A DNA stretch of 51,197 bases, taken from a virus. Its lineage: Duplodnaviria; Heunggongvirae; Uroviricota; Caudoviricetes. This document shows positions 1 to 51,197 of the stretch, piece by piece. The notes beneath the pieces were generated by a model, which ran no database searches, had not been told where the DNA came from, and worked only from the letters and a program-made list of their open reading frames with translations. How positions within the stretch are numbered: position 1 is the stretch's first letter; every line of letters starts with the position of its first letter. The position numbers and the translations under genes were made by a program. The stretch is taken from positions 64,001 to 115,197 of IMG/VR virus record IMGVR_UViG_3300005323_000039, one strand, 5' to 3'.

Positions 1-235
1 GTTCTATCCAATCCAAAACCTTGCCCGGATCTAAATATTCCCCATCAATATATAGATCGTGGCCAAAATATTTCATACAAAGGGCCAATTCTTCCTTCCT
101 GATCGTTGTAAAGGCTTCGTACCACTTGGTATAGCTTTCCTCATCACGAGGATCTGTACCTTTCCAAGCGACTTTGTAACGAGCGCGCAAGGGCGCGAAT
201 TGTTTTCGTATGGTTGAAATATCTTTTAGATTCAT
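1..235 (-). CDS. hypothetical protein, partial (runs off window)
   Basis: Open frame from ATG at 235 (MNLKDISTIRKQFAPLRARYK...) to the window edge; absent from the ORF track. Confidence 0.55.
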   Translation of the reverse strand, partial: MNLKDISTIRKQFAPLRARYKVAWKGTDPRDEESYTKWYEAFTTIRKEELALCMKYFGHDLYIDGEYLDPGKVLDWIE

Positions 236-258
236 ATACAAACCTTCTTCAGATTGTA

Positions 259-477
259 TCAATCTTGTTCGTACTTCTCGCAGAAATAATGCGGACTCAC
301 GTTTCTGTTCTGGATAGAGCAAAATCCATGGGCTGTTATCGTTATTCCCGAATCGTATAGTTCGCATCCATAACAACAGTCAGATCCCCAGGGTATTATC
401 AATATAGACATAGCGTCTATGATGCGACCTTCGGCCAATGCTTTTGCTCTCTCTTTTATAGCATCATTTGCTAGCAT
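259..477 (-). CDS. small Cys-rich hypothetical protein
   Basis: 72 aa ORF downstream of a minus-strand TATA at about 640-660. Confidence 0.5.
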   Translation of the reverse strand: MLANDAIKERAKALAEGRIIDAMSILIIPWGSDCCYGCELYDSGITITAHGFCSIQNRNVSPHYFCEKYEQD

Positions 478-670
478 TATATCACTTCAATTAATTTGAT
501 TAATTTGGTTGGAGGGGTGGCTCTAATCGCTCCGAGCCACACTTTAAACATTTGCAAGGCTTGGCTAAATACACGCGCGTATATCCGCACGTTTGACATT
601 CATGCTCTCTCAAATACATACTCACTCTAACGTACGCTTAATATAAGTAAATTGCGGTTCGCTCTATTCG

Positions 671-695
671 CTTTACGCCCCTCCGATTATATTGA
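671..695. repeat. 25-bp dispersed repeat, copy 1 (copy 2 at 6273-6297)
   Basis: ctttacgcccctccgattatattga vs ctttacgtccttccgattatattga, 23/25 identical. Confidence 0.85.
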
Positions 696-714
696 GTAGA
701 GTAGGTGCAATGTT

Positions 715-1254
715 ATGCCTGACCCAATTGACTACGTAGAAACAAAATTTCTTGTGCTTTATCGGTACGTGTCGTTACAAACTTCCGCTGAAGAAACTGC
801 CTCCGAACATATTGACGCAGATATTTTATACGCTTCGTTCGAATTATATTATGCTGACGCTGTCGACGAACTCGCAAATATACTAAACGCTCGTGGAATC
901 GAACTAACTGTTAATCAAGAGCGAACGGCTCTGACTCATCTGATTGCAGATTACTATGAAATGGGCAATCCTGATTGGAGTTATAAATCGGAATCAATGA
1001 GTCCTGGGGTCAGCTTTAGCAGAGGTGAAGACACTTCTGCAAGGCTCGCTCTGAATAAATTACTAGATCAGGTAGAGAAAGCCACCAAGCGCACAAGAGT
1101 TACAAGAATCAGTAAAACTCAAGACGATGTAAAGCAGGTCAGAGATAGTGAAATTTATCCTGACAGATTTAAACTTAGCGATATACCTGTTCCGAATGTT
1201 GTGACTGGCGACTATACCGGAAGCTCTTCGGATCTGAGCGGCTGGATGCCGTAA
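715..1254 (+). CDS. putative head-tail adaptor (SPP1 gp15/HK97 gp6-like)
   Basis: Helical N-terminus and YKSESMSPGVSFSRG resembling the adaptor (K)SE(S)IGDYSVSY motif; precedes neck genes. Confidence 0.55.
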   Translation: MPDPIDYVETKFLVLYRYVSLQTSAEETASEHIDADILYASFELYYADAVDELANILNARGIELTVNQERTALTHLIADYYEMGNPDWSYKSESMSPGVSFSRGEDTSARLALNKLLDQVEKATKRTRVTRISKTQDDVKQVRDSEIYPDRFKLSDIPVPNVVTGDYTGSSSDLSGWMP

Positions 1255-1445
1255 ACTCTAGCACGCTCCAATCAGTATTACAAACTTCGTTCAAAATATA
1301 ATCGATATGCGTTGAGTCATCGAGCTCAAAATTTAACAGTATAAACAGTAGATTTGGGCTTACTGTTTAGATACTATATAAATTCGATTAATTTTTATAA
1401 ATTAAAAAATTCATTCAAGACTTTATTTTTTGTGGTCACTTTGCC

Positions 1446-1483
1446 CTTACTTTACTTACTTTACTTACTTTACTTTACTTACT
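1446..1483. repeat. tandem T(T)TAC repeat (8 copies) in an AT-rich non-coding region
   Basis: cttactttacttactttacttactttactttacttact; followed by a purine tract and the 8-bp inverted repeat AGTTACTA-gaa-TAGTAACT (1498-1516). Confidence 0.9.
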
Positions 1484-1667
1484 CAGAGAGAAGAAAGAGT
1501 TACTAGAATAGTAACTAATGGTATAAGAGTAGAAATTGAAATTTGAACAGAATATTTGTGTATAAAACAGGGATAAGAAAAATTTGGAAATTCGAAATAT
1601 ACCATTAAATTGACTCAACCAATATCGATTATACATCATAGAGTACCTCCATCAATACAGAGAAGAA

Positions 1668-2324
1668 TTGGAAAAATTGGAAAAATCACAAATGGTCGTG
1701 AACAACATGCCGTCAAGACTCCGATACACTCACAAAATTCGCATTAGACAATTTACAGACCAAATATATAATGGTTCGATTGAACTTGTAATGACACCAA
1801 GTGTAGCTCAACCATCGCAAGAATTCATGTTATGCGTGGAGGCCACAGGCAAAGGAACGTTCGTTGTTGTGGGTTCGAGAGGTGGAGGTAGCATCACTGA
1901 GACTATTGAATTAGACGGGGCAGGCACAATCTTTGGTTCGAAATTATACGACCAAATAACAAGTATTAGTTGCAGTAGGTTTAATACAGCGCGTACGTGT
2001 GTTATACGAGCTGTAGACGAACTTTATCAGCCGGTACGTTGGTTTGTACTCAGTTCACCTTATAATGCTGTAGTGAGCACATTAGGAGGCTTAGGAACGG
2101 CTGTACAAGCTCAATCCCTAGGATTAAAGACTACGATTGTAAGGTACATACGATGCGAATGGAGGACTCCCGTTACGAAGGGTATGGAATTCACTATAAC
2201 CCCTGGTTATGACGACGTTGTGTTTGTTCCAATAACAGACTTTAACAATGTGACATTGCCAGGCGTGCCGTTGGCGCAGAGTGAATGGGAATTTAATGCT
2301 GTAGAGAAGGCACAAGAGGCGTAG
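1668..2324 (+). CDS. putative neck/head-closure virion protein
   Basis: 218 aa, beta-rich; lies between adaptor-like and terminator-like genes. Confidence 0.4.
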   Translation: MEKLEKSQMVVNNMPSRLRYTHKIRIRQFTDQIYNGSIELVMTPSVAQPSQEFMLCVEATGKGTFVVVGSRGGGSITETIELDGAGTIFGSKLYDQITSISCSRFNTARTCVIRAVDELYQPVRWFVLSSPYNAVVSTLGGLGTAVQAQSLGLKTTIVRYIRCEWRTPVTKGMEFTITPGYDDVVFVPITDFNNVTLPGVPLAQSEWEFNAVEKAQEA

Positions 2325-2329
2325 AGTAC

Positions 2330-2761
2330 ATGCAACAATCCCTCCAATTTATTATGCAAACTCTAGTGTCTAACGCAGAGCTATGGTCCCTCACAGACGG
2401 TAAATACGTTACAGGTATTCCCTCTGTGGATGTGCAGCTTGACGGCACTCATAAAACAATAGTTGGAGTACAAACTACGTCAGAAGGTTCGGAATCGAAG
2501 CTTTGGTCAGACGTACGAGATGCTTTGGAAACAAAACTCACGATACAAATTACAGTTCTGACAGCGTATGGCACAAACAACGCTCATTGTGACTCAATTG
2601 TACGTAAAATAGTATCAATATTTGGAGACACTCCGGGCGTTGTCGGTTCGAATTGGCGCGTATGGATAAACGATATTAAGTGGAATGTGAAGAGCGCAGA
2701 GTACCCAGGACGTTGGCTCGGAGAAATTACACTAAGTATGAGCCACTTTAAAAACTTGTAA
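2330..2761 (+). CDS. tail completion/terminator-like protein (DUF3168/SPP1 gp17-like)
   Basis: 143 aa; L..LTDGK...G.P, LTIQITV and I..I...F pattern; gene context. Confidence 0.5.
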   Translation: MQQSLQFIMQTLVSNAELWSLTDGKYVTGIPSVDVQLDGTHKTIVGVQTTSEGSESKLWSDVRDALETKLTIQITVLTAYGTNNAHCDSIVRKIVSIFGDTPGVVGSNWRVWINDIKWNVKSAEYPGRWLGEITLSMSHFKNL

Positions 2762-2784
2762 CTTTAAAAATTTATAAAATAAAT

Positions 2785-3093
2785 TCAAGTTTTTGGTGTG
2801 TAGTATTTACCATAGGCTTCACAAAAACCAAACATTGAGCGACTAACGTTGGTAAAGTTACCACACTTTCCACACATATCTACAGTCATGATTGTACCAT
2901 CTGATCTTTTGACAGGACTTCCACTATTGTAGACAACAGTTTTACATACAAAGTGCTTGCACTTATCACATGGATATTTTTTGCCTCTATACCATGCATA
3001 AATTGTGTCTCTCACAAGTATGTACACCATGTATGCAAGCGCGATGCTACTCAAAATGGCTACAAGTAACCAGAATATTGCAAGTTCGTTCAT
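2785..3093 (-). CDS. membrane-anchored Zn-finger hypothetical protein
   Basis: N-terminal hydrophobic helix; CDKC, CGKC motifs. Confidence 0.6.
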   Translation of the reverse strand: MNELAIFWLLVAILSSIALAYMVYILVRDTIYAWYRGKKYPCDKCKHFVCKTVVYNSGSPVKRSDGTIMTVDMCGKCGNFTNVSRSMFGFCEAYGKYYTPKT

Positions 3094-3371
3094 ACCAATC
3101 TCTCAAAAAAAAAATATTAGGTTCGTTTGTATGCCACTCCATTGCATGTCACTGCACCACATGCAATGGAGTCTGGATTACTTGCATTCTTCTCGCGCAG
3201 AATGAGCGTGCCACAATTCGCGCTGTACACATCGCACTCGTCGAGCAGAGTTGGTCCGTTGTTTGGCATAGTTCTTAGTACGTACAAAAGCTATATATAC
3301 TTAACGATACAATGTACGTTCAGAGCGAGTAAGCTCTAACAGAGCGAACAAACTCTAGAGGTATAAAAAAA

Positions 3372-3998
3372 ATGACAAAAAATATATTGGCTATCATGCT
3401 CGTAATGATAGCATCGATTGTTGGAATGGCTGTCGCACAGGACGGCTTTATCGAACAAAGTATATTTGATGGACCAACTGATTGGGGCATGAACAATCCT
3501 GATCTAGCTGTGGACACTGTGCCCGACATCACGGGAGATCTTTATGTGCCTGGCCCGGAAGGAGTCCCAACTGATACTGGATTTACTGGCGGAGAAGTTG
3601 CCTCAGTCGATGTAGATGTTGGATTTGATGCTTCAGATTCAAGCGAACAACTAGTCACTCTTGGCACAAACGATTACGGTATATACGCGGGTAGTTCTGC
3701 TGACTATGACAGTATCGATTATTGGGCTTCCGAAGACGAATCATACCAAACGTGGTTTGTAAAAGAGAATGGTGCAGAAGGTATGATTAACTACAATCAA
3801 GCAACTGATACAATCTATACGTCTCAATTGGATGGTAATGTTGCGGGCAGTGGAACGCCTGGATTTTATAATTCTGCAAGCTACACTCCATCGATTGGCT
3901 CGATCACAGGATGGCAAGGTTTCTCTTCTATGAGTTTCCCTACAATCGAAATATTTAGCAGTATGACTGGCTCGACTATTCTTGCGCCCAACATATAA
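3372..3998 (+). CDS. secreted acidic surface protein
   Basis: Signal peptide MTKNILAIMLVMIASIVGMAVA-QD; D/G/S/T-rich mature part; T-tract after stop. Confidence 0.75.
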   Translation: MTKNILAIMLVMIASIVGMAVAQDGFIEQSIFDGPTDWGMNNPDLAVDTVPDITGDLYVPGPEGVPTDTGFTGGEVASVDVDVGFDASDSSEQLVTLGTNDYGIYAGSSADYDSIDYWASEDESYQTWFVKENGAEGMINYNQATDTIYTSQLDGNVAGSGTPGFYNSASYTPSIGSITGWQGFSSMSFPTIEIFSSMTGSTILAPNI

Positions 3999-4020
3999 AG
4001 CACATATTTTTTAATTTTTT

Positions 4021-4296
4021 TTAATTTTTCCTGTTCTTTATCCCGATTACAGTGTATTTGCGGTCGGAGTCAGTCGAAATTGATAAAATATTTTCGTTGT
4101 TTATAAAGTATACTGACGTTATGCGTTGGTTCTGAAGCAACGCATGATCATTAAGGATCCAGTCAACTTTTCTAACGTCGCCCCAATACCCACTCGAATG
4201 ATAATTCAAGTATTCGAATGGACTCTTACCACACGTTTCTAATATTTTACATGCTCCGTTCGTTAGTATAATTTGACCCAATCTGAACAAGCACAT
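4021..4296 (-). CDS. small conserved mobile-element protein (LFxLGQI...H..G.WG family)
   Basis: LFRLGQIILTNGA...H SSGYWGDV...DW..ND.AL....RITSVY pattern common in phages and plasmids. Confidence 0.65.
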   Translation of the reverse strand: MCLFRLGQIILTNGACKILETCGKSPFEYLNYHSSGYWGDVRKVDWILNDHALLQNQRITSVYFINNENILSISTDSDRKYTVIGIKNRKN

Positions 4297-4380
4297 AAAC
4301 TCTACTATATACTTTACAAGGATATATAGTACGACTAATGTTTAGAGCGTACGTACAATAATTAAGATTAGTAAGAAGAG

Positions 4381-4530
4381 TGTCGTACATATCGTGGGTA
4401 GCAGCGTACTCGGCAAAGTTCGAATGTATGCCTTATGGGTGTTGTTGGTTAAATCTCCAACGCAAGGGCACTGACTCCATGATCCTACTGTTGCCCCTTA
4501 TTCGGTCCGTTCTAGATGGAATGTACGACA
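4381..4530 (-). ncRNA. candidate structured ncRNA directly 3' of tRNA-Gly
   Basis: Perfect 10-bp closing helix TGTCGTACAT/ATGTACGACA; internal 7-bp, 5-bp and 4-bp hairpins; a G-U pair favours the minus strand. Confidence 0.5.
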
Positions 4531-4603
4531 TGCGCTCGGAGAGATTCGAACTCTCGCCACCTGCTCGGCAAGCAGATATTCTACCAGACTATATTACGAG
4601 CGC
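4531..4603 (-). tRNA. tRNA-Gly(GCC)
   Basis: Acceptor GCGCTCG/CGAGCGC-A, anticodon arm TCTGC-TTGCCGA-GCAGG, T-arm GAGAG-TTCGAAT-CTCTC; CCA not encoded. Confidence 0.95.
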
Positions 4604-4627
4604 GCCAATTTACGCAAATTCTGTGAA

Positions 4628-4700
4628 TAGTCCTGCGAGGATTCGAACCTCGGTTGCTGAGTTCAAAGCCCAGTGTGATTGACCGCTACACTACAGGACT
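4628..4700 (-). tRNA. tRNA-Gln(TTG), archaeal type
   Basis: AGTCCTG/CAGGACT-A acceptor with A1-U72; anticodon arm CTGGG-CTTTGAA-CTCAG; T-arm CGAGG-TTCGAAT-CCTCG. Confidence 0.95.
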
Positions 4701-4713
4701 AATTGTTGTTAGT

Positions 4714-4929
4714 CTAATCATATAACACGATTGTTTCTACATTATATTTTGATACAAGGATTGTAAATGTCTCAATTGATTTAGTAATAGGATTTTCATA
4801 AGAACGTTCCACGATAAACATATCATGATCATCAATTGTTTTTGACCCTTTGTAAATTCCACATACTTCTTCACCAGATACCAATCCAAAGCAATATGAT
4901 TTTCCCCTTTCTAATTCATCTTTTGTCAT
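4714..4929 (-). CDS. hypothetical protein inside the tRNA cluster
   Basis: 71 aa, GAGGT ribosome-binding site upstream. Confidence 0.6.
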   Translation of the reverse strand: MTKDELERGKSYCFGLVSGEEVCGIYKGSKTIDDHDMFIVERSYENPITKSIETFTILVSKYNVETIVLYD

Positions 4930-4952
4930 GTCGTACCTCTTGTTAAGTTGAA

Positions 4953-5073
4953 AGAGTGGGCCAGATTTGCACTGGTCCGTGTACTTTGTTTTCTACCGTT
5001 TGTTTGAAACAAACGATCTATCACGCCCATGCTGCCTAGCTTTATGGGAATCGAACCCTGGACGCCACCACTC
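4953..5073 (-). ncRNA. tRNA-like RNA (acceptor-like stem and T-arm around a non-tRNA core)
   Basis: GAGTGG/CCACTC closing stem, T-arm CCAG-TGCAAAT-CTGG, internal CCCAT/ATGGG and CGTTTGTT/AACAAACG hairpins; no canonical anticodon arm. Confidence 0.5.
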
Positions 5074-5145
5074 AGCCTTCGTACCACCAGATACAGTCCA
5101 AAAGGGAGCGACCCTTTCATACCTTCGTATCCAATATGTGCGAAA

Positions 5146-5229
5146 TGCCAACAGCAGGGCTCGAACCTGCGACCCTCTACGGGACCAGATCTTGAGTCTG
5201 GCGCGTTCTTCCATCTTCGCTATGTTGGC
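5146..5229 (-). tRNA. tRNA-Leu(CAA)
   Basis: GCCAACA/TGTTGGC-A acceptor, CCAGA-CTCAAGA-TCTGG anticodon arm, long variable arm, T-arm GCAGG-TTCGAGC-CCTGC; BRE-TATA at about 5258-5275. Confidence 0.95.
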
Positions 5230-5239
5230 TTCACTCTAG

Positions 5240-5881
5240 TTATACATATAACGAATCTACTATATATACTTTGTTGTTTTCAATCATAGCGTATCTGAAT
5301 CGCGATTTGCTTACATCCAAAGGATTGTACGGATCTACCATGTACAGATTGCTCAAATCATGACTGGAGTATTTGAATAGGGGTGGAGTGTGGCCACAGA
5401 CTTGCAACAATTTGTCATACGGGGCAGCATGGTTCGGTCTATACCACAGAGGACTGTCGTCGTGCCAATGTTCTATCAGATCCATTCCATTCAGAGTTTT
5501 TACAATTTCTTCGATTGGAGTATCGCTTGGAACAAATGTTTCAGATAAACCAGCGTGCGTTATGAGGACTTGATCATGTATAGCGACTATTTTGAATTCA
5601 TTCTGGCGCTCCTCCAATTCATCGTACAGACTCCAGCTATATGGGTCCTGAGGCCCGATAAATTGTTTTAAGACTATAGCAGCTTCGTGATTGCCCCACA
5701 ACATTTCTGCTCCACTCTGACTCAATAGTTTCCAACACTCTATTGGGTTGCATCCAATATCGATAAAATCTCCAGCAAAAATCAATCTGTCGTTGTGTTT
5801 ATCGTAATGTGAATGTGATAGAACGTTCTGGATGAGGTGAGGTTGAGCGTGTGCATCAGCTAAAACAATACAACGTGCCAT
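5240..5881 (-). CDS. calcineurin-like metallophosphoesterase
   Basis: DAH, GDFID, GNHE, THAG and GHTP motifs. Confidence 0.9.
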   Translation of the reverse strand: MARCIVLADAHAQPHLIQNVLSHSHYDKHNDRLIFAGDFIDIGCNPIECWKLLSQSGAEMLWGNHEAAIVLKQFIGPQDPYSWSLYDELEERQNEFKIVAIHDQVLITHAGLSETFVPSDTPIEEIVKTLNGMDLIEHWHDDSPLWYRPNHAAPYDKLLQVCGHTPPLFKYSSHDLSNLYMVDPYNPLDVSKSRFRYAMIENNKVYIVDSLYV

Positions 5882-5887
5882 CTTAAC

Positions 5888-6136
5888 CTACTCTATAGAC
5901 GTATCGTTTATTGCCTTCAATATGAACGATTCAGGTGCATCTTCTCCGTAAAAATGGACCAATACTTCGTCATCTGCTAACATTTCATCAGATTCGTATA
6001 CGCGAGTGTATCCTCCGTCACGATTTGGTCCTATCAATCTATAGTTAAGATTCTTTCTACCAGTTCGTATTATTTCGACACCATCTGAATTATCAATAAC
6101 ATCTAATTGCTCATCTGTTATTATGTAACGTTCCAT
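5888..6136 (-). CDS. hypothetical protein
   Basis: 82 aa, GGTGA ribosome-binding site, co-oriented with neighbours. Confidence 0.6.
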   Translation of the reverse strand: MERYIITDEQLDVIDNSDGVEIIRTGRKNLNYRLIGPNRDGGYTRVYESDEMLADDEVLVHFYGEDAPESFILKAINDTSIE

Positions 6137-6272
6137 TATTTCACCATGTTATGAATATTTGTTTAAATTTTGATCAACGTTTAATTGGTTTTAACGCCGA
6201 GCCAACTGAACTATACTTAGTACGTTAAATTGATATATATACTTTACGCCACACTTTGAACAACGCTTTGTA

Positions 6273-6297
6273 CTTTACGTCCTTCCGATTATATTGA
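6273..6297. repeat. 25-bp dispersed repeat, copy 2
   Basis: Matches 671-695 at 23/25. Confidence 0.85.
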
Positions 6298-6321
6298 TAC
6301 TAAAAATAAATGGATAGGTTA

Positions 6322-6401
6322 GAACCTTGCCTCACCTCGCCATACCACACCGTATCGAACCTATCCGAACCGAACCCAAACAAACCCAGTCGAACCACAT
6401 C
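6322..6401 (-). ncRNA. stand-alone GGY-NN pentamer array (array A; candidate guide RNA)
   Basis: 16 in-phase 5-nt units, 11 with GGY: gatGT ggtTC gacTG ggtTT gttTG ggtTC ggtTC ggaTA ggtTC gatAC ggtGT ggtAT ggcGA ggtGA ggcAA ggtTC; own promoter and T-tract. Confidence 0.85.
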
Positions 6402-6450
6402 TAATGTGCGTTAAGATATACTCAACGCTAATTCGTAATGGTATTTTTTC

Positions 6451-6466
6451 TATTTATACTTTTCGG
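6451..6466 (-). promoter_or_regulatory. archaeal BRE-TATA promoter for array A
   Basis: CCGAAAAGTATAAATA; no sizeable minus-strand ORF between it and the array. Confidence 0.7.
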
Positions 6467-6476
6467 TGGCAACTAG

Positions 6477-7031
6477 ATGACTCTGATAAAATTGACTGCT
6501 TATAATGCATGGCGTCGTGGATTCATAACCGATGACCAATATGAAGTTTATCTTCAGCAAAATCCAGATCCAGAACAAGAAATTATAATAAATTACGATG
6601 AACATTTGCACGAAGTTTATCTTGCTGACGTACATGTGCTCAAACGAGATCCTAATGCTTATATCGACTTAGTTTTTTCACTTGACGGAGCTGGTGCAGA
6701 AATAGCTGACGCAAAGAAAGCATATGCCAGATGTAACGTTAGTGGTAGGATTATTAAAGCAACTGTTCTAGCGGATCAATCAGGTTCAATCGCAATTGAT
6801 GTCTGGAAGAAGACTACATATCCTCCAGCGGATGGCGAATCAATTACAGCAAGCGCCGTTCCAACAATCACAACCAACGTTAGTTCAGAGGATGCAACAT
6901 TGACAGGCTGGAACGTAATGGTCACAGCTGGAGATTACTTCATTGCTAACGTCGATTCTTGTACAACAATAACACATGCTGAACTCATTCTAACGATTGA
7001 ACCTGCTGTACAATATGTCCGGATCGTTTAG
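6477..7031 (+). CDS. virion protein (N-terminal RRGxIT module plus beta-sandwich)
   Basis: C-terminal domain paralogous to 7046-7864 (ADQSGSI..D.WK...YPP....SITA.AVPTI). Confidence 0.65.
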   Translation: MTLIKLTAYNAWRRGFITDDQYEVYLQQNPDPEQEIIINYDEHLHEVYLADVHVLKRDPNAYIDLVFSLDGAGAEIADAKKAYARCNVSGRIIKATVLADQSGSIAIDVWKKTTYPPADGESITASAVPTITTNVSSEDATLTGWNVMVTAGDYFIANVDSCTTITHAELILTIEPAVQYVRIV

Positions 7032-7045
7032 AGGGAGCGTACTTT

Positions 7046-7864
7046 ATGGCTAACATTAGCGCGATGAGCTTGAGTAGAGGTGACATCCTTACAACTTCTC
7101 ACATTGACTCAATTGCTAGAGGCTCCCAAGATATTGGTGTAAGGGACGGTTGTAATGTTGGAGCGCAAGCAGTTCCTGACATGACCGTCAAACTGGACGC
7201 AGGCAATGTACTAATTGGAGGCGTTCTAAAAGTTGTTGCAGGCAATAACGTTACAATTTCTGCTGCAGACCCTACAAACCCTCGTATCGATATAATCTAT
7301 GTAGATGTGAATGGAGTGGGGCAAGTGTATACTGGAGCAGCGGGAGTTATTGCACCTGTTGGAGAAACGGACTGGAAGAAATTTACTGTACCGTATCCTG
7401 GGGCGACAATACCCACAGGTGTCCCTCTTGCAGAAGTTCATGTTGGAGCGGGAGCAACTTCAATCACCGGAGCGAATGTTAGATCGCTTGCCACCTACGT
7501 TAGAACGTATCGGCGTCAAATCCAAGTCATAATTGACGGAGGTGGAGTTGCCATTGAGACGGGAGTGAAAGCGCGCCTCCACATGGGATACCCTTGTACG
7601 ATTAAGAGTGTGACTATGGGAGCGGACCAATCAGGCTCCATTGTAGTGGACATCTGGAAAGATACGTATGCGAATTACCCCCCAACGGACGCAGATTCGA
7701 TAACAGCAGCAGCAGTTCCAACGATATCCGCGACAAACAAATATCAGAATACTACGTTGGTTGGCTGGACAACGTCCATTACCGCAGACGACTGGCTATT
7801 CTTCAATGTAGATAGTTGTTCGTCGATTACTCAGTGCGTTGTAGACCTCATCGTGGAAACTTAA
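7046..7864 (+). CDS. virion/tail-associated protein
   Basis: AAD..NPRIDII motif and DGGG..I.TG.K...ADQSGSIVVDIWKD domain typical of phage virion proteins. Confidence 0.7.
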   Translation: MANISAMSLSRGDILTTSHIDSIARGSQDIGVRDGCNVGAQAVPDMTVKLDAGNVLIGGVLKVVAGNNVTISAADPTNPRIDIIYVDVNGVGQVYTGAAGVIAPVGETDWKKFTVPYPGATIPTGVPLAEVHVGAGATSITGANVRSLATYVRTYRRQIQVIIDGGGVAIETGVKARLHMGYPCTIKSVTMGADQSGSIVVDIWKDTYANYPPTDADSITAAAVPTISATNKYQNTTLVGWTTSITADDWLFFNVDSCSSITQCVVDLIVET

Positions 7865-8872
7865 ATGACCAATCTATACGTCCTCGGGAATGCCGGTAGT
7901 GCGCCATCGGGCTGGACCAAGATTACCACATACGACGGCTATTACCTAAGATTTGGTAATTCGTATGCGGGACATGGCACAACCGGAGGATCTGCTACTC
8001 ATACTCATGGTTCAAGTGGCGTGACAATTGGAAATTGTTCAGGATCCTCGTTTTATTTCAACCTAACTGGTACCAACATGATGAAAGTTCATAGTGGAAC
8101 TCTTAATATAACGTCTGGAACGTCCGGTTCAAACACGCCGCCATACTATGAACTGGAATTGTATAGAATTAACCTCACCACATGGGAAACATCACATAAA
8201 TATTTTCCAGTGGGTTCGATTCTTCTATCGGACAGTGTGCTTAGCGGATCAGAGATGTCTCGGTTCAGTTCGCCTGATGGTCGATTGTTGAAGTTCGGAA
8301 GTCCTGGATTGACTGGGGGCACAGCTGGTCACACCCATGCGGTAGCTGGTAATGTAAGTTGTACGTCTCTTAATCTGAGCGTGGGTTCCTACGACGATGG
8401 CGATGTTTCAAACCCCACTGATCATACGCATGCATGGAGTACAACCTCGAACAGTCAAGATGTAACACCGCTCAGACTTCAAACAAGATTCTACAGGGTA
8501 AACCAATTGGTAAATAGAGCTTTGACGGGTGCTATTTGCTTCGTAGATGATACACCATCAGCGAATTGGGACTTAATGTCTGGATGGAATGGATATTTCG
8601 CTGAGTCCTTAGACGGGTATACAACTACTGGCTCAAACGCACACGAGCATAATGGGTTGAGTACCACGTCAGCGAACTACACTGCTAGTGTCCTTAGGTA
8701 TAGGTCTGGCACGACAAGCAGAACGTTTGCTAATAGGCCTCATAATCACACTGTAGCATTCAATTTGGCATCTGCTGATCACACACCACAATACGTCACC
8801 TTGATTCCAGTCAAGCTGAATACAACACTATATCGCCCGATGGGACGTTCAATTTGCGTGTCGATGTGCTAA
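7865..8872 (+). CDS. tail fibre/collar-like protein
   Basis: Repeated GG...HxH motifs (GGSATHTH, GGTAGHTH, GSNAHEH, PHNH) as in metal-binding fibre needles. Confidence 0.65.
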   Translation: MTNLYVLGNAGSAPSGWTKITTYDGYYLRFGNSYAGHGTTGGSATHTHGSSGVTIGNCSGSSFYFNLTGTNMMKVHSGTLNITSGTSGSNTPPYYELELYRINLTTWETSHKYFPVGSILLSDSVLSGSEMSRFSSPDGRLLKFGSPGLTGGTAGHTHAVAGNVSCTSLNLSVGSYDDGDVSNPTDHTHAWSTTSNSQDVTPLRLQTRFYRVNQLVNRALTGAICFVDDTPSANWDLMSGWNGYFAESLDGYTTTGSNAHEHNGLSTTSANYTASVLRYRSGTTSRTFANRPHNHTVAFNLASADHTPQYVTLIPVKLNTTLYRPMGRSICVSMC

Positions 8873-8881
8873 GAGGCATCC

Positions 8882-9346
8882 ATGGACAAAGAACTCAAAA
8901 CCATCGTTAAAGAGAAGGGCGTTGAGCTACGTAACTTGATGGTTAAAAAAATCTACGATGGAGAAGGCATACCTCCGCCCAACGCACCTTCGACGATAAA
9001 ATCCAAAGGCTCTAGTCACACTCTAATCGATAATTCGACGCTCGTAACTTCAATTGATGTTTTCGAGGAGGACATCGGTACAGATTATATGGTACGCGTC
9101 GGAATAGAAGAAGAAGGAGTTGCTGAATATGCTGCGGCCAATGAATACGGTGTCGCTTGGGAAAATAGACCTAAAAAACGTATTAGATTTGAACCCAACG
9201 AACAATCTTCTGTAGAAGAGAACAAAGCGTGGTTTATTCCGCCCAGATCCTTTATGCGCAGTACGTATGATGAAAACATCGAACAAATTGTAATCGATGT
9301 TCAGAATGAATTTGATCAATGGGCGCAAAAGCGTTGGAAGAAATAA
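8882..9346 (+). CDS. neck/tail completion protein (Mu gpG/HK97 gp10-like)
   Basis: PPNAPSTIKSKGSSHTLIDN, YAAANEYG, IPPRSFMR motifs. Confidence 0.75.
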   Translation: MDKELKTIVKEKGVELRNLMVKKIYDGEGIPPPNAPSTIKSKGSSHTLIDNSTLVTSIDVFEEDIGTDYMVRVGIEEEGVAEYAAANEYGVAWENRPKKRIRFEPNEQSSVEENKAWFIPPRSFMRSTYDENIEQIVIDVQNEFDQWAQKRWKK

Positions 9347-9370
9347 ATTATATTTTTTTAATTGAAGCAT

Positions 9371-9470
9371 AATGTGACCGATGGTTTGAACCCTACTTGA
9401 CTCGGTCTACATCAAGTAGAGTACGTGTACACGGTCCTGACAGTTACCAAGCTGTCAGATACAACACACT
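9371..9470 (-). ncRNA. candidate structured ncRNA antisense to the tail operon
   Basis: 7-bp CTGACAG and 8-bp CTACTTGA hairpins, GACCG/CGGTC helix, T-loop-like GG-TTCAAA-CC; promoter CCACAAACTATAAATA at 9485-9500 is identical to one at about 37729-37744. Confidence 0.55.
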
Positions 9471-9563
9471 CTTGGTATACTTAGTATTTATAGTTTGTGG
9501 TTCGTGTGAGCCACTTTTACAAACAACTAACTAATTGACTAAATTTTAAAGGAGAATTTATAA

Positions 9564-10139
9564 ATGACTGCGACAGTTAACGTGGAAGAAGGGAATGGTG
9601 CAGGCCCGACCTGGACTGTAATAACGTCCGGCAGATATTGCACAAGAGATTCGTACAATCCTGGAGATAATGATCCTTGTGTTGTGCCAAGTGCAGGCAA
9701 CAATTATTCGTACTGGAAGAATCATCGAATCGCTTTTAGTGGAACCTTTACCAAAATTCTAAACATTAAATGGTATACTAGTGGGTCTGTAGCATCAAAT
9801 TGGGACCTTGGGACTGGCGGAGTTCTGTGCGTTGGCATAAGAGATTCTGGTGACAATGGATGTCCGACAGGATCTTATCAACAGGCTGCAGGAACGCAAG
9901 GCACTACAGGCAACTATATGGACCATGCGGTAAATGGCCACGCCTACTACAAAGATCAGACAGCCACCCCCGCAGATGCTGACTCTTACACATCTGCATC
10001 ACCTCTCACAATCGATAGTACTGAATATACTGTGGCCGGAAGCTCTAAACATGTCGTTACGCAGGTAAAGCTTGCAACTGATGCTGTTCAAGGCGATAAG
10101 GCCAACGAAACGATGACCTGGCTATATGATGAGATATGA
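9564..10139 (+). CDS. probable virion structural protein
   Basis: 191 aa, G/T/S/N-rich beta composition, strong AGGAG ribosome-binding site, inside the tail cluster. Confidence 0.55.
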   Translation: MTATVNVEEGNGAGPTWTVITSGRYCTRDSYNPGDNDPCVVPSAGNNYSYWKNHRIAFSGTFTKILNIKWYTSGSVASNWDLGTGGVLCVGIRDSGDNGCPTGSYQQAAGTQGTTGNYMDHAVNGHAYYKDQTATPADADSYTSASPLTIDSTEYTVAGSSKHVVTQVKLATDAVQGDKANETMTWLYDEI

Positions 10140-10209
10140 AGTAGCGGTAGGGTTATAAACTAGTAGCTATACCAAAAAGTATAAATACTAGAATGTCTAT
10201 TGTACGTTC

Positions 10210-11826
10210 ATGACAGAAAAGATTTTAAATATTTCTGGACACGACGTATCAATAGACGAAAATTTTTCTAAAATATTAAACGCGTATAATTGGCACGTGT
10301 ATTCTCTTGGTACAGGTAAGAGAAAAGAGTATGCAGTGACAAAAGTTTTTGGCGTTACTGTATATATGCATCGTGTCATAATGGAAGAACATCTTGGTCG
10401 AAAGTTAGATCGTTCCGAAGAAATTGATCATATCGATGGAAATAGTCTAAACAACACAATAAAAAATTTACGTGTGTGTTCGCATAAAGAAAATACTTGC
10501 AACAAAAGTAAATTTTCTACATCGTCGTCAGAATATATGGGTGTTTATTACAATGATGCTTATGATGACCCATATCGTGCAAAAATAATGAAAGATGGAG
10601 AAAACATACACATAGGTGGGTTCAAAACACCAAAAGAAGCTGCCGAAGCTCGCGACATAGCATGCCTTATTCATTTTGGACAATTTGCTTGCCTCAATTT
10701 TGAACATGCACGTTCCGAATATTTACAGAAAATTAACGATGGATACAACCCGATACAACCAGCACGTGAAACAACGAGTAAATATAGGGGAGTTAGTCTG
10801 CAGGAAGGCAAGTGGGTTGCACGTGCAAACAACATTTATTTGGGAGTGTTTGATTCAGAGGAGTCGGCAGCAGCCCAACACGATTTAGCATACTTATATA
10901 TTAATGGAGATGTTAAAGAAGGCTTAAATTTTCCAGATAAAACGCCGCAATACATAAAGATGCTGGCGTCTGGCGTGATTCCTGTTCCAGAAAAACAATT
11001 ACCATCCACTGAATATATTGGTGTATCGTATAATAAGGATGCGTGTAAATTTGCTGCTTATGTTGGTAGCGGCGAAAATCGTGTATATTTGGGAATGTTT
11101 AGCACGGCAAAAGACGCAGCTGAAACACGTGATATGGCTGTAATCAAGCTTGGGATTAAGTCTGTTCTAAATTTTGTATCCAAAGAACGTGAATATAGAG
11201 AGAAATTGCGCAACGGATACAATCCAATACCCATTAAAGTTCCTAAATCTAGTAAATATGTTGGAGTTTGTTATACAGAAGGTTCGGATAAATGGATTGC
11301 GTACACACCCTTACCTAACGGAAAGCGTTTCAATATTGGTGCATTTGAAACAGAAGATGCTGCATATGAAGCATTATGTGACACAGAGAGACGTTTGACA
11401 CAATGGGAATATATCACAGATATTAAGCCACGTTCGAATTATCGTGGCGTCAAGAATCAACCTAACGGAAAATTTAACGCAGGCATTTATCACAATGGCG
11501 TGGATTATTCGTTAGGTTCGTACGTAACACCTGAAGAAGCGGCTCAAACATACGATATAGCAGTAATATATTTAGGTGCTGAACACTGGAAGCTCAACTT
11601 TCCAAACCTCACGAACGAATATCGCGCAAAATTGCAATCAGGCTACGTTCCGATTAAAGAAAAACGCACCAAGTCAAGCAAACACAAAGGCGTATCATAC
11701 CGAAAGGATAAGAAACGGTGGCACGCCTACACTCAAGTCGATGGCAAGCGCAAAAACCTTGGGTACTTTGGAACTGAACAAGAAGCAATCCAAGCATATG
11801 ATAAATATATAACAAACCAAAGTTAA
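10210..11826 (+). CDS. HNH homing endonuclease with six tandem AP2 domains
   Basis: MHRVIM...IDHIDGNSLNN..KNLR HNH; six S.Y.GV...W/F.A...LG.F.T.EEAA..D repeats. Confidence 0.9.
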   Translation: MTEKILNISGHDVSIDENFSKILNAYNWHVYSLGTGKRKEYAVTKVFGVTVYMHRVIMEEHLGRKLDRSEEIDHIDGNSLNNTIKNLRVCSHKENTCNKSKFSTSSSEYMGVYYNDAYDDPYRAKIMKDGENIHIGGFKTPKEAAEARDIACLIHFGQFACLNFEHARSEYLQKINDGYNPIQPARETTSKYRGVSLQEGKWVARANNIYLGVFDSEESAAAQHDLAYLYINGDVKEGLNFPDKTPQYIKMLASGVIPVPEKQLPSTEYIGVSYNKDACKFAAYVGSGENRVYLGMFSTAKDAAETRDMAVIKLGIKSVLNFVSKEREYREKLRNGYNPIPIKVPKSSKYVGVCYTEGSDKWIAYTPLPNGKRFNIGAFETEDAAYEALCDTERRLTQWEYITDIKPRSNYRGVKNQPNGKFNAGIYHNGVDYSLGSYVTPEEAAQTYDIAVIYLGAEHWKLNFPNLTNEYRAKLQSGYVPIKEKRTKSSKHKGVSYRKDKKRWHAYTQVDGKRKNLGYFGTEQEAIQAYDKYITNQS

Positions 11827-11871
11827 TTTTTTATTCAAATCACTATTTTAATCAAACTTTAGAGGTCATTA

Positions 11872-12456
11872 ATGCTACAAATAATGTATGGATGGGTTAG
11901 ACACTTTTCAGATGGCACAGTCGAATACCAATATAATCGGGATACTGCGCAAGAACTTTTATGGGGCAATCCCTCCAAACCCATTACAAAGGTTGGCTAC
12001 GTTCCTTTCAGCAATGACCTCTCCCAGAAGTTACAATCTAAAGGAATAAATGCAATCGCTTCAAACCTTCCGCCGCACTTTGTAACCTCTGAAGATCAAT
12101 CCGACAAAATTTACGCGTACAGGGCACGCTCAACTTCTACCGGGGACCGAATGAAGTGCTCTATTTGTGGTTTCACTTGGAGTCATACAGGTAAGGGGTT
12201 TGCTGTATGTCCTCAATGTGGTTGTAAGGACGACTGGTATTGTGACAAATGCAAAGATTTTAAAGATAACCAAGTGAGGAACAAGCGAGGCGAAGTTAAT
12301 TGTCCTGACTGCAAAACTCCCCAAGGTCTCCGCAGAATTAAGAACATTCACCGCATAACGTTTGTTGATGAAACAATACAACACTACGGTATCCGCACGA
12401 GTAAATTCGATTTGCACGTTCTAAACGATGGAACAACCACAACAATTTTAATCTAA
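11872..12456 (+). CDS. Zn-ribbon protein
   Basis: CSIC, CPQC, CDKC, CPDC. Confidence 0.65.
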   Translation: MLQIMYGWVRHFSDGTVEYQYNRDTAQELLWGNPSKPITKVGYVPFSNDLSQKLQSKGINAIASNLPPHFVTSEDQSDKIYAYRARSTSTGDRMKCSICGFTWSHTGKGFAVCPQCGCKDDWYCDKCKDFKDNQVRNKRGEVNCPDCKTPQGLRRIKNIHRITFVDETIQHYGIRTSKFDLHVLNDGTTTTILI

Positions 12457-12468
12457 TTAAGAGGTTTC

Positions 12469-13047
12469 ATGAAGGTTCTTGTTGCTTGTGAATTTTCTGG
12501 TAGAGTACGCGACGCATTCATTCGACATGGTCACGATGCGTGGAGTTGTGATCTGCTGCCTACTGAAACCGAAGGTAATCATTATCAATGCGATATATTT
12601 GATGTTTTGAATAATGAACGTTGGGACATGATGATAGCATTTCCTCCATGCGAACATCTTACAGTTGCGTGCGGAAATCTATGGAAACAAAAACAAGCAG
12701 ATGGTAGACAGCAACAAGCAATAGAATTTTTCTTGCAATTGTATAATGCTCCAATTGATAAAATAGCAATGGAAAATCCAGTTGGAATTTTATCTACAGT
12801 GTGGAGAAAACCTGATCAAATAATTAACCCATGGCAATTTGGGGATCCATACAAAAAGCGAACATGCTTGTGGTTGAAAAATTTACCAAAACTCGAAGCA
12901 ACAAATGTGGTCGAACCAATCGGTCATTGGATTAGTAATGGTTCAAAGGGTAAAACAAATCATGGAGTTTGCAGTGACCCTCACACTAGATCCTTAACAT
13001 TTAATGGAATAGCCGAAGCAATGGCAACTCAATGGGGCGTACTCTAG
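12469..13047 (+). CDS. short C5 DNA cytosine methyltransferase
   Basis: VLVACEFSG SAM motif, FPPC catalytic motif, ENP motif VI, KKRT. Confidence 0.85.
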   Translation: MKVLVACEFSGRVRDAFIRHGHDAWSCDLLPTETEGNHYQCDIFDVLNNERWDMMIAFPPCEHLTVACGNLWKQKQADGRQQQAIEFFLQLYNAPIDKIAMENPVGILSTVWRKPDQIINPWQFGDPYKKRTCLWLKNLPKLEATNVVEPIGHWISNGSKGKTNHGVCSDPHTRSLTFNGIAEAMATQWGVL

Positions 13048-14196
13048 ATGATCGTTGGGGGAGGAGGAGTTGGCCTTGATCCTGGAGTTGGCACAGGCAT
13101 AGACAGACGTACAAAGGCTCTAACTTTAGACGTTATTATCGCATATCCAACATCTACAGTATTCTACTCCAATGACTTAATAATAAACTTAATTCAAAGC
13201 ATTACTCATACACAAGACGTAGTCCTACTCAATCGATATCACGACGCATATTTAATGAGCGTCAATCTGAGGGTCCCTTCCGTAACATATGACTGCTCTG
13301 TGCGCATTGTGCTTGCGCCAGACCAACGTTATCCTCAAGACAGTGTCATAAACGTTATGAGAGAGTCTTGGGCGGAGCAATTGGACGTGGTCTTCCAACG
13401 CATGCAAGGAATGGCTTGGGCCATGAAGCTCACAACTTCCACTGGTTCTGAATTGGACGAATGGTGGGGCGACGTTTACAATTTGAAAAGATTGTCGGGT
13501 GAGAGTGATTCTGACTACAGGGACCGTCTAATCAATTACTCGACTGTACTGACGGGCTGCGGTACAAAGGCCACATGCTCAACTGTAATTGATAATATTA
13601 CAGGAGAAGTTGGAACTTCTTCTGTTGTGACGTACTATCCGGCATTCGTTAGAATAAAGTTTACAACTGCGGATTCAATGCGCATAGCGAATACCAGATT
13701 GGCTTTGTTGAATTCAATTATTCCAAATATGCTCGCTGAAGGTATATCATACCAATTGTATATAACGTACAAAGACTATCTAATGGACATCAGAACAATT
13801 GGAACAATCGAACTACCCTACGTGATGGACATTCTACACCAAGTAACTGGATTAACTGAAACGTATGACATGGACTTGATGAACGTATTCACCAGGTCTT
13901 CAACTGTTGCATTAGACATTATAAGCAAAATTTATAGAACAAAAACATATGATATGTTTGGGCCTTACGTCCTATTTAATCGTTCTATACCGTACGTTAA
14001 TGACATTCTAACGTTGGAAACATTCAGTGTGCAATACACATTGGACACGCTAACTCTAAAGCACGTTTTGAAGCCTCACTTTATGGACGGCTTATTGCTA
14101 AAAACTGTACGTAGAACAAGTCTGATTGACATGATGTGTAGCAGGCCACGGAGATCGTACTATGGATTGGGTATTGGAATTCATGGGGTGGCTTAA
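13048..14196 (+). CDS. baseplate wedge-like protein with C-terminal 14-aa repeats (true start may be downstream)
   Basis: STGSELDEW.G.VY.L.RLSGESDSDYRDRL wedge motif. Confidence 0.7.
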   Translation: MIVGGGGVGLDPGVGTGIDRRTKALTLDVIIAYPTSTVFYSNDLIINLIQSITHTQDVVLLNRYHDAYLMSVNLRVPSVTYDCSVRIVLAPDQRYPQDSVINVMRESWAEQLDVVFQRMQGMAWAMKLTTSTGSELDEWWGDVYNLKRLSGESDSDYRDRLINYSTVLTGCGTKATCSTVIDNITGEVGTSSVVTYYPAFVRIKFTTADSMRIANTRLALLNSIIPNMLAEGISYQLYITYKDYLMDIRTIGTIELPYVMDILHQVTGLTETYDMDLMNVFTRSSTVALDIISKIYRTKTYDMFGPYVLFNRSIPYVNDILTLETFSVQYTLDTLTLKHVLKPHFMDGLLLKTVRRTSLIDMMCSRPRRSYYGLGIGIHGVA

Positions 14197-15846
14197 ATGA
14201 GGCCCGTCGCATTAACTCTGGTCGAAGATAAAACCTACATTCTAGGTACGTTTGATACAACGAGCTTCCAAGTGTGGTGGAAATCAGAACCGTTCCCAGG
14301 CGAAGTGAAAAAAATCTACCAACCGATCCACGTGTACGGACAATATCATTGTGCTATAGTGGAAATGCTAGATGGAACGTGGTCAATTTATCGAACCGGA
14401 GATTACGGAAAAACTTGGGCTTCCGTATATACATCCGCAGTCCGAATAAACGCTTTACAATTAATCGATCCTGGAAGAGTTGTTGCTGCTACATTGGATG
14501 GCTGGATTGAAACTCAAAACAGTGGTTTGAATTGGTCCGTAGTTTCTGTACAAGCTCCCAATTGCACTGCAATAGTTTCTATTGGCGACGATATATTAAT
14601 CGCACAAAATACAGACGCTGTATTCAGGTCTACAGACGTTGGACGCAACTGGACGCAGGTGCTCGACTGCCAATCAATCTATTGGAGACATTTTCATTCA
14701 GGCTACAGAACAACTTCATATTCAGGTACAGTTTATCCAACGCTTGCAGGCTCAATGGCAACTGTAGCGTGCGGTATAGGACCGTACTTTTTATATAGCA
14801 ATGATCAAGGTGTTACGTGGACCATGCCGTGGTTTTGGGCTGGAGACCCTGCGACCCTCGTTCCTGACTTGCCTCCACTCGACAACAAACGCATAATACA
14901 AATTGCTCTAACGGACGTTTCCGGTGCTCTAAACGAAAATTGCACCTTTATTACTAGGTGTTACAGACTAACGGATGGAATCGTTAGATATTATATAGGC
15001 AATGGAATCACTACATGTAACCCAATAATGGACAGACCGTACCATGGCGTCAATTCAGGCTGGATCTCCTCTTATGCGGTGCAGGAGCCAGGCTCAACTG
15101 ATATAGATTACCTTGTGACTCTAACAGACTACAACGCAGGCGGCCAACCTGTAGTTAAACGTTCAATCGACGGCGGATATGTTTGGCTCGACGTACCAAC
15201 TTCTGGTGTGACGGTTTATGAAGGTGACCCTTCACAAGAAATTTATTCGCCCAGTGGAGCGCAAACTTTCAGTGACGAATTTTACGGCTCCTCTAGTTGG
15301 GTAGGATCTCCATGCCACAACACAGGGTACTGGATGATCTCAGGCACAAGAAGGTGGAGTATCTCACACGATATGGACTTCAAGACCAGAGGAATAATGC
15401 CTGCTACAGTTGGTATGGATATTGTGAACATGTTGCGTCCGACCAAAACTTACACTCACGATATATTTAATAAGAAGACCATCATGAAGTCCACGCCATT
15501 TGATGTAGTGAATAAAAGAGTTCAAGTCACGAGCAGACTGTTGGATGTTTTGATGCAAAAATCAATAACTACACCTTATTCAATGGATGTTTACAGTGTG
15601 CAGCGTTACAATAAAGAATATACTCAAGATGTAGTGAGTTTACGCCACACTCCCCTTCATATTTATCATGATGTAGAGATACTAGATACTCTAAATGAAA
15701 CGTACTCTATGGGAATGTATGTTGTGGAGAGTGGCTTCGATGACATTCTAACGTCAATTGAGTACTATTTGCCCCAAGTATGGGACATTTCGGGTTTCAA
15801 GAATTCGTGTCCTGTGTTTGATAGTCGTAGGATCACGATAGAATAG
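14197..15846 (+). CDS. BNR/Asp-box beta-propeller tail protein, candidate receptor-binding protein
   Basis: RTGDYGKTW, RSTDVGRNW, SNDQGVTW, RSIDGGYVW Asp boxes; C-terminal 14-aa repeats. Confidence 0.75.
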   Translation: MRPVALTLVEDKTYILGTFDTTSFQVWWKSEPFPGEVKKIYQPIHVYGQYHCAIVEMLDGTWSIYRTGDYGKTWASVYTSAVRINALQLIDPGRVVAATLDGWIETQNSGLNWSVVSVQAPNCTAIVSIGDDILIAQNTDAVFRSTDVGRNWTQVLDCQSIYWRHFHSGYRTTSYSGTVYPTLAGSMATVACGIGPYFLYSNDQGVTWTMPWFWAGDPATLVPDLPPLDNKRIIQIALTDVSGALNENCTFITRCYRLTDGIVRYYIGNGITTCNPIMDRPYHGVNSGWISSYAVQEPGSTDIDYLVTLTDYNAGGQPVVKRSIDGGYVWLDVPTSGVTVYEGDPSQEIYSPSGAQTFSDEFYGSSSWVGSPCHNTGYWMISGTRRWSISHDMDFKTRGIMPATVGMDIVNMLRPTKTYTHDIFNKKTIMKSTPFDVVNKRVQVTSRLLDVLMQKSITTPYSMDVYSVQRYNKEYTQDVVSLRHTPLHIYHDVEILDTLNETYSMGMYVVESGFDDILTSIEYYLPQVWDISGFKNSCPVFDSRRITIE

Positions 15847-15855
15847 AAAAATAGT

Positions 15856-16125
15856 TTAATCATTCAGTATTGTGGATACACAGTATTTGGGTTGTATTAC
15901 CCCTGCACGAACCATAGTTGGGAGCAACCTGAATGCCAAGTCTTCTATTAAGCATTCACGGGTTTGTGTGCGCCACTCTGTTGGTTCATTTGGATAAGTC
16001 TTCGTATATGTCACCCAATTGCTGTATGTGTTATCACCCTCTTTGACAGGGCATCCTACTGGTTTTACATATACATCCCTTGACCCATAAAGTTCGTCCC
16101 TTATGTTTTCTAGCGTAATTCTCAT
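15856..16125 (-). CDS. hypothetical protein
   Basis: 89 aa with its own BRE-TATA (16163-16180). Confidence 0.6.
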   Translation of the reverse strand: MRITLENIRDELYGSRDVYVKPVGCPVKEGDNTYSNWVTYTKTYPNEPTEWRTQTRECLIEDLAFRLLPTMVRAGVIQPKYCVSTILND

Positions 16126-16186
16126 TTTGCTTCACCTGCAAATAGTATATAGTACGTATTAGTTTAAATAAGTTGCGGTCGATTCC

Positions 16187-16981
16187 ATGCTCACTCCTAC
16201 ACAACGTTTGTCTATAGTCGGCGGACTACCGTTAGTTCTGACTAGCGGCACATTGACCCCGCTCGAAGCGGATCAATACCCTGCGCCCAGAGACTATCCC
16301 GCACTCGTGTGGTCTATAACTTCTCAAAATGTCAAGAATCAATTTACAACGGCGGGTGCTTTGCGCGAAGTGAGAAACCCTCTAACGCTTGATTGGGATT
16401 TTTACGAGGGTGACTTGATGAAGGCTACCTTCTCGTGTCAGATCTTTACAAAATCCACTGACGTTACAACGGTTGCGACTGCCGCAGCAAAACTCCAACT
16501 TCAAACTCTACTGTATGAATTTTTGCAAGAGTTGCGGTTTGAAGGCCTCGGTTTATCATGGTTTGTAGACAGGGTCAAAATATTGCGAATAGAGCAGGCG
16601 AGCGAACTTAAACCAATGCGCGATACGTACAACAATTGTTGGGTATTCAGAGCCGTAGTTGACTTCAGCGTTGAATATGAGTTTAGCAGAATTGACGCAT
16701 TCGACGCGATTAAATCCTTCGAATATAACTATTCTTCGCCGCTCGCAACAACCAACTTAGGCGCGACTGTGCCTGAAGTCGAGTTGGAACCGCTTGAGCA
16801 ATATGGCCCACAAGTCTACGGCATGGACATAACCATTACAAACGATCGTATAGCTTTACGTTCGGACGTTATATTGATTACTCGACATACTAAGAATGTT
16901 GCTTTAGACGTGGCTATTGTTGGCGAAAGTTGCTCAACGGATGCAACATTCGATATATTGATTGTTGAAGCAGACGATTAA
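16187..16981 (+). CDS. putative tail/sheath terminator-like protein
   Basis: YPALVW...ATFSCQIF...FRAVVDFSVEY pattern; upstream of the sheath gene. Confidence 0.5.
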   Translation: MLTPTQRLSIVGGLPLVLTSGTLTPLEADQYPAPRDYPALVWSITSQNVKNQFTTAGALREVRNPLTLDWDFYEGDLMKATFSCQIFTKSTDVTTVATAAAKLQLQTLLYEFLQELRFEGLGLSWFVDRVKILRIEQASELKPMRDTYNNCWVFRAVVDFSVEYEFSRIDAFDAIKSFEYNYSSPLATTNLGATVPEVELEPLEQYGPQVYGMDITITNDRIALRSDVILITRHTKNVALDVAIVGESCSTDATFDILIVEADD

Positions 16982-17029
16982 CGTTTTACAATTTTTAATT
17001 TTGATTAATTCGAGGATTTGATTTACTTG

Positions 17030-17155
17030 ATGCAAAAAGTTACCGTGTACCAGGCGTATAGAAGGGGCCTGATAACGCACGAAAAATATTTAGATTACCT
17101 TAAACGGAAAGTAAAAAAAGACACATTTATTGAATTAGAGTTAATGGAGGATTAA
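17030..17155 (+). CDS. 41-aa paralog of the N-terminus of 6477-7031 (missed by ORF track)
   Basis: MQKVTVYQAYRRGLITHEKYLDYL vs KLTAYNAWRRGFITDDQYEVYL; GAGG upstream. Confidence 0.7.
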   Translation: MQKVTVYQAYRRGLITHEKYLDYLKRKVKKDTFIELELMED

Positions 17156-18162
17156 AGGGTTTCGGCACTTTGGCGTAACTCAGTGCAACAAGCTACAACT
17201 TTGTCTAATGGTTTCTCGTACATAGACCACTTGGCAAGGGATTTCTCAGAGTTTGTTATACAAAGGCGATACTTCATACAAACTTTCTCCTTTGGTATTA
17301 ACCATACATGCAAAGGATTTAAATTATCACGATCATCAAACGCGATACACAAGAAATAATCTGCAACATCGCTTTTGTTTATATCAAATGACCAATAATT
17401 ACCTCTATATAATGTAGAACTCTTCACGTCAATTTTAAATCCTTTAGAACATATAAAGTCAAAGCCGGGATTGCAAGGTGGCATTCTCGTTACATGTTCA
17501 AAATATCTAAAAAGAACTCTTTCTGCTATATGAACACCCAGATACATTGAACATTCTTTATTTACATGATGAGGAGTACCGCCATTTGCATAATATATTG
17601 AACGACTGCGTTGTCTGCGACGTTCTGGTGTATCAATACCACCCTTCCACTTCACAACAGGTATATCAAGTTTTGTAGTCCATTTACTTATAGTCCATTG
17701 ATCGACGCCAAGTTCTTCGGCAACTTGAGATGTTGATTTATGACGATTTATACACTGTTCATATAGCCATTCCTTGTCACGATATTTCTTAGAGGCATCG
17801 TTGGAAGTTTCTAACAAGGCGGATTCTGAGATAGTTCTGCGAGGTATGTTGTATTCGTTAAGCCTGTTGTAAACCATATCTATGCTACAATTGTTTTCGA
17901 ATGCAATTACAGAAGCGGATTTCTGTAAAGTTGTGTATTGTTCATATAACAATTCTTTGGTTGGGTTAAACGTAGTATAACTAGACGAATGTTGTATCAA
18001 GGTGGTTTCTGCAGGAGTACGTTTGACAATATCGAGCTGTTTCAACCTCCGATGTATTGGAGTTGCAGAACACTCTAAATCTTTTGCAATACTTTGAACT
18101 GACCGTTTCTGATTAATGTATTGATCAATCAACCAATCGTCGTTTAACAAAATTTTCTTCAT
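17152..18162 (-). CDS. putative homing endonuclease: three HTH repeats plus PD-(D/E)XK domain
   Basis: Three WL.EQY...KS...IA.EL.C repeats; AERVL...GFDFIC..GFKIDVKSS catalytic pattern. Confidence 0.75.
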   Translation of the reverse strand: MKKILLNDDWLIDQYINQKRSVQSIAKDLECSATPIHRRLKQLDIVKRTPAETTLIQHSSSYTTFNPTKELLYEQYTTLQKSASVIAFENNCSIDMVYNRLNEYNIPRRTISESALLETSNDASKKYRDKEWLYEQCINRHKSTSQVAEELGVDQWTISKWTTKLDIPVVKWKGGIDTPERRRQRSRSIYYANGGTPHHVNKECSMYLGVHIAERVLFRYFEHVTRMPPCNPGFDFICSKGFKIDVKSSTLYRGNYWSFDINKSDVADYFLCIAFDDRDNLNPLHVWLIPKEKVCMKYRLCITNSEKSLAKWSMYEKPLDKVVACCTELRQSAETL

Positions 18163-18255
18163 AAAAAAGAACCTACGTATCGTTATAATTACAAATATAT
18201 AAAGTTTTCGGGAAGATCAAAATGAAACAAATTAAAAGTTTAAAAATTTTCGGAG

Positions 18256-19917
18256 TTGAGTAACATGGTTACATATGGCAATCCGTCCGGACTGGTAGGG
18301 CTTACAATAGAACTTAGGACAGTTGGTCCCGTTCCTGTTATCGTTGGACAAGGCATACTTGGTCTCGTTGGAGAGAGTACGCGCGGACCTGTCGCAACAT
18401 GCATCGGTATGGGCAGTTGGGTAGATGCTACGCATTACTTCCATTCTGGAGATCTAAAAGAAGCAATAGAGTTGGCGTTTGGTCAAGGCGCACCTGTAGT
18501 CTATGCAGTAAGAGTACTAGGCACTGGTTACGCAACAGCTACACGCACTCTAACTGATGGTCTGACTCCAGCGAATAACGTTGTTGTAGTGAATGCAGCG
18601 AGCGAAGGCAATTGGGGCAACTCCGTTTGGATGACAATAGCGGACAGTTCGTACTATGCATATGAAACAGAAACCAATTTGGCTGGAGATGGCACAGTCG
18701 GTCCATACTACACGCAGATGGCCAACTTAGTACATCCGACTCCAGACACAAATTGGGTCAAAGTGAATGGAGTTGCTAAAGTTGTAGTGTATTCTGGTGG
18801 AGATTTGGCCGCAGGCAAAGTCCATATAGATATTGTTAATGGTTCGATCACATTTTACACAGGTGAGGAACCCACAACAACTGACGTCATAACGTACAGC
18901 ATCAAACACAAGACCAAACACGTCACTCTAACTGACAATGTTGTAGAGGAAACATACGACAGGATCAGAAGCTTGGATCATCTAGAAGCTGAATTATTGA
19001 ATAGTGCATTAGTTAGAGCTGTGCCTGAAGTTGGCGAAACGCACCTTCCGACTAATGGCACATTCATTCTTACAGGAGGATCGGATGGACTCGCTATAAC
19101 TGTACAAGATTGGGAAGACGCTCTGGCCGTTCTTGGTGAGGAAACAATAAAGTTAGTTGGCGCGCCAACTTGCGTTGCCATCACTTCAAACGAAGTTAAT
19201 TCTTCAACAAATGACTTGATACCTGCGCTGGATGCGTTCTTGACTTCAATGGCTAACGATTTCCACCCCTGCTTAGGGTTTGTTGGACTCGATCCAAACA
19301 CTTCACAGGATGCTGCATTGGAAATCGCTTCAGGTTACAATAATCGTCTGCTGAGTATTGTGCCCAATCCCTGGGACGATTCCGACGACGCCAAAAATAT
19401 TGCTGTTGCTAGAGCAGCTAAAGAATGTGCGATGGCATTAGGCGAATCTGCGGCAATGGCCGCTAACGCAATGAACGGCTTGAACGGCTTATTGAATCAA
19501 TTTACACAAACTCAAACCGACGTCCTAACGTATGGCGGACTTGACGTCATTATAAAGAAGCGTGGCATTCTACCCTACATTGGCATATCGACTGTCAAAT
19601 TGGATTCTGAATGGCAGTTCGCTCGTTGTGTCGATAATCGCACAATTAATTATATAATTGTCGCGACAGAATATATTACGCGCGCTTTTTACCACAAAAA
19701 GCGAACGAAGTCCGTTCTGAGTTCAATTAAAAGTTCGATTCAAACCATGCTAGAGGATCTCAAAAAGGACGAAAATATACGTGCGTATACTTTAGAAGTT
19801 TTGCCTCACGCAACCGACACAGGTAGAGTCAACATCTATATGTCTGTTGAAAATATTGGTCACATCGAACGATTCAGAACAATCTTGAGTGTAGGTATTC
19901 TAGAAGGAGTCGAGTGA
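18256..19917 (+). CDS. tail sheath protein (likely start ATG 18265)
   Basis: GLVGESTRGPV, YAVRV, AASEG.WGN, LTGGSDG, VDNRTINYI, FYHKKRT..V sheath motifs. Confidence 0.92.
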   Translation: MSNMVTYGNPSGLVGLTIELRTVGPVPVIVGQGILGLVGESTRGPVATCIGMGSWVDATHYFHSGDLKEAIELAFGQGAPVVYAVRVLGTGYATATRTLTDGLTPANNVVVVNAASEGNWGNSVWMTIADSSYYAYETETNLAGDGTVGPYYTQMANLVHPTPDTNWVKVNGVAKVVVYSGGDLAAGKVHIDIVNGSITFYTGEEPTTTDVITYSIKHKTKHVTLTDNVVEETYDRIRSLDHLEAELLNSALVRAVPEVGETHLPTNGTFILTGGSDGLAITVQDWEDALAVLGEETIKLVGAPTCVAITSNEVNSSTNDLIPALDAFLTSMANDFHPCLGFVGLDPNTSQDAALEIASGYNNRLLSIVPNPWDDSDDAKNIAVARAAKECAMALGESAAMAANAMNGLNGLLNQFTQTQTDVLTYGGLDVIIKKRGILPYIGISTVKLDSEWQFARCVDNRTINYIIVATEYITRAFYHKKRTKSVLSSIKSSIQTMLEDLKKDENIRAYTLEVLPHATDTGRVNIYMSVENIGHIERFRTILSVGILEGVE

Positions 19918-19964
19918 AACTCCTTCTGAACAATTTTTACTAATTTTATTGGAGGTTCAAATTT

Positions 19965-20513
19965 ATGGCCGAAGAATCATATACAGTGGTTGCATCTTCT
20001 CCGCATGACATTATATTGGAGTTTGTTATGAAGGACGCAAGCGGTCAAGATGCTGCTGTTGCAATTCCACTCAAAAATATAAGTTTTTCTCATACAATTG
20101 ATCACAATTTGGAGTATGGAACAGGAAGTCACCTACCTTATGCGGATACTGTCGGAAAAATCACACCAGGTGAGGGAAATTTTACAATAGGGACTTGGTG
20201 GGTATCGAGCGAATCTAACCCAAGTACATGGGATGCCTTAGTTCGTAATTATCTAACGTACAGTAATGACGAGGGCTTACCCAAGGAATTCGAAATTAGA
20301 GTTCACGCAAGACCAGGAGCATCCATGGTTTCTCAGGGCACTGGTACTTATGGAACAGGTTCAACCAGTTCTGGTGTTGACTCTATGTCCGACAAAATGG
20401 TCATACAAAAATATTTAAGATGTAAGCTTAAAGGAACGGGACTAGATATTCCTGAGGGATCTACAGTAACACGTAAATACGATTTCACATGTCTCAGAAC
20501 CGATCCACTCTAA
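19965..20513 (+). CDS. tail tube protein
   Basis: Directly after the sheath; EYGTGS...GKITPGEG..TI...W and K.L.CKL pattern. Confidence 0.8.
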   Translation: MAEESYTVVASSPHDIILEFVMKDASGQDAAVAIPLKNISFSHTIDHNLEYGTGSHLPYADTVGKITPGEGNFTIGTWWVSSESNPSTWDALVRNYLTYSNDEGLPKEFEIRVHARPGASMVSQGTGTYGTGSTSSGVDSMSDKMVIQKYLRCKLKGTGLDIPEGSTVTRKYDFTCLRTDPL

Positions 20514-20576
20514 CCACAAACTATTTATAGTTTAAAACGTAATAAATCCACAACTTTTTTTTTAAGGTGGATTTTT

Positions 20577-21443
20577 ATGTACAAAGGTTTTCGTCATTCT
20601 GAAGAATCTCGTCGTAAGATGTCAGAATCACACAAAGGTGTTCCCCTAAGTAAGGAAACATGTTCAAAAATTGCAGAAGCTCAACGTCGTAGGAAGGGTG
20701 AAAAACGATCACCTGAAGCGTGTGAAAATATTTCCAAATCAAAACGTGGAGAGAATAATCCAAACTATGGAAAGCATCTTAGTGAAGAATTGAAAAATAA
20801 AATACGTTCAACAAATATACGCACTTGGAGCGATCCTGAGCTCAGGAAAAGACAAAGTGAATTAGCCAAGTGTTATCCATTATCGGAATCAGCCCACGCA
20901 AACTTGGTGAAATCTCATCAAACCGATGAATTTAAGGCCAAAATATCACGTGCACAAAAAGGAATACCAGAAACACAAGAAGCTATATTGTCGTTAAGAG
21001 AATCGCACCAAACACCAGAATTCAGGAAGAAAATGTCGGATTCTTATACTCCAGAAAGGAAAGAAAAGCTATCTAAACAGATGCAAGGAGATAAAAATCA
21101 TAATTTTGGTAAAACAAGAGAGAAGTCTTCCATGTGGAAAGGTGGAATCAGTTTTGGCCCGTATTGTCCATTGTTCAATTATCAGTTTAAGGAACATATT
21201 CGCGACAAATTCAATAGGGTTTGTTTCATTTGTGATAAATTGGAAGAAGAGTGTGTCACGAAGCTTTGCGTTCATCATATCGACTATAACAAGAATAGTG
21301 TTTGTAATGGCAAAGAATGGGCATTCGTACCATTATGTAAATCTTGTCATAGCAAAACTAACAGTAACAGATGGTATTGGTTTAACTTGTTAATCAATTA
21401 TTGGGCAATGAACAAAGATATTATGTTTGAGGAATTTTCATGA
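20577..21443 (+). CDS. NUMOD3-repeat HNH homing endonuclease
   Basis: HSEESRRKMSESHKG NUMOD3 repeats; CFIC...VHHIDYNKN...LCKSCHSKTN HNH. Confidence 0.88.
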   Translation: MYKGFRHSEESRRKMSESHKGVPLSKETCSKIAEAQRRRKGEKRSPEACENISKSKRGENNPNYGKHLSEELKNKIRSTNIRTWSDPELRKRQSELAKCYPLSESAHANLVKSHQTDEFKAKISRAQKGIPETQEAILSLRESHQTPEFRKKMSDSYTPERKEKLSKQMQGDKNHNFGKTREKSSMWKGGISFGPYCPLFNYQFKEHIRDKFNRVCFICDKLEEECVTKLCVHHIDYNKNSVCNGKEWAFVPLCKSCHSKTNSNRWYWFNLLINYWAMNKDIMFEEFS

Positions 21444-21796
21444 AATTGACTAAAGAACAAATTATTAAAGGAAAAGAATTCAGGAAAGAAATAAAATTAA
21501 GTGCATATGGTGAAGATTGCACTGTAGATATACGCCCGCTCACATCGCTAGAATTGGAAAAAGTTTTCCAAGAGCTAGAAAAATCCGGCCAATATGTACG
21601 TAACGATGATACATTGGGTGGCAAGCTCGCGCTCATGCGCAAAGTGGCTGAAGTCGGAATAGTTGATGAAGAGTTGCGCAACCTTTTACCTGACTTACTG
21701 GGGTCAAGTGTACAAGAAATTGGCGCTGCAATCCTTGATTTGAGTTATTCTTCACCAGATGCGGTGAAAGATTTTTCTCAACAGACGAAGGCTTAA
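21440..21796 (+). CDS. tail assembly chaperone (G-like)
   Basis: 118 aa between tube and tape measure; V.IRPLT..E motif. Confidence 0.8.
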   Translation: MKLTKEQIIKGKEFRKEIKLSAYGEDCTVDIRPLTSLELEKVFQELEKSGQYVRNDDTLGGKLALMRKVAEVGIVDEELRNLLPDLLGSSVQEIGAAILDLSYSSPDAVKDFSQQTKA

Positions 21797-22053
21797 ATCT
21801 GGCCGTTCTTCACCACGCTGGATATCTGCTTGCTCCTACTTTGGCAGATCTTACACCTTTGCAAGAAAATAGCGCGTCGGAAATGGTCGCAATAATACTC
21901 GAAGCTAAGACTGGCAAGCCACGTTCTTCAGCGCGCGTATATACGCCAGAATCTTTTGCGCAGGAAAAGTTTGGTCAGAAGAATTATAAGACTGAGAAAG
22001 TGCCGGACGGATTCGTATGGCAGACCATCAAGCCCTTGAACAAAAAGCAATAA
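21770..22053 (+). CDS. -1 frameshift extension of the chaperone (GT-like)
   Basis: GAT TTT TCT at 21770-21778; the -1 frame is open to 22053 and reads FSTDEGLNLAVLHHAGYLLAPTLADLTPLQ. Confidence 0.75.
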
Positions 22054-22129
22054 AATATATCGAGTATATAGAACACATACAATAACTATATATTGCAGAA
22101 TGAGTATATAGTGGAGTTGGTGATAAGTT

Positions 22130-22384
22130 ATGTTCAAAAAGCTATCAGATGAAGCAATTGGTGGTGCTGAAAGGTTTGCCTATGTAATGACCGCGTTCAC
22201 CTGCTGGCTCGTAGCCGGAGTCCTAATGATTGTAGGCATTCCTCTATGTGCGATCATCATAGGGATATTTGTTGTCATGTTAGGTGGAGTTGTTGGCTTT
22301 ATCGGGTGTCAGTATATGTGGGCGGCAATAACTGGCAAAAAGATAACATCTGATACGAAGTCTTCAGATCCAATCGTTGCCTAA
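22130..22384 (+). CDS. small membrane protein
   Basis: 84 aa, two or more hydrophobic helices. Confidence 0.6.
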   Translation: MFKKLSDEAIGGAERFAYVMTAFTCWLVAGVLMIVGIPLCAIIIGIFVVMLGGVVGFIGCQYMWAAITGKKITSDTKSSDPIVA

Positions 22385-22400
22385 ATTTTTATAATTTTTA

Positions 22401-24725
22401 TTGTTATTTCTATTCTATTGTTTCTATTTGTTCCAATTTGAGGCGTCCATGAGTGACATTCGTACTTTAACTGTTTTATTTAATGCAATCGACAGCGTAT
22501 CTGAAACTTTCGACGATGTGGAGGAACGTTACGAAAAGTTAAATGAAGCGGAAGCTATCGTACACGTTATGGCTGAAGGCACGAACGCTGCTTATGGCGA
22601 TTTAGAAGAAGTACAATCTCTAGCCGACAATATTGATGGAAAGGTTGTATCGATTGAATCTATTGCAAACGGCCAGGCAGTACAAAACCTCAAGCAACAA
22701 ATAGATAGCGTTACGCAGGCTCAAGCTCAGTCAAATCAAACACATACACAATCTGTCAGTACGTGGGACAAGGTTTCGTCTGCAATAGGAAATGCTTCGC
22801 AAACCTTGGAACAATATAAAAACGATTTATTGATGGTGTCCGGAGTTTTGGCTGGATTCGTTGGCTTGACAGGAATGGCCGCAATCCAAACCGAAGAGCT
22901 AAAAGAAGCCACCCTATCTAAAGTTCCTGACGAACTACGTTCTGTCGTAGAGGAATGGATGGAAAACCCGATGCGTGGAATAGAAGATGAAGCACGCAAA
23001 CGTTCTTTTATTTCACTAAGCGCAATGCCTGGCATCGATACCAACGAAGCGATGAAATACACTGAGATGTTTGAAAAATATCAATTTGATCCTAAAAATT
23101 ATGCACGCTTAAAGCAAGAAATGGGTATCACTTCGCCTGATCAACTAGTTAAGTACATTCAGCAAGCATCGTATAGTTCAGGTGGTCGTTCAATCAATCG
23201 GTTGGGTGTTATGCTTGGAGCAAAAGGTCTCACAGGAGACGCTCTTACAGCAGAAATGGAAAGCGTTGGAGCTGACAAAAACGATATTGAAGCTAGGACA
23301 GCGGCCATATTTAGAATCCTTCAAAGGGAAATGAAAAATCTGTCGGGAGGTCCAGAAACTGTTGCCATGAAGTTCCAAATATTCTACGCAACAATGGACA
23401 ATCTGACTAAATTGATACAGTCCGCCACAATACCCTATTTTCAATCTATGGCCGACACAATGGTCATGTTAGGCGAAAAACTGAGCGTACTTGAAAAACA
23501 TCCCGGCCTGATGAAACTCATTGGTTTCACTCTAATGTTCATATCGATGTCAGCAGGTCTTGCCACTGTTGTTGCTAATTATGGCCGCATCAAGTCCGCT
23601 GTAATTGCGTTGAGTGCCGCATATAAAGCAATGGGTCTTGCCTTGATTGCAAATCCTTTGCTCACGGCAATCGTTTTGATTGTAGCAGCCGTCGGATTGT
23701 TACTTTACAAGACAGGATACCTTGAAAGAGCGTGGAATCGATTCTCTCAGTCTGCAATGGGACAGGATTTGTTCAAATTCCTATCGACAATTGCAACAAT
23801 GCTCGATGACATGCTCACAAAAACTGACGAGTGGTGGGCTTCATGGTCTCGCTCACCTGAAGGTCAGCAATTCTTTAAAATGTTAGAGGATGCGGCATAT
23901 TGGGCCGGAGTTCTATTCGATCAAGTAGACGCCCTATATAAATCGATGCCAGGAACTGGAACGCAGAAGGCTATAGTGATGTTGATTCCTGGAGCTGCCA
24001 TTGGATTTGCAGCAATGGCGCTTGTCGCAAAACTTGTGCAAACTCTAACCGAACAACTATATGATTTATACAAATCCGCATCAATAGTTGAAAGAGTAAC
24101 AACCCTAATTTATAGAATCCTCCAATGGATTAAAAACGTAGCAGATACGATTTATACGGCCTTGGTAGGATTGTGGCGTGCAATACTCGAACTTCCAACT
24201 AAACTCAACGACGCTATAGACAAAAAAGTAAAATCTGTTACAAATACTGCATCGGATGCCACCACAAATGCCATAAGTTATATTGCTCCAATAGCTGACG
24301 TTGCAGATAAAGTGATGCCTAACCAAGAGCAAAGGCAAAGTGGCCGCGAATTGTCACAAAATATCGAGAGTGACGCGGGCGGCCATTGGGCCTTTTACGG
24401 AGACGATTCCGTATGGGTCTCTGCTAATGGCCAAGAATATAGAAATCCATTAGATGATCCTGCATATAATGCAGCTTACGTTGAGAACGTGGAGAGTGCG
24501 GCAACAGGCGCACGCATTATTCGTGGCGGATTGTTACGCGTTCATGATAATGAGAGTGTAAAACCCGCTCGTATATCCCGCACACAGGACGCATCAAGCG
24601 ACTCAAACAAACGTGAGTATAATTTTTATGCAACCTTTAATGGGTGGGGCGGCGATAAAAACGCAATGCGTCGTGAAGTGGAAGGCTGGATCGCAAAAGG
24701 TCTGCGCCAGCAACACGGCTTCTAA
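22401..24725 (+). CDS. tape measure protein (likely start ATG 22449)
   Basis: Long helical Ala/Leu-rich protein with hydrophobic stretches, LRVHDNESV C-terminal motif; follows the chaperones. Confidence 0.88.
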   Translation: MLFLFYCFYLFQFEASMSDIRTLTVLFNAIDSVSETFDDVEERYEKLNEAEAIVHVMAEGTNAAYGDLEEVQSLADNIDGKVVSIESIANGQAVQNLKQQIDSVTQAQAQSNQTHTQSVSTWDKVSSAIGNASQTLEQYKNDLLMVSGVLAGFVGLTGMAAIQTEELKEATLSKVPDELRSVVEEWMENPMRGIEDEARKRSFISLSAMPGIDTNEAMKYTEMFEKYQFDPKNYARLKQEMGITSPDQLVKYIQQASYSSGGRSINRLGVMLGAKGLTGDALTAEMESVGADKNDIEARTAAIFRILQREMKNLSGGPETVAMKFQIFYATMDNLTKLIQSATIPYFQSMADTMVMLGEKLSVLEKHPGLMKLIGFTLMFISMSAGLATVVANYGRIKSAVIALSAAYKAMGLALIANPLLTAIVLIVAAVGLLLYKTGYLERAWNRFSQSAMGQDLFKFLSTIATMLDDMLTKTDEWWASWSRSPEGQQFFKMLEDAAYWAGVLFDQVDALYKSMPGTGTQKAIVMLIPGAAIGFAAMALVAKLVQTLTEQLYDLYKSASIVERVTTLIYRILQWIKNVADTIYTALVGLWRAILELPTKLNDAIDKKVKSVTNTASDATTNAISYIAPIADVADKVMPNQEQRQSGRELSQNIESDAGGHWAFYGDDSVWVSANGQEYRNPLDDPAYNAAYVENVESAATGARIIRGGLLRVHDNESVKPARISRTQDASSDSNKREYNFYATFNGWGGDKNAMRREVEGWIAKGLRQQHGF

Positions 24726-24743
24726 ACAAAAAACAATAGATCA

Positions 24744-24776
24744 TTGGAGCAAGTAACACTACGTTATTTGCCCCAA
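24744..24776 (-). terminator. 14-bp hairpin plus T-tract ending the GAT-array transcript
   Basis: TTGGGGCAAATAAC-gtagt-GTTACTTGCTCCAA followed by TATTGTTTTTTGTTT on the minus strand. Confidence 0.65.
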
Positions 24777-24781
24777 TATAT

Positions 24782-24841
24782 ATATCAAATTTCATCGTAT
24801 CCCGACGTATCTGATCCCATCTTATCTAATCAGAACGCATG
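24782..24841 (-). ncRNA. GAT-NN pentamer array C2
   Basis: 12 units, 8 GAT: catGC gttCT gatTA gatAA gatGG gatCA gatAC gtcGG gatAC gatGA aatTT gatAT. Confidence 0.8.
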
Positions 24842-24901
24842 ACTCCACTACTCGGAGTCTAAGTTGGATATGAGGTATGAATTCAATATCCAACACACTG
24901 C

Positions 24902-24966
24902 GCATCGCATCAAATTATATCCCATCTTATCTAATCAAATCACGTTTCATCTCATCTCGTCGCATA
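24902..24966 (-). ncRNA. GAT-NN pentamer array C1
   Basis: 13 units, 9 GAT: tatGC gacGA gatGA gatGA aacGT gatTT gatTA gatAA gatGG gatAT aatTT gatGC gatGC. Confidence 0.8.
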
Positions 24967-24983
24967 AATGTCAAATATTAAAT

Positions 24984-25253
24984 TTATTCCTCGATGATTT
25001 CTCCATACCATTCTTTGGGCGCTTTTGATCGTAACTCACTATAAAAGTTTGTAAGATCGGCACGAATTTGCTTTAATACAACAGATGTCAATTGTTCGAT
25101 AATGCCTGGTATATTATGATCATCTGTTACATGTTCTTCGTATATGTTGGTCAATTCTTCTATTTTGAGACCAATTTCACGCAATTTTGATAATTCATCT
25201 CGACTTATTTCAATACTGGATGTCATTGTAACACCTGAAATATGAGCAATCAA
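24984..25253 (-). CDS. small helical accessory protein of the RAMP operon
   Basis: 89 aa, translationally coupled to 25254-25757. Confidence 0.6.
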   Translation of the reverse strand: MIAHISGVTMTSSIEISRDELSKLREIGLKIEELTNIYEEHVTDDHNIPGIIEQLTSVVLKQIRADLTNFYSELRSKAPKEWYGEIIEE

Positions 25254-25757
25254 TCATTCGAATTTTGGTTTAATTGGTACTGAACTTACACCACTTTCAT
25301 GTCTACCAGACTTAGGAGATCGTAATGAATCGTACATTGTTTTTACAGTTCCAAGCATTCCACGTCTGACAGACAACTGTGCTCTGTCGGATTCCGGCAT
25401 CAAGTGTTCGATTCTGGACGCAATATTGCACGCTCTGAATCCTCTATCAGCGGCTCTGGCTGCCCTTGACCATTTGTTGTTTACGATGATTGTGGCATTT
25501 TTGCCACCAATCAATTCTATGCCATCTCCTTTGTAGCAATGATACTCGATTTCCATTTTGTACAATACACGACGCATTAAATCTTTTCCATCAGTATCCA
25601 TAACGATTTCAGTGTCGTTTTCGATTTGCTTGTACGATAGGAATTTGCCCATAGGCTTATCTGAAAAATATGTATGGAGTTTGACGTATTCCGCTGAAGG
25701 CATACGTCCTTTGCTCGTTTTTGATTTTTTAGATTTGGTCACTTTTTCACCAACCAA
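25254..25757 (-). CDS. basic accessory protein, possible winged-helix DNA binder
   Basis: Overlaps the RAMP gene stop; GKFLSYKQIENDT...LMRRVL..MEIEY.C..G.GIEL pattern. Confidence 0.55.
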   Translation of the reverse strand: MVGEKVTKSKKSKTSKGRMPSAEYVKLHTYFSDKPMGKFLSYKQIENDTEIVMDTDGKDLMRRVLYKMEIEYHCYKGDGIELIGGKNATIIVNNKWSRAARAADRGFRACNIASRIEHLMPESDRAQLSVRRGMLGTVKTMYDSLRSPKSGRHESGVSSVPIKPKFE

Positions 25758-26302
25758 TTAACGTTTTTGACAGAGAATCTTCCGAACCATCCACGTCTTT
25801 CTGGTCGAAACATTCCAATTCCAATAAACATACCACTAGTTTTGAGATGTTCGATGAAAACATCGCGTGTTATGACTTCATCGAATATGTTGTAGCGAAC
25901 TGTACCTTGCCATTTATCCACAACAGGAAAACATCTATATACTCGGGTGCTTCCACCGACCTTACCATCTGCAGGTACATAAAGCCAATTTGGACGCAAT
26001 CCATCCTTTTTCATGGGAAGTACCAGAGGATCTACGACCATTATTGCTGCATCGAACTTCTTCTTGAATGTTTTGTTTCGCTCACCGGGAACCTTCTTGC
26101 TCATGTATCCTGCAGCACCTTTGATCGAATTAGAAAACATTTCGGGTGGTATTATTACATTACCGTCGGAATCGTAGTGTGCACGATCTTGCCAATGAGT
26201 TTGTTCCCACTCTTCGAATGGCTTTGTTGCGTTCCCTGCATATTTTCCAAACTGCAAAGGTGTTGTACCTTCCAACAAACATTCAGCTATTATTTCTATC
26301 AT
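25739..26302 (-). CDS. Cas7/RAMP-like protein 2 (Vipr-like), linked to GAT-NN arrays
   Basis: N-terminal LEGTTPL strand, VIIPPEMFSNSIKGAA helix, C-terminal Gly loop GMFIGIGMFRPERRGWFGRFSV; alignable to 32831-33397. Confidence 0.75.
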   Translation of the reverse strand: MIEIIAECLLEGTTPLQFGKYAGNATKPFEEWEQTHWQDRAHYDSDGNVIIPPEMFSNSIKGAAGYMSKKVPGERNKTFKKKFDAAIMVVDPLVLPMKKDGLRPNWLYVPADGKVGGSTRVYRCFPVVDKWQGTVRYNIFDEVITRDVFIEHLKTSGMFIGIGMFRPERRGWFGRFSVKNVNWLVKK

Positions 26303-26313
26303 GTAAATACCTC

Positions 26314-26388
26314 ATGTCTTGACTCAAATGGTCGTATCGCATCCAATCAAATCCAATTCTATCATATCGCATTTTATATGATCGCATC
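26314..26388 (-). ncRNA. GAT-NN pentamer array D in the leader of RAMP gene 2
   Basis: 12 core units (8 GAT) gatGC gatCA tatAA aatGC gatAT gatAG aatTG gatTT gatTG gatGC gatAC gacCA plus 3 degenerate units ending at the GAGGT ribosome-binding site. Confidence 0.8.
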
Positions 26389-26444
26389 TTAATTGTATTT
26401 TGCACTACGTTTTGATTGTAGGCATTACGCTTTAACGTTATATT

Positions 26445-26463
26445 AATATATATAGGTTTTGGT
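26445..26463 (-). promoter_or_regulatory. BRE-TATA promoter of the array D/RAMP2 operon
   Basis: ACCAAAACCTATATATTAA on the minus strand. Confidence 0.65.
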
Positions 26464-26466
26464 TAC

Positions 26467-26919
26467 ATGGTACTCACAAGTTTGCAAGACATGATGAACG
26501 ATTCGGTCGGAGACTCTAATGTAAATTCTCCTCATCCAATTATTCGATTCAAGTTAGGATCGTTAGAGTTAGGAGAAAAGCCAGAATCCAGTCCGAATGC
26601 TAAAAACCCAAACCCTCTAAAGGTTCAGTGGAGAAAATCACACCGAATAACCCGACACGAGATACCGGGATGGAAGGATCGCACCCAACGGACTTCTGGC
26701 GTCACTTTATGGGAAGTTGATGTAGAATTCAGAACTCTAGACCAAGATCATACTGACAAAGCCTTTAAACTTTTGAATGATCCAGGGCCGTACGAAATTG
26801 TGGCCGCCCACCGCCAATGTACCTACGTTTATATAGAGGATGGGCAAGCTGAGCAAACTGCAGGCGAAGACGACGACACATGGTCATTTTCTATGAAGTT
26901 AGTTGAATGCAGGGATTGA
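26467..26919 (+). CDS. tail tube initiator (P2 gpU-like)
   Basis: FKLGSLEL...W.K..RITRHEIPG..D..Q..G...V.F pattern; precedes the hub. Confidence 0.65.
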   Translation: MVLTSLQDMMNDSVGDSNVNSPHPIIRFKLGSLELGEKPESSPNAKNPNPLKVQWRKSHRITRHEIPGWKDRTQRTSGVTLWEVDVEFRTLDQDHTDKAFKLLNDPGPYEIVAAHRQCTYVYIEDGQAEQTAGEDDDTWSFSMKLVECRD

Positions 26920-28726
26920 AGTGACCGATTATAGTTTGCAAGATCTGGTTGTCAATTGGGTCGTAACGTATTCAAAACAAGAATACCAACGTACTGGTAC
27001 GGGAAATGTTGTATCTCCAACAGATGCAATCATAGCGTACACTGGATCCGAAGATATATGGTACAGTGACACGCAAAAAGTTTATCGCACATCAGATCAA
27101 TTGACAGCAGATCAAAAAGCAAGTGGAAATTGGCGAAAAGTTATTTTGCAAATCGTTAATCCCAATGACATAATTATAGCTAAAAATTTAATTGCAAAAT
27201 ACTTAGGACCTACCGAAAAAGACAAACCAAAATCTCTTTCAGTTCCTGTTGTGATTCCACCTTCAAATGAACCTCCTGCAAATCCGAATAAAGGACAAGT
27301 TGGAGGCGTTGGTATTTGGACAGTCACAAAAATCGATGGTGTAGATGTGTCACAAGATGTAGAAGAAATAAGAACGTCAGAGCCAAACAAAAATTCGACT
27401 GAAGGCAGCGAAAAGGCCGCGTTCGAATTAGTCTTGTGCAATACGAACCAAAAATATTCAGGTGTGTTTACTCCAGACAAATCCTACATAATCGTAACGT
27501 ACATTGTCGACAAGAATGTCGTGGATAGTGGAAAACTTAAAATCGTACATACTGAGTACCCAGGATTTTATGGCGTTCTTAGCGCCATTTATCTAAATGA
27601 CAGTATATGTAAGCTTGACTTTGAAGATTCGGGCGCGAAGTTGGCCGCCTCTCCAAACAAAGACTACAGCTTTCCGTCGGATATGCCACTAGTTGAACGA
27701 ATACAACGAGTTGTCGACGATTCGAATTTAGCTTACAATGTTTCTGATGGTACATCGAGTTCGTTAACTATCATCGACGAAACACATGGCGTGAAGTTGC
27801 CCGTTCCAGAATATCATAATTCCGCACAAAGCTCTGACGAAATCATAGCTTCAATATGTGATATTCAAGGTATAGATTACTTCGTACCGTCAGATGAACC
27901 AATGAAACTTAAATTGGTTGACTATGACTATACGAATGGCCTGAGTATGCTTGATCCTTACGTAATTGAGCCATGGGACAACTATACGGTGAAAGGAGCC
28001 GCAAATCAGGTGGACGTTTCAGGGAGTTCAATTTACACTCCAGGCAGTACTGAAGAGAGCGTGCCAAGCAGTCAAACTCCAATGCAATTCTCAGACGATC
28101 CCGAAAGCATAAGCGATTATGGGATAATTCCTGCAAAGAATTATCGAAACCCTGTAATCAATACAGACAACTATCTAAAGGGTAAATCTGACAATTTGAT
28201 TAAATATTATGCACAGAATATTGATTCAAATATGAAGCCTAAAGTTTTAGGTATAGTGCCTCCACATCGCTCAATCATAATGTATACAATACCGGGATTG
28301 GGGCGCGAAGAGGGCGGCTCTTATGGCGTAATGGGTGTTGTGAACGAAAAAGTTATAGAGTACAACACGGCGGGCTTGATCGCAAACATAACGGCCACTC
28401 GATACTCTCAGCAACCTGCGGCACCAGCTCCAGAAGAAGGCGTGAAGCCTCCAAAACCAACAGAACCAATAGCTCCAACAGCAACTGGGGTTGTAACGTA
28501 CAACAAACAAAATTATTCAATGGAAAGAAATTCGGATGGAACGTGGCACTACGTTATAGATGACGGCAGTGGCGTAAATCCTCCATATGAAGCGCCTGAA
28601 AACTGGATACCCGAAAGTATACAGCCCACCTTGAACGATATGAGAAATTCTTTGGAGTCTACGTATCAATCACAGTATGCAACATACCAACAACAAATGA
28701 ATAGTTGGAGGTCTCGCTATGGCTAA
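26903..28726 (+). CDS. baseplate hub protein (gpD/Mu gp44-like)
   Basis: IDGVDV, AFELVL.N, ANQVDVSGS, SISDYGI motifs; context. Confidence 0.7.
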   Translation: MNAGIEVTDYSLQDLVVNWVVTYSKQEYQRTGTGNVVSPTDAIIAYTGSEDIWYSDTQKVYRTSDQLTADQKASGNWRKVILQIVNPNDIIIAKNLIAKYLGPTEKDKPKSLSVPVVIPPSNEPPANPNKGQVGGVGIWTVTKIDGVDVSQDVEEIRTSEPNKNSTEGSEKAAFELVLCNTNQKYSGVFTPDKSYIIVTYIVDKNVVDSGKLKIVHTEYPGFYGVLSAIYLNDSICKLDFEDSGAKLAASPNKDYSFPSDMPLVERIQRVVDDSNLAYNVSDGTSSSLTIIDETHGVKLPVPEYHNSAQSSDEIIASICDIQGIDYFVPSDEPMKLKLVDYDYTNGLSMLDPYVIEPWDNYTVKGAANQVDVSGSSIYTPGSTEESVPSSQTPMQFSDDPESISDYGIIPAKNYRNPVINTDNYLKGKSDNLIKYYAQNIDSNMKPKVLGIVPPHRSIIMYTIPGLGREEGGSYGVMGVVNEKVIEYNTAGLIANITATRYSQQPAAPAPEEGVKPPKPTEPIAPTATGVVTYNKQNYSMERNSDGTWHYVIDDGSGVNPPYEAPENWIPESIQPTLNDMRNSLESTYQSQYATYQQQMNSWRSRYG

Positions 28727-28973
28727 TCCCATCCAATCGCATAAATTGAAGCAACTATATACTCAATCGGAGGGAATTACTCGTTCAGACTTTATACAAA
28801 TCGTAACAAGAGATTATCCAACGTTCGAATACGAAAGGAACGCAGGTACTTTTCGGTATAGAGGGATTGGGCGTGATGGAAAGTTTCAGTGGCGCTTTAT
28901 CACTCCATCTGAACTAGAAATGCTAGCATTTCACTATAAGTATTTTGGGCCGTTGCCGTTACCCGTGGAGTGA
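28719..28973 (+). CDS. hypothetical protein
   Basis: 84 aa coupled between hub and spike. Confidence 0.55.
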   Translation: MANPIQSHKLKQLYTQSEGITRSDFIQIVTRDYPTFEYERNAGTFRYRGIGRDGKFQWRFITPSELEMLAFHYKYFGPLPLPVE

Positions 28974-30145
28974 TTCAATTGTTAATGAATTCGTTGGGTA
29001 ATACTGTATCAAGAATACTCGAACGTTTGATCAGAATTGAACCATGCACTGTGGTTGATTACGACGACGAAGGTCACTCAGGTGTTCTTGATAGAGAGTC
29101 GCCTGACTCCAAATACTGGAATACTGTGACCGTGTCGGTGCGTAACGTTAAACCAGATAATAAAGACAATCCGCCACTCCATCGGTACTGTATTGTTTTG
29201 CAACACGATCTTGTAGGTAATGGTTATGGCCATCCGTATATGCCGCGCGTTGGAGATCTAGTCCTCGTATTATTTTTGCTTAATCAGAAGCCAATCGTGT
29301 TAGGCACGTTGCATTCGAACAGTATGAAGCCTGTGTGCAGAGCGCCATTTAACCCAACATCAAATGTAACGGACGCTCGCTATGATGAAGTCCACAAACT
29401 TTGCCAACACGAACTTCCTTCATTCGATGAGTTCAAACAAGTGAGGGTTGGAGGCCATTGGATTGGAAAAAAGCCTACATGCTCCAAGTGGTTCCATAAG
29501 AGCAGGGACTTCATACAAATATTTGAGTGTGTTAAAGGGCACGAAAAGTTTTGTGACCTGTGTACGTCACTGGATCATATCGTACATACTGATGCTGTAA
29601 CGTTTTTTAAGCATTACGCCAGTGGAATCGCTCCCGGAGAAACCATTTCTACAGAAATGCCCGCTTGGACGGATTGGTACCATCACCACTGTGGTTCGCA
29701 ATATTGGTTTAAAGATGACGGTACGATTAAAATTGAAAATTGGACATCCAATGTAAATCAAAAGGGTCACATCTTTTACAACACCAAAGGCTCAATTGAT
29801 GCTCATTCAGAACCGTCCGACTTGGAAGGCTCAAGAGTTTGGGTTCTAGCCGAAGATGACGATTCTCATACTGACTCCCATGGTACGATTAAAGCCGAAC
29901 TGATCTATATTACACCTGATTCATATGTACGAATTTATGAGGATGGCTCAATTGTGATTAAGGGAACGAATTGTTCAGCTTCACTTAATTCGAACGGTAG
30001 TTGCTCAATATCCAACGATGATGTATCTAGTTCGGTTTCGATTAGTGCTTTGGGAGATATTGACGTAACTAGTCCGACCATTGTTACAATCACCGCTCCA
30101 GTATGTACGTTCAATTGCGACACAATAAATATACCTGAATCATGA
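28970..30145 (+). CDS. baseplate central spike (gpV/gp45-like)
   Basis: GYGHPYMPRVGDLVLVLF OB-fold signature; C-terminal beta-helix-like repeats. Confidence 0.85.
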   Translation: MIQLLMNSLGNTVSRILERLIRIEPCTVVDYDDEGHSGVLDRESPDSKYWNTVTVSVRNVKPDNKDNPPLHRYCIVLQHDLVGNGYGHPYMPRVGDLVLVLFLLNQKPIVLGTLHSNSMKPVCRAPFNPTSNVTDARYDEVHKLCQHELPSFDEFKQVRVGGHWIGKKPTCSKWFHKSRDFIQIFECVKGHEKFCDLCTSLDHIVHTDAVTFFKHYASGIAPGETISTEMPAWTDWYHHHCGSQYWFKDDGTIKIENWTSNVNQKGHIFYNTKGSIDAHSEPSDLEGSRVWVLAEDDDSHTDSHGTIKAELIYITPDSYVRIYEDGSIVIKGTNCSASLNSNGSCSISNDDVSSSVSISALGDIDVTSPTIVTITAPVCTFNCDTINIPES

Positions 30146-30155
30146 GGACAATTAT

Positions 30156-31142
30156 ATGCGAGATCTTGCAGCAACAGTAAATCAGATGCTAACGGACATC
30201 GGGAACGTTCAATCAGATTATGCTAAACTTGGAGGCGTGACTGGAGGTCAAACTCTATGTGGTGACACTGCAATCGACGGCGAACTCACTCTCCAAGGTA
30301 CATCAGATGCGTCAAAAGGACAAGTTGTTGTGGACGCAGACCTAGAGTGTACAGGCCTGCCAAACTTTGAACTCCCGAATTTCGATCCTGGTCAATTCGG
30401 TAATGACTTCTCAGGATGCTTTAGCAATCACGGACTCTTTGCAGGCTGGAATCGAACCGCTGGAATCGGTGAGACTGACTTCGTGAACGTTCGTTCTGGT
30501 GGTATCACGGGAGGCTTCCAGTTTTATGAATACAATCCAACGTCGCATAATATTGACCCAATATTCATCATATATGGATGGGGTGGTATATATGTTCCCG
30601 GTACGTATACTCAGAAAATTGGTACCAATGCAGACTCTACCGGACAGCCTGCTGGAGATTGGGCCAGCATTATATATCATGCTGTCAATAGTTCTGGGAA
30701 GAATGGTCTTCTTGTCAAGAATAATTATCAGGCAGCCGGATCAACTATTTTTGAGACAGGAGTTGATTTCGTTGGCGGAGCGTACATGCCAGCCTTTAAA
30801 GTAACGGGCGATTTGAATGTATGGATGGCCTCCGATTGCTCCGCTCTAACTTTTACTGATCGAACAGAAGCCTTCGTTGGGGACGCTCTAGAGGCAGTAA
30901 AAACAATATCATCTGATGTGGATGGCAATATTGATCACGACACTCTACCGAAGTTTGTACAATCCACGTATCGAGATGAGGAAGGAGTGGAGCGACCTGG
31001 CCGCAACATCGGGAATATGGTGTCAATTTTAACAACAGCAGTGCAACAACTCCACGCAACTTTATCTGAAAAAGAAGGAACGATTGAACGCCTCGAACAA
31101 CGTGTAATTCTGCTAGAACAAAGCTTGCTTAGTGCGAAGTGA
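30156..31142 (+). CDS. tail fibre/spike with C-terminal chaperone (peptidase S74-like)
   Basis: ...DALEAVK...IDHDTLP..V...GRNIGNMVSILT.AVQQL then coiled coil. Confidence 0.65.
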   Translation: MRDLAATVNQMLTDIGNVQSDYAKLGGVTGGQTLCGDTAIDGELTLQGTSDASKGQVVVDADLECTGLPNFELPNFDPGQFGNDFSGCFSNHGLFAGWNRTAGIGETDFVNVRSGGITGGFQFYEYNPTSHNIDPIFIIYGWGGIYVPGTYTQKIGTNADSTGQPAGDWASIIYHAVNSSGKNGLLVKNNYQAAGSTIFETGVDFVGGAYMPAFKVTGDLNVWMASDCSALTFTDRTEAFVGDALEAVKTISSDVDGNIDHDTLPKFVQSTYRDEEGVERPGRNIGNMVSILTTAVQQLHATLSEKEGTIERLEQRVILLEQSLLSAK

Positions 31143-31146
31143 TTAA

Positions 31147-31620
31147 ATGTACGTTTATAGTATTTCTAGTGGAGAGGGTGGAGACCTCCTCACAAATATG
31201 TCAATGGGAGCGGGCAGAGTTAGGTGTCACAGCAACTTGGACTTAGTAACCACCCTTACCGGAGATATTGCCATTACTCCAGATGATGTTACAAACTATC
31301 GTCAACGGTTGTTTATGTGGCTAGCGACGCCCAAAGGCGAACGAATTGACCCTTCAGTAGGTTGTTGTTTATACGATTTTTTACATAACAAAGCAACGTC
31401 AACTACAGCGAGAACATTGGAATTGTATCTAGCATCAGACCTAGCAGTTGCATTTCCTGAATTGGATGTTAAGAGTGTACGTTGCAAGCTCTCCAGTGAC
31501 AATAGGACTTTTAGCGTGGACGTCAAATTAGGTGACGAATCATTAACGTTCCTTTTTAGTGATAACGATTTGCTTAATATTAGCTCACAGTTGGCCGAAG
31601 TTTACTCGATTACAGGGTAA
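31147..31620 (+). CDS. baseplate wedge gp25/gpW-like protein
   Basis: RQRLFMWLATPKGERIDPSVGC.L motif. Confidence 0.85.
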   Translation: MYVYSISSGEGGDLLTNMSMGAGRVRCHSNLDLVTTLTGDIAITPDDVTNYRQRLFMWLATPKGERIDPSVGCCLYDFLHNKATSTTARTLELYLASDLAVAFPELDVKSVRCKLSSDNRTFSVDVKLGDESLTFLFSDNDLLNISSQLAEVYSITG

Positions 31621-31637
31621 AAAGTGGAAAAATGGAG

Positions 31638-32015
31638 TTAGTGAGCAACTTGAGCCGCAGCTGCTAATATTTTGTTGATAACAACGTATTCGGGAGCGAG
31701 TATGGCAAGCATTGGGTCGTGTAAAGTTGACCATACAATTGATGCTATAATGGCATATGCAAAAAACGATCCAATGATACCAATGAATATTGCAATTATT
31801 GCAAAATCTCCATCATTTTCGCCTTCTTTCCACAGCCATTGCCACAAATATTTAACGGCAATTAACGTTATGACTAAAGACAAAGCGTTACAAGCAAGAC
31901 TAGCTGCTCCGTCCATTGCTGTGCCTCGAACGGCCACCTCATACGAATAGAGGGAGGCGTTCTGAGCTCCATTCAACAATCCGTTGAGTAATTCTAACTC
32001 CTGAGGATTCAACAT
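31638..32015 (-). CDS. membrane protein
   Basis: Two hydrophobic helices, LLAPEY-like end. Confidence 0.6.
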   Translation of the reverse strand: MLNPQELELLNGLLNGAQNASLYSYEVAVRGTAMDGAASLACNALSLVITLIAVKYLWQWLWKEGENDGDFAIIAIFIGIIGSFFAYAIIASIVWSTLHDPMLAILAPEYVVINKILAAAAQVAH

Positions 32016-32043
32016 ACAATCTACTCCATACTTTGTTTAACAT

Positions 32044-32724
32044 CTAACGATGGCAGTCAACCACGACTAATATGTCATCTGGTCTGCACGTCATGACTAA
32101 CTGGTAAAATTCTGACTGCCATTGTTCTTCTGGCTTGTACTCACCATGATGCCAGTTCTCGTGCCATACTCCACCCTTCAATACAGCGTATGTTGGATGC
32201 ACTTTGGCAGTTCTTTGTGCATACGATTCGCATGTGTCACCTTCCTGAATTCCAGACATGTCGCGAATTGATTGTACGGCTTCGTCAGAGTCGCCATGTC
32301 GTTCGATCATTTCACACCACATATCGTACGATTTGAGACAATCTTCATAGGATCTCTGGAGCATGGAATCCCAATCGATTAGGTCGAATGGAGCAAATGA
32401 ACTCTCTACAACAACCTTTGAAGGTAACTGGTCAATAGCTACTTCATCTGAGCCATTAGACGTCAATTGGAGGTTGCGTAACACTACAACCTTCGTTATA
32501 AAGTATCCACGATATCTGCCGCCTACTTCATACTCTGCCCACTTTCCGTTCGGATTATCGTAATAGATTTCACCATCATCATCCACAATTTTGCAACTTC
32601 TGGAGTCAAGTTTTGCTTCCTCGTTGTCCATGTTTGCTCCAAGTATCTCGAAAGGATGCATAACGTCTTCCAGAGTTTGTGTGCTGCTAGCTGGAATTAT
32701 TACAAGCACTGACGTATGAGTCAT
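32044..32724 (-). CDS. conserved phage protein of unknown function
   Basis: MTH.SVLVI, NPNGKW..Y.VGGR, YAVL..G.W.E, VVVDCH motifs. Confidence 0.75.
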   Translation of the reverse strand: MTHTSVLVIIPASSTQTLEDVMHPFEILGANMDNEEAKLDSRSCKIVDDDGEIYYDNPNGKWAEYEVGGRYRGYFITKVVVLRNLQLTSNGSDEVAIDQLPSKVVVESSFAPFDLIDWDSMLQRSYEDCLKSYDMWCEMIERHGDSDEAVQSIRDMSGIQEGDTCESYAQRTAKVHPTYAVLKGGVWHENWHHGEYKPEEQWQSEFYQLVMTCRPDDILVVVDCHR

Positions 32725-32830
32725 CTGAACACCTACTGCCTCTAATACGTATTAATGCTATTTATAGTTTGTTAAAGTCATAAACAGTTTGACCAAAAGT
32801 TATAAATAATAGAACTACGTTTCAAGTACG

Positions 32831-33397
32831 GTGATTTTGTTGAACACCCTTTCGAAACGTTTTAATGTAGGAATTCGCGGCACGCGCCCTCTTGTCATGC
32901 ATTCAACTCGCGTTATGATGCAAGAGAAATCTGGTCGCGGCGACAGAATGACTGCAGAACAAGAAGTTGAATTATCCTTGTATAAGGATTCATCTGGTAG
33001 TATAGTTGTTCCATCTGAATGCATATTGGCGTGTATGAAAGCTGCAGCAAGTGACTACAAAGTTCCTGGCAAAGGCAAAAAGACATTCAAACAATACACT
33101 GATTCAGGACTCGATATCGAACCAACGATGCCAATTCTTCAATCAGACGGATACGTAACGGATTTGCGTCCTGTTGTCGTACAGAAATCCAGAATTATAA
33201 GAGCTCGCCCCAAATTCGAAAATTGGTCTGTGGAATTTACAATCGTTGTAAATGATTCACTTTGGTTAGACAGCAGTGGTGGTGGCAGAGTTATACGCGA
33301 AATACTGGAATCTGCCGGAAAGTACAAAGGCTTGTTAGAAATGAGACCAAGATTTGGTCGTTTTGAAGTCACAAAATTCGAAGAATCTCCCGACTAA
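32831..33397 (+). CDS. Cas7/RAMP-like protein 1 (Vipr-like), linked to GGY-NN arrays
   Basis: IRGTRPLVMH, LYKDSSG.IVVPSECILACMKAAA, VPGKGKKTFK, RIIRARPKF.NW, AGKYKGLLEMRPRFGRFEV Gly loop; BRE-TATA at about 32792-32808. Confidence 0.8.
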   Translation: MILLNTLSKRFNVGIRGTRPLVMHSTRVMMQEKSGRGDRMTAEQEVELSLYKDSSGSIVVPSECILACMKAAASDYKVPGKGKKTFKQYTDSGLDIEPTMPILQSDGYVTDLRPVVVQKSRIIRARPKFENWSVEFTIVVNDSLWLDSSGGGRVIREILESAGKYKGLLEMRPRFGRFEVTKFEESPD

Positions 33398-33415
33398 AGG
33401 AGATCTAATCATTCT

Positions 33416-33440
33416 GGTTCGGTTTGGTAAGGTATGGCTT
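33416..33440 (+). repeat. short GGY-NN array B0 (5 units)
   Basis: ggtTC ggtTT ggtAA ggtAT ggcTT, 18 nt after the RAMP stop; contains the ATG of the next ORF. Confidence 0.8.
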
Positions 33441-33748
33441 CATTAGTCAGATGTTGTGAACCGACATCTCTAGAATTGATTGTTCGCGAGGCATTGAAGT
33501 CTCGCAACATTCAATTTTTGGAGCAAGTTCCCACGAGGTCTGGATTTGTGTTAGATTTTCTTGTTGGAGAACATCTAGTGATTGAAGTTGACGGTCCTTG
33601 CCATGACAGTAGCAAGAGTCGAAAAAGGGATCGTTTTAGAGATAGAATTTTGCGAAACGAAGGATATAAAGTATACAGAATGAATTATTCCACCATAAAC
33701 AATACTCAAAACTTTAATTCAACGTTAGATTTTATCCTCTCTGCATAA
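33434..33748 (+). CDS. DUF559/Vsr-like (EDxHD-type) endonuclease
   Basis: LE.IV..AL....I.F.EQ...GF.LDFL....LVIEVDGPCH...RD..RD..L...GY.V.R. Confidence 0.85.
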   Translation: MASLVRCCEPTSLELIVREALKSRNIQFLEQVPTRSGFVLDFLVGEHLVIEVDGPCHDSSKSRKRDRFRDRILRNEGYKVYRMNYSTINNTQNFNSTLDFILSA

Positions 33749-33759
33749 GAGAGATATCC

Positions 33760-33846
33760 GGTACGTTGCGGCGTGGTAGGTTGGGGTTTGGTATGGTGAG
33801 GTTCGGTGTGTTTCGGTTCGGTGTGGTAGGGTTTTAATATAACCTT
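33760..33846 (+). ncRNA. GGY-NN pentamer array B with terminal hairpin (candidate guide RNA)
   Basis: 15 units, 12 GGY: ggtAC gttGC ggcGT ggtAG gttGG ggtTT ggtAT ggtGA ggtTC ggtGT gttTC ggtTC ggtGT ggtAG ggtTT; hairpin AGGGTT/AACCTT then T-tract. Confidence 0.88.
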
Positions 33847-33901
33847 CGTTTTCCTTTTTTCTCATATTTATTTCATTCAAATTCATTTAGGAGGATTATT
33901 T

Positions 33902-35320
33902 TTGGACATAAGATCCATCGAAACGATAAAAAATGAATTAAAAAGTTATCAAATGAGTCATCATATACGGCTGAGAGATTACAACCCTCTGAGTGTTTTG
34001 TCAGTTCTCAATGAAACGCTGGCAATACAGATTCAACTACTCGAAGAGTCCATCGATTCTGAAGTTCAATCGATAAATCCGTTGACGGCGACCGGCGAGA
34101 ATCTTGACGCCGTGATAATTGACAGACTACCCGCAGGCAGACAAGCAGGCACTCAAGCGGTCGGAACAATTACCTTCCGACGGAATTTGCCCGCAGCCGC
34201 TGTCGTGACTATTCCTACAGGTACGCAGGCCATCGCACTAGCAGACAACGGAGATTATTTGTGGTTCGAAACAACTGCTGTAGGCTCTATAGGAATAGGC
34301 GATAGTAGTGTTGTAGTGGCTGCACGCTCAATGCGTACAGGATTGAATGGCAACATTCCCGCATATTCTATCACTAGATTACCAGTGAGTATTGATGGCG
34401 TGGATTTTGTGGAAAATATTGCCAGCTATACAGGAGGCACAGATGAAGAATCCGATGATGATTTACGTGCAAGATATATATACGCTGTGCTTGTGCCTGG
34501 CCGAGCCACCCAACAACTGATCGAACAACATCTAACGGATTTGGAAACTGTACTTGAAGCCCACACATATACGCGAGCTCCAGGGGACGTTGAAATTGTT
34601 GTAGACACGACTACAGGCATTGGTTCAACTGATACGGATGTTGCTGCATGTATTGAAGAAAATATTGCGGCGGGAGTAGTTGCACGTGGTGTATTGGGCG
34701 CAAGTATATCTGGCGGAATTAATGTAGAATTGTCCGTATGTGCCGGAGGATTTTTATACGTTAGGCCAACCGTTCATATTCTAGCCGAAGAATCAATGAC
34801 AATAACTTATACAGATCACCTAGCACGGTCGCGTACAGGAACGTGTACTATTCCAGCGGGAACGATTGCAGGAAGTGCTGTAATCGCTACACTACAAGAC
34901 CCGAATGATAGAGTTGTCGAAATAAATGGAATATCCTACGTCGGGACTTCAACATACGATTTGCTCATGGGCATGGGAACATATCCTTGCTTGTACGTCA
35001 CTCCACGCATGGTATCAACAAATGTTACTGTTGCAATTGTTGATACTGCAACGCCAGAAGTTGGTCTTGCTGCTAACATAGAATCCTCTCTAACAGATTT
35101 TCTAGATGCTTATACCATTGGCGAAGATTTAGAGTATAGTGACCTCGTAAAATATATTTTTGTCGATTATGCTACAGGCAGAGCATTTGATGGCATTGAT
35201 CAGATAACTTCATGCGTCGTGACAGGCAACAGCACAACGATAAGTTCGTTCGGCCAGATTATCAATTTGGACGAAGATCAGCGCATCGAGCCTGGCAGCA
35301 TCACGATAACAATAACATAG
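33902..35320 (+). CDS. baseplate J/gp47-like protein
   Basis: ATGENLD, AGTQAVG.ITF, TG..GNIPA, GG.DEESDDDLRARY motifs. Confidence 0.92.
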   Translation: MDIRSIETIKNELKSYQMSHHIRLRDYNPLSVLSVLNETLAIQIQLLEESIDSEVQSINPLTATGENLDAVIIDRLPAGRQAGTQAVGTITFRRNLPAAAVVTIPTGTQAIALADNGDYLWFETTAVGSIGIGDSSVVVAARSMRTGLNGNIPAYSITRLPVSIDGVDFVENIASYTGGTDEESDDDLRARYIYAVLVPGRATQQLIEQHLTDLETVLEAHTYTRAPGDVEIVVDTTTGIGSTDTDVAACIEENIAAGVVARGVLGASISGGINVELSVCAGGFLYVRPTVHILAEESMTITYTDHLARSRTGTCTIPAGTIAGSAVIATLQDPNDRVVEINGISYVGTSTYDLLMGMGTYPCLYVTPRMVSTNVTVAIVDTATPEVGLAANIESSLTDFLDAYTIGEDLEYSDLVKYIFVDYATGRAFDGIDQITSCVVTGNSTTISSFGQIINLDEDQRIEPGSITITIT

Positions 35321-35341
35321 AATAAAGAATAAAATTAGTGA

Positions 35342-35572
35342 TTAGGTCGAATTGAAGCAATCTACGAATCCCGAAATGTAGCTCAACGCATGAGATATTT
35401 CGGCTTTCGTGGGCTTCTTTTCAGACATAATATAAAGCATGCCGTCCTCGTCACAACCTAACTTTAGTGGTCTGTTTTCTACGTTTACCAGAGCGTGGCC
35501 TAACTTTTGACCAACCTTTATTCCCAATGCGTATGGAACAGGCATTTTTGTATCACACGACATCATATTCAA
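35342..35572 (-). CDS. hypothetical protein
   Basis: 76 aa with its own BRE-TATA at 35601-35618. Confidence 0.55.
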   Translation of the reverse strand: MNMMSCDTKMPVPYALGIKVGQKLGHALVNVENRPLKLGCDEDGMLYIMSEKKPTKAEISHALSYISGFVDCFNST

Positions 35573-35586
35573 CCTCTAGTGCTCTA

Positions 35587-35598
35587 TAGTACGTACTA
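35587..35598. promoter_or_regulatory. palindromic operator-like motif TAGTACGTACTA (ACGTACTA half-site also at 3276, 6218, 16150, 45190)
   Basis: Exact ACGTACTA 5-8 nt downstream of a TATA box at five promoters. Confidence 0.65.
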
Positions 35599-35625
35599 GG
35601 TTAAATAAGTTGTGGTCCGATTTAA

Positions 35626-35922
35626 TCATAACTCGTCGTTTGTATCCAAATAGATTAATACTGAGTTCAGAATGTCTCCTACGTCTTTTGGAATTGTTTC
35701 TCTTTTTGCTGGGTCATCAATTGAAGGTATAAATAAAAATCCACCATCTTTACCTCTCCAGCACGTTATGCGTCCCATGGGCTCAGGTGTATAGCCTAAC
35801 TCTTGTAGCATGTATACTATTTCTTGAATGTCTTGTAGCGTGATATTTTTTAGCTTTTCGTGATACCTAGCTTTGGCTCTCCTTTGTTCATCAAATAACC
35901 TGATTATTTCTGGTTGTGACAT
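35626..35922 (-). CDS. hypothetical protein
   Basis: 98 aa in a tightly packed minus-strand block. Confidence 0.6.
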   Translation of the reverse strand: MSQPEIIRLFDEQRRAKARYHEKLKNITLQDIQEIVYMLQELGYTPEPMGRITCWRGKDGGFLFIPSIDDPAKRETIPKDVGDILNSVLIYLDTNDEL

Positions 35923-36182
35923 ACTTTAATCTCCTTTAAATCTTTCGGCAATTCATCTTTAGGTGATGTAAAATATTCAACACCATCGGATGGAATATCC
36001 TTTGCTACGTGCAATCCAACTCCAACCCAAATTAACGATATCAAGTCATACATATGGAATTGGTACGTTCCATTAATCAACCCTTCTATGATCATACCAC
36101 ATAGCAGGATTGATATGAACCATCCTATGCCAAATGCAACGATTGTAAATATCGCGCCTACGTCAACTAGATCATCTAACAT
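35904..36182 (-). CDS. small membrane protein
   Basis: Two hydrophobic segments. Confidence 0.55.
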   Translation of the reverse strand: MLDDLVDVGAIFTIVAFGIGWFISILLCGMIIEGLINGTYQFHMYDLISLIWVGVGLHVAKDIPSDGVEYFTSPKDELPKDLKEIKVCHNQK

Positions 36183-36488
36183 ATGTCCAATTCACCACCT
36201 CTTACAGGGAACACTACATACTCGACGTTATCCTTAGTGACAATACGGAGTTGTTTTATGTTTCCATCATGTGTAAATTCAACACAAGATACTGTTGATC
36301 CGATCAAAGATTTACTTGAAGCATTCATTGTTATTACACTTCCTTGCGATTACAATATATTGAGTGAATTCCCATCACAACGTATCCAGCAAACATTATA
36401 GCTATGCTCCACATAACGCAATTTGCGAGCAAAAAGTATATGCAAGCTCCAGACCATCCCATGTACAGGAGTAATTCGATTAATGTTT

Positions 36489-36689
36489 TTAAGATTTTGT
36501 TGGACATATACGTACAGCACCTGACTTGAAGTTAACGATTATCTTTTCGGGCCACTGAAGGTCTGGATCAGTTTCATCGAGCCCATGAAGGAAGAGTTCA
36601 CCACGATAGACATCATGGTCGAAGCCACAGTGCTCCAAATCCACTAGGTCCATTGTCACAGTCTTAGTTTCTTTATCATACCGTATCAT
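36489..36689 (-). CDS. hypothetical protein
   Basis: 66 aa, coupled to neighbours. Confidence 0.55.
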   Translation of the reverse strand: MIRYDKETKTVTMDLVDLEHCGFDHDVYRGELFLHGLDETDPDLQWPEKIIVNFKSGAVRICPTKS

Positions 36690-36693
36690 GCAA

Positions 36694-36891
36694 TCACTTT
36701 TTCATATCGCTGTTGTTTATTCGCTCAAGGCATACTTCTAACCATCTAATGATTGTGTTTTCCAGAAGGCTCGGATGCATTTCAGGTTGAGTTTGCCTAA
36801 TTTCTTGTATTCTTTGGCGTACTGCTTTGCGCAATGATTCTTTCATCCGTTCCCTTTGTTTGGGAGTAATTGTTATTACAGGTGGCGTCAT
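36694..36891 (-). CDS. hypothetical protein
   Basis: 65 aa, ATGA overlap. Confidence 0.55.
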   Translation of the reverse strand: MTPPVITITPKQRERMKESLRKAVRQRIQEIRQTQPEMHPSLLENTIIRWLEVCLERINNSDMKK

Positions 36892-37316
36892 GCGAATGGC
36901 CTCCCTAAGATTCTGTGCATAGTTTCCTCCAGAATTTGATCTGCTTCGTGAGGCGCGCGACGAGCATATTCTTTTTTGAGTTCCCTCTTCAATTGATCGA
37001 TTGTTCTGTCTTTTGATTCGACCTCGTCAGTTAGAAGTTGTATTTTGTAGCGCAGATTTGCGGTTGTTGTGGGTGGAATGCGTGCCATTACGTCGGGTGT
37101 TCCATTGGCCACAAGATTCCAATACTTAGTTTGAATGGGTTCGGGCCACGTACGAGATTCAGCGTGTAGCTTTTCCCATAGCTCTGCATCAACTGTTCGA
37201 TGGTAGTCTAGACTCAACTGGAGGTGTCCGATGCGCTGGCTCAAGATATCTAGTTGAGCAAACTGTCGTTCGATCATTTTTAACGCTTCTTGTAAGGTAG
37301 TCGGTCCGATTGACAT
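36888..37316 (-). CDS. coiled-coil hypothetical protein
   Basis: 142 aa with heptad patterns. Confidence 0.6.
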   Translation of the reverse strand: MSIGPTTLQEALKMIERQFAQLDILSQRIGHLQLSLDYHRTVDAELWEKLHAESRTWPEPIQTKYWNLVANGTPDVMARIPPTTTANLRYKIQLLTDEVESKDRTIDQLKRELKKEYARRAPHEADQILEETMHRILGRPFA

Positions 37317-37877
37317 GAGATTAAATCACTCCGAGGAAGTTCAATGTTTCGAATATCAGTACGATGATACAAAATGCTGCATATGGAATATTTTCGTTCT
37401 GTGCATAAATAGCCAACATGAATGCAGCAACTACAGTCAAAACAAACGATATTGTAGTGAATGCCACCTAAATCACACTCATATGCGAACTAAGGTATGC
37501 CCCATTTGATCAATATTGTGACAACGTTGAGCAAAGCACATCCACACATTACCGCGCACATAACGTATCCTTTGCGCTTGTATTCAAAGTATGCCAATGC
37601 GAGGCTCGCCACAAGCAATGGATATGGCAACCAGTCGTATAGATTTTCTAACATACCACGTACAACGTAGTATTGTTATTTATACTTTATTGTTTGAATG
37701 GAGTTGACCAACGTTTGAACAGACGGACCACAAACTATAAATATGACTTAAACCTACTAGAGGATGTCAAGTGCGTAAGGCATTAGAATGACTGTTTTGG
37801 ACGCTTCGTTTAATGACTCACTCCAAGGGCTCATTTCCGAACGTTCTTTGTGCTCTTACAATATTTGACTAAATTAT

Positions 37878-38651
37878 ATGGAGTATTTACACATGAGCGT
37901 AAGTATGTGGGAAGAGCCGATCGTCGTAGGAGGCTCAAAATTTGAGGAAGGCAAACGATATACAATCGAACTAACGGACGTTAAGCGTGAGAAGGCAGTC
38001 GTCCAGTGGCTCAAGAACATGCCTAAAGAGGTTGCAGGCAAAGAGTACGCTTCCCTTACATCCGAACAAAAGGCTGTAGTTGATGGTTACGAGTATGTAC
38101 CGGAAGATTACTTCCAAGCAAGAGACGGCAAGGACGCCCAAAAAAAGCCTCTAAAACAGGATCGTGTGGCCTTCCAGTTCAGAGAAGTTGAAACAGGCGC
38201 GCCGTTTTTGTACGATACCCAGTTTTGGATGACGCAGAGCGGCGGCGCTTCGAACAAACTCTTAGCGTTCCTTGAGCAAGCTGTTGGTTATGTCCCAGGG
38301 GAATCCGACTCCTTCAGACTAATCGATATAATGAAGCCTGGCGACAAATTCTCTGCGTTCATCACTAAGGGCAAGAACAACTTTAGCAAGCTTGACGTCG
38401 ATTCGATTGTTCGCGCGGATATGGCTCCTAAGGGCGTATCCGAACGGAAAGAACTAAGCGAAGGCGCTCAAAAGTTAGTCGCTTATCTGAAGGCTAACTC
38501 TACAGGACAATCTGTCAGTTCGATTATCAAGATAATGAACAGCGGGGAGCTTGGCGTTGAGTACAATGTCGCACAGACCTGGTGGAATGAGGTTCGCACC
38601 TCCGGTACAGTCTACTCCAAGGACGGCGGCAAGACTTTCGGGTTTGAATAA
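37878..38651 (+). CDS. putative single-stranded DNA-binding protein (OB-fold, DUF669-like)
   Basis: FEEG.RY.IEL.DV, VAFQF, SNKL..FL.Q.VG, KFSAFI...NFSKLD; upstream of the Sak4-like gene. Confidence 0.55.
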   Translation: MEYLHMSVSMWEEPIVVGGSKFEEGKRYTIELTDVKREKAVVQWLKNMPKEVAGKEYASLTSEQKAVVDGYEYVPEDYFQARDGKDAQKKPLKQDRVAFQFREVETGAPFLYDTQFWMTQSGGASNKLLAFLEQAVGYVPGESDSFRLIDIMKPGDKFSAFITKGKNNFSKLDVDSIVRADMAPKGVSERKELSEGAQKLVAYLKANSTGQSVSSIIKIMNSGELGVEYNVAQTWWNEVRTSGTVYSKDGGKTFGFE

Positions 38652-38696
38652 ATTGAATTGGTGGCGTAGAGCCACCCAACCATTATATTTTAGGAG

Positions 38697-38990
38697 TTGA
38701 ATCATATGTGTGATAAACAACCAGAAACAATAGGCCCAATACTTGCTTATGCAGAAGCACTTACCTCAACATCGAATGAAGCAATCGAATCGAGACTAGA
38801 TCGAATAGCAGATGCACTCGACACTCTAATCGATATCGAATGTGCTAAGGCTGGTATTGATTGCGATTGTTGTGACTGTAATACTATCACAATTGAAGGG
38901 CCGGACGGGATTCGCGCGGAGTTTGTAGTGTCTCCCGAAAAAGCCGACGCAATAATCGAGCTTCTGATGGTTCCTGAAGACATAGAGTGA
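38697..38990 (+). CDS. acidic hypothetical protein
   Basis: 97 aa, GGAG ribosome-binding site. Confidence 0.6.
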   Translation: MNHMCDKQPETIGPILAYAEALTSTSNEAIESRLDRIADALDTLIDIECAKAGIDCDCCDCNTITIEGPDGIRAEFVVSPEKADAIIELLMVPEDIE

Positions 38991-39076
38991 ACTGAAGTTT
39001 GCATAGAATGCGCGTTCGAACAAGTGACGTGGCACTATACCCACGGTATTTTTGATTAAATGGACGGTATGATTAC

Positions 39077-39382
39077 ATGATATTTGAAGCAGTTGCTGGA
39101 CACTCTTTAAGAGTTTTGGCAGAGACTCTCGGACTCGATATAGACAAAGTATCAGATGAAATGGACCACTACAAATTAAGCGACCCTTCAAATGAAGCAG
39201 AAGTTGTTGCTATAGTCAAAACAAGACTATCAGAAACAGGACTAAATGATAAGGACTTAATGTTGCGTACTTCAACGGCTCTTATCGCACTCGAAACGAT
39301 GACTTGGGCCGAACTCCAAACCGAATTAAAGGACGCCCCTGATAGTCATACTGTGCCTGTCGGTGACGAATTTTCAGTATAA
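39077..39382 (+). CDS. hypothetical protein
   Basis: 101 aa, co-oriented. Confidence 0.6.
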   Translation: MIFEAVAGHSLRVLAETLGLDIDKVSDEMDHYKLSDPSNEAEVVAIVKTRLSETGLNDKDLMLRTSTALIALETMTWAELQTELKDAPDSHTVPVGDEFSV

Positions 39383-39403
39383 TTAATTTTTTTTGGAGAT
39401 TTT

Positions 39404-40135
39404 ATGAGTTCGAGTATACAATACCCATTGTTGGGGTCGATCTGGGGCATGACGAAAACTGGCAAGTCAACGTTAGCAGCGACTTTCCCAAACGCTTTTG
39501 TAATCGATTTTGCACAAGTTGCCATGAGCTATGGGCACGCGGAAATTTTACCACAACGTTCTGTTGGGGAAGCATATTTTAGTGTTCGCAAGGTCACAGG
39601 GTTCGACATCCAACAGCAGTATAGGTATGTCAAAACGTGGGACGAATTTAAGCTCGCTCTACAAGACGCCCAAATGTACGCTGAAAGCTTGAAGTCTGAA
39701 CCTGCAAAGGCTGGCAAATGTTGGCTTGTTTTGGACGACTCATATAGATGGAGAGTATTTGCCTTGTTGGAGTACATTCGTCAAAATAAGAGGAAGTGGC
39801 CAATTCAGCAAGAGTGGGGCAGAATCACACAAGCGATGCAATCTGACGTAAATGAAATTCAAAACTTCGCGAACCTCTTAATCGTCCATCGTATGGTAAA
39901 AGATTTCGACACAGGACAACCAGTGGCTCAGATAATGCCAAGCGGAATTGATTTCGTTGGAGATTTTGCTGGAGAGTTAGCTCTGTGTGAAAAGGACGGC
40001 AAACGACAAAGAGTATTTAGAGTTGTTGGTAACAGACACGACGACGAATGCAGCGATACCTATTGTAGAGAAGTTGTTTCACCGGACGGCTTGAACGTGT
40101 TGATGAGTCTTCGTGTACCACCCGAATTGTGGTGA
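39404..40135 (+). CDS. Sak4-like (AAA_24) P-loop single-strand annealing ATPase
   Basis: Walker A GMTKTGKSTLAATFP, Walker B LVLDD, WGRI, LLIVH. Confidence 0.75.
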   Translation: MSSSIQYPLLGSIWGMTKTGKSTLAATFPNAFVIDFAQVAMSYGHAEILPQRSVGEAYFSVRKVTGFDIQQQYRYVKTWDEFKLALQDAQMYAESLKSEPAKAGKCWLVLDDSYRWRVFALLEYIRQNKRKWPIQQEWGRITQAMQSDVNEIQNFANLLIVHRMVKDFDTGQPVAQIMPSGIDFVGDFAGELALCEKDGKRQRVFRVVGNRHDDECSDTYCREVVSPDGLNVLMSLRVPPELW

Positions 40136-40159
40136 CACTAAAAGAGAAAATTTAATTTT

Positions 40160-40618
40160 TTATCTGTTGCATAACACTTGTAACGCTTTTTTATATTTTT
40201 CAGTCATTCGTAGTGCGTCTTCTAGAGGGAGTCCTTCCATTCTCTCTGGTGATGTATTGTGTTTTATGTCCGCAATTTTGACTTTCTTCGCGACACCTGT
40301 TGGGTCAGACAACACACGCTCCCAGTACTCGATGTTGGGCTCGCCCTTGCCATGCGTTAGGCATTTAATCGAATGGATTTGGCTTGGAGTCATTCCAATA
40401 TACTCAAAGTATGACTCCGGCATATCTGTATCTTCTAGAACGTCGTGTAGAACGGCCACAACACGCTCTTCGTCGGTTGTGAGACTCGAATCAAACATAA
40501 CACTCAACGGGTGCAATATATACGGCCTGCCGACTTTGTCTTTTTGGCCTTCATGCGCTTCAAGGGCAAGCTTTATGGCCCACTCAAGTAACGTTACCTC
40601 TCCTTTGCTTGATGTCAT
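40160..40618 (-). CDS. HD-domain hydrolase of the RelA/SpoT (Mesh1/small alarmone hydrolase) type
   Basis: A..AH.GQKDK.GRPYILHP, AVLHDVLEDT, VKIADIKHN. Confidence 0.85.
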   Translation of the reverse strand: MTSSKGEVTLLEWAIKLALEAHEGQKDKVGRPYILHPLSVMFDSSLTTDEERVVAVLHDVLEDTDMPESYFEYIGMTPSQIHSIKCLTHGKGEPNIEYWERVLSDPTGVAKKVKIADIKHNTSPERMEGLPLEDALRMTEKYKKALQVLCNR

Positions 40619-40694
40619 ATGTACCTCGCATAAGCATACTCCAATTTATACTTTACGCTAGTGCGTTCGATAAAAAAATAAGGGAAGGCTCTGA

Positions 40695-41078
40695 TTATAA
40701 GCCTTCTACCATCTTTGTGAGTTCTTCTATTGACTTGCCTTCTAAGTCAGTATCTTGCTTCTTCGCGATGGTCTCCATTATCTTTTGCTTCTTTAATTTC
40801 TTTTCAGCTTCTTGTTCTTTCGAAGCCATTTCCGCAAGTTTGACACCCACGATGTACTTCACAATGGCTACTTGGAATGCAAGTTCCTCAGAGGGACCAT
40901 TCTTCGTATCCAAAAGACTGTCCTCTTTGCATGTTCGGAGCTTTGCACTCAGTACTTTGTATATTTTGTCAAGTTCTTGAACGGACAGATCCCACAAATC
41001 TTCTACAGACAGTAACCCTTTGTAAGGGAATCTAGTCTTTTCACGTGTCGCCTTTTCGAACATTCTTTCAATCTCCAT
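40695..41078 (-). CDS. conserved phage coiled-coil protein
   Basis: MFEKATREK.RFPYKG.LSVEDLWDL motif; partner of 41102-43168. Confidence 0.7.
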   Translation of the reverse strand: MEIERMFEKATREKTRFPYKGLLSVEDLWDLSVQELDKIYKVLSAKLRTCKEDSLLDTKNGPSEELAFQVAIVKYIVGVKLAEMASKEQEAEKKLKKQKIMETIAKKQDTDLEGKSIEELTKMVEGL

Positions 41079-41101
41079 ACTACATGTCTCCTTTAAATTC
41101 T

Positions 41102-43168
41102 CTAAATGATAACCTTTATTACTCTGCTCACATGGCCAATTACTCTGACCAATACTTCATTTCGCTGAGTCGTACTAAATCCAATACCAGATAATTGATC
41201 ATCTGACTCAATTACGCGCATTTTTGTGCCCAACGCTTCAAACACTCGCTTGTGCTTGAGTAGATCTTCCTTAATGAATTCGTTGAAAAATCCATTAGGT
41301 TGTTCAGGATTCTTGCATCCATCGAGCATAAAGAACACATGTTTGTTACCGATACCTTCTTGTTTGCCCCAATAGTTTGGACTCATCATCACAACTGATA
41401 CAGGGTGCCATTGATTCGTGTCAAGATTCCACAGTTTACGGGATGCTAAACTCGACGATATCAATTCCTTTATGCTGAATCCTGTCTTGTGATTGAATGT
41501 TACTTCAGCCACACATACTTTTTCGTCTAGTCTGAGAGGTTGGTTGTATGCGAAAGAGTAAATCTGACCATTGAATTCAATTTCGGCAGTGAATCCAGAC
41601 TTCCCTCCACGATGATTGTAGCAATGCACAAAGAATTTATATGTGCCTTCGAACATTCGGTCAATCTGACTCCACGTTATGTTTTCAACGGCCACTCCAC
41701 CAGGTGCTTGTTGTGATGGTCGTATTATATCCACGTCCAGTATACCAGACGATGGATGTCTGTACGGAGCCTTGTTTCTAAAGTATATTTCATTTCCGGT
41801 TGGCTCGATACAATGCGCGTCGAGGTCATCTTCGTTGTCTTTGACATCATTCCACTGGATTGAAAATCGTAGGGCTCCCTCTACATTACCTCCAAGAGCT
41901 TTAACTCTTTGTTTCATCGAATCAGTCATGTTGCCTGAATAAGACCAAGAGAAGCCATTGGGCCATTTGAACATCGTGGGGGCATCTTTATCAATTGGAG
42001 CAATTAAGCTTACTAAGTTTGGAGCGTGCTTATTCTCCAACAATATTTCTATAGTTTGGGCCGTTGGCAAAATTTCTGATATGAACTTCTCGATTGGTAC
42101 TTCTTCAACTTTACCGAAACTCTTCGGAGACACTCGGATGTCTTTTGCCATTTCAGAAAATACACTGCCCGTCGTTAATTTGGTAATACTTCTGTTAGCG
42201 AATAGTATATTGTTCACAGTGATGTCATCCAAGACAGCATGTCTGCGGCCTAACGACTTGATATAACCAAGTTCTGTTATAGTTTGTTCGGCCTCCTCTA
42301 ACATCTTTTTTGTGAATACAGGCTTCGGGCGTTTGTAATGAGAAGGCGCAACAATGGCTTCATATTTACGAACTGCCTGATCCAGATCCTCTCCTTTAGA
42401 AATATCTACAAGCAATACTCCAATCGAGTGATTGCGGATTTTTCCAACAACTGGGCCTGCTATTTGCGACTGTTCCCAGGCATAGAGGTCCTTGACATCC
42501 GCTGGTAAGGTTGCATAAACTTTCTTGTGCTTTAGGAATGCTTCTAATGGACCTTTCCATTCCTCACCTTTATAAAGGCTATTCTGAACGATCAACTCCA
42601 GAACGGATTGTACTGAATCTTCCGAAATTTCTTCTAAGGACCGCTTGAATACGTCCTTTGTTGCATGCGCTTGAGATCGTAAAGTTCCTAATGTTTCTCT
42701 CGAATGACTTTTTACGAAGCGACTTGGCAACTCCACGTGAAAATGTTCCCAAGCAAGCACGCTGGATTCGGTCTTTTCGAAGTTCTCCTCCACGCCAATA
42801 TGGGCAGTGTCCGAAAAGAACACGTCAGACACAAGGCAAGACTTGACATATTTAGACAAAGCTTTTACAACAGGTTCGTACCGTGTACCTAGCATGTCAA
42901 CGTCCCATATTGTTGTTACATCATTGTTCTTGATGGTTACAACGTTTCCAAAGGACTTCACGAAGTGGCGGCACGTCGAACAATCATGCTCAGTTCTTGT
43001 TCTGAACATCGGGTTGCCACCTTCGGGAAAACTATCAAGATATAGTTTCCATAGTTTGTCTTTGTCAATGTCCACAACGAACAGACTTGACGATGGATCT
43101 TGCGTCATTCGTTTGATGTGGGATTGCATTTTGCTCCTGAATTCCACAAACTTACACATAAACTCCAC
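41102..43168 (-). CDS. conserved 688-aa phage protein with YfaP/DUF2135-like domain
   Basis: RTEHDCSTCRHF, LRFSIQWN...DLDAHCIEP, LDVDI, AVENITW, SPNYW. Confidence 0.7.
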   Translation of the reverse strand: MEFMCKFVEFRSKMQSHIKRMTQDPSSSLFVVDIDKDKLWKLYLDSFPEGGNPMFRTRTEHDCSTCRHFVKSFGNVVTIKNNDVTTIWDVDMLGTRYEPVVKALSKYVKSCLVSDVFFSDTAHIGVEENFEKTESSVLAWEHFHVELPSRFVKSHSRETLGTLRSQAHATKDVFKRSLEEISEDSVQSVLELIVQNSLYKGEEWKGPLEAFLKHKKVYATLPADVKDLYAWEQSQIAGPVVGKIRNHSIGVLLVDISKGEDLDQAVRKYEAIVAPSHYKRPKPVFTKKMLEEAEQTITELGYIKSLGRRHAVLDDITVNNILFANRSITKLTTGSVFSEMAKDIRVSPKSFGKVEEVPIEKFISEILPTAQTIEILLENKHAPNLVSLIAPIDKDAPTMFKWPNGFSWSYSGNMTDSMKQRVKALGGNVEGALRFSIQWNDVKDNEDDLDAHCIEPTGNEIYFRNKAPYRHPSSGILDVDIIRPSQQAPGGVAVENITWSQIDRMFEGTYKFFVHCYNHRGGKSGFTAEIEFNGQIYSFAYNQPLRLDEKVCVAEVTFNHKTGFSIKELISSSLASRKLWNLDTNQWHPVSVVMMSPNYWGKQEGIGNKHVFFMLDGCKNPEQPNGFFNEFIKEDLLKHKRVFEALGTKMRVIESDDQLSGIGFSTTQRNEVLVRVIGHVSRVIKVII

Positions 43169-43256
43169 ATTAGAGTATATTGCTATTTATACTTTGCGCA
43201 ACGATTGTTCGAATCGACCGTAAACTATAAATACAACGTAACGCAACGTAGAGTGT

Positions 43257-43724
43257 ATGAAGTTAAGTGAGGCGCTGGCAGAAAGCAAACGCATTGAAGG
43301 CGAAATGATGCGCCTGATGGCGCAAAGGGACAGTGTTGTTCAACAGGAATTCAATTTGCCTGATGGAACGGATGTAGCAGTTGCGGCAAAACTTCGCGCA
43401 GATTTTGTTCATCATAAAGCAGAAAAAATGATCGAACTGACTGGCCAGATAAAATATTTAATGGTCAATTTAATTGATTATAAAGTTCGTTTGAATAAAC
43501 GCAACGTCGAGCTCGGTATAGATGTTAAGCTCCAACAAATGAAGTTGCTTCGATTGGAACTATCTAAATTGATGGGCATGCTCAAAGGCAAAAGATATCA
43601 TGATGCTTTGAGCCAAGATACTATTGAAGCGTTGGATTTGAACAATCGCATAAAGGAATTGGAGCGAGACAAAGGTAAGTTGGACGCGGAAATCCAATCG
43701 CTCAATTGGTCCAACGATTTATAA
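43257..43724 (+). CDS. coiled-coil protein (DIP1984-like)
   Basis: MKLSEAL N-terminus and LDAEIQ..NW C-terminus. Confidence 0.55.
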   Translation: MKLSEALAESKRIEGEMMRLMAQRDSVVQQEFNLPDGTDVAVAAKLRADFVHHKAEKMIELTGQIKYLMVNLIDYKVRLNKRNVELGIDVKLQQMKLLRLELSKLMGMLKGKRYHDALSQDTIEALDLNNRIKELERDKGKLDAEIQSLNWSNDL

Positions 43725-43763
43725 ATCATAGTCATTGTGGTTCTGAATAAAGGACTACATGAT

Positions 43764-43944
43764 AGTGCAAAGTGTGTGAGACAAAATTTGTGGCACAGGT
43801 TGACCCCACCTAAGATCGTTTCGAGCGTTGTGTAGTGTTGAACGTTCTCACGAACATTGGATAAGACACTACGTGGAGTTTACCAGATCAATGGATTCAA
43901 ACCAGCCCTTGGTATAATTTGATCGTTGTCGCATGCTTTGCACT
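43764..43944 (+). ncRNA. candidate multi-helix ncRNA in the 3' region of 43257-43724
   Basis: AGTGCAAAG/CTTTGCACT closing helix, GACAA/TTGTC, GTAGTGT/ACACTAC, GATCAA/TTGATC, T-loop-like TGG-ATTCAAA-CCA; T-tract follows. Confidence 0.6.
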
Positions 43945-43980
43945 TAATTTTTAATCAATTCAATTTATTTAGTTCGACTT

Positions 43981-44241
43981 TTGCGAGGTACTTTAATGGA
44001 AAATAATTGTGCAAATATTACAACGTGCGGTATGCAACCGCCTGAACTATCCGATTCAGCAATCATTCGATCGGAGGAACTCCCTCTAAGCGACGCTTTA
44101 TACATCGCTATAATGTTTATTGAAGCGTTTTCAAAGCATTCTGAATGTTATAGACCCAGCGATTGCTTGAAGGCTGCTAAGATGTTGCGCAAATTGTACG
44201 ATTGTTTGTACGGCAAAAAGAACTTCAGTGTTGTTCTGTAA
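43981..44241 (+). CDS. hypothetical protein
   Basis: 86 aa, GAGGT upstream of the internal ATG. Confidence 0.5.
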   Translation: MRGTLMENNCANITTCGMQPPELSDSAIIRSEELPLSDALYIAIMFIEAFSKHSECYRPSDCLKAAKMLRKLYDCLYGKKNFSVVL

Positions 44242-44864
44242 AGGTACTCACTCCAATGGTCATCGTTATCGATACGCGGGAGAGACTGCGAGACCAAATT
44301 TACTCAATTTTGGCCATGCTACCAGATGTGCCGGAGGTTCGCGAAGAGGCCTTAGATTATGGAGACTACCATCTAAGCAATGGTTCATATGATATGCGAA
44401 TAGAGCGAAAAAGTATAGCAGATTTTTGTGCTTCGTATCGAGAATTGAAGCCGCGACTCCATCATATGCGTACCTCGTGGGATCGGACGTCACTTCTACT
44501 GGAGGGACACTACATCGTACGAGATAGTGTAATTTACCTCCCAAGAGGAACAAGTTTAGTTCCTTCTATGTCGTATAAAACATTCAGTAATTTTTTAATG
44601 CATCAGCAGGAGCTTGGAACTTGTGTGTACTACACGATGGGGTTAGAAGAATCAGTTCAGCGATTAGTTTTGTTGCACAATTATTTGCCTAGCCTTGGTG
44701 AACCGAGGCCCGCTCTGAAGTGCAAAACTCCCACAGAATTGTTCGTACAATTACCATACGTCGGAAGCAAAGGTGTGAAAAAATTACAAGAACAATATGC
44801 TACTCCTCAAGATGCTCTGGTCAATTTGCCTACGAAAACGAAAAAATTTTTAGAACGATGGTAA
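44202..44864 (+). CDS. ERCC4/XPF-family nuclease (likely start ATG 44256)
   Basis: VIVIDTRE, LDYGDY, IERKS..DF..S, LLLEG motifs. Confidence 0.88.
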   Translation: MFVRQKELQCCSVKVLTPMVIVIDTRERLRDQIYSILAMLPDVPEVREEALDYGDYHLSNGSYDMRIERKSIADFCASYRELKPRLHHMRTSWDRTSLLLEGHYIVRDSVIYLPRGTSLVPSMSYKTFSNFLMHQQELGTCVYYTMGLEESVQRLVLLHNYLPSLGEPRPALKCKTPTELFVQLPYVGSKGVKKLQEQYATPQDALVNLPTKTKKFLERW

Positions 44865-45104
44865 CCTCGAATTATTTTTCTTGTAGTTGAACGCAGCGAC
44901 TTCACTCCACTCTACAAGACATTCTGGATCAACGTATAGTGGGCAAGGTGCTGAGTCAAAATGTACCATGAGATCAGGATCTGGTTTTGTTATTGTTCCA
45001 GCTTCACCTACATAATCTCTTAAAGATCCCCATGTTTTTCCTTTGTTGTTTAGAGTTGTGGCAAGAATTACACGCGTTCTTATAGTGCATTCTTCAGGTT
45101 TCAT
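44850..45104 (-). CDS. SH3/KOW-like hypothetical protein
   Basis: 84 aa; YVGEAGTI...LMVHF pattern. Confidence 0.5.
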   Translation of the reverse strand: MKPEECTIRTRVILATTLNNKGKTWGSLRDYVGEAGTITKPDPDLMVHFDSAPCPLYVDPECLVEWSEVAAFNYKKNNSRLPSF

Positions 45105-45231
45105 ACGTTATGCTTTGTACCTCTCCACAATATATACGTTACGCTTAAGAGCTAGTTCAAATGTAGCGTAAACTATAAATACATCTCTAACGTACTAAAG
45201 GATGCCGTTTTTATAACCTAAACTTGGGGAC

Positions 45232-45399
45232 GTGATTTATATATTACATTGTGTGCATTGTGGCGAAGCTTTAATCGATTCGTACTTCGAAAAGACCGTG
45301 AGTTTTTGTCAGAAGGGAGCAAAACGCGTCGTGAAAGTCCTTCACAGGGAACGTTGGTGTCGCGCATGCTATAACGGAGACGCGGAGTTGGTAGAATGA
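45232..45399 (+). CDS. small Zn-finger protein (missed by ORF track)
   Basis: GTG start; MIYILHCVHCGEAL...RWCRACYNG; TGA overlaps the next ATG. Confidence 0.6.
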   Translation: MIYILHCVHCGEALIDSYFEKTVSFCQKGAKRVVKVLHRERWCRACYNGDAELVE

Positions 45400-45590
45400 A
45401 TAAATCCCTCAATATTAATGTAACGAACAAGACTAAATTTCCTGAAGTTGACGTTCAAATAATCGGAACAGATACGCGACTATATATAACAGGTACTGAT
45501 GACCAAATTAAAACGCTTGTGGCAAAGATATGGCGTCAAATGGAAAAAGATGGGCCACACGAAGTCGGGTTAAGTGAATGGTACGATTAA
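45396..45590 (+). CDS. hypothetical protein
   Basis: 64 aa. Confidence 0.5.
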   Translation: MNKSLNINVTNKTKFPEVDVQIIGTDTRLYITGTDDQIKTLVAKIWRQMEKDGPHEVGLSEWYD

Positions 45591-45696
45591 GATTGAGTAG
45601 AGTTATTGGAGGACTAGATTGATATGAATAGGTCAGAAACTAGAGCTAAGGTCAGAAAGCCCAAAGGCAAACGTTCGAGCAAGCCAACTACAAAAG

Positions 45697-45951
45697 TTGT
45701 TGGTAGTGAAACAACAGTTGAACGGAGTGCATAGTATGCCCGAAGCCAAAGTCTGGAAATGTGATGGCTGCGGAAAGCTTATCGAAAAAGAACGCGATGT
45801 TTACAAGATCAATATGAGAGGTGCTGAATGGTATGAAGGGCCTCCACACAGCGTGTGTCAGCTCGTGAAAAAGTTAGGTTTTTGTGATGTGTGTGCTGTG
45901 CGGATTAAATGGGCACTTGAAACAATAGCGGACAGATTGAAAATTGAGTGA
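45697..45951 (+). CDS. small Zn-finger protein
   Basis: CDGC and CDVC pairs. Confidence 0.6.
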   Translation: MLVVKQQLNGVHSMPEAKVWKCDGCGKLIEKERDVYKINMRGAEWYEGPPHSVCQLVKKLGFCDVCAVRIKWALETIADRLKIE

Positions 45952-46288
45952 ACTGATTGTAATGAAACATATAGAAATAATAGAAAAATCGTTGCTACAA
46001 GCAATATATTTGTACGGAGACGACACTCAAACCGATATTCTTATAGAAGAAATGAGCGAACTTACAAAAGCAATAATCAAATCCAGAAGAAGTCATACGC
46101 ATTACAAGTCCGCTAATATAATCGAAGAATTGGCGGACGTCATAATATGTATTGAACAACTTCGATTAATAGCGCGCAAAGATTTTATGGGAGACTTCGA
46201 TAAACATTTACAAAATCTTGTGAATGATAAAATGATTCGGTTAGAGCGTCGCATGATGGAGGATACGAAATCTAGAGGTTCTGGATGA
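45944..46288 (+). CDS. MazG-like nucleotide pyrophosphohydrolase
   Basis: EEMSEL...EELADV acidic motifs. Confidence 0.8.
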   Translation: MSELIVMKHIEIIEKSLLQAIYLYGDDTQTDILIEEMSELTKAIIKSRRSHTHYKSANIIEELADVIICIEQLRLIARKDFMGDFDKHLQNLVNDKMIRLERRMMEDTKSRGSG

Positions 46289-46764
46289 CTAAATTTCTGT
46301 TCGATATTGATGGAGTGGTTCGTCATTTGTCGATTGGAGCGTTAGGACGAGAAGCTCTCTGTTGGAATGATGCAGACTCGTCAGGGTGCACTGTATTCGA
46401 AATAGTTGATAGTGAGCCAGAATTGTGTTGTACATCGCCTCCAACCGATCTAATGCATGTTGTGAATACTCGAATGAACGAGGTAGAATTTTTATCCGCT
46501 CAACCGGAAAAGTGGAGACCTCATACTGACGTATGGCTCAGATCGAACGTTCGAATACCCTTTACTGTACGTTATGTTAATGCTCCAAACGAAAAGCTAC
46601 AATATCTTTCGGATGAGGTCGTTCTACTGGACGACTACCCAAAATTTGATTCATATGAGCATGTGGTGTTGGTTGAGCGTCCGTACAATATAGATTGTGC
46701 AGCTATTCACCGTATAAAGAATGCACAAGACTTGATTGAATTATTGGAGGTCACTGATGGTTGA
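46285..46764 (+). CDS. HAD-superfamily 5'(3')-nucleotidase-like phosphatase
   Basis: FLFDIDGVV motif I, LSA motif II, K, LLDD motif IV, RPYN. Confidence 0.75.
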   Translation: MTKFLFDIDGVVRHLSIGALGREALCWNDADSSGCTVFEIVDSEPELCCTSPPTDLMHVVNTRMNEVEFLSAQPEKWRPHTDVWLRSNVRIPFTVRYVNAPNEKLQYLSDEVVLLDDYPKFDSYEHVVLVERPYNIDCAAIHRIKNAQDLIELLEVTDG

Positions 46765-47047
46765 AGATGATATTGACGTGGAGTCATGGGAAATCACTAA
46801 ACATTCTGACCCTGACCCGTACTCGATGAGTGCGTTTCGCGAGCAAGTTGATGGCAAATTCACTGTAAAAACTCCACTTGATGATTTACTTTTGTACAAT
46901 GTGAATTCAGATTGCCATCATAATTCGCTTATACTACGTGCATATCAAAAGGGCAAACCATTTAGATTGAAGTTCAGACGAATAATTGTTAGGAAACAAA
47001 GTTGCCTTATATACAAACTTGTAGCACAAGATATGGAGTGGCTTTAA
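46736..47047 (+). CDS. hypothetical protein
   Basis: Coupled ORF, likely start at MVEDD. Confidence 0.55.
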   Translation: MNYWRSLMVEDDIDVESWEITKHSDPDPYSMSAFREQVDGKFTVKTPLDDLLLYNVNSDCHHNSLILRAYQKGKPFRLKFRRIIVRKQSCLIYKLVAQDMEWL

Positions 47048-47365
47048 ATGACAAATGATAAAGAACAACTTGGCAAAGAACTAACTGAGGAAGAATTGAA
47101 CAAAGCACTAGAGCAGTTCGCTCCACTTGACGAAGAAGAACTGCATGCAATGGACGCATTCATGACGCGTCATGACAGAGATTGTATGGATTTAGTGTGT
47201 CCTAAGTGCAGTTGCAAATACTTAATAATTAGGGCGGACGCAACCTACCACAACCATCCTCCAATGGGTGTTTGCTTGGAAGAAATATACGAATGTGAAG
47301 AATGCGGCGCATACGTACAAGTAATCTATAGAATGTCGGATGTACGATTACTGGAGGCAATGTGA
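47048..47365 (+). CDS. Zn-ribbon protein
   Basis: CPKC and CEEC. Confidence 0.6.
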   Translation: MTNDKEQLGKELTEEELNKALEQFAPLDEEELHAMDAFMTRHDRDCMDLVCPKCSCKYLIIRADATYHNHPPMGVCLEEIYECEECGAYVQVIYRMSDVRLLEAM

Positions 47366-47661
47366 TGGCTCAAATCGAATGGTACGACTTCTATGAAGAC
47401 CAACTAATGACTGTACTCGATTTTGACGCAATGGTTAAAAAACTTAAAACTGATAATCAACTGATTGCTCTAACTGACTACATCGAAGAGAGTACATCAC
47501 AAGCAGAAGCTCTAAACGAACTTACACGAGACGGCTTGATTTTAGTCCATATTGACGGTGTTTTGCTCGAAGGCGAAGCTCTAGCACAACACCTATGCGA
47601 CATGGACGCGATGGTCGTGAAGAATCGGGCCTTCGTGGAACTTTTGCGTAACGAAGAATAA
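47362..47661 (+). CDS. hypothetical protein
   Basis: 99 aa, coupled. Confidence 0.55.
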   Translation: MMAQIEWYDFYEDQLMTVLDFDAMVKKLKTDNQLIALTDYIEESTSQAEALNELTRDGLILVHIDGVLLEGEALAQHLCDMDAMVVKNRAFVELLRNEE

Positions 47662-47709
47662 ACTTTTAAAACTTTACTAAATTGACTGTATATTACCCAC
47701 GTTTTAATT

Positions 47710-49998
47710 TTGGCGTGGGCACGATTTTTTAGGAGAAAACATTACATGACTTTGCCTTACGTTAAAACCTCTGACGAACATACGTTGCCATGGGATCGAA
47801 ACGCAATTATATCAGAACTCATGAAAGATGTAGATTTTGCGCGTCATTTTTATCCTGCGATCAATTTCACACTAGAGGACGCGAAAAACGTTGCGAAACG
47901 TGCAGAACACCAAGTGATCAAGCTTGGAGAAGATCCAATTAGCTCTGACACAATACGAGGAATTGTCACTTCGATCCTTGTAAAGGACGGCCAATGTGAA
48001 TTGGCTAAAGCTGCGTCACGCGTTGGGATGCCTGCAAGGGAATTTTACGATGTAATAAAAGGAGGTTCTGATTATGACAACGCAAACTTAACACCATCTC
48101 CAGAGACATCCCATAAGATTGTAGCAGACAAGACCTCGAAAAATTGGTACAATCGAATGCTACCAAAAGAGTTAATTGAGAAACATTTATCAGGCGACCT
48201 TCATATTCACGACGAAGAGTACTTTGGGACTAGACCATTCTGTAAATCATGGGACCTTCGATACACTTTTTACTATGGGTTTAAGCCAGACGGCACAGGA
48301 CTTCAAGCGGTGGCAGCTGGCCCTGCCCAACATGCAACCGTTGCTATTTTGCAAGCAACAAAAGTAATGGGAATGGGACAAACTCAGAATTCCGGAGGAC
48401 AAGGATTGCTCCATGGCACAGTTTTCCTCGCTCCTTATATGGAAGGTAAATCTTACGAGGAAATTCATCAATTGTGCCAAATGATGGTGTACGAACTCAA
48501 CCAAATGTATGTATCGAGGGGAGGACAACCCTGCTTCAGCTCGATTAATCTGAATCCTGGAGTTCCTAAAATTCTAGAAAACGCTCCGATAGTATTTAAA
48601 GGCAAAGTGTGGGATGGAACGCATGGTACATCGCGTCGTACATACTCTGAATTTGAACGAGAAGTCCGATTAATGTTTAAAGCTTTTATGGAACTTTCCT
48701 TAAAGGGTGACTACCATGGTAGGTTGTTTCCGTTTCCGAAGGTAGAAGTAGCAATTGAAAAAAAGTTTGTTGACGAAGAAACTTGGAGTATTCCTTTAAT
48801 CGATTCCGAGATGACAAAAACTGCCCCTAGCTACAGAGAACTGTATGAAATGGCATTCGAAGTCGTATCTAAATACGGTACACTCTACTTCGATAATATG
48901 TTACCAGAATATCGTAAGGCAGAGGAGTCGGTGGCGTGCATGCAATGCTGTAGTTTTTCGTTTTCAACTTCACGCGACGAGGACTCATTGTTTGAAGATC
49001 GATTAAACTTTCGCAATGGAGAACATTTTGATTTGGGAGGCATGCAAGCTATCAGTATAAATCTCCCACGTCACGCGTACAAATCCGATCATAACGATGA
49101 ACAATTGATTCGGAACATTCTAAAAACAATGGATATCGCTACTGAAATATTCAAAATCAAGCGTCAAATGATAATCAATAATTCTGACAGACTCCAATTC
49201 CTAACGCAAACTCCAATAGACCCCAATACAGGAAAACTTGGATCTAAATACGTTGATTTCGATAACCTTGTGTATGAGATTGGAATTGTTGGACTAAACG
49301 AAATGGTACAATATCACGTAGGCAAAGAGTTACATGAGAGTCGAGATGCGGTTGAATTAGGTAAAAAGGTGCTCCAAGCAATGAGTATATATTGCAAAAC
49401 GTTAAGTAAAGAACACGGTATGAAAATCGTGCTTGCGCGTACACCTGCCGAAACTGTTAGCCAAAGGTTCGCTGTTTCTGACATGTTCCATACTGTGTAT
49501 GATAAAATGGCTACAAACATTGTTAAGGGTGACTATGTCACAGCGATTGGAAATGCTCACTCTACCCGAAATCTTCCAGTGTTCTACTCCAATGGATTTG
49601 CTCCATCAGTTGGAGCAGATATCAGTTTGTTTGAAAGGCTTGCATTGGAAAATGAATTTTGGCCTTTAATTGATGGTGGAGCAATCACCCACATATGGCT
49701 AGGAGAAGAGTCACCAAATCCAGTCGGATTAATGGACTTCGCCATGAACGTATTCAAGCACACGAACATTGGGTATGTGGCCTTCACTAAAGACATGACA
49801 CAGTGTTCCAACTGCAAAAAAATGCTAAATGGCATTCATACTCATTGTGAATCGTGTGGTTCAAACGACTTAGTAATATACTCCAGAATTACAGGATATT
49901 ATTCGGTTGTAGGCACTGTAAAGGATGGAGTAGTTCATGATAAATGGAATGCTGGCAAGATGGCAGAATTGAAGTCCAGAAAAAGGGTTAACCTTTAA
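47710..49998 (+). CDS. nrdD: anaerobic (class III) ribonucleoside-triphosphate reductase, archaeal type (likely start ATG 47746)
   Basis: ATP-cone-like N-terminus, HLSGDLHIHD, MQCC, INLPR, GIVGLNE, TPAE, Zn ribbon, glycyl-radical YSRITGYY. Confidence 0.97.
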   Translation: MAWARFFRRKHYMTLPYVKTSDEHTLPWDRNAIISELMKDVDFARHFYPAINFTLEDAKNVAKRAEHQVIKLGEDPISSDTIRGIVTSILVKDGQCELAKAASRVGMPAREFYDVIKGGSDYDNANLTPSPETSHKIVADKTSKNWYNRMLPKELIEKHLSGDLHIHDEEYFGTRPFCKSWDLRYTFYYGFKPDGTGLQAVAAGPAQHATVAILQATKVMGMGQTQNSGGQGLLHGTVFLAPYMEGKSYEEIHQLCQMMVYELNQMYVSRGGQPCFSSINLNPGVPKILENAPIVFKGKVWDGTHGTSRRTYSEFEREVRLMFKAFMELSLKGDYHGRLFPFPKVEVAIEKKFVDEETWSIPLIDSEMTKTAPSYRELYEMAFEVVSKYGTLYFDNMLPEYRKAEESVACMQCCSFSFSTSRDEDSLFEDRLNFRNGEHFDLGGMQAISINLPRHAYKSDHNDEQLIRNILKTMDIATEIFKIKRQMIINNSDRLQFLTQTPIDPNTGKLGSKYVDFDNLVYEIGIVGLNEMVQYHVGKELHESRDAVELGKKVLQAMSIYCKTLSKEHGMKIVLARTPAETVSQRFAVSDMFHTVYDKMATNIVKGDYVTAIGNAHSTRNLPVFYSNGFAPSVGADISLFERLALENEFWPLIDGGAITHIWLGEESPNPVGLMDFAMNVFKHTNIGYVAFTKDMTQCSNCKKMLNGIHTHCESCGSNDLVIYSRITGYYSVVGTVKDGVVHDKWNAGKMAELKSRKRVNL

Positions 49999-50079
49999 AG
50001 AGTGGATGTTGTTTGCCCCACTCTAACCGTAACATATTTATAGTGGTCGTACTTACTGAGGGCTGTTAAAAACATAGGA

Positions 50080-50811
50080 TTGAAGGTAAGGACGGTCAGA
50101 ACAATGGCTACAAAAATAAATGGTTGGAATCTCTTTGGTAAGGTCGCTAAGGCAGGCGCTGTTCACAGGTCAATTTTGTACGGCAAACCGGGCACAGGCA
50201 AAACCTACAACGCTTGCAAACTTGCCACAGACAAAGGCGAGGAGTACTATTCAGTCACTCTTAATGAAGAGTCCTCAGTCTCAGAGATATTGGGAATGTG
50301 GGTTCCCAAGGGCAAGGAGTTCGTATTTCAGCCTGGAGTTGCTATCAGAGCGTGGCTTGAAGGCAAGCTCCTTGTAATAAATGAAATTGACAAAGCATCT
50401 GGCTCAGTACTGACTGTTCTGTACGCTATACTCGACGATAAAGCTATTGCGGGATTAACAATACCCGACAACAAAGGCAGCTTCGTCAATGTTAAACCCG
50501 CAGAAGGGTTCAGAGCAATAGCAACAATGAACGGCACTCTTGATGATCTGCCACTCGCTCTCGCCGATCGTTTCGATATGCGTATCAATATAACTGAACC
50601 TCATCCGGACGCGATTGCACTCCTTCCAGCAGACCTCCAACAGATCGCTAGGAACGCGTACAGTGCAAAGGACACTGTAGTCTCAATGCGGGACTTCATA
50701 GCGTTTGCGAAGCTCAGAGAGGCTGTAGGAAGTGACGACGCTCTTGCGGCTGTATTCGGTGACAAGGCAGCAGAGATGGGCGCGATCTTAAAGGTCGGCT
50801 TTCGGAAGTAA
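50080..50811 (+). CDS. MoxR-type AAA+ ATPase (likely start ATG 50104)
   Basis: LYGKPGTGKT Walker A, LVINEID Walker B, IATMN, ALADRF. Confidence 0.92.
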   Translation: MKVRTVRTMATKINGWNLFGKVAKAGAVHRSILYGKPGTGKTYNACKLATDKGEEYYSVTLNEESSVSEILGMWVPKGKEFVFQPGVAIRAWLEGKLLVINEIDKASGSVLTVLYAILDDKAIAGLTIPDNKGSFVNVKPAEGFRAIATMNGTLDDLPLALADRFDMRINITEPHPDAIALLPADLQQIARNAYSAKDTVVSMRDFIAFAKLREAVGSDDALAAVFGDKAAEMGAILKVGFRK

Positions 50812-51196
50812 GGGAGCGGGAAGCTCCGCCACTTCTTCAACAAGTGGCCACACTGTAGCGCATGGTACAGCAGACCCATCGGATCCAGCAACGTGGGTTG
50901 GGCATAGAGTAAAGGTTACTCCAAAATATGAAGAAGAAGTTCGCGAAGGTATCGGTACAGTCTTATCATACGATGCATCAAGTGACCTAGTGAAAATTGG
51001 TGACTATGATGGCGGCTCTTTGGGTACATGGTGTGGTGTACAAACAATCAAATCAGACAGAGTAAATCTTCTACCAGAGGTTTCACATGTTGCATCGAGT
51101 GTTCGAATTACTGGACGGGAACGACCTGAAGCTGAATGGTGGATTGGCAAGAGGGTAACTGTTGCGGCCAATTCGTACGGCTGCCCAACTGACGCG
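50792..51196 (+). CDS. start-less +1 frame overlapping the MoxR 3' end (candidate frameshift extension, partial)
   Basis: 135 codons open to the window end; G/S/T linker then SH3/KOW-like repeats; no ATG/GTG/TTG in the first 66 codons. Confidence 0.55.
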
Positions 51197-51197
51197 A

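What the first reader, a model, noticed from the sequence alone, without database searches (positions are those of the whole stretch)
33760..34089. Array B decodes to the adjacent baseplate J gene with the skipped base on codon position 3
Seen: NN of units 2-11 (GC GT AG GG TT AT GA TC GT TC) against the J template strand at 34061-34089 read as xNN (GC GT AA GG TT AT GA TG AC TC) gives 16/20 matches, 13/14 in the core. The reverse-complemented guide spells [KN]LT[DE][DE]T[DE]S[IM][KN]PLTAV; the virus's own J reads SIDSEVQSINPLTAT. The one core mismatch is a Leu TTG where the guide expects CTN, one of the few synonymous changes able to escape a wobble-skipping guide. Hand binomial estimate is about 4e-7 per position under uniform composition; AT bias and post-hoc window choice weaken this, but the hit is only about 230 bp from the array. 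Inference: the true target is J of a related virus, and the self allele is immune.
Basis: partly seen in the sequence, partly recalled or inferred. Interest (0 to 1): 0.9.

Follow-up and report, generated by a model that had tools for sequence, protein, structure and literature searches.

The report
VIPR guide aimed at neighbouring gene
The 15-unit GGTNN repeat is a guide RNA of a virus-borne VIPR system, a CRISPR-like RNA-guided DNA-targeting system first described in 2026. Its two-letters-in-five code most likely spells the neighbouring baseplate gene as rival viruses without the system carry it, a selfish, homing-like layout that the VIPR papers I could read do not describe.

Summary
In detail: 16/20, core 13/14, and Leu TTG where the guide expects CTN. 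The "wobble-skipping guide" is the published VIPR code (three 2026 bioRxiv preprints). Gene 32831-33397 is a Vipr protein (profile E 1.6e-22 to the SUSP1 Vipr structure 36pp), followed by a Vsr/DUF559 mini-nuclease and array B.

Over the full guide, the virus's own J matches only 17/30, below the published 80% cut-off. Still, it is the best local match in the 115-kb genome. It lies 236 nt from the array, in wobble phase. Shuffled guides do as well within 400 nt in only 0.4-1.2% of trials.

No J allele at 80% or better was found. The best is a cassette-free J at 21/30.

Related cassettes support the reading. Their strongest self-matches all lie 120-1030 nt downstream in the flanking gene. In the orthologous cassette L090, relatives with an empty insertion site match 12 guide units perfectly, while the carrier has two Ala-to-Cys double changes there.

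Verdict: a known kind of system; the J-directed reading is probably right (about 0.65). The flank-directed, homing-like layout appears new.

This scan met VIPR arrays before on other genomes, once with the same neighbour-gene pattern (e1-5325043).

The parts
32831..33397 (+). vipr gene: 188-aa Vipr protein (minimal RAMP/Cas7-like), which reads the GGY scaffold of the vrRNA
   Evidence: Profile E 1.6e-22 and single-sequence E 6e-10 to PDB 36pp 'SUSP1 Vipr protein'. phrog_4652. AF2 pLDDT 93.5. Foldseek best hits are Csm3/Cas7 subunits, E 6e-7. 8174 family representatives.
33416..33440 (+). Short 5-unit GGY-NN tract between vipr and the nuclease gene, overlapping the nuclease ATG at 33434
   Evidence: Relatives carry full arrays at this position (L075).
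33434..33748 (+). 104-aa Vsr-like/DUF559 (MTES_1575) mini-nuclease, the accessory gene of the cassette
   Evidence: Pfam DUF559 E 6e-10. Conserved directly after vipr in L074, L075, L076, L086 and L090. 55% identical to the L090 copy.
33760..33834 (+). Array B: vrRNA guide region, 15 GGY-NN units
   Evidence: Co-oriented with vipr, as are 154 arrays in 51 of 60 related loci. No significant fold of its own, z 0.69.
33828..33863 (+). 3' end of the vrRNA: a 6-bp hairpin (AGGGTT / AACCTT with one G-U pair), then a T-rich tract
   Evidence: Read from the sequence. The hairpin is present in the predicted fold. Its function as a tail or terminator is inferred.
34049..34092 (+). Footprint of guide B in J (codons 50-64). 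The core 34070-34089 matches 13/14. The guide is complementary to the coding strand and the skipped base is the wobble position.
33902..35320 (+). Baseplate J gene (472 aa, TTG start), the flanking gene that carries the near-target
   Evidence: Pfam Baseplate_J E 3.7e-20. Homologues.
31147..31620 (+). Baseplate W/gp25-position gene. In cassette-free relatives its orthologue directly abuts J, so 31621-33901 is an insertion.
   Evidence: 46% and 37% identical to the genes that abut J in L065 and L066.
6322..6396 (-). Array A: second GGY-type vrRNA (15 units), solo, 26 kb from vipr
   Evidence: Its best nearby match (17/22, centre about 6598) lies in the adjacent gene 6477-7031.

Best explanation
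Array B is the guide part of a VIPR RNA (vrRNA).

How it works, by homology with the characterised system: Vipr (32831-33397) polymerises along the transcript, one protomer per GGY-NN unit. It buries each GGY and displays the NN pairs. The NN pairs bind double-stranded DNA while skipping every third target base.

The cassette is vipr + a Vsr-like mini-nuclease + the vrRNA. Together with two minus-strand genes (31638-32724), it forms an insertion between the baseplate W-position gene and J.

Guide B is written in the codon register of a conserved motif of J, 150-190 bp beyond the insertion point. I infer that its natural target is the J allele of closely related viruses that lack the cassette. 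There the Vipr filament would bind, and the nuclease would cut or transcription would be blocked. That harms the rival in a mixed infection and may let the cassette copy itself into the broken genome (homing).

The carrier's own J has diverged at the site and falls below the match needed for targeting. The differences include Leu CTN to TTG and complete mismatches at two units.

Shown: family membership, cassette architecture, position, phase and statistics of the match, and the same logic in orthologous cassettes.

Inferred: the existence of the matching J allele, cleavage by the nuclease, and homing.
For: 1. Family. Vipr homology. The published code and wobble alignment.

2. The match itself. 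It is the unique best local match of guide B in 115 kb. It lies 236 nt downstream of the array and is in wobble phase. Decoy windows give p of about 0.007. Shuffled guides within 400 nt give 0.4-1.2%.

3. The insertion. The orthologue of the W-position gene abuts J in L065 and L066.

4. A better non-self allele. The cassette-free J of L065 matches 21/30 against 17/30 for self, and it uses CTA for the Leu.

5. Independent loci. Among 154 arrays in Vipr-homologue loci, the strongest self-locus matches all lie 120-1030 nt downstream of the array, in the flanking gene and in wobble phase. They are L132 (z 7.6), L129 (6.1), L090 (6.1), L075 (5.3) and L101 (3.9).

6. Orthologous cassette L090 (Vipr 41% and nuclease 55% identical).
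- A 20-base pattern from its guide hits 5 viral contigs, where about 0.1 is expected.
- All five hits are homologues (87% and 55% identical) of its flanking gene, and no vipr or nuclease was found in the stretches fetched.
- Units 1-14 match 26/28 in three of those contigs (L138, L139, L142; 55% identical) against 22/28 in the carrier; L140/L141 were not scored over this range.
- The carrier has GCN to TGY (Ala to Cys) at two units of an otherwise conserved motif.
- The flanks abut in L140, so the 1389-bp cassette is a clean insertion.

7. Cassette L075 against the cassette-free L079 and L080. The relatives carry CGA/CGG Arg and GAG Glu, which match the guide. The carrier has AGG and CAA.

8. 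Recurrent synonymous six-fold codon switches at mismatches: window Leu, L132 Leu twice, L075 Arg.

9. The accessory gene is a ~95-109-aa nuclease domain too short to carry a separate DNA-binding domain, either DUF559 or HNH.
Against: - The self match is only 57% over the full guide, and its magnitude is reached somewhere in the genome by 40% of shuffled guides.
- No allele with 80% or better NN match was found in IMG/VR, JGI metagenomes or GTDB genomes. All hits found were chance-level and none was in J.
- No sampled J homologue can exceed 21/30 even with the best codon choice.
- The extra match in L065 is not significant (permutation P 0.2-0.3).
- The guide matches the self-specific 'NP' residues rather than the family-typical 'SI', so any true target must be an unsampled close relative.
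- Several DUF559-type cassettes show no flank match.
- In L090 even the non-self alleles reach only 78% over the full array, because the 3'-terminal units never match.
- No RNA, binding or cleavage data exist for this virus.
Confidence: 0.65

Rival explanations
1. Array B is a real vrRNA, but the J match is coincidence. Its true target lies in an unsampled competitor, satellite or host sequence unrelated to J.
For: - Full-length identity is 17/30, while 20/30 occurs elsewhere by chance.
- 40% of shuffled guides reach the local score somewhere in the genome.
- No J allele reaches 80%.
- The homologue support is not significant.
- Published natural targets are satellites, prophage regulators and other VIPR loci.
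Against: - The best hit lies 236 nt from the array (p about 0.004-0.012) and is in wobble phase.
- The same adjacency appears in five independent loci with z 3.9-7.6.
- L090 and L075 show directly that such guides match the flank gene of cassette-free relatives.
Confidence: 0.2
2. Guide B acts on the virus's own J gene. Partial pairing lets Vipr sit on the start of J and damp or time the expression of the baseplate and tail genes (cis-regulation rather than conflict).
For: - VIPR silences transcription from either strand.
- One related locus, L129, has a 90% self-match to a downstream endolysin-like gene, and its accessory protein is not a recognisable nuclease.
- The second vipr gene of this genome has an array running into its own ribosome-binding site.
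Against: - The self match here is only 57%, with at most 4 consecutive perfect units.
- The cassette carries a nuclease, which would make self-binding dangerous.
- Nuclease-type cassettes all stay below 80% self-match, at 57-79%.
- The published survey found no self hits at 80% or better.
- The carrier alleles in L090 and L075 differ from relatives precisely at guide positions.
Confidence: 0.1
3. Array B is not a guide. It is a 3'-UTR, terminator or decoy element that merely binds or titrates Vipr.
For: - It lies at the 3' end of the vipr-nuclease transcription unit, before a hairpin and T tract.
- Its NN content is repetitive: TC three times, GT three times.
Against: - It has the same length and layout as characterised vrRNAs, which have 9-16 units plus a tail.
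- NN varies freely between related loci while GGY is kept.
- Related arrays have demonstrable targets.
Confidence: 0.05

Closest known systems
VIPR systems (Viral Interference Programmable Repeat): Vipr + vrRNA + vap. Reference loci are Escherichia phage SUSP1 and a Pseudomonas fulva prophage (bioRxiv 10.64898/2026.04.26.720920, .720927 and 10.64898/2026.10.15.759431)
   Same: - Vipr homologue, with co-oriented arrays of 15 GGY-NN units beside it and an accessory gene directly downstream.
- NN/skip-one code, with the skip on the wobble position.
- Either DNA strand can be addressed.
- Self-match lower than non-self match, as reported for solo vrRNAs.
   Different: - The host range is probably archaeal.
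- The accessory gene is a Vsr/DUF559 mini-nuclease, not the DNA-binding vap1.
- The 3' end is a small hairpin; no pseudoknot is evident.
- The candidate target is the gene next to the cassette in cassette-free relatives. The published targets are satellites, prophage regulators and rival VIPR loci, and none of the texts I could read mentions flank targeting or homing.
Nuclease-associated VIPR types III-V of the same classification
   Same: Vipr is paired with a predicted nuclease, and the vrRNAs hit viral sequences.
   Different: Those types are described as enriched in cellular defence islands and acting as host immunity. Here the cassette sits inside a virus's baseplate operon. I could not assign a type number, because the figures and supplements are not held.
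Free-standing homing endonuclease genes of phages (T4 seg/mob genes; F-CphI of cyanophage S-PM2). From my own knowledge, not checked here.
   Same: - A small nuclease gene inserted between conserved genes, with presence/absence polymorphism at a precise site.
- The target lies in the neighbouring gene of the empty allele, a few hundred bp away.
- The carrier allele is protected by substitutions at the target.
   Different: Specificity would come from an RNA-loaded Vipr filament rather than from the nuclease's own DNA-binding domain. Cleavage and copying have not been shown.
TnpB/IscB guide RNAs that direct cutting of the transposon-free site, giving RNA-guided homing or retention. From my own knowledge.
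   Same: A selfish element carries an RNA guide that recognises the DNA beside its own insertion point in element-free genomes.
   Different: There the guide is transcribed directly from the flank and pairs contiguously. Here it is recoded into a 5-nt scaffold and reads 2 of every 3 bases.

Membership tests
VIPR system | Vipr protein: minimal RAMP with an RRM core, glycine-rich loop and thumb | tested here: met
   Profile E 1.6e-22 and phmmer E 6e-10 to PDB 36pp SUSP1 Vipr. The G-loop region aligns (GLLEMRPRFGRF against GVGDWRPRFGRF). AF2 model pLDDT 93.5. Foldseek best hits are Csm3/Cas7.
VIPR system | vrRNA: 9-16 tandem YNNGG (GGY/NN) units beside vipr, on the same strand | tested here: met
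   15 units at 33760-33834, 12 nt after the accessory gene. Holds in 51 of 60 homologous loci.
VIPR system | Conserved structured 3' tail (a pseudoknot in the SUSP1 clade) | tested here: inconclusive
   Only a 6-bp hairpin plus a T tract is seen. Array A ends in a similar mini-hairpin. No covariation analysis was done.
VIPR system | Accessory vap gene next to vipr | tested here: met
   A DUF559/Vsr-like 104-aa gene, conserved in orthologous cassettes and replaced by HNH in others.
VIPR system | Natural target with 80% or better NN match under the 1-nt skip rule, and none in the own genome | tested here: not met
   No self hit at 80% or better, with a maximum of 20/30, which agrees with the rule. 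However, no external target at 80% or better was found in J, and the 24/30 MetK hit is chance.
VIPR system | vrRNA expressed and bound by Vipr; RNP binds DNA | not testable with these tools
   Uncultured virus contig, with no expression data.
Homing-endonuclease-like selfish cassette | Presence/absence polymorphism at a precise intergenic site between conserved genes | tested here: met
   - L090 against L140/L141: a 1389-bp insertion whose flanks abut in the relative.
- L075 against L079/L080.
- Window: the W-position gene abuts J in L065 and L066, but these are only 42-50% identical relatives.
Homing-endonuclease-like selfish cassette | Recognition site present in the empty allele close to the insertion point | tested here: inconclusive
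   - Met in L090: 12 perfect units, about 290 nt from the junction.
- Partly met in L075: 20/22 against 18/22 in units 2-12.
- Window: the best cassette-free allele scores 21/30.
Homing-endonuclease-like selfish cassette | Carrier allele protected by substitutions in the site | tested here: met
   - L090: two GCN to TGY changes.
- L075: CGN to AGG, and GAG to CAA.
- Window: TTG where the guide expects CTN (no relative carrying the guide-matching allele was sampled), plus units with 0/2.
Homing-endonuclease-like selfish cassette | Double-strand cut at the site and copying of the cassette with flanking markers | not testable with these tools
   L090 and L140 show no identity gradient around the junction: 72.6% and 75.8% in the flanks against 68-76% elsewhere. 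That is neutral evidence.

The most novel reading that the evidence does not exclude
VIPR cassettes that pair Vipr with a ~95-109-aa nuclease domain (Vsr/DUF559 or HNH) too short to carry a DNA-binding domain of its own may be RNA-guided homing elements of viruses. One guide spells, in codon register, a conserved motif of the gene next to the insertion site as it occurs in cassette-free relatives. The filament brings the nuclease there, the broken rival genome is repaired from the carrier, and the cassette spreads together with a recoded, immune flank. The window's array B and J would be one such pair.
Probability: 0.4. Interest if true: 0.85.

Novelty: new variant of a known kind. Interest (0 to 1): 0.68.

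Why it matters
The code itself is no longer new, but where the guide points may be. The published VIPR work describes guides aimed at satellites, prophage regulators and rival VIPR loci, acting by silencing.

Here, and in at least five independent related cassettes, a guide points at the gene beside the cassette. Two cases show directly that relatives with an empty insertion site carry the better match, while the carrier is recoded at exactly the guide-read bases.

Three things would follow:
- It would link VIPR to homing-endonuclease and TnpB-style selfish spread.
- It would explain why these cassettes carry bare nuclease domains.
- It would give a testable rule for predicting targets of uncultured viruses' vrRNAs: look in the flank of cassette-free kin.

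It also shows which escape routes a wobble-blind guide leaves open: Leu and Arg six-fold codon switches and double-base substitutions.

Tried and rejected
1. A TRAP-like ring protein or leader-RNA regulator was my first reading. I dropped it once the protein matched the solved Vipr structure.

2. Rfam gave no family for the arrays. blastn of the locus against phage records gave nothing.

3. Full-length identity scans of guides A, B, D, C2 and C1 against the 115-kb genome all stayed at shuffled-guide level.

4. Exact pattern scans for guide B:
- Two 16-base halves in viral contigs gave 19 and 23 hits, which is the chance number. The best reached 23/30 and none lay in J.
- The central 10 units gave 0 hits in metagenome and genome collections.
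- A relaxed 19-base pattern gave 7 metagenome hits, all chance: MetK at 24/30, a UvrD-like helicase and non-coding frames. It gave 0 viral hits.

5. J homologues: an upper-bound analysis of 45 proteins showed none can reach 24/30. The extra match of the best one is not significant.

6. A guide pattern from L132 gave 0 viral hits. Patterns from the L075 guide gave one chance hit in a giant-virus contig and 0 in genomes.

7. GAT-type guides show no match near their arrays.

9. Supplements of the discovery paper are not held, so the VIPR type number could not be assigned.

Full report
WHAT IS THERE

The stretch 33760-33834 is 15 head-to-tail units of 5 nt, with GGT (sometimes GTT or GGC) followed by two variable bases. 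The 115-kb contig that holds the window has exactly three such GGY arrays:
- array B;
- a 5-unit tract at 33416-33440;
- array A at 6322-6396 on the minus strand.

It also has three GAY arrays on the minus strand at 24782-26388.

Array B follows two genes on the same strand. The first is a 188-aa gene (32831-33397). The second is a 104-aa Vsr/DUF559 nuclease gene (33434-33748). After the array come a 6-bp hairpin and a T tract. The TTG start of baseplate J is at 33902.

WHAT THE PROTEIN IS

The 188-aa protein and its 187-aa paralogue (25739-26302, minus strand; 29% identical) both fall in phrog_4652, a family of unknown function. A profile built from 31 homologues matches one solved structure, 36pp 'SUSP1 Vipr protein', at E 1.6e-22. 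The single sequence gives E 6e-10, and the glycine-rich loop aligns.

The AlphaFold model is confident (pLDDT 93.5). Its nearest solved folds are Csm3/Cas7 backbone subunits. The family is large, with 8174 representatives at 50% identity.

WHAT IS ALREADY KNOWN

Three 2026 preprints describe VIPR systems.
- Vipr protomers polymerise on vrRNAs made of 9-16 GGY/NN repeats, hide the GGY and present the NN.
- The NN pair with DNA while every third target base is skipped.
- The skipped base usually falls on the codon wobble position.
- Either strand can be targeted.
- Natural targets are called at 80% or better NN identity, and no self hits pass that line.
- Accessory genes range from DNA binders to nucleases.

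Non-GGY scaffolds such as GAC/NN have also been reported.

CHECK OF THE NUMBERS

The skipped base sits on codon position 3, and the guide is complementary to the coding strand.

By the published full-length measure the site scores only 17/30. Chance places in the genome reach 20/30. The size of the match is also unremarkable, since 40% of shuffled guides reach the same local score somewhere in the genome.

Its location is remarkable.
- It is the single best local match genome-wide at every penalty from 1 to 2.
- It lies 236 nt from the array.
- Only 0.7% of decoy windows do as well.
- Shuffled guides reach it within 400 nt of the array in 0.4-1.2% of trials.

Array A's best nearby match (17/22, in the adjacent gene 6477-7031) is joint best genome-wide at penalty 1, but it fades at stricter penalties.

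SEARCH FOR THE REAL TARGET

The nearest J homologues in 5.8 billion proteins are about 51% identical. The site lies in a conserved motif, with most relatives reading S-[IV]-S-I-L-T-A-T-G.

No homologue could reach 24/30 even with ideal codons. The best, from the cassette-free contig L065, truly scores 21/30 against 17/30 for self, and it uses CTA for the Leu. That gain is not significant by permutation (P 0.2-0.3).

Exact pattern scans of viral, metagenome and genome collections gave only chance-level hits, and none lay in J. The window's own target allele is therefore unsampled.

THE CASSETTE IS AN INSERTION

In L065 and L066 the orthologue of window gene 31147-31620 directly abuts J. In the window, 2.3 kb lie between them: two minus-strand genes plus the vipr cassette.

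INDEPENDENT TEST ON RELATED CASSETTES

I fetched 60 loci with Vipr homologues. Of these, 51 carry co-oriented GGY arrays, 154 arrays in all. Vipr is typically followed by a ~95-109-aa DUF559 or HNH nuclease.

I scanned each guide against its own locus and compared it with shuffled guides. The strongest matches all lie downstream of the array, in the flanking gene and in wobble phase:

| Locus | z | Distance downstream (nt) |
|---|---|---|
| L132 | 7.6 | 282 |
| L129 | 6.1 | 840 |
| L090 | 6.1 | 350 |
| L075 | 5.3 | 122 |
| L101 | 3.9 | 1031 |

Full-length self identity is 65-79% in the four of these cassettes that carry a nuclease. It is 90% in L129, whose accessory gene is not a recognisable nuclease.

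THE CLEAREST CASE: L090

The L090 cassette is orthologous to the window's, with Vipr 41% and nuclease 55% identical.
- A 20-base pattern from its terminal guide found five viral contigs, where about 0.1 is expected.
- All five are homologues of L090's flanking 409-aa gene (87% and 55% identical), hit at the homologous site, and no vipr or nuclease was found in the stretches fetched.
- They read FSGEIQKAEADELF or FSGEIQKAEADELY, with GCN Ala at two units. L090 itself reads CSGEIQKCECDELF, with TGY there, so both guide-read bases are changed at both units.
- Units 1-14 match 26/28 in three of those contigs (L138, L139, L142) and 22/28 in the carrier.
- blastn shows the flanks abutting in L140, while L090 has a clean 1389-bp insertion.

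A SECOND CASE: L075

The terminal guide of L075 spells the conserved N-R-x-I-Y-N-N-x-H-E-V-F motif of the adjacent portal gene. Cassette-free relatives L079 and L080 (82-83% identical) carry CGA/CGG and GAG where the carrier has AGG (still Arg) and CAA.

Synonymous Leu or Arg codon-family switches recur at mismatches in the window, in L132 and in L075.

READING

Array B is very probably a functional vrRNA of a nuclease-type VIPR cassette. The balance of evidence, about 0.65, is that it is written against J as carried by close, cassette-free relatives. The carrier's own J would be protected by divergence at the guide-read bases.

Two explanations would account for the target lying next to the cassette. 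One is homing: a cut, then repair from the carrier. The other is selection for tight linkage between a 'poison' guide and its 'antidote' allele. I cannot tell them apart, and neither is in the VIPR texts I could search.

Chance remains a live rival for the window itself, at about 0.2. Self-regulation of J is less likely, at about 0.1.

EARLIER NOTES OF THIS SCAN

This scan has identified VIPR arrays in at least eight other genomes. One follow-up (e1-5325043) reports a guide that spells the neighbouring ATPase gene as it occurs in a relative lacking the system. I did not re-test that locus. It agrees with the pattern found here.

Noticed in passing
window 24782-26388 (minus strand) with gene 25739-26302: A second, orthogonal VIPR-like system. 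It has a paralogous Vipr (29% identical) with three GAT/GAY-NN arrays. One array (26388-26329) runs into the gene's own Shine-Dalgarno-like GAGG and ATG, which suggests autoregulation. Two more (24961-24902, 24831-24782) lie in the 3' UTR before a terminator. GAC/NN variants are reported in 10.64898/2026.10.21.760802. No target was found near or far.
   Followed up: partly
window 6322-6396 (minus strand) and 6582-6613: Solo GGY vrRNA (array A, 15 units) 26 kb from vipr. Its best nearby match (17/22, in wobble phase) is in the adjacent virion-protein gene 6477-7031. It is joint best genome-wide at penalty 1 but not at stricter penalties.
   Followed up: partly
window 33416-33440: A five-unit GGY tract between vipr and the nuclease gene overlaps the nuclease start codon. 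It could be a decayed vrRNA or a site where Vipr controls nuclease translation. Relatives have full arrays at this position.
   Followed up: no
L132:6912-7211, L101:6197-6484 against window 33434-33748: The accessory nuclease is swapped between unrelated folds (HNH or Vsr/DUF559) in otherwise similar cassettes. Both kinds are only ~95-109 aa, too short to carry a separate DNA-binding domain.
   Followed up: partly
L129:7279-7328 and 8168-8193: A 10-unit guide matches its own genome's CHAP/peptidoglycan-binding (endolysin-like) gene at 18/20. The accessory protein in that locus has no nuclease domain. This may be self-regulation of lysis timing by VIPR.
   Followed up: no
All flank-matching guides (window, L075, L090, L132): The last 2-5 units at the 3' end of each array never match the target. 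They may belong to the tail or handle rather than the guide, or my array caller may over-extend.
   Followed up: no
L066:5222-6136 and 8987-9601; protein names: Relatives of this virus encode an aRF1/eRF1-type release factor and an ERCC4 nuclease. Homologues are labelled Methanothrix/Methanosaeta and Pacearchaeota, so the host is probably a methanogenic archaeon.
   Followed up: no
L068 (metagenome contig, 1306 bp): Guide B matches a SAM synthetase (MetK) motif, GYATDETEEMMPLTAV, at 24/30 (80%). Given the search pattern this is chance. It shows that the 80% rule alone can give false targets.
   Followed up: yes
window 4531-5229 (minus strand): Three tRNA genes (Gly-GCC, Gln-UUG, Leu-CAA) in the virus genome.
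   Followed up: no
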